Shown piece after piece: positions 1-24,000 of a stretch of DNA of 24,000 nt. The stretch covers positions 21,849-45,848 of the forward strand of contig JAWSUG010000002.1 of assembly GCA_033549385.1 (NCBI GenBank), in the 5' to 3' direction. Under the pieces are notes generated by a model, which did not search any database, was not told the DNA's origin, and worked only from the letters and a program-made list of their open reading frames with translations. The position numbers and the translations under genes were made by a program. Positions within the stretch are counted from its first letter, which is position 1. The number at the start of each line of letters is the position of its first letter. Origin of the DNA: Desulfobulbaceae bacterium. Its GTDB lineage: Bacteria; Desulfobacterota; Desulfobulbia; Desulfobulbales; Desulfobulbaceae.

Positions 1-829
1 TTTTCAGCAGCAGGTCGAACAGGCTGCGGGGGGGACAGAATCGGTTTTTTTTGCCGGCCATTGTGGCGTACGGTTTATTGTTACCATGATAGTCACTCCC
101 TCCGGTTATGACAAGTTTATGCCTGGCCGCTATGTCCTTGAGTCCTTTCCGCACCTTGGGTGAATAACCGGGATAGAAGACCTCAACACCATCGAGACCC
201 AGTCGGACAAGTTCCCGGATAAAAAGTGACATGGAATAGGGGCGGGGTGTTATCTGCCCGGGGTGGGCGAGTACGGCAAGTCCTCCTGCCCGATGAATCA
301 TGGCTATACTTTCCTCCGCGGTGTAGATGAATCTGCCCGCCCACGCCGGAGCTTCTTTGCGCAGGTAAAGCCGAAATGCATCATCCATTGAGGTGACAAT
401 TCCTTTCAGGGTAAGCAGCCTGGCAATATGCGGCCTGCCGGTCTGACCGAAACCGGAGAGCACATCGAGTTCTTCGATTTGAATATCCAGGCCGATTCCC
501 TGCAGCCTGGCGATTATCTCTCGGTTCCTTTTTTCTCTTCCATGCTGCAGGCGTTCAAGGGAAACCTGGAGTTCACTGTCACGATGATCGATGCCATAGC
601 CCAGCATGTGGAGAGAATACCCCCTGAAAGAGGAACTGATTTCAATGCCGGGTATTGCTGTTATGCCGGTTTCTGCTGCTGCCTGGAGGAATTCTTCAAT
701 CCCTTCCACGGTATCATGATCTGTAAGTGCAATACCGCAGATATCGGCTTCGACGGCCATTTCCACCAGGGCGGTGGGAGAAAGTGTGCCGTCTGAATAA
801 TGTGAATGCAGATGCAGGTCAATACACAT
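1..829 (-). CDS. PHP-domain phosphoesterase (TrpH/YciV-like), C-terminus runs off the left edge of the window
   Basis: Absent from the ORF track because it has no in-window stop. The reverse complement from ATG 829-827 reads MCIDLHLHSHYSDGTLSPTALVEMAVEADICGIALTDHDTVEGIEEF...LAHPGQ...GGSDYHGNNKPY...LFDLLLK, with no stop down to nt 2. The HxH, DHD and GGSDYHG motifs are the PHP metal-binding signatures. Confidence 0.85.
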   Translation of the reverse strand, partial: MCIDLHLHSHYSDGTLSPTALVEMAVEADICGIALTDHDTVEGIEEFLQAAAETGITAIPGIEISSSFRGYSLHMLGYGIDHRDSELQVSLERLQHGREKRNREIIARLQGIGLDIQIEELDVLSGFGQTGRPHIARLLTLKGIVTSMDDAFRLYLRKEAPAWAGRFIYTAEESIAMIHRAGGLAVLAHPGQITPRPYSMSLFIRELVRLGLDGVEVFYPGYSPKVRKGLKDIAARHKLVITGGSDYHGNNKPYATMAGKKNRFCPPRSLFDLLLK

Positions 830-874
830 ACAATATCTCTGAATATTAAAATACTTAATCTAACCTCAGGCAAA

Positions 875-896
875 GGAATGTGCAATGCACAATTCC
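875..896. promoter_or_regulatory. Near-palindrome GGAATGTGCA-A-TGCACAATTCC in the divergent PHP/cbbQ promoter region (candidate operator)
   Basis: The core TGTGCA(A)TGCACA is a perfect 6+6 inverted repeat around one centre base. The flanks GGAA/TTCC pair with a 1-nt offset. It lies 46 nt from the PHP start and 78 nt from the cbbQ start. Confidence 0.3.
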
Positions 897-973
897 GCAA
901 CCCTTTTAAGAACTGTTCTTGTTAAAGAGCGAAGATGTATTAACTTTTCAAGTAACAAAAAACGGGGAAAAAC

Positions 974-1783
974 ATGAATAGAAATTTACGACTTGATGAA
1001 CATTGTATCCTCAAAGAACCCTATTATCTGCAGACAGGCGAGGAGTTGACTTTGGCGGAAGCGGCGTACCACACCAGGCTGCCGCTGCTGCTTAAGGGCC
1101 CGACAGGCTGCGGCAAGACGAGATTTATGCAGTACCTTGCCTGGAAACTGAAGCGGCCGCTTATCACTGTTTCCTGTCATGATGATCTGTCAACCTCCGA
1201 CCTGGTCGGGCGCTACCTGATCAGGGCAGGTGAGGCGGTATGGATGGACGGACCCCTGACAATGGCGGTCAGGGCGGGAGCCATCTGTTACCTGGATGAA
1301 ATCGTCGAGGCCCGGAAGGATACAACCGTGGTTATTCACCCCCTGGCGGATGACCGCCGGGAACTGCCTATTGAAAAGAAAGGGGAACTCGTTGTTGCGC
1401 CGCCGGAATTCATGCTGGCTGTTTCCTATAACCCCGGGTACCAGAGTATCCTCAAGGATCTTAAACCATCGACCAGGCAACGTTTTGTAGCCCTCTCCTT
1501 TGATTATCCCGATGCGGAAAATGAAGCAATAATAGTTGCCCGGGAAGGGGAAGTTGCCATTGATCTTGCCCGTTCCCTGGTCAAGCTGGGAGCAATGACC
1601 AGGGAACTCAAGGATTCGGGCCTGCCTGAAGGGGCCAGCACCAGGATTCTTATTCAGGCCGGCAGGCTCACCGGCTGCGGCATCGATATCCAGACCGCCT
1701 GCCATAACGCCATTGCACTGGCATTGACCGATGACAGGGAATTGCTGGAATCAATTGACGAGATGATCAGTTCCATCTTTTGA
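974..1783 (+). CDS. cbbQ: MoxR-class AAA+ ATPase of the CbbQ/NorQ/NirQ type
   Basis: 269 aa. Walker A GPTGCGKT (nt 1097-1120), Walker B ICYLDEIVEA, then SYNPGYQ...L.PSTRQRF, typical of CbbQ/NorQ. SD-like ACGGGGA lies upstream of the ATG. A vWA partner starts 7 nt downstream. Confidence 0.85.
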   Translation: MNRNLRLDEHCILKEPYYLQTGEELTLAEAAYHTRLPLLLKGPTGCGKTRFMQYLAWKLKRPLITVSCHDDLSTSDLVGRYLIRAGEAVWMDGPLTMAVRAGAICYLDEIVEARKDTTVVIHPLADDRRELPIEKKGELVVAPPEFMLAVSYNPGYQSILKDLKPSTRQRFVALSFDYPDAENEAIIVAREGEVAIDLARSLVKLGAMTRELKDSGLPEGASTRILIQAGRLTGCGIDIQTACHNAIALALTDDRELLESIDEMISSIF

Positions 1784-1790
1784 AAACGAT

Positions 1791-4088
1791 ATGAATCTGC
1801 AAACACTGAAAACGGAGTTTCTGTCTCTTGTGGCACCTGATATGCCCAATGAGTGGGATGTTGAAGAGGCGGTCGAAAAACTTGTCCGCCTGGATGAAAC
1901 CAGGCGCCGATCAGTCCTGGGCCAGGTGCAGGTCATCTGGCCCGTGAGTCACTCACTGTGTTTCGATTATCTCAAGATGGCTGCTTCGGCACTTGACTGC
2001 ATTGAACTCAACTCTCTGTCCGAATGGGTCAACAGGACTCTGGACCAGTACGAACAGAATGGTCTGCGGGCGGCCCAGCGATTCATGGCCGACGTGGAAG
2101 AAAATTTCCTCTGCACCCTGCGGGGTGAAACCGGCCTTCGGTTCGGGAAGGCGGAGAGGAGACTGGCTGTCTATCTCAGGGGACTCAGCGGCCGCCCTCT
2201 TGACCTTGTCGCATCCGAAAAGGCCTATACGGACACTGCAACGATATTCGTTCCTGAGGAGATCACCTGGTCCCGCAATGCGGCGGATAATTTTTTCCTG
2301 TATAAACTTATTACCACGTATCAGTGGGCGTTCATTGCCGGATCAACCTTTACCGTGTTCCCCGGGGGTGTGGAAGATTCAGGCGGGGAAGAGGGCGAAC
2401 GGCTGTGGCTGCAGGATTTTTTGCACTCCTTTGCCAATCCGGGCATGGCCGGCGACCTCTATCATTTTCTGGAAACCGTCCGCATCACTGTCTTTCTTGA
2501 AAAAGAATTGCCGGGGCTGATGCGGAGAAAAAAAGAGATACTTCCCCAGGCATTGCTTCCGCAGAGGGAACCAAAGGAAAAAAAAGGTCTTCTCGACCGT
2601 CTGCAGCGCTTATGGCTGGCAGGGTTTCAATCGGATGAGGAACATCCGGACCTTGAGCCATTCGCCGGGCTGATAAACAATCATGAACAGAATGCCGGCA
2701 GCGCCATGGATTCCGTTGCCGCCACCCGGCAATTATATTCACTGTTCAGGGGGGAAGAAAAAACCCACCACCATTCGGCACCTTTTCTGTTTCAGGGAGT
2801 GATGCAGCTCGAGGCAGTCCGCCAGGCCCGCAGGCAGAGAATAGAGGAAGCCAGGCAGTATTTCATCGACGCCCTGGCAACAAGGATTCTCCAGCCGCGC
2901 GGCAGAAAGCAGCAGGAAGGGACGGAAAGTACGGATGGATCCGACAACAGCGATGCAGCGGGTACCGAGGAGCAGGGGATTGCGTTCGTCGTCAATGCAA
3001 AAGGTGAAGAGAACAAGGGGCGGGCGGAAAACACTCTGCTGCTGACGATCAATAATGAAGAGGTTGAACCGGGCAGCGAACTCGAGCAGGCGGCAGCCGA
3101 TGTCGTGCAGGAACTTGGCTATCTCCCCGAGAAGTATGTTTCCAGTGCAGCGGGAAAAGCCGGCAGCGGATATGCTTCCTTCAGCACCCTGGAACCGGAG
3201 ACCGGTCAGGAAATAATTGCGCCGGTGACATATGACGAATGGGACTACAGGCGCGGCGATTTCAGGAAAAACTGGTGCAGCCTGCGGGAAAAGGAAATTC
3301 CCCTCAGCCGCTCGAATTTTCTCGAGGAAACCCTGGATAAATACCACGGCCGGATTATCCGCCTCCGCTACCAGTTCGAGATGATGCGCAACCAAGAACG
3401 TTTTGTCCGCCGCCAGCGTGACGGCGAGGATATCGACCTGGATGCGGTGATCGAGTCCATGGCCGACAGCCGTGCCGGTCTGCCCCCTTCGGATCGGTTA
3501 TTCATCCGCCTCAGGAGGGATGAGCGGGATATTGCCGTCCTGTTTCTGGTCGATATGTCCAATTCAACACAGGGATGGGTGGGCAAGGTTATCAAGGAAT
3601 CACTGGTCCTCCTGTGCGAGGCGCTGGAGGTGGTCGGCGACCGGTATGCCATTTACGGATTTTCCGGTATGCGGCGGCTGCGCAGTGAATTTTTTCATAT
3701 CAAACACATGGATGAAATGTATGACGATTCGGTCAAGGAGCGGATCGGCAGCATCGCACCCCGTGAATACACCCGCATGGGGCCTGCCATCCGCCATGCC
3801 GCGTCCCTTCTTAAGGATATTGATTCCCGGATCAAGCTGCTGATCACCCTCTCGGACGGCAAACCGGAGGATTACGATGATTACAAGGGGGAATACGCCA
3901 TAGAAGATACCCGCCATGCTCTTGTCGAGGCAAAACTGGCGGATATCCATCCTTTCTGCATTACCATTGACCGGCAGGCGCGTGATTACATCGAGCATAT
4001 GTATGGTAACGTGAATTATATCCAGATCGATGATGCCGGCAAACTTCCCTTGAAAATGCCGGAGATATACCGGATATTGACCCGTTGA
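1791..4088 (+). CDS. cbbO: CbbO/NorD-type von Willebrand factor A (vWA) domain protein, partner of the preceding AAA+ ATPase
   Basis: 765 aa. The C-terminal vWA domain has the MIDAS motif DMSNS (nt 3552-3566, VLFLVDMSNSTQGW) and a downstream TLSDGKPEDYD. A long helical N-terminal region and an acidic low-complexity linker (GRKQQEGTESTDGSDNSDAAGTEEQG) precede it. Only 7 nt separate it from the cbbQ stop. Confidence 0.8.
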   Translation: MNLQTLKTEFLSLVAPDMPNEWDVEEAVEKLVRLDETRRRSVLGQVQVIWPVSHSLCFDYLKMAASALDCIELNSLSEWVNRTLDQYEQNGLRAAQRFMADVEENFLCTLRGETGLRFGKAERRLAVYLRGLSGRPLDLVASEKAYTDTATIFVPEEITWSRNAADNFFLYKLITTYQWAFIAGSTFTVFPGGVEDSGGEEGERLWLQDFLHSFANPGMAGDLYHFLETVRITVFLEKELPGLMRRKKEILPQALLPQREPKEKKGLLDRLQRLWLAGFQSDEEHPDLEPFAGLINNHEQNAGSAMDSVAATRQLYSLFRGEEKTHHHSAPFLFQGVMQLEAVRQARRQRIEEARQYFIDALATRILQPRGRKQQEGTESTDGSDNSDAAGTEEQGIAFVVNAKGEENKGRAENTLLLTINNEEVEPGSELEQAAADVVQELGYLPEKYVSSAAGKAGSGYASFSTLEPETGQEIIAPVTYDEWDYRRGDFRKNWCSLREKEIPLSRSNFLEETLDKYHGRIIRLRYQFEMMRNQERFVRRQRDGEDIDLDAVIESMADSRAGLPPSDRLFIRLRRDERDIAVLFLVDMSNSTQGWVGKVIKESLVLLCEALEVVGDRYAIYGFSGMRRLRSEFFHIKHMDEMYDDSVKERIGSIAPREYTRMGPAIRHAASLLKDIDSRIKLLITLSDGKPEDYDDYKGEYAIEDTRHALVEAKLADIHPFCITIDRQARDYIEHMYGNVNYIQIDDAGKLPLKMPEIYRILTR

Positions 4089-4158
4089 AAAGCAGCGGAA
4101 AAAAGCAGGGGAAATATAATTTCAGCAGATAAACATATATCGGGTGTAGGAGCAGAAT

Positions 4159-4599
4159 ATGAATCAGAGAACCATTTCTTGCCCGGCCTGTGGGGCGAAA
4201 AACAGAATCCCGGCGGAAAAGAGCCACCTACAGCCGAAATGCGGTCGCTGCGGCCGGAAACTCGACCTGAGCAGCGGCGAAATCGTTGTCGACCTGGACG
4301 ATACCGGATTTGAGAGGTTTGTCAGCCGCTCATCCATTCCGGTTATGGTCGATTTCTTCTCCCCAACCTGCGGTCCCTGCCAGACCCTGACCCCGGTTAT
4401 TAAAGTTCTGGCACAGCAGTATGCCGGCAAAGTAAACATTGCCAAACTTGACACCAGCCGATATCAGATGACTGCCGGTAAATACGGAATCAGGGGTGTG
4501 CCGACCCTGATCTTTTTCAAGAACGGCAAGGTAGCGGATCAGGTTGTCGGTGCTGTCCCGCACAGTGAAATTGAGCGGCGATTGAATAGTCTGCTGTAA
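4159..4599 (+). CDS. trxC: Thioredoxin 2-type thioredoxin with N-terminal zinc-finger extension
   Basis: 146 aa. The N-terminal CPACG...CGRCG double CxxC zinc finger is followed by a thioredoxin fold with active site TCGPC (nt 4366-4380) and the GVPTLIFFKNG motif. A strong AGGAG SD lies 7 nt upstream. Confidence 0.85.
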   Translation: MNQRTISCPACGAKNRIPAEKSHLQPKCGRCGRKLDLSSGEIVVDLDDTGFERFVSRSSIPVMVDFFSPTCGPCQTLTPVIKVLAQQYAGKVNIAKLDTSRYQMTAGKYGIRGVPTLIFFKNGKVADQVVGAVPHSEIERRLNSLL

Positions 4600-4694
4600 G
4601 ACAAAGCCGAAGTCAGTCCGCTAGAAGAAAATTCAGATTTTCTCCCATATTAAGCCACCTGCTGTAACTGCTGTAGCGCGCAGGTAAATAAAAA

Positions 4695-4748
4695 TTCCTG
4701 CTGATATGTGCTCCAGCTGCCTGGCTGCGAGAAGCAGGAAAATTTTTT
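4695..4748 (+). terminator. Rho-independent terminator-like hairpin downstream of trxC
   Basis: Stem TTCCTGCT (4695-4702) pairs with AGCAGGAA (4733-4740) and has inner CAGC/GCTG pairing, followed by AATTTTTT (T-run 4743-4748). The A-run before the stem makes it look bidirectional. Confidence 0.45.
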
Positions 4749-4912
4749 GAGCTGATATTGCCAAAGCTGCCTTAGTTTGTACTTCCTCTGTAATTGTTGG
4801 TTTTTTTTGGCGGAGAATGGTAAAAGTTTCATAATATGCCGTTGAAGTATTCAATCGTTTTCAGCGGGGTGCTCCCAAAATTCGGAACCAAATACCACTA
4901 CGACAAGAAGCT

Positions 4913-5725
4913 ATGAAAAAAAGCGAGTACCTGATGGAGAATGATGACGAGTCATTCCGTCTCGAGATAAAAATTGACGAAAAAAGTATCAAAAGACAGG
5001 CTGAGTGGGCCGGTATCAAACCTGGGATGAGGGTTGCCGATTTGGGGTGCGGTTCGGGAAAGACAACTTCAATCCTGCACGAACTGGTGCAGCCGGATGG
5101 CAGTGTTGTCGGTGTCGACGGGTCAAGTGAGCGCCTCGCTTATGCCCGTAAAAAATACGGTGGAAACGGCATAGAATATATTGCAGGCAACCTGAACGAG
5201 CCCCTTGATCATCATGGAAGCTTTGATTTTATATGGTGCCGGTTTGTACTTGAATATGCCCGGGCCGGAAGTTTCAATATGGTCCGGAATTTTACCGCAA
5301 GTTTAAAACCGGGTGGTATTCTCTGTTTGGTAGATCTCGACCATAATCCCCTTAATCATTACGGCGCTTCCGAGCATCTTGAAAGAACGTTTTCGAAAAT
5401 TATGCAGGAACTGGAAGAAAAATTTGATTTTGATCCGTATATCGGCAGAAAGCTGTACTCTTTTCTCTACGACCTGGGGTACCAGGATATTGATGTCTGC
5501 GTTGAAAACAACAGGGTCACTTTCGGCAGGATTGATCCGGTGGAAGTATATAATATTATGAAAAAAATTGAAATCGTCCCTAAAAAGATCAATTTTCGTT
5601 TCGAGGAATTTCCAGGCGGATATGAAGAATTTTATCGCGAGGCTGTGGATTTTTTTTTACATCCACGGAGGTTTTCCTATACGCCGCTTATCCTGTGCAG
5701 AGGGAAGAAGCCCCTGGAAGGTTAG
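4913..5725 (+). CDS. Class I SAM-dependent methyltransferase
   Basis: 270 aa. Motif I VADLGCGSGKTT, post-I acidic VGVDGS, and later LKPGGILCLVD. No substrate-specific features recognised. Confidence 0.8.
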   Translation: MKKSEYLMENDDESFRLEIKIDEKSIKRQAEWAGIKPGMRVADLGCGSGKTTSILHELVQPDGSVVGVDGSSERLAYARKKYGGNGIEYIAGNLNEPLDHHGSFDFIWCRFVLEYARAGSFNMVRNFTASLKPGGILCLVDLDHNPLNHYGASEHLERTFSKIMQELEEKFDFDPYIGRKLYSFLYDLGYQDIDVCVENNRVTFGRIDPVEVYNIMKKIEIVPKKINFRFEEFPGGYEEFYREAVDFFLHPRRFSYTPLILCRGKKPLEG

Positions 5726-6430
5726 TCGTGGCTGTCCAATAACCCGCTGAAAGCTCTGAAAATATCATCCGGCCGCAGCTGCTCCTGCAGGGATTTGTTC
5801 GCCAGATAGTGCCGTTTCCTGAAAAATTCTTTTCTCTTCATTGGAGACATTTGTGGTAGACAGTCAAGACTGTCTTCCCGGTAAATAGGACCGGAATTTT
5901 CCAGTTCAAACAAATCCCTGCCAACCAGTTTTTTCTCCTCTTTAAAATTCATTGTCCGGTGGGACCATTGATTCAGATATCCCTTCAATCCGAATTTCCG
6001 GCGCATTTCATGTTCATAGATCGTGACAGCGGGGTAAGGAAATATGCCTGTGAACGGATATCGGCAACAAGATCACGCAGTGCCTGTTTGAAAAAAATAA
6101 TAGTAGAAATGACGACCGCTTTTGGATTTTTGCCGAGCAGGTTGGAAAAATAATCTTTTTCGTTGCGGTAATTATGGATCAGTTCAACCCTAAAATTTTT
6201 CCGGGAGAGTAAACTGTAGAGATATATGTCGTTGAGTTTGGGAGCGGAGGAGTAGCTGAATTGCTCGTCGCCCGATATCGGATCAACAATCCGGCCATTA
6301 TTTTGATAAAATCGGATATGACCTGTATGGCACCAACCCGCTCGTCAACATTGAGTTTAAGCGGGTTGGTGCCGGATAGAGTGTTTAACGCCGGAGTCGG
6401 CAATAATTATGACGTCAAGTTCAGGCCGTC
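5722..6430 (-). pseudogene. Decayed, frameshifted gene remnant, possibly from a B12-binding-domain radical SAM family gene
   Basis: Protein-like minus-strand reading is split over three frames. These read RPELDVIIIADSGV...*; ...LNVDERVGAIQVISDF...*; and DPISGDEQFSYSSAPKLNDIYLYSLLSRKNFRVELIHNYRNEKDYFSNLLGKNPKAVVISTIIFFKQALRDLVADIR...*. The last stretch, YPFTGIFPYPAVTIYEHEMRRKFGL..., continues into the only ATG-started ORF (5722-6006). There is no start codon or SD for the upstream pieces and no CxxxCxxC core. The family guess rests on PYPxT-type and Rossmann-like patterns only. Confidence 0.35.
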
Positions 6431-6438
6431 TGCCCCTG

Positions 6439-7737
6439 CTAGAATGTATAGGCCGCTGATACAGCAAACAGATGACTGGAGATATCCGAAAACTCGCCGT
6501 TTATCGTGTCGTTCACCACAGTGCGGTCATCTTTGTCGGCATAGAGGTATGCTGCGCCAAAGGACCAATTTGACGTACAGGAATACCTGAAACCGACGGA
6601 GCCGAACCAGGCATCCGAATCAGGCAGGTCAAAAGACAGGGTTGCTTCGGGTACCGGATTCCCGTCGATACCGACGCCGGCCATCAATGTAAGTGCCTCA
6701 CTCCAGTAGTATGAGATGCCGAGTCTGAAGGCATCGACATCATCCCAGTCTTTTAGAACCGGGTCATCAAAGGCTGCGATCAGCACCGGATGCCTCAGGT
6801 TCCGGTCATAATTTATATCGATTTCCTCATAATCCGACCAGAATGTCCGGTCATAAACAAACTCCACCGTTGCTTTTGAAAACGTGTATGAAGCGGCCAG
6901 GGCAAGCACCGCAGGAACAGGAATCGAAACTGAACCGCCGCCTCGATAAATTGTTTCCGGCATGAGGTGATTCGGGAAGCTTTCAGATGCCCTCAGGTTT
7001 CCATCTCCTTCCATATCAAGGTCGACTTTGGATCGATAGGTGGCGGCAAGACTGATTTTCTCGTCCGGCCTGAAAGAGAGAGCCAGATTATAGCCGAATT
7101 CCGTGGCGTCACCTTCCAGATCACGGGAGATGAAAAGCAATTCATCGTCCGGCGGCATGCCACCGCCAAGGCCGCCTGCTGGTATTGCCGTCACCATTCC
7201 CAGGCTTTTAACAGTCGCATCACTGTAAAGAAGCCTGACACCCGCGGCGGCTGAAAACTTTGATCCGAATCTGTAGGAAACAGTGGGATTGGCTTCAAAA
7301 ACGGTCATGCTGAATTCTTCGGCAAAGGTCCTGGGAAAGGGATCCTGCCATCGTTTTGCCAGCCCGGCCGGAAAAACCACAGCAAATCCAAATCTGAAGT
7401 TGTTGTAATCCGGAGAGACAACATGAAGATTGGGAACAATGAAATTTTCATCATCTGATTCACCATTGAACAGTGGTGTCCGGTTGTCGATATAGGTTAT
7501 GCTTGGCAGCCGAATATAGGTCAGCCCTCCTTCAATGGCTGTGGCATCGGGCATCCAGGACATGTTTGCCGGATTAAAATAGGCAGCGTCCGCATGCAGA
7601 GCGTTTGCAATGTATGCACTGCCCAAAGCCGTTGAATTAAGCGACTGCTCCGGAATTCGATACCCGGATGCAAAAGCCGAGGAAGCGAGAAACATTACCC
7701 CAATGATAGCAATGGGCACACTTCTTTTATGCATCAT
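6439..7737 (-). CDS. Outer-membrane hydrophobic-compound transport channel, OMPP1/FadL/TodX family
   Basis: 432 aa. Signal peptide MMHKRSVPIAIIGVMFLASSAFA. N-terminal hatch-like SGYRIPEQSLNSTALGSAYIA..DA.A.YFNPA. Alternating beta-strand pattern throughout and a C-terminal aromatic residue (..AAYTF). SD AAGGGGGG lies upstream. Confidence 0.85.
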   Translation of the reverse strand: MMHKRSVPIAIIGVMFLASSAFASGYRIPEQSLNSTALGSAYIANALHADAAYFNPANMSWMPDATAIEGGLTYIRLPSITYIDNRTPLFNGESDDENFIVPNLHVVSPDYNNFRFGFAVVFPAGLAKRWQDPFPRTFAEEFSMTVFEANPTVSYRFGSKFSAAAGVRLLYSDATVKSLGMVTAIPAGGLGGGMPPDDELLFISRDLEGDATEFGYNLALSFRPDEKISLAATYRSKVDLDMEGDGNLRASESFPNHLMPETIYRGGGSVSIPVPAVLALAASYTFSKATVEFVYDRTFWSDYEEIDINYDRNLRHPVLIAAFDDPVLKDWDDVDAFRLGISYYWSEALTLMAGVGIDGNPVPEATLSFDLPDSDAWFGSVGFRYSCTSNWSFGAAYLYADKDDRTVVNDTINGEFSDISSHLFAVSAAYTF

Positions 7738-7758
7738 TTTTCTTTAACCCCCCTTGAG

Positions 7759-10299
7759 TTAGTTATCTTCTGATACTGTTACTCTCCGAGTGCGAGTAAC
7801 AGGGTTATCCAAAATCTGCCTGATCCTGTTAGCCAACGATACCGGCAACAGAGGTTTGTTGACCAGAACATATGAATCCAGATCACCCAGATGGGCAATG
7901 ACATTATCGGTATAGCCGGACATGAGTATAGCCTTTAGATCAGGCTGTTTTTCTTTTAATTTATCCAGCAGTTCTTTCCCATCCATCCCTGGCATGATAA
8001 CATCGCTGAGCACCATATCAATTTTGCCCTTCACATCCCCATAGATTTTCAGCGCTTCTATTCCATCGGAGGCTTCGAGTAATGTATACCCGAGGGGCTT
8101 CAGAGTCTCCAGTATCAGGCTGCGGATTGATTCATCATCATCAACCACCAGAATTGTTTCCGTTCCTCTGGCCATCACCAGGTTATCATTCATTTCCTGC
8201 TCTGAAAGTTCCCCGCCCGTAATCGGAAAATATATTTTGAAGCTGGTCCCATGTCCCTCTTCACTGTATACATGAATGTGACCGTGATGCTGTTTGACTA
8301 TGCCGTAAACTGTGGCAAGACCAAGTCCGGTACCCTTGCCCACTTCCTTGGTGGTAAAAAAAGGTTCAAATATTTTTTCCCGCACTTCAGGAGCCATTCC
8401 AATGCCGGTATCGGTGACGCTCAGCATTGAATATAGACCGGGTGTCACGTCACTGCGTGTATTGGCATATTTTTCATCCAGAAAAATATCACCGGTTTCA
8501 ATGGTTAACCTGCCGCCGTTCGGCATAGCGTCTCTGGCATTGACCACAAGGTTCATCAGAATTTGACCTATCTGGCTGGGATCAGCAGATATATTACCGA
8601 CAGCATTGGATAAATAAGTCTTTATGATGATGTTTTCATCAATCAACCTGGAAAGCATCTTGTTCATGTCTTCCACTATGAGGTTCAGGTTGGTTACTTT
8701 CATTTCCAGAACCTGCTTGCGGCTGAAGGCAAGAAGCTGCTGGGTAAGGGCGGATGCCTTAATCCCGGCATGATGGATGCTGTCAACCATTTTCCAGATC
8801 GGGTCGTCCTGGGGAATCTGCAGGGAAAGTATCTGGCTGTATCCCAGAATGGTGGTCAGGATATTGTTGAAATCATGTGCAACTCCGCCGGCAAGATTAC
8901 CGACGGCTTCCATTTTCTGAATCTGACGGAGATGAGATTCGAGATTAATGTTATGTAGCCGAGAACCTATTTGCGATGCAACGCCCATGAGCAAATTCAT
9001 GTCCCTCTGGAGTAAAGGTCTCTTGCTTACAATATTATCGACAGCGAGTATGCCCAGAGGTTCGTTTTCATATAAAATCGGGCAGCAGATCAGTGATTTG
9101 ACCCCCATCCTTAGGGCAAACTCATAGCTGCGTTCGGAGAGATCATTTTTAAGATCTTTAATATTATTAAGAAGAATAGGTTTCTTGTTCTGAAATGAGA
9201 GATAGAAAATTCCTTTGGAATCTTGATTGTCGAGGTGAAAAGACAGATTTTCCAAGATTTCTTTTTGGGATTCCTCATATCCATAACCGGCCTGAAAATT
9301 AAGACTTGTTTTATCCTGATTTGCCAGCATGATCAGTATACGGTCATAATCAAGACGCTTATGCAATATTCGGATTATTTCATTAAACAAATCTTCAATT
9401 TCATATTGTTTTGCCAGAGTTTGACCAATCTCATTGATGAGTAAAGAATTTACATAGTTTATATCTATTTGCTCAATAAGTTCATCTGAAGAATTCCTTA
9501 AGAGATCAATGGTATCTAATAAATTTTTCGTTTCAATATTTTTTAGGAACCAGTTTGTGATCAATATTATTGTTACTGTAATTAAAGACAGAGAAACAAT
9601 AGTCATTAAAGATAAATAATTGTGGTAAAAATAATTCACTGGTAGAAAAAAAATGACCAACAAACCAAACAGTGCAACAGTTAAATTCCTTAAATTTTTC
9701 AAAACAGTAACAGGTGACTTTGGCCAGGAAACCAGATACCGGCAGACTTTGTCCCCTTTAAAGATGCATTCAGGGTGGCTTATTTCAGAAGGTTTAAGTT
9801 TAAAATAGGTTGACATTGCCTCCCAGTAACCCATTCTGTTTTCACATTGAAAGGACTCTTCTCTGGTCCCGGGATTTGGGGTAACTGTAATTTCAACTTT
9901 ATTAGAACTTAAAACTTTTGCTTCATAATAAGACGACTTGGAAATTTTATTTACATAATAACCCATTAAATTATAAAATTTAACGGGACTCATTAATCCA
10001 ATCGTGAATCTTCCAAATATGTTATATGCTTCAGGCGATGAGGAAAAACGCCCTGCTTCGCGGGCAATTTTTTGATTGCTTGTTAATTCTACCAACTTTT
10101 CATAAAAGCGATTTATTTGTCTTTGGGAGAAAAAATGACCTTCATCTTCCACCTGATAAGGTTCCATTTCTGCATAAGCAAGTAGTTCATCAATGTTGAT
10201 ATAATTGTACTTTTTTTTAATTAACTTCAGGTACAAATCAATCCCCCTGCTTCCGTACAGAGGTCTATTTTCATCGTAAAGATCAGGCATTGAAAACAA
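7759..10299 (-). CDS. Hybrid sensor histidine kinase/response regulator: V4R-like N-terminal domain - 2 TM - GAF - HisKA - HATPase_c - REC
   Basis: 846 aa. H-box [17 protein letters not shown] (His475, codon 8877-8875). N box [11 protein letters not shown] boxes DTGIGM and GKGTGLGL. The receiver has ILVVDDDES...[14 protein letters not shown] (Asp766, codon 8004-8002) and a KP motif. Two hydrophobic helices lie at aa ~205-250, and a GAF-like region at aa ~295-447. The N-terminal ~190 aa end in [14 protein letters not shown]...[18 protein letters not shown]. The track start is TTG 10299, abutting the upstream stop; the first ATG is at 10290. Confidence 0.9.
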
Positions 10300-12387
10300 T
10301 TATTTAACTTGTTTTATTTTAATCTGTTTTTTTGGTAATGTAAGGGATTCCATGTACTTAAGATACTCGCCAATGTACTCAAGATTGAGTATTCCTAATA
10401 AGTACGTTTTTTCAGAAGAAAAATCATACAGCTCGGCATAAGATTTCGGATAAAATAATACAGGGATGTTATCATACTCATAGTACTCTGCAAGTTGAAC
10501 AAGTGCATAATTCAGGATCTCTTTGTTGATAGTGGGGGGATCTAACACAAAAATTTGAATACAATTTGTCAGGTTTGACATATTAATTCCAAAATCTGAA
10601 ATGTTCACAATCAGAACAGCAACTAATTCATCGTCTGTTTTGATTGAAAACAGCTTCCGTTTTCTTTTAAAACCTGCTTTGCTGTAATCATCACAGATAG
10701 TGCCTCCCATGCAATTTGCTTCCGGGGTGAGATCAAGAGCTTTGATCAACAAGCCCCCTGAGAACTCATCATACCAATATTTAAGAATTTCAAGATCATC
10801 TGGATCTGTATCACTTATGTTCAATGCGGAGAAGGGAGGTGCTGGTTTTCCATTCGGTTGAAAATGAAAATATGCAAATTCATCAATTGAACTTTTTTGT
10901 GAGTCCCCCATGGAACCAGTCGCGGATGAACCGAAAAGTCTTTTTGAAAAGCGGTTATTGGGCCTGTAATAACCAGCAAGAAAATCCATTTTAGCAGGCG
11001 GCAAAGAATGAAGCTCGTTAATATGTTGGAGTATGTGCTCCAGTACAACTAATCCAGCCTTATGTTTTGTCGATTTAATTGCTGCAAGATGATGCAAAAG
11101 CCATGTTTTTTCATAAAATCTGTATATGGATATATGGCCATATATTTTCCCTTTGTCCTGGTAAATGATATGTTGTGCTATCTCAGGTTTTTCGTTGTAT
11201 AATTTTTTGTATGTATCAATAAATATTTCTTTTTGGTCAGCTATTTGTAGATATTTTTCAGGGTAGACAAACCCTGAATCGAAAAAGAAATCCCATAGAG
11301 AATCAAGATCAACATTTGAAGTGCAGATGCATGAGTGCTTGTTTTTTGCCTGATGTATCAGTGAAGATAATTTTATATGATCAGAAAGATTTATATCCAA
11401 TATAACAAAACCGCATGTAACCACATCATCTTGGGTAATACGGTATAAGACTTGAGCTTTGCACTTTAAGGTAAAGCCTTGAATAAAATCGATTCCCAGG
11501 TCAGTTATTATCAATCCAGGTAACAGGACCGAATTTTCTGCATCTTCTTCTATGGAAAAACCGAGTCCTGATATATCTTTCAAACCCAGTATTATTTTTT
11601 TTTGTGTTAAGGGATGATGAAATATCAAATTAGGTAAGGGAGACAGTACCAGTCTTTCTGTTCGAAATGTTTTCGACTTCATCCTGCTGATGTTGTTTTT
11701 TACATTTTTTAAAACAAGTGTTATTCCCGACGTATATTTTTCCTGGCGTATAATTGCGCACTCACCAAAAAAAACGAAATCTCCTTTATTGTTAATTAAT
11801 TGAACATTGACGTGATTGTCGGGATTCATTTCAAGTTGCAGTTGCTGAGAATCTAAAGCATATTTTACAGTAAAGGATTCAGCACAGAAATTTATTAAAG
11901 TACCCTTAACAAGATATCCATCCTGGCTTATTTGAGCGGTAATACCATTACATAAGTATCTTTTAAATCCTCTGAATGTTCTTTCATAGCAGTATTCCGG
12001 TAGTCCCAAGTAAACGCCTTTCCTGGATATTTCAAGGAGCTTCGCTTCCACACAAACATTGCTGAGTCCGTCGGTGAAAGAAAAATAGGTAAATGTAAAT
12101 TGCTTGAGTTTTTTTTCTGCGTCGAAATGCTCAGACCATATGCACAGCAAAAAGTTGTCATTGCATATCTGGGGTTTGGCCAACAGTGTAATAGGATGAC
12201 CGTACTTCTTGTGTTTGAAGTTAAGGGTAATGTCACCGTCTTTGAAATTGATCCGGTTCAAATAGTTGACCAATCGTGCTTGAGTGACTTTTTTGCTGTT
12301 CTTATCATTCTCTAAGGAAGCAGTCTCCTCAGTAAGATGGAGTGAAGATTTAAGCCCTGCACCTTTCATTTCGTCAGCCTCTTGCAC
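10300..12387 (-). CDS. Uncharacterised 695-aa protein with two PilZ-like beta-barrel modules and a ~340-aa unassigned C-terminal module
   Basis: Long uninterrupted ORF in an AT-rich tract. Module 1 (aa ~133-228) has R139GFKR143 (RxxxR), then N166FCAES where D/NxSxxG is expected. Module 2 (aa ~238-346) has R242TER245, then a perfect D271ISGLG276 (nt 11577-11560). The C-terminal part (LWDFFFDSGFVYPEKY...HHLAAIKSTKHKAGLVVLEHIL...) is unassigned. The track start is GTG 12387. ATG 12369, preceded by AAGAGG at 8-nt spacing, is the more likely start. Confidence 0.75.
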   Translation of the reverse strand: MQEADEMKGAGLKSSLHLTEETASLENDKNSKKVTQARLVNYLNRINFKDGDITLNFKHKKYGHPITLLAKPQICNDNFLLCIWSEHFDAEKKLKQFTFTYFSFTDGLSNVCVEAKLLEISRKGVYLGLPEYCYERTFRGFKRYLCNGITAQISQDGYLVKGTLINFCAESFTVKYALDSQQLQLEMNPDNHVNVQLINNKGDFVFFGECAIIRQEKYTSGITLVLKNVKNNISRMKSKTFRTERLVLSPLPNLIFHHPLTQKKIILGLKDISGLGFSIEEDAENSVLLPGLIITDLGIDFIQGFTLKCKAQVLYRITQDDVVTCGFVILDINLSDHIKLSSLIHQAKNKHSCICTSNVDLDSLWDFFFDSGFVYPEKYLQIADQKEIFIDTYKKLYNEKPEIAQHIIYQDKGKIYGHISIYRFYEKTWLLHHLAAIKSTKHKAGLVVLEHILQHINELHSLPPAKMDFLAGYYRPNNRFSKRLFGSSATGSMGDSQKSSIDEFAYFHFQPNGKPAPPFSALNISDTDPDDLEILKYWYDEFSGGLLIKALDLTPEANCMGGTICDDYSKAGFKRKRKLFSIKTDDELVAVLIVNISDFGINMSNLTNCIQIFVLDPPTINKEILNYALVQLAEYYEYDNIPVLFYPKSYAELYDFSSEKTYLLGILNLEYIGEYLKYMESLTLPKKQIKIKQVK

Positions 12388-12725
12388 TTTTTAGTGCAGC
12401 ATCATTTTTGATAGAAATAAAAAATCTTTTTGATTTCAGTATTATTTCAAGATCATACTTTATGCAAACTAAGCATTAGGGGGATTTTTTTAATAAAGTA
12501 TCTGAAATTATTTATACTTACATCTTATTAAGAACATTGCAAAATATCAAATTAAAAAAGAAATAAAAAACGTTTGATCTGTGTAAATTCAATGACTTGT
12601 TAACTTTTTGCGCATTGTAAAAAATTAACAAATTATATAACTTGAAAGGGTGTGGAAAGGAACAGGACTCTGTTGGATTTTACATCAATATTACAAAGGG
12701 ATATCAACACTCTCCGGAAAAGTAA

Positions 12726-12754
12726 AAGATAAAACTTATTATGACTTTTATCTT
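12726..12754 (-). terminator. AT-rich hairpin downstream of mobB (weak intrinsic terminator candidate)
   Basis: Perfect 9-bp inverted repeat AAGATAAAA (12726-12734) / TTTTATCTT (12746-12754) with an 11-nt loop, 14 nt after the mobB stop. On the minus strand it is followed by TTACTTTTCC. Confidence 0.35.
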
Positions 12755-12767
12755 AACATTGCAGATT

Positions 12768-13421
12768 TTAATCGACAATTTTGATCGTAATGTTGATTTC
12801 CCTGACATCATCCGTCTGTTTCAGTGATTTGATAAATCCATGGACTGTTCCTGCTAGCGCATCCTGCACAAAACCTTTCATCGGCACCTTTTTTCCGTTG
12901 ACCAGCAAGAGCGCTTTTTCTTCTCTGCCTTTTTTATCCTCAATAAATTTCCTGATGATAAAATCGGCAATCTCCCGACTTTCTTCAAGCCTGAAAACAT
13001 TGTCTCCGGAGAGCTGGCGGTCGGTAACCGTGGCAATGACGCCGGTCACCTGATCCCGCAGAAGTTCCGCATCACCGCGGATGACTTCAATTTTGCTGAT
13101 CTTGCGTTCATGCTTGAATCCTTCGCCGATAACGATGTCATAATCATAAAAAAAACGATAGACCAGGGCAGCAAGACTTAATTCCGGATTTATCGCAAAC
13201 AGAGCCATCTGGTCGGGAGCCATCAAAGTGACGGCGTCGGCACCAGCCTTGCGGTATATCCCGGTATCCGTGCCGGAGAGGTCAAATTCAATGCCGGTAT
13301 GTTTTGTCGACTTGATTACGGCAACACGCAGGCCCTTTTCTTTGAGATGAGCAACAACCTTGCTTGCCAGTGTTGTTTTTCCGGAATCATGCCACCCGAT
13401 GAAACTGACTATTGGAACCAT
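12768..13421 (-). CDS. mobB: Molybdopterin-guanine dinucleotide biosynthesis adapter protein MobB, with C-terminal extension
   Basis: 217 aa. The N-terminal IVSFIGWHDSGKTTLASKVVAHLKEKGLRVAVIKSTKH carries the MobB P-loop signature. About 50 extra C-terminal residues relative to the ~170-aa E. coli protein. SD GGAAGGGG lies upstream. Confidence 0.85.
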   Translation of the reverse strand: MVPIVSFIGWHDSGKTTLASKVVAHLKEKGLRVAVIKSTKHTGIEFDLSGTDTGIYRKAGADAVTLMAPDQMALFAINPELSLAALVYRFFYDYDIVIGEGFKHERKISKIEVIRGDAELLRDQVTGVIATVTDRQLSGDNVFRLEESREIADFIIRKFIEDKKGREEKALLLVNGKKVPMKGFVQDALAGTVHGFIKSLKQTDDVREINITIKIVD

Positions 13422-13441
13422 ATCCCCTTCCTGTTATGCAT

Positions 13442-13477
13442 AAAAAAACAGCCGTATCGTGAGCAGGAACTGGCTGT
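13442..13477 (-). terminator. Hairpin plus U-run about 20 nt upstream of the mobB start (attenuator or terminator-like element)
   Basis: On the minus strand, ACAGCC(18-nt loop)GGCTGT (13477-13448) is followed directly by TTTTTTT (plus-strand A-run 13442-13448), then the mobB SD and ATG. The stem is only 6 bp, so this is weak. Confidence 0.3.
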
Positions 13478-13894
13478 CGTTATTGTGGATGGGCTAAACC
13501 TGATGAATCCGGATTTTTATGCAAGCAAATCCCTGCTTTTCAGCACCCGGTTTTTCTTGAGGTGCTGAGGCAAATTAACCCGACATTCAACCCATCGCTT
13601 GAATGTTTGTTAAAAAAATTTGATAATTATTCTTTTTGAGTATACGGCTATACGGAACGAATGCAAGAAAAAATGTCAAAAGATATCAAAATTATACTTA
13701 AAAGCAATATATATACTGTATGTAATTGTTTTTATTGATGTTGTTTTTTTGCGATAATGTCATGCCCAGGGAGCAGGTTACAGGATTATTCTTTTTTCCA
13801 CAGTCCGGCAGTTTCCTGTTATGAACAATTGGCAAACATTCAAAATGTATCGTATAAGGTGATATTATTCATTTCAGTTGATTGCAGATAACCC

Positions 13895-14665
13895 ATGGTA
13901 GAAAAAACAGTATATAATCATCGCACAACTATCCTGACGGCAAAGGGAACTGAAGCAAGCAGGGAATCGCTCGCTGTCGAAGTGCCGTACTCCATTTATC
14001 TGAATGACCGGCTGATCGGTTCGGCCATGGTTCTGGAAACAGGTCTTGAGGAGTTCGGGGCGGGTTTTCTGTTCGGTCAGGGATACGTCGAAAATCCTCA
14101 GCAGGTCCGTGAAGTTCTGGTCTGTCCGGAAGGACGGATATCAGTACATGCTGATGTGGATGAAGATGCGGAGCCGAAAGAGGTGATTATTACATCCGGT
14201 TGCGGAGGAACCGGTAAAATTTCCCGTGAAATGCTCGAAGGCACATTCGATGATCTCAAGGAGTTTGAAATCAGCCTGGCAGAGACCGGACGGTTCATCA
14301 GGGAGGTTTTAAAAAAATCCGATCTGGGAATGACCACCCATTGTGTGCACGGGTGCGGATTCTGGTACGACGGTAAACTGCAGGCGTTTTATGAAGATAT
14401 AGGGCGCCACAATGCGGTCGACAAGATCATCGGGGCTATTCTGCTGAAAAAAATAACCGCGCAGGGCGCAATCTACACCACCGGCCGCCTGACTTCGGAT
14501 ATGGTTCTGAAATGCGCCCGCATCGGCATCCCAATCATCATGTCGAGAACCTCCGCCTCATCCCTGGGCCTTGCCATTGCCAAGCGGGCCGGTGTAACCA
14601 TGGTATCGTATGCCCGTCCCGGCAGACTCAATGTCTTTCATGCGCCGGAGCGTATCCTTATCTGA
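13895..14665 (+). CDS. fdhD: Formate dehydrogenase accessory sulfurtransferase FdhD
   Basis: 256 aa. The DIGRHNAVDKIIG signature, a Cys-loop ITSGCGGTGK (Cys103 codon 14201-14203) and C-terminal MSRTSASSLGLAIAKRAGVTMVSYAR are all typical of FdhD/NarQ. Confidence 0.9.
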   Translation: MVEKTVYNHRTTILTAKGTEASRESLAVEVPYSIYLNDRLIGSAMVLETGLEEFGAGFLFGQGYVENPQQVREVLVCPEGRISVHADVDEDAEPKEVIITSGCGGTGKISREMLEGTFDDLKEFEISLAETGRFIREVLKKSDLGMTTHCVHGCGFWYDGKLQAFYEDIGRHNAVDKIIGAILLKKITAQGAIYTTGRLTSDMVLKCARIGIPIIMSRTSASSLGLAIAKRAGVTMVSYARPGRLNVFHAPERILI

Positions 14666-14687
14666 CATCTCTTACCCGTCCCCTGGT

Positions 14688-15560
14688 TCAGCAGGAGTCC
14701 GCCTGTTTTCGCACATTGGAAGTAAAGAGCCTGTTGCTGATAAGGGTCATGCCTATGGCAAACAGGGCCGCGGCCAGGCCGAGCAGGACATTGAAATAAG
14801 CGGGTGCCGCCAGAGCCAGCCGTATCAGCAGCGTTGACAGGGCAAAACCCGAATTGCGGAAAACAGCATAGTAGGACGGCTGGAAACATTGAGCCACGAG
14901 AACCAGCAGTATATCGGTAATAATCAGCAGGGTATAGAAATCATGAAAAAAATCCGAATGAGGGATATTCATGACCGTAAGATAGATGGTTTTTACCCCC
15001 ATATACAGGAAAATGCCCAGCAGGATCAGGGCAATCCCTTTTTTTGCCGCCACAAAACTGAAGAGATCCCCGTGTCGGCCCCCTTCATCATGCCCCCTGC
15101 TCTGAATTTTGTAGTAGTAGCCCAGCAGGGCAAAAATGAGAAGGGCGCCGAAACCGTCGGAAACTATGCGGAGGATTGCCTCGTTATTGCCTGTAAAAGT
15201 GATCGGCTCCGGCAGGTACGATAACTCCTTGAAGGCATTGCGGATGAGGATAAGGGAAAGGATTTCAAACTGTTTGCCGACCGATTTGGAAAATGAACAG
15301 GGCAGGGTGAAGATCAGGCTGACAACTTCCAGAATCAGGACGACGGTGAATGCGGCCTGGATGGCAAAGAAGTGATTTCCGGGAACCAGCCCTGATACCG
15401 GTTCCGGCAGAAAACCCTTGCGCTTGAGTTCAATGACCAGCAGGCTGCCCAGAAAAAGGAGGACCAGCAGGAAGGAAATTTTTCGGTGTATTTTCTCATG
15501 TTCCCAGTAATAGTGAAGGGGATCAAAGATGAAGGTGCATTTTTCAAAGATAAAATTCAT
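14688..15560 (-). CDS. Polytopic inner-membrane protein of unknown function
   Basis: 290 aa with about 6-7 hydrophobic helices (for example FLLVLLFLGSLLVI, AFTVVLILEVVSLIF, FGALLIFALLGYYY, IALILLGIFLYMG, LLIITDILLVLVA, LGLAAALFAIGMTLI). SD GGGGGA lies upstream. No family recognised. Confidence 0.65.
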   Translation of the reverse strand: MNFIFEKCTFIFDPLHYYWEHEKIHRKISFLLVLLFLGSLLVIELKRKGFLPEPVSGLVPGNHFFAIQAAFTVVLILEVVSLIFTLPCSFSKSVGKQFEILSLILIRNAFKELSYLPEPITFTGNNEAILRIVSDGFGALLIFALLGYYYKIQSRGHDEGGRHGDLFSFVAAKKGIALILLGIFLYMGVKTIYLTVMNIPHSDFFHDFYTLLIITDILLVLVAQCFQPSYYAVFRNSGFALSTLLIRLALAAPAYFNVLLGLAAALFAIGMTLISNRLFTSNVRKQADSC

Positions 15561-15675
15561 AAATCCCCCGCATCAATTCACCGTGATGTCAACGCCGGAA
15601 ATATTGACTTTTTCCACTCTGAGCGCTGCAAAAAATCCGGCAGGCGATTCCACTGCTTGAGTAAAGCAAACCTGA

Positions 15676-17238
15676 TCATCTGCCGTTCCCACTCATCCCT
15701 TCGAGTTTTTCAGGGGGATCAAATCTGATCCTGCAGTGATCCCGGCCCGCATAGAAATTAATCCATGACGAAGTCTGGTCAAGGGCCCAGTTTTTCGGCG
15801 GCAGGTAGGTTGTCCTCCCGAACTGTTCAATCGTGGAGGACTTGCCCTCCCGATCATAGACCCTCACCCAGAAGCAGTACCTGTCCGGGAAAACTTCGCA
15901 GGTCATGTTCCTGCTGCCGCCGCATGGACCATTCAGCAGTTTTTTGGGGCATCCGGACTGGGGGCAGATGTAGGTTGATTCCTGCAATGTACAATCGCCG
16001 CACATTTTACAGTAAAAAAGAAAACTTTTTATCCACCGTTCAAAATTGCGCAATACGGCTGTCCGCAGCCGAGTCCGTTCACAGAACAGGCATATTCTCC
16101 CGAATATCCTGCTCATCGGATGGGGGGGAGAAAAGAGGAGCCGGTGCATCAGCCTGGGCACTTTCTGCCTCCTGTGCAGGTGTCCGGGATGCAGATCATT
16201 TTTTTCCTTACCGCATGCCCCCGGTCGTTCCTGTTTGTAGATATACCAGGTGCCGGGTACCGGGAAATGAACATCCCCGCGGAGTTCATCCCAATTCCCG
16301 GCCATCTGCCCGGCATGGTCAAGGATGAACCTGACATTTGCAAAGTTAAGCCCGTTGCCGCCGAGATGAACGCCGGAATAACCGAGGCCCTTCAATATAC
16401 AGATCATTTTTGCCGCCCGCAGCAGACGCGCTTCCCTGCGGTTGTCCCTTTCTTCCTGTTCCATCTGGTGCACCAGCTGCTCCGGGAAAACAATACCGGG
16501 CACCTTGCCGCGATGCATGAGCCTCGCAACAGCGGTGGAGGGGACAAAGACATTGCCGAGTACCGGGACGCCGATGTTCTGAACCCGCAGAAAACGGATA
16601 AGTTCTTCGAATTTGCAGATGTCGTATCCGAGTTGGGTGATGATAAAATCCCCGCCGGCATCGATTTTCTTGATGAGTTTTGCATACTGCCATATCTGTT
16701 CGGATTCGGCAGCCTTGAAGGGGGAGACCACGCAGCCCCGGTTAAAGGCAAGCGGGTCAAAGGGAGCAATTTTGGAATTGGAGACGCCCCGGTACGTTCC
16801 TTCTTCCATATCACGCATGAGTCGCAAGGTCTGTACGCTGTCCAGGTCAAAAACCGGTTTGGCCTGGCCATAGTAGCTGGGACGCGGAAAGTCTCCGCCG
16901 AGAACAAGCAGGTTGTTGAAATTCTGCCGGTGATAATGAAAGAGATGACTCTCGATCTGGTTGCGATTTTTGTCCTTGAGGGAAAAATGCAGCAGCGGCT
17001 CGATGCCGATCTGCTGAATATCGGAACCTATGGCAAATGGGGCAAGAGCCGGCCCGCCCCCGGGATTATCGGTAATGGACAAGGCCCTGATCCGGCCGTC
17101 TTCTTTCGCACTGCGGGCAAAATCGAGCAGCCGCTCCAGCTTGCGCCCGCCAGATCCCTGTCCCGGTACGAGTTCATAGGTAACGGTGAACTCATCCGGA
17201 TCAGCCAGCGATTTTGAGAATTCGTTTTGCTTTGGCAT
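15676..17238 (-). CDS. metF: Methylenetetrahydrofolate reductase fused to a Cys-rich MTHFR C-terminal (MetV-like) domain
   Basis: 520 aa. The N-terminal ~380 aa are MTHFR-like (TYELVPG...ALSITDNPGG, LLVLGGD, ITQLGYD). The C-terminal ~112 aa carry YCKMCGDCTL..YICPQSGCPKKLLNGPCGGS....CEV (nt ~15961-16020), the MTHFR_C zinc-ribbon/Fe-S type pattern. Confidence 0.85.
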   Translation of the reverse strand: MPKQNEFSKSLADPDEFTVTYELVPGQGSGGRKLERLLDFARSAKEDGRIRALSITDNPGGGPALAPFAIGSDIQQIGIEPLLHFSLKDKNRNQIESHLFHYHRQNFNNLLVLGGDFPRPSYYGQAKPVFDLDSVQTLRLMRDMEEGTYRGVSNSKIAPFDPLAFNRGCVVSPFKAAESEQIWQYAKLIKKIDAGGDFIITQLGYDICKFEELIRFLRVQNIGVPVLGNVFVPSTAVARLMHRGKVPGIVFPEQLVHQMEQEERDNRREARLLRAAKMICILKGLGYSGVHLGGNGLNFANVRFILDHAGQMAGNWDELRGDVHFPVPGTWYIYKQERPGACGKEKNDLHPGHLHRRQKVPRLMHRLLFSPPHPMSRIFGRICLFCERTRLRTAVLRNFERWIKSFLFYCKMCGDCTLQESTYICPQSGCPKKLLNGPCGGSRNMTCEVFPDRYCFWVRVYDREGKSSTIEQFGRTTYLPPKNWALDQTSSWINFYAGRDHCRIRFDPPEKLEGMSGNGR

Positions 17239-17296
17239 GTATCAGATGGTAAGTGTTGTGTGAAAACTACTGCCCACACAATAAATTTATAAAGTA

Positions 17297-17426
17297 TCCT
17301 GAATCCGTTATCGGGCGCCCCGAAGGGCGGCGAAGTGAATCGCGCAATATACTTATCATATGCCATAAAAGACGAAAAATAAATAAGTTACCTGGCATAT
17401 TCCTGAAAGCCGTCACGGATTCAGGA
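17297..17426 (-). promoter_or_regulatory. Candidate ~130-nt structured leader or ncRNA with alternative pairings
   Basis: A 12-bp perfect long-range inverted repeat, TCCTGAATCCGT (17297-17308) / ACGGATTCAGGA (17415-17426), encloses two hairpins. One is GC-rich, CGCCC/GGGCG (17316-17329), with loop UUCG in the minus sense. The other is an 8-bp hairpin, ATATGCCA (17358-17365) / TGGCATAT (17393-17400). A third arm copy, TCCTGAA (17401-17407), can pair locally with 17420-17426 instead. Confidence 0.3.
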
Positions 17427-17479
17427 GTATATCATAAACCCTGAAGAACAAGGCGCAGGATGCAATTATAGTACTCGGT

Positions 17480-18535
17480 ATGAAAGCAAAGAGAAACAGG
17501 GTTGTGCTAAACGCCTGCAGATTGCTGGCGGACAAAAGGCTGCTGAACGGGTCCTGCGATCCTTCAATCGAACTGCTGGCCGGTGACGGCTCCCAGCGGA
17601 CATTTTACCGCCTGAGCTTTGCGGACGGCTTGCGCGTTGTTGCCATTGCCCCTGCCGGCAGCCGGCAGCAGGGGTTGGCTGAGGCGCACGCATCCTGGAA
17701 CATCGGCAGGCACCTGTTCGGCAGGGGGGTTCCTGTTCCCGGCCATTTTGCCTTCGACCGGGAAACGGGGCTTATTCTGGCAGAGGACCTGGGTGATCTG
17801 CGGCTGCATGAATATGCCCTGAAAACGCATCCCGGCACAAAGAAACTTGCGGCAGTATACACCCGTGTCATTCAGGCCCTGGTCCGCATGCAGGTGCGGG
17901 GGGCGGAGGGCTTTCAAGCTTCCTGGTGCTGGCAGACTCCGGCCTATGACCGGCAGCTTATGCTGGAGCGGGAGTCTGGTTATTTTGCGGCAGCCCTGTG
18001 CCGCGGCCTCCTTGGCCTTGATCCCGGCTCCTCTGTCCTGCAGGATGAATTCGAGGATATAGCCGCCAAAGCGGCGGAAGCACCGGCACATTTTTTTCTC
18101 CATCGCGACTTTCAGAGCCGCAACATTATGCTGCAGGAAGGCAGAGTCAGGATTATCGATTTCCAGGGCGGCCGGTTCGGCCCGCTCGGGTATGACCTGG
18201 CTTCACTTGTTCTTGATCCCTATGTCGGCCTGCCGCAGGCATTGCAGGAGCAGTTGATTGAAGAATATCTCCGGGTGCTGAACAGCCATATTTCCTATGA
18301 CGCAGCCGTGTTCCGCCGGGAATACGCCTATCTTTCCCTGCAGAGAAATATGCAGGTACTGGGCGCCTTCGCCTTTCTCAGCACGGAGCGGGGAAAAATT
18401 TTTTTCCGGCCATATATCAGGCTGGCCCTGCTGTCTCTGCAAAGCCTGCTTGCCAAACCTCTGCTGCAAAAGTATTCTGCCCTGAAACAATTGACTGAAT
18501 CCTGTCTGGAAAAGGCACAGCAACATGATATCTGA
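17480..18535 (+). CDS. Aminoglycoside-phosphotransferase-fold kinase (COG3178 type, anomeric MurNAc/GlcNAc kinase AmgK-like)
   Basis: 351 aa. The catalytic loop FLHRDFQSRNIML and IIDFQGGRFGPLGYDLASLVLDPY match the APH/ChoK-like Brenner and DFG-equivalent motifs of AmgK-type kinases. The 3' end overlaps der by 11 nt. Confidence 0.7.
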   Translation: MKAKRNRVVLNACRLLADKRLLNGSCDPSIELLAGDGSQRTFYRLSFADGLRVVAIAPAGSRQQGLAEAHASWNIGRHLFGRGVPVPGHFAFDRETGLILAEDLGDLRLHEYALKTHPGTKKLAAVYTRVIQALVRMQVRGAEGFQASWCWQTPAYDRQLMLERESGYFAAALCRGLLGLDPGSSVLQDEFEDIAAKAAEAPAHFFLHRDFQSRNIMLQEGRVRIIDFQGGRFGPLGYDLASLVLDPYVGLPQALQEQLIEEYLRVLNSHISYDAAVFRREYAYLSLQRNMQVLGAFAFLSTERGKIFFRPYIRLALLSLQSLLAKPLLQKYSALKQLTESCLEKAQQHDI

Positions 18536-19871
18536 AAATACAATCCTGGTCGCCCTGATCGGCCGGCCCAACGTGGGCAAGTCAACGCTGTTCAACCGGA
18601 TGACGAGAAGCCGCGACGCCATAGTCGACCCGACTCCGGGGGTGACGAGGGACCGGCACTATGCCCAGGTTGCCTGGAATGAAAGATCATTTGTCCTTGT
18701 TGATACCGGCGGCATTGACGATGATGAAGATGTCATGACCGGACATATCCGGCAACATGCCCTGCAGGCGATCGAGGAAGCGGATATCATCCTCTTTCTC
18801 ATGGACGGCAGGGAAGGATTATCGCCGAACGACATCGAGATTGTCAACATACTGCGCCGTACCGCCAAGCATGTTTTTTTTATTGTAAACAAGATCGACG
18901 GTCCTGATAAGGAAACGGAATTCCTTGCTCCTTTCTGGGAGCTGGGAGTTGAATCCTTATGGCCGCTCTCCGCCGATCACGGCTATGGATACCAGACATT
19001 GATGGATGCCCTGGTGAGCCGGGTTCCGGATCATCTGCCTGAGCAGGAATTGCCGGAAGGAACGGTACGGCTTGCTTTTCTCGGCCGCCCCAATGTGGGT
19101 AAATCGTCAATGATCAATGCCATCATTGGCCAGGAGCGGATGCTGGTATCGGATGTAGCCGGAACTACCCGTGATTCTGTTGATATTCTGCTGACCCATG
19201 GCAAATATTCCTACCTGCTGGTAGACACGGCGGGAATCCGCCGCAAGGGCAAAACAACGGACAAGCTGGAAAAATTTTCCATTCTCAAGGCACTGGGTGC
19301 CCTGGCCCGCTGCCATATAGCACTGGTCCTGATCGATGCCGGGGAAGGAATAACGGAACAGGACACCAAAATCCTCGGCTATACCCAGGAACAGGGCAGG
19401 GCCTGTATTATCCTGGTCAATAAATGGGACCTGCTCGAAGGGGATACCAGGCGCCAGAAACAGTTGCTGGAAGAAATTGCAATGGCCACCGGTTTTATGA
19501 ATTTTGCCCCGGTTCTCAAGGTGTCGGCGCTGACCGGCAAGGGAATCAAACGCGTATTTCCGGTAATCGGCAAGGTTTACCGCCAGTTCAATGAACGTAT
19601 TCCAACAAGTTCCCTCAACCAGCTGCTGGAGGATGCCGTTGCCAGGCACACCCCTCCCTATCATCACGGCAGGCGGCTGAAATTTTATTACACCGCCCAG
19701 CTCGGAACAGCACCGCCGACTTTTGCCATCATTGCCAATTCCCCCAAGGGAATCCATTTCTCTTACCAGCGGTACCTGACCAACCAGTTTCGCGAGGGGC
19801 TGAGCCTTGACATGGTCCCGATCCGGATATTTTTCCGGGAAAGGGGCAATCGGAAGGTGAAGAAAAAATGA
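18525..19871 (+). CDS. der: Ribosome-associated GTPase Der (EngA)
   Basis: 448 aa. Two tandem GTPase domains (GRPNVGKSTLFNR...DTGG...NKID and GRPNVGKSSMINA...DTAG...NKWD) plus a KH-like C-terminal domain. Confidence 0.95.
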   Translation: MISENTILVALIGRPNVGKSTLFNRMTRSRDAIVDPTPGVTRDRHYAQVAWNERSFVLVDTGGIDDDEDVMTGHIRQHALQAIEEADIILFLMDGREGLSPNDIEIVNILRRTAKHVFFIVNKIDGPDKETEFLAPFWELGVESLWPLSADHGYGYQTLMDALVSRVPDHLPEQELPEGTVRLAFLGRPNVGKSSMINAIIGQERMLVSDVAGTTRDSVDILLTHGKYSYLLVDTAGIRRKGKTTDKLEKFSILKALGALARCHIALVLIDAGEGITEQDTKILGYTQEQGRACIILVNKWDLLEGDTRRQKQLLEEIAMATGFMNFAPVLKVSALTGKGIKRVFPVIGKVYRQFNERIPTSSLNQLLEDAVARHTPPYHHGRRLKFYYTAQLGTAPPTFAIIANSPKGIHFSYQRYLTNQFREGLSLDMVPIRIFFRERGNRKVKKK

Positions 19872-19891
19872 TGCAGTGACAGGTTGTCGAT

Positions 19892-20710
19892 ATGGGAAAA
19901 GTACGGATAATGGGGATACTGAACATCACTCCCGATTCATTCTCGGACGGCGGGCAGCTGGGCAACAGGGATGAGATTGTCCGCCGGATTGAAGAAATGG
20001 TGGAAGCCGGAGTGGATATTTTTGATGTCGGCGGCGAGTCGACCCGGCCGTTTGCGGATCCTGTTCCTGAACAGGAAGAACTGGACCGGGTTCTGCCGGT
20101 TATAGAACGCATCCGGCAGGTATCGGAGAAGCCGATTTCAATAGATACCACCAAGGCTGCCGTAGCCGCGGCGGCGCTCGCCGCCGGTGCTGAGATTGTT
20201 AACGATATCAGCGCATTGCAGCAGGATCCCGGCATGCTGGAGGTGGTAAAAGAGGTTCCCGGGCAGGTGATTATCATGCACATGCAGGGCACTCCCGGAA
20301 ACATGCAGGTCAATCCGCAGTATGATGATGTAGTCGCCGACATCTTCCATTTTTTTGAAGAAAGAATAGAGCTGCTCACAGCCCGGGGCATAGACAAGGC
20401 CCGGATTATCATTGATCCGGGAATCGGGTTCGGCAAGACGGTGGAGCACAACCTGAAGATTCTCCGGAATATCGGCGAGTTCAAAAAGCTGGAGTGCCCC
20501 GTGCTTATCGGTCATTCCAGAAAATCCTTTCTCGGCAGCACTCTTGGTCTTGACATCACCCGGCGCGACTGTGCCACGGCAATCCTTTCCTTTTATTGTA
20601 TCCGGCAGGGCGCGGATATCCTGCGCGTTCATGATGCGGAACTGACCAGACAGGCGGTCCGGCTGCAGCAACTCCTGGAGGCCGGAGAAGATGATCAACC
20701 TTCCTGTTGA
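19892..20710 (+). CDS. folP: Dihydropteroate synthase
   Basis: 272 aa. MGILNITPDSFSDGG, DVGGESTRP, IDPGIGFGKT and GHSRKSF are canonical pterin-binding/DHPS motifs. Confidence 0.95.
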   Translation: MGKVRIMGILNITPDSFSDGGQLGNRDEIVRRIEEMVEAGVDIFDVGGESTRPFADPVPEQEELDRVLPVIERIRQVSEKPISIDTTKAAVAAAALAAGAEIVNDISALQQDPGMLEVVKEVPGQVIIMHMQGTPGNMQVNPQYDDVVADIFHFFEERIELLTARGIDKARIIIDPGIGFGKTVEHNLKILRNIGEFKKLECPVLIGHSRKSFLGSTLGLDITRRDCATAILSFYCIRQGADILRVHDAELTRQAVRLQQLLEAGEDDQPSC

Positions 20711-20719
20711 GCAGGGCTT

Positions 20720-21700
20720 GTGACTTTCCAGGGGATTATTCAGACCGGCCAGCATAGCTGTTTCAATGAAGATGGTGCCGTTGTCGACTGTGCAGGCAGC
20801 GGCCAGGACGGCGAGTACCAAATTGGAACGCCCTGGCCTGATCCGAGGTTCAGGCTCCGGGGCCAGGTCGTGGAGGACCTGCTCACCGGGCTTTGCTGGG
20901 CAACGGATGCAAATCCTGCCGAATTTCCCCTGACCTGGCAGGAGGCCTTTGAATTTATCCGCGCAATGAACGCCCGGTCCGCATCCGGTTACAGCGACTG
21001 GCGCCTGCCTGACAGAAATGAATTGCGCAGCCTGATCTCCTACCAGGCAAAAAGGCCGGCCCTGCCGGCAGGACATCCTTTTGTCAATGTATTTTCAGGA
21101 TGGTACTGGACGTCCACCACGGCTGCCGTCAATTCCGGGTATGCCTGGTATGTTCATATGGACGGAGCCCGAATGTTTTACGGCGGCAAGAATCAATATT
21201 ACATGCTCTGGCCCGTGCGGGGAAAAAGCACTGTTCTGCCTCCGGCCGGAGAGGCCGCCGGATCCCCTGTTGAGGAACGGCAGGAAAGCGTTCCGGAAAA
21301 AAAAGAGCCTGAATCGCGGTTCGTGCCCGATGGGGATATTGTCCATGACCGGCACACAGGCCTGTGCTGGCGGCAGACGGCAAGCCTGTCATCAAAACCG
21401 GTACGGTGGGCGGAAGCCCTGCAGCTGGTTGCAGGGTTGAACCAGGCTGAGAGCGATCGGAAAAAGGGCTGGCGGCTGCCGAATATCAATGAACTGGAAT
21501 CACTGGTGGACTGCTCCAGGCATTCGCCGGCACTTGAAGTCAATCATCCCTTTACGGAAGTCAGGGATGTGTACTGGTCTTCGACCACCAGTTTTTTTGA
21601 AACCGACTGGGCCTGGGCTCTTTATCTCAACAAGGGAGCCCTTGGCGTTGGATTCAAGAAACAGGCGGAATTTTATATCTGGCCCGTGCGGAACGGATAG
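20720..21700 (+). CDS. DUF1566 (Lcl C-terminal-like) domain protein with two repeats
   Basis: 326 aa with a GTG start. The N-terminal TGQ..C....G..V.C.GSGQDGEYQ.G.PWPDPRF is followed by two units containing V.D.LTGLCW / V.D..TGLCW, then SDWRLPDRNELRSL / KGWRLPNINELESL, then YWSSTT. There is an in-frame stop 9 nt upstream, so no longer N-terminus is possible. Confidence 0.8.
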   Translation: MTFQGIIQTGQHSCFNEDGAVVDCAGSGQDGEYQIGTPWPDPRFRLRGQVVEDLLTGLCWATDANPAEFPLTWQEAFEFIRAMNARSASGYSDWRLPDRNELRSLISYQAKRPALPAGHPFVNVFSGWYWTSTTAAVNSGYAWYVHMDGARMFYGGKNQYYMLWPVRGKSTVLPPAGEAAGSPVEERQESVPEKKEPESRFVPDGDIVHDRHTGLCWRQTASLSSKPVRWAEALQLVAGLNQAESDRKKGWRLPNINELESLVDCSRHSPALEVNHPFTEVRDVYWSSTTSFFETDWAWALYLNKGALGVGFKKQAEFYIWPVRNG

Positions 21701-21715
21701 ACCTCTTTTCTCCTG

Positions 21716-24000
21716 TTACCTGGGATGATTGGGGGGCAGGTTATTCTGCATGGGAGAAGAGAGTTCAACTTCCATCTCAATTTCCCGCTCGCCGAAGAGA
21801 ACATTCTTGCGCAGGACCTTCAGCATTAAGGTATCACCAGGATTCTTGTCGAGCAGCAGTGCTTTCAGATCGGTGATATCCTCAACTTTCTCTCCTTCTG
21901 CCGCAAGGATTATATCGTTTACCTTCACTCCCGCTTCGCCGGCCTTGCCATGCGGGCTGACCTGGGAAATGCGCACCCGCGTCTCATCCGAAGTTTCGCT
22001 GATTTTTTCCTCCTGCAGCACCACGCCCATTTTGGCCGGCGGCTGAATGTCATAGGACGCTGTATAGACAAGGTAATCAGCCTGATAGCCGGTATGCAGG
22101 CCGGATGCTTCATGATTGATGCTGACCAGAACGCTCTGGGGAACATCCATGCGCCGCTTTACCCGGGGAGGAATGGCGCTGTCCTTGTAAACATGACCGT
22201 TGCCGGCAATGACCACCATGCGCTTTTCAGGGTGCTCCTGAAGATAGGTGACTATGTTGTCCGCCATGACTTCATCCCAGATTGACTGGGCCTGAATAAA
22301 GCCGCTGATTTTTTCAGCATCAATATTGTTTGTATTGTGCATGGCAAAAGCCTGGGAAAGACGGGCACGGTAGCCGGGCACGTCCAGGTCGCGCTCGATC
22401 GGAATCTCGTTGAACTGGTCCTCGGCAAGGGTGTCCAGTCCTCCTTCCTGAAAAACCGTGCTGACAATGGAGCGGTCAATGTTGAGAGCGACAAGAGGGA
22501 TTCCCTTCAGGCGGGCAAAGTTGATAATTTCCCGGTAATATTTGTAATCATATCCCCAGACGGTAAAATAATTAGACTTTTTCAGGAATTCCTTTTCCGT
22601 GGATATTGCGCCTGATATATAGTCGTCCAGGGCCTGCTGCGATGAACGGGGAAACATTTCCATACCGATGGCCAGGTCCGGGTTTTCCCGGTAAAGGGCC
22701 TGGATAACCTGGAGTTGCAGGATATGGTTGCCCATATCGGTATGCATTTCTCCGACATAGACCACTTTTTTATCCTGCAGGGTGTCCACTATCTCGTCAA
22801 AGGTCTGGATGGCAGGAACCGGCAGCCCGTTCGGCTCGGCATAGAGTTGAATATGGATACCGTTGTCGGACTCTTCTATGCTGCTCTTCTGCAGCTTGCC
22901 GTTTTCAAAATGCAGAGAGCTGTATTTCCCGTAATGTCGCAGTTTTCTGGTCGCCTGCTCTGTTTCCTGTTCGTCCGACGAAAAGATAAGCACCATGACT
23001 TCACGGACATTCAGCGGATTGTGCCGGACATCCAGTGAAAACCCGGTTTCCGGATAATCCGGGGCTGCAAAAAGACCGAGGCTGTGCCTGGAGGGACCGA
23101 GAAAAATAAAGCTGCCGTCCCGCAGGTCGGCATTATCAAGTTCGTCCGCAGGAATGATTTCACAGTCAATGCTTTTCAGATATTCGAGCAGAGGTGCATA
23201 TGTGTTTTCATCCGGGGAAGCCAGCACAGCCTTTTTATTTTCCGCTCCGAGAAAAAAGGACCAGATGGTCGGGATCTCATCCGGGCCGAGATCCCGCATC
23301 AGATCATATTCCGGATCAACGAGGAGCTGGATGGGCAGTTCGTCAACGATTATCTCCGCCTCTACCCGGCGGTCATTTACATGAATGATGTCGCGAAATT
23401 CGCCGGTCCGTGTTCTGGTGAGCACCGGCAGCAGAAAATCATAGGGCTGCTCGTTTTTCTGCTCCACCAGAAAGGTTATCCTGGACCTGCCGTCTATCTG
23501 CCGTACCTTCAGATTATTGATGGAAAACCGGATCAGATCCGGGCGGGTCAGCCACTGGGCAAAGAATTCCGCCAGATCCGTATCTGCGGTTGCCGCAAAA
23601 ATGGTTTCAATGTCCTCCCAGCCGGCCCTTTTGAATTTCATTTCCCGGTATAAGTCGGCAACCCCACGGAAAAATAATTCATCCCCCAGATGAAGACGCA
23701 GCATGTGGAAAAGCATGCTTCCCTTGTCATACCCTATCGCCCGCACTTTCCTGGCCATGGGCTGGGAATCGCTGGCGCTGGCAAAATCCTGCAGGACCAT
23801 TTCATTGTCCTGCTGAACATAGGAAATGTAGCGCAACAGCTGATTTTTCCTGTATTCTCCATCTTCTTCCTTATCCGCTGCATAGAGATGGTCGGCAAGG
23901 TATGTTGTCAGCCCCTCCACCCAGTTTCCGCCGGATTCCTTTTGAAACACACTGTTGCCGAACCAGCTGTGAAGGATTTCATGGCCAAGGGAGGTGTCCT
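21716..24000 (-). CDS. Multidomain metallopeptidase: M1-type (gluzincin) peptidase - ChaN/Tiki-like domain - C-terminal PDZ; N-terminus off the right edge
   Basis: The frame stays open upstream of the track's GTG (23950) to the window end, reading DTSLGHEILHSWFGNSVFQKESGGNWVEGLTTYLA. That is HEXXH (nt 23983-23969) plus a downstream Glu. Track aa ~385-632 (nt ~22798-22055) match the ChaN/haem-binding-uptake Tiki-superfamily pattern: VVYVGEMHTD..H.LQ..VIQAL...LAIGMEMF.....ALDDYISG...W.YDY..Y..II.FAR....P.VALN...VVIAGNGHV. Track aa ~640-715 (nt ~22033-21806) look like a PDZ domain (GKAGEAGVKVNDIILAAEGEKVEDITDL...PGDTLMLKVLR). Confidence 0.85.
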   Translation of the reverse strand, partial: DTSLGHEILHSWFGNSVFQKESGGNWVEGLTTYLADHLYAADKEEDGEYRKNQLLRYISYVQQDNEMVLQDFASASDSQPMARKVRAIGYDKGSMLFHMLRLHLGDELFFRGVADLYREMKFKRAGWEDIETIFAATADTDLAEFFAQWLTRPDLIRFSINNLKVRQIDGRSRITFLVEQKNEQPYDFLLPVLTRTRTGEFRDIIHVNDRRVEAEIIVDELPIQLLVDPEYDLMRDLGPDEIPTIWSFFLGAENKKAVLASPDENTYAPLLEYLKSIDCEIIPADELDNADLRDGSFIFLGPSRHSLGLFAAPDYPETGFSLDVRHNPLNVREVMVLIFSSDEQETEQATRKLRHYGKYSSLHFENGKLQKSSIEESDNGIHIQLYAEPNGLPVPAIQTFDEIVDTLQDKKVVYVGEMHTDMGNHILQLQVIQALYRENPDLAIGMEMFPRSSQQALDDYISGAISTEKEFLKKSNYFTVWGYDYKYYREIINFARLKGIPLVALNIDRSIVSTVFQEGGLDTLAEDQFNEIPIERDLDVPGYRARLSQAFAMHNTNNIDAEKISGFIQAQSIWDEVMADNIVTYLQEHPEKRMVVIAGNGHVYKDSAIPPRVKRRMDVPQSVLVSINHEASGLHTGYQADYLVYTASYDIQPPAKMGVVLQEEKISETSDETRVRISQVSPHGKAGEAGVKVNDIILAAEGEKVEDITDLKALLLDKNPGDTLMLKVLRKNVLFGEREIEMEVELSSPMQNNLPPNHPR

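Follow-up and report, generated by a model that had tools for sequence, protein, structure and literature searches.

Among characterised systems, the closest analogue on our best reading is PixB (MXAN_2604) of Myxococcus xanthus, a PilZ-PilZ-GNAT acetyltransferase of unknown substrate that binds c-di-GMP in vitro, whose acetyltransferase domain is essential, and that was reported to be conserved only in close Myxococcus relatives (PMC8316039). We compare it here, by description and not by sequence, with a 695-aa protein encoded in a 24,000-nt stretch of a Desulfobulbaceae genome (the window). Both proteins carry PilZ-type domains N-terminal to a GNAT-fold transferase, and in both the PilZ arginine motif is kept and the second motif deviates. 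PixB has a single GNAT domain recognisable by Pfam, whereas the tandem GNAT of the 695-aa protein is invisible to Pfam, and the spacing between arginine motifs is about 210 residues in PixB (R121, R331) and about 100 in the 695-aa protein (R139-R143, R242-R245). Unlike PixB, the 695-aa family is found in several phyla with conserved partners, an H-NOX-like sensor and a methyltransferase.

The two-barrel receptors of the YcgR type (YcgR, PlzD, MrkH, MotI, and PlzA; PilZN plus PilZ) are stand-alone proteins of about 230 aa that act on flagellar motors or DNA. They share with the 695-aa protein a two-barrel arrangement over about 210-227 alignment columns, an arginine-rich linker between the barrels, and DxSxxG in the second barrel. 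The linker reads RxxxR in these receptors and K-x-x-R-S-x-R in the 695-aa protein, where the barrels are also flanked by an additional N-terminal domain and a fused 340-aa enzyme fold.

Parts of the adjacent sensor also have described relatives. The V4R domains of XylR, DmpR, and PoxR, which bind hydrophobic aromatic effectors, belong to the same superfamily as its N-terminal domain, and their zinc ligands, Cys/(Glu or His)/Cys/Cys, are spaced as in the window domain. Their output is a sigma-54 activator, that of the window family a kinase or an HD-GYP domain. As in TodX/TbuX/FadL with TodS-TodT, a FadL-family channel gene adjoins a two-component sensor gene, but the window locus lacks catabolic genes, its sensor has an architecture unrelated to that of TodS, and its porin is facultative. 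In the H-NOX/HnoK/HnoB/HnoD networks of Shewanella and Vibrio, H-NOX controls a histidine kinase and, downstream of it, c-di-GMP phosphodiesterases that include an HD-GYP protein (PMC8846402). The window sensor shares with them the H-NOX fold and the zinc Cys-His-Cys-Cys quartet. The H-NOX of these networks is a separate soluble NO-sensing heme protein, whereas the window domain is part of a fusion with a membrane hairpin, GAF, and an output, lacks the proximal His and YxSxR, and is paired with a PilZ-acyltransferase. Finally, the GAF-HD-GYP phosphodiesterases of the PmGH family (bioRxiv 10.1101/2021.11.05.467447) resemble the orthologous sensors of other genomes, which end in GAF and an intact HD-GYP; these sensors also have an N-terminal H-NOX-like domain and a membrane hairpin, neither of which was returned by a search by terms in the part of that survey consulted, and the window sensor has lost HD-GYP wholly.

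We read the locus, with a probability of roughly 0.55, as the Desulfobulbaceae version of a widespread, uncharacterised module for sensor-controlled, c-di-GMP-linked acylation/methylation, with a swapped output. Its four parts would be a soluble enzyme, a tandem-GNAT acyltransferase behind a YcgR-like PilZ front end; an inner-membrane sensor with a two-helix hairpin and a cytoplasmic heme-less zinc H-NOX/V4R-type ligand-binding domain, followed by GAF; a SAM methyltransferase of the small-molecule type; and an outer-membrane channel of the FadL type, which is present in about a third of genomes. The sequence-only reading of the same DNA is partly supported: porin, kinase domains, PilZ front end, and synteny stand, and five points needed correction.

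Gene organisation

The three tightly packed minus-strand genes described earlier are all present (Table 1), and each is supported as a real gene: full-length homologues of the 695-aa ORF number more than 100, and Pfam profiles match both kinase and porin strongly. The TAA of the 695-aa ORF (10302-10300) abuts the TTG of the kinase (10299-10297), which may instead start at a further ATG at 10290; the kinase TAA (7761-7759) is followed by the spacer and the porin ATG at 7737. For the 695-aa gene itself, the GTG is a less likely start than ATG 12369, the NCBI start, which has AAGAGG upstream and gives 689 aa. As had been observed, neither junction carries a terminator-like hairpin; the 8 terminator-like sites of the region, for which shuffles gave 5.8 +/- 2.4, all lie within coding sequence. 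The three genes are predicted to form one operon, with its probable promoter and leader in the upstream intergenic region, where two sigma-70-like matches (12550-12522 and 12468-12441, minus strand) are weak and not above chance and no Rfam family matches.

Table 1. Features of the locus, with positions in the window.
Feature	Position	Strand	Basis or remark
SAM-dependent methyltransferase, class I, 270 aa	4913..5725	+	Pfam methyltransferase domains; convergent to operon
FadL/TodX-family outer-membrane channel, 432 aa, signal peptide; ORF start ATG	6439..7737	-	Pfam, NCBIfam
Spacer with AAGGGGGG Shine-Dalgarno ahead of porin gene	7738..7758	-	21 nt
Hybrid sensor histidine kinase, 846 aa; ORF start TTG	7759..10299	-	Pfam
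HisKA (H475)-HATPase-REC (D766, K815) transmitter	7822..8901	-	in place of HD-GYP
GAF domain (aa 300-447)	8959..9402	-	Pfam GAF 4.2e-14
Membrane hairpin anchor	9544..9684	-	Kyte-Doolittle scan
Cytoplasmic H-NOX/V4R-superfamily sensor domain (aa 10-195)	9715..10272	-	AF2 pLDDT 92
PilZ-type/tandem-GNAT protein, soluble, 695 aa; ORF start GTG	10300..12387	-	AF2 model pLDDT 83
Tandem-GNAT (acyl-CoA N-acyltransferase-like) fold (aa 355-690)	10318..11325	-	Foldseek on AF2 model
PilZ domain (aa 237-346)	11350..11679	-	Pfam PilZ in relatives
First PilZ-like beta-barrel (aa 130-235)	11683..12000	-	belongs to the two-barrel match with YcgR-type structures
N-terminal alpha/beta barrel-like domain (aa 30-128); invariant N44, F48, W84	12004..12300	-	AF2 secondary structure, conserved columns
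Intergenic region 5' of the 695-aa gene, AT-rich (about 25-30% GC)	12388..12767	-	380 nt

The porin is a full-length FadL/TodX channel, as claimed (Pfam Toluene_X 1.7e-51, residues 15-432 against profile positions 2-421 of 421; NCBIfam FadL 3.6e-30, under the equivalog cut-off). The reported lack of a DNA-binding response regulator, an Hpt protein, and a GGDEF/EAL protein in the window agrees with family scans, which covered 15 of the 17 large ORFs (all except 19892-20710 and 20720-21700); with this coverage, and the 122-aa ORF at 428-796 scanned with NCBIfam only, the window may yet encode a small Hpt.

A PilZ-type front end fused to a tandem-GNAT fold

A hydrophobicity scan of the 695-aa protein gave no hydrophobic segment. 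Its model matches the c-di-GMP receptors YcgR, PlzA, MrkH, MotI, and VCA0042 in Foldseek (E about 1e-7 to 1e-6). Sequence and model indicate a front end of YcgR-like beta-barrels, in which PilZ-like barrels come before a single domain that is recognised as a PilZ family member; the barrel upstream of it is PilZ-like or PilZN-like. The label of a tandem PilZ-like protein needs correction in that Pfam recognises a single PilZ (about aa 245-350), and it misses the half with the acyltransferase fold. The window copy itself is below the Pfam gathering cut-off of 22.5 bits, both as a full protein (E 0.19, 12.5 bits) and as the N-terminal half alone (E 0.022, 15.5 bits). Of 37 relatives, 23 have a PilZ match at E 0.01 or better, and each of six relatives scanned individually exceeds the gathering score (relatives score 25-31 bits). 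Pfam PilZ does not recognise the first barrel (aa 130-235), which has R139xxxR143 and a degenerate second motif, (D/N)166-F-(S/N/C)-A-x-S171. The recognised barrel has the canonical D271-I-S273-G-x-G276 and follows R-x-x-R, not the canonical RxxxR, in the linker K239-x-x-R242-S-x-R245. These arginine motifs and DxSxxG are near-invariant in 115 members, the window copy included (R139 in 113, R143 in 114, R242 in 112, R245 in 114, D271 in 109, S273 in 113, and G276 in 113).

From these motifs we infer that the protein binds c-di-GMP, which is not assured because both barrels deviate from the canonical pattern. The same deviations, with the sub-threshold score of the window copy, fit an alternative in which the barrels have lost c-di-GMP binding and dock the acyltransferase on the H-NOX-like/TM/GAF part of the sensor. 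Regulation would then work by contact between the two proteins, and the sensor output would serve a separate pathway. Next to this family the input half of the sensor is constant and the output half interchangeable, and in lineages with HK-REC the module lacks a c-di-GMP enzyme, as such docking would allow. We regard it as unlikely, since the seven motif residues are each conserved in 109 or more of the 115 members, which would be difficult to account for if no ligand were bound, and the partner sensor usually ends in a catalytically intact HD-GYP, in some cases with a canonical PilZ of its own. Moreover, PixB binds c-di-GMP despite both its PilZ domains lacking the conserved Ser (PMC8316039).

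The C-terminal half of the model matches tandem-GNAT enzymes at E 1e-9 to 1e-6, the best being VipF (6wqb, 1.5e-9), with further matches to glucosamine N-acetyltransferase (5kf1), a tandem GNAT (2wpw), and N-myristoyltransferase (3iu2). This would make the PilZ-like protein, earlier proposed as the output or partner of the kinase, an enzyme and not a plain adaptor. We would expect this half, on its modelled fold, to have acyltransferase activity. It could instead be a non-catalytic scaffold, making the protein a c-di-GMP-dependent adaptor or regulator, as first assumed. This fits with the lack of any sequence-level GNAT match in Pfam, NCBIfam, or PDB and with a second lobe that has no glycine-containing CoA loop; catalytic residues could not be assigned, and one dead lobe is common in tandem GNATs (MshD-type proteins). 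What makes the scaffold rather improbable is the first lobe, with invariant H418, Y425, W429, H433, A435, G445, Y473, R475, N478, S500, D502, and Y506 and with H433-x-A-A...K443-A-G445, whose K-A-G loop lies at the GNAT pyrophosphate site. In addition, the architecture of about 690 aa is maintained in hundreds of clusters; a search with the tandem-GNAT half retrieved 804 clusters (50% identity), almost every one with a length of about 680-720 aa.

An H-NOX-like sensor without heme ligands

The domains proposed for the kinase were recovered by Pfam (GAF 4.2e-14, HisKA 9.4e-8, HATPase_c 3.5e-23, Response_reg 5.1e-17). Hydrophobic segments at about aa 206-225 and 229-252, with a loop of about 3 residues between them, make up its anchor. 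The N-terminal domain had been called V4R-like, which holds for the H-NOX/V4R superfamily; its closest relatives are H-NOX domains, and Pfam V4R, XylR_N, and HNOB do not match it. The best 42 Foldseek matches are all H-NOX, bacterial or from soluble guanylate cyclase (E down to 2.6e-7; TM 0.6-0.75 for stand-alone H-NOX domains), followed by TRAPP Bet3 and DmpR, the V4R fold of the latter matching much more weakly (E 1.6e-3, TM 0.41). With hhalign, the domain matches Tt H-NOX at E 8.5e-5. The zinc-type quartet C152/H175/C178/C186 is kept, and in HMM alignment H175/C178/C186 fall on H161/C164/C172 of S. oneidensis H-NOX.

Such matches, all to heme H-NOX, and a zinc quartet as in NO-sensing H-NOX would suit an NO or O2 sensor like those of H-NOX/HnoK systems, with a porin unrelated to sensing, and H-NOX proteins do control kinases and c-di-GMP enzymes (PMC8846402). 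This is very improbable, as the heme-binding residues are absent: there is no histidine in aa 94-131, the equivalent of the proximal-His helix, and no YxSxR before the C152 helix, where the family consensus is G-V-x-E-K-P-x-Q-C with an invariant Glu147.

Conservation of the gene neighbourhood

The 695-aa family is present in at least 577 species genomes. We surveyed the neighbourhoods of 80 loci, 74 of them informative for the next gene and 44 with enough flank to count methyltransferase and FadL. The suggested synteny with the sensor is borne out: the gene is followed by the same H-NOX-like-TM-GAF N-terminus in 44 of the 74 loci, in Desulfobacterota, Nitrospirota, Planctomycetota, and others, with gaps mostly of -45 to +60 nt. 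These sensors match the window sensor at E 1e-56 to 1e-115 when complete, more weakly when cut by contig ends. The adjacent sensor is missing at about 25 of the 80 loci. The proposed three-gene module holds in that its genes are linked, but it overlooked a fourth member, the methyltransferase, which accompanies the family more constantly than the porin or any other partner (43/44 loci with enough flank; 63/80 overall, on the opposite strand in 61, E 1e-35 to 1e-133 against the window protein). FadL lies within 8 kb at 16 of 44 loci (36%), so most loci are without a porin; no other neighbour family occurs at more than 16 of the 80. Related Desulfobulbaceae keep the whole block in synteny, so it is vertically inherited.

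Adjacency by chance or transcriptional economy, without shared function, would suit the absence of the porin at about two thirds and of the sensor at about a third of related loci, but is highly implausible given a rare H-NOX-like domain directly downstream at 44 of 74 loci in several phyla and FadL at 36% of loci, where our rough estimate for chance is a percent or so.

In the preferred four-part reading, we infer the identity of the ligand, the direction of regulation, and the roles of porin and methyltransferase as follows. The sensor probably binds a hydrophobic small molecule, and porin and methyltransferase probably handle the same compound, which, as first proposed, would enter through the porin and act as the signal. 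The nearest solved structures to the methyltransferase are small-molecule enzymes (3mgg, juvenile hormone acid methyltransferase, and phosphoethanolamine methyltransferases).

A swapped sensor output

Across loci the sensor output is HD-GYP, HD-GYP-PilZ (in Geobacter), HK-REC, or PAS-HK-REC, and GAF is kept in all partner sensors. Orthologous sensors almost always end in HD-GYP (Pfam HD_5, 3e-41) with intact HD, HHE, and GYP motifs; HisKA-HATPase-REC is confined to this Desulfobulbaceae subclade (the window and loci L002-L005). The reported absence of a c-di-GMP enzyme is accordingly true of the module here, while the HD-GYP of the orthologous sensors supplies the missing enzyme and the kinase output is the exception.

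In most lineages, an HD-GYP sensor would lower c-di-GMP and thereby switch the PilZ-gated acyltransferase. In the Desulfobulbaceae lineage, where HisKA-HATPase-REC replaces HD-GYP directly after GAF, the same input would be routed into a phosphorelay, which may work through a distant REC-containing c-di-GMP enzyme; alternatively, the sensor may directly contact the acyltransferase. [quoted passage not shown]

Conserved neighbourhood of the 695-family genes

The enzyme-like PilZ protein of 695 aa and the input half of the sensor encoded beside it are linked across phyla. Homologous neighbourhoods were compared at 80 loci, each extended by flanks of up to 10 kb, in which all ORFs were searched with the proteins of the window. 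Of the 74 loci where 700 nt or more are available on the downstream side, 44 have an H-NOX-like/TM/GAF sensor directly after the 695-family gene. The gaps between the two are mostly -45 to +60 nt, and complete adjacent sensors match with E values of 1e-56 to 1e-115; at 7 more loci the sensor is found within 6 kb. The sequence-only reading had proposed the 695-aa protein as the query for such a comparison, and the association with the sensor it described proved to be conserved. Where the flank is long enough (44 loci), a SAM methyltransferase gene accompanies the 695-family gene in 43; over all 80 loci the count is 63, and in 61 loci it lies on the opposite strand. FadL occurs within 8 kb in 16 of 44 loci, and any other neighbour family in at most 16 of the 80. 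The loci belong to Desulfobulbales, Desulfobacterales, Geobacterales (including cultured Geomonas), Syntrophobacter, Nitrospirota, Planctomycetota (Brocadia), Rokubacteria and Hippea. Because cultured Geomonas species carry the module, it is open to experimental study. One locus (L021, LSSG01000083.1), labelled as a Thermoplasmatales archaeon, has a bacterial-type module of PilZ/GNAT protein, sensor and methyltransferase, and is probably a mis-binned contig. The Desulfosarcina-type loci (L010, L017, L018, L037, L043 and similar) encode a 716-aa version with no adjacent sensor. The methyltransferase is directly downstream of this 716-aa gene, whose flanks carry genes for an M48 peptidase (16 loci) and for an AsmA-family protein (13 loci).

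In the window, the three genes are packed as the sequence-only reading had described, with both junctions where it placed them; its observation is confirmed and its interpretation as a sensing module is partly supported. The TAA of the 695-aa ORF (10302-10300) abuts a TTG at 10299, with an ATG at 10290, and 21 nt with AAGGGGGG separate the TAA of the kinase (7761-7759) from the ATG of the porin at 7737. Neither junction has a terminator-like hairpin, and the count of such hairpins across the region does not exceed the shuffled expectation. ATG 12369 is the probable start of the 695-aa gene; the NCBI record for a Desulfobulbaceae MAG uses it too, and the protein is then 689 aa long. The 380-nt region 5' of the gene is very AT-rich; a riboswitch or other RNA element in this leader was considered and rejected, since an Rfam scan of the whole window gave no match.

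Features of the module and its surroundings in the window
Feature	Coordinates	Strand	Order or content	GC3
AAA ATPase/VWA pair	974-4088	plus	269-aa MoxR/GvpN-like AAA ATPase, then 765-aa protein with weak C-terminal VWA match
SAM methyltransferase	4913-5725	plus		0.48
Overlapping frames	5725-6344	minus	frames 5988-6344 and 5725-6072, between porin and methyltransferase
432-aa ORF (FadL/TodX porin)	6439-7737	minus	third of three consecutive ORFs	0.52
846-aa ORF (hybrid kinase)	7759-10299	minus	second of three consecutive ORFs
Kinase, sensor input half				0.33
Kinase, HK-REC half				0.50
695-aa ORF (PilZ/GNAT protein)	10300-12387	minus	first of three consecutive ORFs	0.34
GC3 trough	8944-12387		PilZ/GNAT gene and kinase input half
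Housekeeping genes				0.61-0.64

A PilZ-like front end joined to a predicted tandem-GNAT enzyme

Direct Pfam and NCBIfam scans of the 695-aa protein gave nothing usable: Pfam PilZ (PF07238) scored 12.5 bits (E 0.19) on the whole protein and 15.5 bits (E 0.022) on its N-terminal half alone, against a cut-off of 22.5, and the NCBIfam scan had no match. Structure prediction and fold search are therefore the basis for naming its domains. The AlphaFold2 model, built with 37 relatives, has a mean pLDDT of 83, and Foldseek against the PDB divides it into a receptor-like N-terminal half and a tandem-GNAT-like C-terminal half. The family is large and uniform in length. There are 115 close database clusters, all of about 690 aa, and at least 577 species genomes contain a relative; with the C-terminal half alone as query, 804 clusters at 50% identity were retrieved, nearly all of 680-720 aa. 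No hydrophobic segment was found in the 695-aa protein. In a few family members of 980-1250 aa (L042:8246-12007, P0169, P0192 and P0205), a large N-terminal extension is fused to the PilZ/GNAT protein.

The model of the N-terminal half has the beta-barrel fold of solved c-di-GMP receptors. It matches two-barrel receptors with a Foldseek probability of 1.0 and E values of 3e-7 to 4e-6 (PlzA 7mie, PP4397 3kyf, MotI 5vx6, MrkH 5kec, VCA0042 1yln/2rde and YcgR 5y6f). Among the 37 relatives, 23 have a Pfam PilZ match with an E value of at most 0.01 (lowest 8.9e-10). Each of the 6 relatives scanned individually exceeds the gathering score at the same position, aa about 245-350. Because the Pfam matches always fall at this one place, the "tandem PilZ" of the sequence-only reading becomes one recognised PilZ domain after barrels that are PilZ-like only. 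The recognised barrel has a canonical D271-I-S273-G-L-G276 in the window copy (D in 109, S in 113 and G in 113 of 115 members) and is preceded by K239-x-x-R242-S-x-R245, an RxxR spacing where RxxxR was sought. The first barrel has R139xxxR143 (R139 in 113 and R143 in 114 of 115 members) and a degenerate second motif, (D/N)-F-(S/N/C)-A-x-S, across the 115 members. The putative c-di-GMP-contacting residues are thus almost invariant, and the window copy retains all the listed motif residues, which suggests from sequence that c-di-GMP still matters there.

The main rival explanation is that the barrels dock on the conserved half of the sensor and bind no c-di-GMP. The constancy of the sensor input half beside a variable output half, and the non-canonical motifs in the barrels, both speak for docking. 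The predicted binding of c-di-GMP has indirect support from the intact HD-GYP domain encoded in the adjoining gene of most genomes.

The C-terminal half (aa 355-690) is predicted to have a two-lobe GNAT fold. Its Foldseek matches are to tandem-GNAT enzymes, with E values of 1e-9 to 1e-6 over about 290-370 columns (VipF 6wqb, 1.5e-9; glucosamine N-acetyltransferase 5kf1, 3.4e-8; the clavulanate-pathway tandem GNAT 2wpw, 1.2e-6; N-myristoyltransferase 3iu2, 1.7e-6). None of 37 members has a Pfam acetyltransferase match, NCBIfam has none, and a search of PDB sequences with a profile built from 37 relatives was empty even at E 10. We searched between beta4 and alpha3 for the pyrophosphate-binding loop, Q/R-x-x-G-x-G/A. 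The first lobe has many invariant residues and the segment H433-x-A-A-(6)-K443-A-G445-L, in which G445 is kept in 114 of 115 members; predicted secondary structure alone places this K-A-G445 loop at the beta4-alpha3 position. In the alignment of family members, no glycine loop was found in the second lobe.

A heme-less H-NOX-like sensor with exchangeable outputs

Pfam assigns GAF (aa 301-447), HisKA, HATPase and REC domains to the window kinase, and the acceptor residues are present (H475 in AHDFNN; D720/D721, D766 and K815 in REC). By its sequence, this is a hybrid histidine kinase, having HisKA with its His, HATPase, and REC with its Asp. Two hydrophobic segments at about aa 206-252, with a loop of some three residues between them, make up a membrane hairpin between the N-terminal domain and GAF, so both of these are placed in the cytoplasm.

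The N-terminal domain, modelled with 31 relatives (pLDDT 92), is closest in fold to H-NOX. H-NOX domains, either bacterial or from soluble guanylate cyclase, take all of the first 42 places among the Foldseek PDB matches (best E 2.6e-7), with TM 0.57-0.75 to stand-alone bacterial H-NOX domains over about 185-199 columns; TRAPP Bet3 comes next, and then, weakly, DmpR 6iy8 (E 1.6e-3, TM 0.41). Alignment with hhalign to the helical subdomain of T. tengcongensis (Tt) H-NOX gives E 8.5e-5, and the C-terminal part of the domain has an HMM match to S. oneidensis H-NOX at E 0.1. Arabinose_bd matches (E 0.008 to 0.001) were set aside as weak because the fold search clearly points to H-NOX. In the alignment to S. 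oneidensis H-NOX 4u9b, the counterparts of H175, C178 and C186 are H161, C164 and C172. Together with C152, the H175, C178 and C186 of the window kinase are invariant in the sensor family and have the spacing of the zinc Cys-His-Cys-Cys quartet reported for the S. oneidensis H-NOX structure; they would form a putative metal site. This quartet is found in a subset of H-NOX proteins. No His occurs in aa 94-131 of the window kinase, or in the family consensus of that helix, where two anchored alignments (S. oneidensis and Tt H-NOX) put the proximal His. The YxSxR heme-propionate motif is also absent, and the family segment before C152 reads G-V-x-E147-K-P-x-Q-C, with an invariant Glu147. The missing heme-ligand residues make the domain a heme-less member of the H-NOX/V4R superfamily, and heme-based gas sensing by the kinase was rejected on the missing His and YxSxR motif. 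The "V4R-like" label given from sequence therefore stands at superfamily level and fails for the V4R family itself: the N-terminal 200 residues match neither Pfam V4R (PF02830), even at E 10, nor HNOB (PF07700), and the DmpR fold match is weak. One database relative is labelled '4-vinyl reductase' by its source.

The output of the sensor varies between lineages. Most partner sensors are about 640-680 aa long and end in HD-GYP (Pfam HD_5, 3e-41) with intact HD, HHE and GYP motifs; judged by sequence, the usual output is a competent c-di-GMP phosphodiesterase. Geobacter partner sensors have an extra canonical C-terminal PilZ, and in some Desulfobacterales a version with PAS-HK-REC lies 1-2.3 kb from the 695-family gene. 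HisKA-HATPase-REC straight after GAF occurs only in the Desulfobulbaceae subclade nearest the window (L002-L005), where the block FdhD-MobB-PilZ/GNAT-kinase-FadL-methyltransferase-TrxC-VWA-AAA is syntenic. Pfam finds no HD-GYP domain in the window kinase, and most other genomes encode one in their orthologous sensor. The kinase output of this lineage is unusual, and the exchange of HD-GYP for HK-REC, with its fixed junction, amounts to a natural experiment: one sensor was rewired between second-messenger and phosphorelay signalling. In eleven Geobacterales loci (L050, L054, L056, L057, L065, L067-L069, L075, L078 and L079), the partner sensor is about 760-790 aa long. That of L050, the only one of these in the Pfam scan, has a canonical PilZ after HD-GYP; if the others resemble it, their modules hold two PilZ-bearing proteins.

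The sharp GC3 trough (see table) ends near the GAF/HisKA junction. Inside the kinase gene, GC3 rises at codons about 350-450, near this junction, which fits a replacement of the output domain by recombination. A recent genomic island is ruled out as the cause of the trough by the synteny of the whole block in related Desulfobulbaceae. Similar troughs are found in L001, L002, L035, L036, L050 and L079, and the PilZ/GNAT gene is the most divergent of the syntenic block (47-65% identity vs 54-82% for its neighbours). Since troughs recur in other lineages and this gene diverges fastest, the trough is a property of these genes.

A possible c-di-GMP-gated pathway

The sensor would bind a ligand, probably a hydrophobic one, which would fit the ligands that H-NOX, V4R and Bet3 domains have elsewhere, the tether to the membrane and how often FadL is a partner. 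It would lower local c-di-GMP and so change the activity of a PilZ-gated acyltransferase, and the methyltransferase may act in the same pathway as this predicted enzyme. In the window, where the hybrid kinase replaces the HD-GYP end, the signal would have to pass through a phosphorelay or by direct contact. Our fullest reading is that a hydrophobic small molecule would be made or modified by a so far unrecognised, c-di-GMP-gated pathway shared by hundreds of anaerobic and sediment-dwelling bacteria. Acylation of the compound would fall to the tandem-GNAT enzyme, its methylation to the methyltransferase and its passage through the outer membrane to FadL. As a new class of ligand sensor, the heme-less H-NOX-like domain would read the same compound and feed back on c-di-GMP, or on a phosphorelay in Desulfobulbaceae. 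With all of these steps included, we hold it to be doubtful, at about one chance in four.

To our knowledge, PilZ-controlled enzymes are few (cellulose synthases, alginate synthases and PixB), and none has a known acyl substrate. The 695-family would be a second, predicted PilZ-acyltransferase, far more widespread than PixB, and a new class of effector enzyme. The sensor, methyltransferase and porin genes around it limit where its substrate and signal need to be sought. As the input to HD-GYP enzymes and kinases, an H-NOX-fold domain that lacks heme ligands would give the H-NOX/V4R superfamily a new sensing role. Caulobacter HfsK is a GNAT-family enzyme without a PilZ domain. It appears as a c-di-GMP effector in a paper that mentions GNAT (PMC5362036). 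PixB of Myxococcus xanthus (MXAN_2604; PilZ-PilZ-GNAT) is a c-di-GMP-binding protein whose acetyltransferase domain is required and for which no substrate is known (PMC8316039). Set beside the 695-aa protein by description, it is the closest characterised analogue, but it has a single recognisable GNAT and differs also in domain spacing and distribution. In the H-NOX/HnoK/HnoB/HnoD network, an H-NOX sensor is linked to a kinase and c-di-GMP phosphodiesterases (PMC8846402), but H-NOX there is a separate heme protein. A survey that catalogues GAF-HD-GYP enzymes (bioRxiv 10.1101/2021.11.05.467447) does not mention, under the terms searched in it, an H-NOX-like N-terminal domain or this sensor architecture. 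No description of the module was found in searches of the literature on PilZ with tandem GNAT, or on H-NOX with HD-GYP and GAF. The PilZ-effector enzyme and the H-NOX-superfamily sensor are of known kinds; what is new is a variant in a widespread, uncharacterised module.

Porin and other genes of the window

The third protein is the FadL/TodX porin that the sequence-only reading had taken it for: Toluene_X (PF03349) matches it at 1.7e-51 over positions 2-421 of 421 of the profile, and its N-terminus, MMHKRSVPIAIIGVMFLASSAFASG, reads as a signal peptide. It is not E. coli-type FadL itself, since it scores 105 bits against a cut-off of 585 for the NCBIfam FadL equivalog. The methyltransferase resembles small-molecule methyltransferases. 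The other scanned genes are housekeeping genes (MobB, FdhD, MTHFR, Der, TrxC, a MoxR-like ATPase and others). The absence of a DNA-binding response regulator, Hpt protein and GGDEF/EAL enzyme, claimed from sequence, holds for the scanned ORFs, 15 of the 17 large ones (all but 19892-20710 and 20720-21700). An anti-phage defence system was considered and rejected, PADLOC matching only a generic methyltransferase domain. Both overlapping frames between porin and methyltransferase share the same match, a 528-aa B12-binding radical-SAM protein of L007 (14762-16348), found also in L009; from their sequence the frames look like a frameshifted, truncated gene remnant. The AAA ATPase/VWA pair adjoins the module in L004 too.

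Follow-up and report, generated by a model that had tools for sequence, protein, structure and literature searches.

A widespread protein family joining PilZ-like barrels to a predicted tandem GNAT module: a candidate c-di-GMP-gated acyltransferase

To our knowledge, enzymatic c-di-GMP effectors are rare, and PixB is the sole fusion of PilZ and acetyltransferase domains that has been studied. PixB of Myxococcus xanthus comprises two PilZ domains and a GNAT domain and binds c-di-GMP, with both PilZ domains lacking the motif Ser (PMC8316039). Its function requires the acetyltransferase domain, and the proposed logic is that c-di-GMP stimulates the acyltransferase activity (PMC8316039). Binding with an altered motif is also described for PA2989, in which the D/N is substituted (bioRxiv 10.1101/814665); the architecture logic of xPilZ-PilZ receptors is set out in the same work (10.1101/814665).

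The protein described here is encoded within a window of 24,000 nucleotides from a Desulfobulbaceae bacterium. Members of its family are found in at least 583 species genomes of Desulfobacterota, Nitrospirota and anammox Planctomycetota (1227 clusters at 50% identity). The hosts include anammox bacteria, sulfate reducers and relatives of Geobacter and Nitrospira, and the family is far more widespread than PixB. No Pfam or NCBIfam model covers the family, whose members are annotated only as "hypothetical" or "PilZ". The best 150 family matches share the same architecture, apart from some that are truncated or shorter and three that are longer (P0154, P0175 and P0199); beyond these 150 lie 469 weaker clusters (E 1e-10 to 1e-3). 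The reading that we favour, and that our analysis makes probable by a narrow measure, is that of a c-di-GMP-gated acyltransferase, in which a cytoplasmic c-di-GMP receptor is fused to an enzyme-like tandem GNAT module.

Coding sequence, N-terminal barrels and PilZ motifs

The open reading frame at 10300..12387 on the minus strand, which encodes 695 aa, is present in the sequence as listed, with the GTG at 12387 as the start given by the ORF lister. The true start is probably the ATG of M7 (Table 1), because AAGAGG stands just ahead of it, at least 90% of the homologues keep M7 and NCBI calls a product of 689 aa. The 695-aa frame reported in a sequence-only reading of this DNA is real, but the likely start at M7 would shorten the product to 689 aa. 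All residue numbers given here follow the 695-aa numbering.

Table 1 Features of the PilZ/tandem-GNAT locus.
Feature	Residues	Position (nt)	Strand	Basis or remark
PilZ/tandem-GNAT CDS		10300..12369	-	probable start M7 at 12369; stop TAA 10302-10300
N-terminal helix and β-barrel, xPilZ-like, without c-di-GMP motifs	31-130	11998..12297	-	AF2 pLDDT ~90; conservation
Module 1, PilZ-like barrel without C-terminal helix	131-232	11692..11997	-	AF2, hhalign, conservation
R139-x-x-x-R143, ahead of module 1 barrel	139-143	11973-11959	-	DNA aga gga ttt aaa aga (R-G-F-K-R)
Module 1 second motif, N166-F-C-A-E-S171	166-171	11892-11875	-	DNA aat ttc tgt gct gaa tcc
Module 2, canonical-type PilZ barrel and C-terminal helix	240-348	11344..11670	-	Pfam PilZ, hhalign, AF2
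Module 2 R242-T-E-R245 (RxxR)	242-245	11664-11653	-	DNA cga aca gaa aga
Module 2 D271-I-S-G-L-G276	271-276	11577-11560	-	DNA gat ata tca gga ctc ggt
GNAT-fold half 1, candidate acyl-CoA-binding half	350-515	10843..11340	-	AF2, Foldseek, conservation
GNAT-fold half 2, candidate acceptor-binding half	516-690	10318..10842	-	AF2, Foldseek, conservation
Partner gene, 9 nt downstream		7759..10290	-	H-NOX-like N-domain, 2 TM helices, GAF, HisKA, HATPase, REC
FadL/TodX-type outer-membrane channel for hydrophobic compounds		6439..7737	-	third gene of apparent operon
Class I SAM-dependent methyltransferase, convergent		4913..5725	+	orthologue in family loci

The AF2 model of the whole protein (pLDDT 87.4, pTM 0.78) places three β-barrels in the N-terminal half, with Arg-rich linkers ahead of barrels 2 and 3. 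The sequence-only reading had recognized two PilZ-like modules, which stand, and had missed the first barrel. This barrel contains the conserved residues N41, N44, F48, H59, P72, C75, W84, D106 and G107, and shows no significant profile similarity to the PilZ modules by hhalign. Module 2 is modelled as strands spanning residues 253–332 followed by a helix at 334–348, with pLDDT above 90. The Pfam PilZ model (PF07238) scores module 2 of this protein at 12.5 bits (E = 0.19), below the 22.5-bit cut-off, and module 2 of aligned homologues at 25–31 bits. It matches 38 of 60 family members at E ≤ 0.01, and in seven members scanned singly the match falls on module 2 above the gathering score; the Pfam PilZ stretch never falls on module 1 in the eight proteins scanned singly at E ≤ 0.1. 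Alignment with an ad hoc canonical PilZ profile by hhalign yields P = 3.4e-5 over 85 columns for module 2 and P = 2.2e-3 for module 1, the latter over 41 columns only, with both motifs in register. The alignment of the two modules with one another pairs DFSAxSF with DISGSGF. A Foldseek search of the PDB with the model of the whole protein matched the N-terminal part to c-di-GMP-bound receptors of the YcgR type, namely PlzA (7mie), YcgR (5y6f), PP4397 (3kyf), MrkH, MotI and VCA0042, with E values of 2e-7 to 3e-6; the matches extend over 252 columns for PlzA and 212–227 columns for the others, counts that span each match as a whole and do not specify the barrel pair. The assignment of both β-rich modules as PilZ-like is thus upheld by the Pfam scores of homologues (module 2) and by the structural matches to YcgR, MrkH, PlzA and MotI.

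The four motifs that had been proposed, and their spacings of 23 aa in module 1 and 26 aa in module 2, are all read directly in the DNA. As bare strings they are unspecific: the protein contains three RxxxR and three [DN]xSxxG matches, some of them within the GNAT part, compared with 0.39 and 0.31 expected from shuffles, and 0.4% of shuffles contain an Arg motif with [DN]xSxxG 18–32 aa after it. The motifs gain their meaning from their placement at the predicted β-barrel entrance and from their near-invariance in the family. Conservation was assessed in samples of 60 clusters and 85 independent loci, where R139/R143, R242-x-x-R245 and D271-x-S-x-x-G276 are kept in ~97–100% of relatives. The RxxxR of module 1 is present in 58–59 of 60 clusters and in 84 of 85 loci. 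Its second motif is not the canonical [D/N]hSxxG; the family consensus reads D-h-[S/N]-x-x-S, with the hydrophobic h (F167) conserved and a terminal Gly in only 2 of the 85 loci, and N-x-C-x-x-S, with Ser changed to Cys, is solely the version of the local clade. In module 2 the canonical RxxxR is absent; 83 of the 85 loci have the RxxR spacing, after which comes the expected h-x-h (L-V-L). The second motif of this module keeps D/N in 60 of 60 clusters, and S and G in 59 of 60 each.

Since the motif variants of both modules are constant across the 85 relatives, the aligned sequences indicate that the half-signatures are conserved, selected family variants and not the product of decay or loss. 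The deviations are real, but their framing as complementary half-sites over-read a single sequence. These PilZ modules may form a composite site between two domains, or their ligand may differ. It counts against c-di-GMP gating that neither PilZ-like module possesses the full canonical signature and that the Pfam PilZ score of this protein falls short of the threshold; no tested precedent for RxxR in place of RxxxR was found in the literature. The departure of both modules from the canonical RxxxR and [D/N]xSxxG pair, the frequent loss of binding by xPilZ domains (10.1101/814665) and the Ser to Cys change added by the local clade would suit PilZ-like modules that bind no c-di-GMP or bind another ligand, and that contribute only structure or interaction surfaces to a constitutive acyltransferase, their motifs being historical. 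However, the retention of the Arg pairs and DxSxxG in 83–84 of 85 loci from several phyla argues for selection on these exact residues, the prevailing neighbour encodes a c-di-GMP phosphodiesterase that sometimes has its own PilZ, and PixB and PA2989 bind despite relaxed motifs. We regard this alternative as unlikely. The family provides a natural test of PilZ signature drift (RxxR; DhSxxS) under continued selection.

The C-terminal tandem GNAT module

The Foldseek search of the PDB matched the C-terminal module to VipF (6wqb, E = 5.9e-10), GlmA (5kf1, E = 3.7e-8), NMT (E = 4.8e-7) and 2wpw (E = 7e-7). These tandem GNAT matches have a probability of 1.0 over ~300–370 columns and are moderate, with TM values of ~0.45–0.5 on the target; the best of them have E values of 6e-10 to 1e-6 and an identity of only 10–15%. 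Residues 350–695 are a tandem GNAT module at the level of the predicted fold, which is where the earlier guess of a tandem acyltransferase-like structure proved right. The order β1-α1-α2-β2–4-α3-β5-α4-β6 is seen in each half, and the pattern is complete in half 1. Searches by sequence gave no Pfam or NCBIfam acetyltransferase family at E ≤ 1 for this protein, no Pfam acetyltransferase match in 60 family members, and no useful match in the PDB with either the single protein or the 60-sequence profile. The two GNAT halves have no significant similarity to one another by hhalign. An internal duplication as the source of the GNAT halves, or of the N-terminal barrel and the PilZ modules, was rejected for lack of significant hhalign similarity.

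Residues that are near-invariant in half 1 include H418, Y425, W429, H432, H433, A435, A436, G445, Y473, R475, N478, F480, F485, G486, S500, D502 and Y506. Polar members of this set, H418, H433, S500, D502 and Y506, form a candidate active site. Half 1 also carries a motif-B-like N478-x-x-x-x-x-x-F-G (F485-G486) and, judged by sequence and predicted secondary structure, a conserved β4-α3 loop K-S-x-x-H-K-A-G445 that is not the canonical Q/RxxGxG/A. Half 2 is devoid of a Gly-rich β4-α3 loop and contains the conserved loop S-D-x-G-L-N-M-S-D-L-T-N at residues 597–608.

The GNAT membership that lacks a sequence match, the non-canonical loop and the moderate structural matches count against a gated acyltransferase. 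Tandem GNAT architecture is common to Fem/MprF-type enzymes, which use aminoacyl-tRNA as donor, and with the canonical CoA-binding loop absent, the C-terminal module could be a transferase with a donor of that kind in place of acyl-CoA. Nonetheless, CoA-dependent enzymes (VipF, GlmA, NMT, the clavulanate tandem GNAT and a Kribbella GNAT) make up the top 50 structural matches, with no Fem or MprF entry among them, which makes a non-acyl-CoA donor highly improbable.

The conserved gene cassette

Of the 77 informative loci, 54 have the partner gene directly downstream and another 7 have it nearby. Its output domain is HD-GYP in 42 of the 54, with the HD and GYP motifs intact, and ten partners possess a canonical PilZ of their own. 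The partner at the present locus has a hybrid histidine kinase output and not an HD-GYP phosphodiesterase, and no partner is found nearby in 16 of the 77 informative loci; both observations count against the gated acyltransferase. The model of the partner N-domain (residues 1–195, pLDDT 88) is H-NOX-like, and its top 40 Foldseek matches in the PDB are all H-NOX structures, with E ~2e-6 and TM values of 0.55–0.72. Pfam places this domain weakly as Arabinose_bd/V4R, and HNOB is not among the Pfam families reported for the 54 partners. A Cys3His site near the C-terminus of the domain (C149, H172, C175 and C183) is invariant in 50–54 partners, and its H-x2-C-x7-C string aligns with the same string of the S. 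oneidensis H-NOX 4u9b, where these Cys and His residues bind zinc. The 50 aligned partners have neither a conserved His in helices 91–116 nor a YxSxR motif; among the His residues, only the invariant H172 and the nearly invariant H52 are conserved in at least 90%.

The convergent methyltransferase has an orthologue in 69 of 74 informative family loci, and its closest relatives of solved structure include carboxyl O-methyltransferases that act on lipid-like acids. The FadL/TodX gene has been added in the Desulfobulbaceae clade only. The conserved cassette, through which the protein is connected with c-di-GMP turnover, had escaped the sequence-only account of the locus.

The tight and often overlapping coupling of the two genes suggests a complex with the partner, and many PilZ proteins, YcgR and MotI among them, work through protein–protein contact. 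Taken with the non-canonical pyrophosphate-binding loop and the failure of acetyltransferase sequence models to match, this would fit a c-di-GMP receptor whose tandem GNAT is a non-catalytic scaffold, the protein being an adaptor that binds and regulates the H-NOX-like/GAF partner with no acyl transfer. However, the near-invariant His/Ser/Asp/Tyr cluster of half 1 and the conserved loop of half 2 resemble an active or ligand site and not a surface patch, identical residues persist in 21 loci without a partner nearby, and PixB needs its acetyltransferase domain. A pure scaffold is in our estimate rather unlikely.

As a more elaborate proposal, the cassette could form a self-contained circuit that signals by means of a hydrophobic small molecule. 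The gated GNAT and the methyltransferase would produce or modify a lipid-like signal by N-acylation and methylation, respectively, of one substrate, the haem-less H-NOX/V4R-like domain would sense it, and the partner would degrade c-di-GMP or phosphorylate a relay, closing the feedback; in the Desulfobulbaceae clade FadL/TodX would move the molecule across the outer membrane. Such a lipid-like signal would recall the methyl esters that Ralstonia uses in quorum sensing. We consider this circuit quite unlikely.

Several further candidates at the locus were rejected. For a c-di-GMP riboswitch, the 380-nt AT-rich leader yielded only a chance-level RsmY match (E = 0.15). For a role in anti-phage defence, the protein and the partner gave no PADLOC match and the methyltransferase matched only a generic methylase model. 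Promoter and terminator scans did not exceed the shuffle expectation. To explain the GC dip, a recent local horizontal insertion is unsupported, since a 62%-identical relative shares the synteny and a milder dip.

Proposed mechanism and comparison with known systems

From the observed sequence, folds, motif conservation and gene linkage we infer, for c-di-GMP binding, catalysis, direction of regulation and substrate, the following scheme for a gated acyltransferase. The predicted order along the chain is xPilZ barrel, RxxxR linker, PilZ-like barrel 1, RxxR linker, canonical PilZ barrel 2 and tandem GNAT. c-di-GMP would dock in a YcgR-like manner at one or both of the Arg-rich inter-barrel linkers and the [D/N]hSxxG-type strand of the next barrel. 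By clamping the barrels it would shift them against the adjacent GNAT half 1, a movement that may turn acyl transfer either on or off. Acyl-CoA on half 1 would be the donor, and the acceptor would occupy the cleft with half 2. The downstream H-NOX-like/GAF partner is usually an HD-GYP phosphodiesterase and would therefore set the local c-di-GMP level, and the convergent SAM methyltransferase probably works on the same target or product. Such a protein would probably link c-di-GMP to acylation, and what is acylated could be a protein or a metabolite. The three-gene cassette of receptor-enzyme, H-NOX-like/GAF sensor with phosphodiesterase or kinase output, and methyltransferase offers concrete partners, and there are cultivable hosts (Geomonas).

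Compared by its published description, PixB (MXAN_2604) likewise has two PilZ-type modules with imperfect motifs fused to a C-terminal GNAT-fold module. However, its RxxxR motifs are ~210 residues apart (R121 and R331), whereas the spacing in the family protein is ~100. The PixB acetyltransferase domain is found by standard models, while none matches the double GNAT of ~345 aa in the family. In PixB the Ser of motif 2 is missing, whereas module 2 of the family combines a perfect DxSxxG with RxxR. With the distant relative P0115 as query, a homology search yielded no more than 4 proteins, and Myxococcus was not among their sources. The H-NOX-like/HD-GYP and methyltransferase cassette was found here only for the PilZ-tandem-GNAT family, in a comparison that covered the gene surroundings of this family.

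The YcgR-type receptors (YcgR, PlzD/VCA0042, PP4397, MrkH, MotI/DgrA and PlzA) share with the family consecutive barrels whose linker carries the Arg motif, and a canonical PilZ at the C-terminal end that closes with a helix; the secondary-structure layout of the model is consistent with theirs. They are small stand-alone adaptors of two barrels, whereas the family has three barrels with two Arg-rich linkers, a middle barrel with RxxxR and a relaxed second motif, a last barrel with RxxR, and a fused enzyme-like module. The tandem GNAT enzymes (Legionella VipF, the C. acetobutylicum glucosamine N-acetyltransferase GlmA, N-myristoyltransferase and the clavulanate-pathway tandem GNAT) also comprise two GNAT folds in ~300–350 aa; the family differs from them in a conserved His-His pair on β4, in the PilZ fusion and in having no canonical Q/RxxGxG/A.

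The partner N-domain shares the H-NOX fold with bacterial H-NOX sensors that are coupled to c-di-GMP enzymes or histidine kinases. The partner differs from those sensors in being one chain, with the output joined through two TM helices and a GAF domain, and in having no conserved His at the position of the proximal haem ligand. A further parallel is found in the cAMP-regulated GNAT protein acetyltransferases of mycobacteria, in which a cyclic-nucleotide-binding domain N-terminal to the GNAT provides allosteric gating. Compared by general description, those enzymes pair cAMP and a cNMP domain with a single GNAT, whereas the protein described here would pair c-di-GMP and PilZ modules with a tandem one.

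Predicted fold of the PilZ-GNAT protein

The PilZ-GNAT protein is best explained as a c-di-GMP-gated acyltransferase acting beside a sensor. In this mechanism c-di-GMP would gate acyl transfer, and the adjacent partner, an HD-GYP protein in most genomes, would hydrolyse c-di-GMP. This reading draws on the folds assigned, on the selection acting at ligand-contacting residues, on conserved residues of the first GNAT half that cluster like an active site, on linkage to HD-GYP genes and on the precedent of Myxococcus xanthus PixB (MXAN_2604), which has two PilZ domains and a GNAT acetyltransferase.

The true start of the open reading frame is probably the ATG of M7 (nt 12369), because AAGAGG sits 8 nt upstream of it, M7 is kept in at least 90% of homologues and the identical NCBI entry is 689 residues long. 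The four motif strings of the sequence-only reading were all located in the window DNA at their assigned positions: R139-G-F-K-R143 (aga gga ttt aaa aga), N166-F-C-A-E-S171 (aat ttc tgt gct gaa tcc), R242-T-E-R245 (cga aca gaa aga) and D271-I-S-G-L-G276 (gat ata tca gga ctc ggt, nt 11577-11560). Such short motifs are non-specific on their own. RxxxR and [DN]xSxxG each occur three times in the protein, twice each in its C-terminal half, against 0.39 and 0.31 expected per shuffled protein, and an Arg motif followed 18–32 residues on by [DN]xSxxG occurs in 0.4% of shuffles. Therefore, the case for PilZ rests on structure and conservation rather than on bare strings.

Pfam yielded a sub-threshold PilZ match alone (aa 269–344, 12.5 bits, E = 0.19), the NCBIfam scan gave no relevant match, and neither the protein nor the family profile found one among PDB sequences. 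The AlphaFold2 model, computed from a 60-sequence family alignment, comprises five modules (pLDDT 87.4, pTM 0.78); residues 1–23 are disordered. Its Foldseek matches in the PDB fall into two classes. The first consists of tandem GNAT enzymes, aligned over ~300–370 columns: Legionella VipF (E = 5.9e-10), the Clostridium acetobutylicum glucosamine N-acetyltransferase, N-myristoyltransferases, a clavulanate-pathway tandem GNAT and a Kribbella GNAT. The second consists of the two-barrel c-di-GMP receptors PlzA, YcgR, PP4397, VCA0042/PlzD, MrkH and MotI (E 2e-7 to 3e-6, ~212–252 columns). As modeled, the C-terminal half is a tandem GNAT fold and the N-terminal half a barrel array like that of YcgR, with three barrels instead of two. 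The tentative guess of tandem acyltransferase-like folds thus agrees with the model, and the C-terminal module, earlier left unassigned, has a known superfamily fold, although no characterised family fits it.

Features of the locus (nucleotide positions in the window) and modules of the PilZ-GNAT protein (residues, AlphaFold2 model)
Feature	Position	Strand	Description
PilZ-GNAT ORF	10300..12387	minus	695 aa, GTG start
Barrel 1	aa 31-130		helix and beta-barrel
Module 1	aa 131-232		beta-barrel without terminal helix
Module 2	aa 240-348		beta-barrel with C-terminal helix
GNAT half 1	aa 350-515		alpha/beta unit, GNAT strand-helix order
GNAT half 2	aa 516-690		second alpha/beta unit, order as in half 1
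Partner gene	7759-10290	minus	N-domain, two hydrophobic helices, coiled linker, GAF, HisKA, HATPase, REC (in order)
Partner N-domain	9706-10290	minus	aa 1-195, strongly conserved
Class I SAM methyltransferase	4913-5725	plus	second conserved neighbour of PilZ-GNAT
FadL/TodX-type outer-membrane transporter	6439-7737	minus	hydrophobic compounds; between partner and methyltransferase

Conservation across the protein is highest in half 1. Its near-invariant residues are L364, W365, F367–F369, G372, Y375, P376, K378, Y379, H418, Y425, W429, H432/H433, A435/A436, G445, Y473, R475, N478, F480, F485/G486, S500, D502 and Y506, and the His-His pair is kept even in a distant sister family (P0115: LLHHLAL). 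The β4-α3 loop, K-S-x-x-H-K-A-G, differs from the canonical Q/RxxGxG/A; a rival explanation on which this loop bears is a transferase independent of acyl-CoA. The segment P-N-N-R-F-x-N-R-V-F-G-G, which follows β5 of the same half, resembles GNAT motif B. Half 2 lacks the Gly-rich loop and carries a conserved S-D-x-G-L-N-M-S-D-L-T-N loop. N-myristoyltransferase divides acyl donor and acceptor binding between its halves. By analogy, half 1 of PilZ-GNAT is the predicted acyl-donor site, and half 2 would supply the site for the acceptor.

Half signatures of the PilZ modules

Pfam PilZ was matched in 38 of 60 family members (E ≤ 0.01), and seven members scanned individually gave 25–31 bits on module 2, where the Pfam threshold is 22.5 bits. 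The C-terminal PilZ domains found in partners were combined with the sister family's N-terminal PilZ into an ad hoc canonical profile, which aligned with module 2 over 85 columns in hhalign (P = 3.4e-5). The C-terminal helix of the module is typical of canonical PilZ. The family evidence thus identifies module 2 as a PilZ domain. Pfam scans detected no PilZ match on module 1. In hhalign, however, the canonical motifs fall on RxxxR and on the D-F-S-A-x-S-F strand of this module (P = 2e-3 over 41 columns), and DISGSGF of module 2 aligns with that strand too. Module 1 has no terminal helix, a trait shared with the xPilZ domains (10.1101/814665). Barrel 1 displays neither a c-di-GMP motif nor profile similarity to PilZ.

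Conservation was assessed in 60 clusters and 85 independent loci. R139 and R143 are present in 84 of the 85 loci; R242 and R245 in 83, always spaced as RxxR and followed by the h-x-h pattern expected behind the last Arg. D271, S273 and G276 are found in 56–59 of the 60 clusters. The second motif of module 1 is D-h-[S/N]-x-x-S nearly everywhere, with the final Gly in two of the 85 loci only, and its N-x-C-x-x-S version is limited to the window's clade (the window, L001, L009 and L010). This near-invariance argues that the half signatures are stable, selected, family-wide variants and not products of decay. The half-sites are present as first described, but they are not peculiar to this one protein. 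According to a rival explanation, the modules no longer bind c-di-GMP or bind a different ligand. The incomplete signatures are what this explanation draws on; by analogy, relaxed motifs can still bind c-di-GMP, as PixB does with the motif Ser missing from both PilZ domains (PMC8316039) and PA2989 with the D/N replaced (10.1101/814665).

Partner, methyltransferase and other neighbours

The partner ATG lies 9 nt beyond the PilZ-GNAT stop codon (TAA, 10302-10300). An HMM of the partner N-domain was searched against 84 distinct loci, 77 of them informative. The partner lies directly downstream on the same strand, often overlapping, in 54 of these and nearby in another orientation in seven; in the remaining 16 it was absent within 2.5–6 kb. 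The 54 full-length partners end either in HD-GYP (42; HD_5/HD, the consensus showing both the HD and the GYP motif) or in a histidine kinase and receiver (12), and ten, mainly from Geobacteraceae, carry an additional canonical PilZ (RxxxR and DxSxxG).

The N-domain model (pLDDT 88) adopts a predicted H-NOX fold: its top 40 structure matches in the PDB are all H-NOX (TM up to 0.72), followed by weaker matches to the V4R domains of PoxR and MopR and to Bet3. Pfam matches were weak (Arabinose_bd in eight members, best E 4.6e-7; V4R in one). The tetrad C149, H172, C175 and C183 is invariant, and an independent but weak profile match aligns its H-x2-C-x7-C with the same string of Shewanella H-NOX. 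In H-NOX proteins the Cys3His tetrad binds zinc. The partners show no conserved His at the expected place of the proximal haem ligand, which makes haem binding doubtful. The signal sensed may be redox, a hydrophobic ligand or another. Two TM helices and a GAF domain join the N-domain to the HD-GYP or kinase output, and it seems to represent a sensor-domain family not yet described.

Of 74 informative loci, spread over several phyla, 69 have an orthologue of the window's methyltransferase, which scores 400–500 bits in most loci. This gene nearly always has the convergent orientation and borders the partner, or PilZ-GNAT itself if there is no partner; every informative locus has the partner, the methyltransferase or both. 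Only generic methyltransferase models match the protein, and juvenile-hormone-acid methyltransferases are among its closest relatives of solved structure. In one rival explanation PilZ-GNAT has no catalytic role and is an adaptor through which the partner, its neighbour in most loci, is regulated. All conserved PilZ-GNAT residues persist in 21 loci without a partner nearby, which argues for a function of its own, probably shared with the methyltransferase. In Desulfosarcina-type loci of this kind (L018, L047 and similar) a divergent M48-family peptidase lies upstream of PilZ-GNAT, and a convergent methyltransferase and an S1-repeat protein downstream, as confirmed by Pfam in L018 and L047.

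The FadL/TodX gene begins 21 nt after the partner gene, has a strong ribosome-binding site (AAGGGGGG) and apparently belongs to the same operon as PilZ-GNAT and the partner. Among loci with gene tables examined, L001, from the closest Desulfobulbaceae relative, is the only one with this gene in the cassette, and the gene is an addition specific to the window's clade. Also syntenic in L001 is a typical MoxR-VWA pair (974-4088, plus), comprising a CbbQ/NorQ-type AAA+ (MoxR-like) ATPase and a 765-aa protein with a weak C-terminal VWA match. A 290-aa ORF without Pfam match (14688-15560, minus) adjoins a fused MTHFR/DUF5981 gene, a position kept in L001.

G+C content falls to 0.34–0.36 at 9000–13000, compared with ~0.50–0.55 in the flanks, across the 5' half of the partner gene, the PilZ-GNAT gene, its 380-nt leader and part of mobB. 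The syntenic place in L001, a 62%-identical relative, shows a milder dip (0.42–0.48 vs 0.55), which speaks for a long-standing feature of these genes and does not support a recent local insertion. No riboswitch was found in the leader and no defence-system match for PilZ-GNAT or its partner, and promoter and terminator counts were at chance level.

Distribution and comparison with known systems

A word-indexed search returned 115 clusters of ~690 aa each, and an exhaustive profile search with the C-terminal module 1227 representatives at 50% identity (E ≤ 1e-3), 406 of them at E ≤ 1e-30. The best 150 of the 1227 mostly share the full-length architecture with the C-terminal module at ~345–690; the others comprise three longer proteins besides entries that are truncated or short. 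Of these three, P0154 and P0175 (~1210 aa) carry NERD (nuclease-related) and Ser/Thr kinase domains N-terminal to the PilZ/tandem-GNAT body. Relatives are encoded in at least 583 genomes of the GTDB species set. By record titles, the hosts include Desulfobulbaceae, Desulfobacterales, Desulfosarcina, Geobacteraceae (with cultured Geomonas limicola and G. silvestris), Syntrophobacter, Nitrospirota, Thermodesulfovibrionia, Planctomycetota (with Ca. Brocadia), Rokuibacteriota and Hippea. P0115 and three relatives form a small high-GC sister family (~695–742 aa). Its N-terminal PilZ is canonical throughout, the second PilZ keeps RxxxR but has D-V-G-E-A-G, which lacks the Ser, and a GNAT half retains the LLHHLA motif. 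A complete bacterial-type cassette (PilZ-GNAT, HD-GYP partner, methyltransferase) on contig LSSG01000083.1 (L029), binned as 'Thermoplasmatales archaeon SG8-52-3', probably marks a mis-binned bacterial contig.

The half-sites are a family rule, and the C-terminal module is a known superfamily fold without a characterised family. Control of a GNAT enzyme by PilZ domains is an idea already known from one protein, PixB. Compared with the published description of PixB, the PilZ-GNAT family has three barrels at ~100-aa spacing and the RxxR variant, a double GNAT that sequence models miss, a place in a conserved cassette of three genes and a much wider phylogenetic spread.
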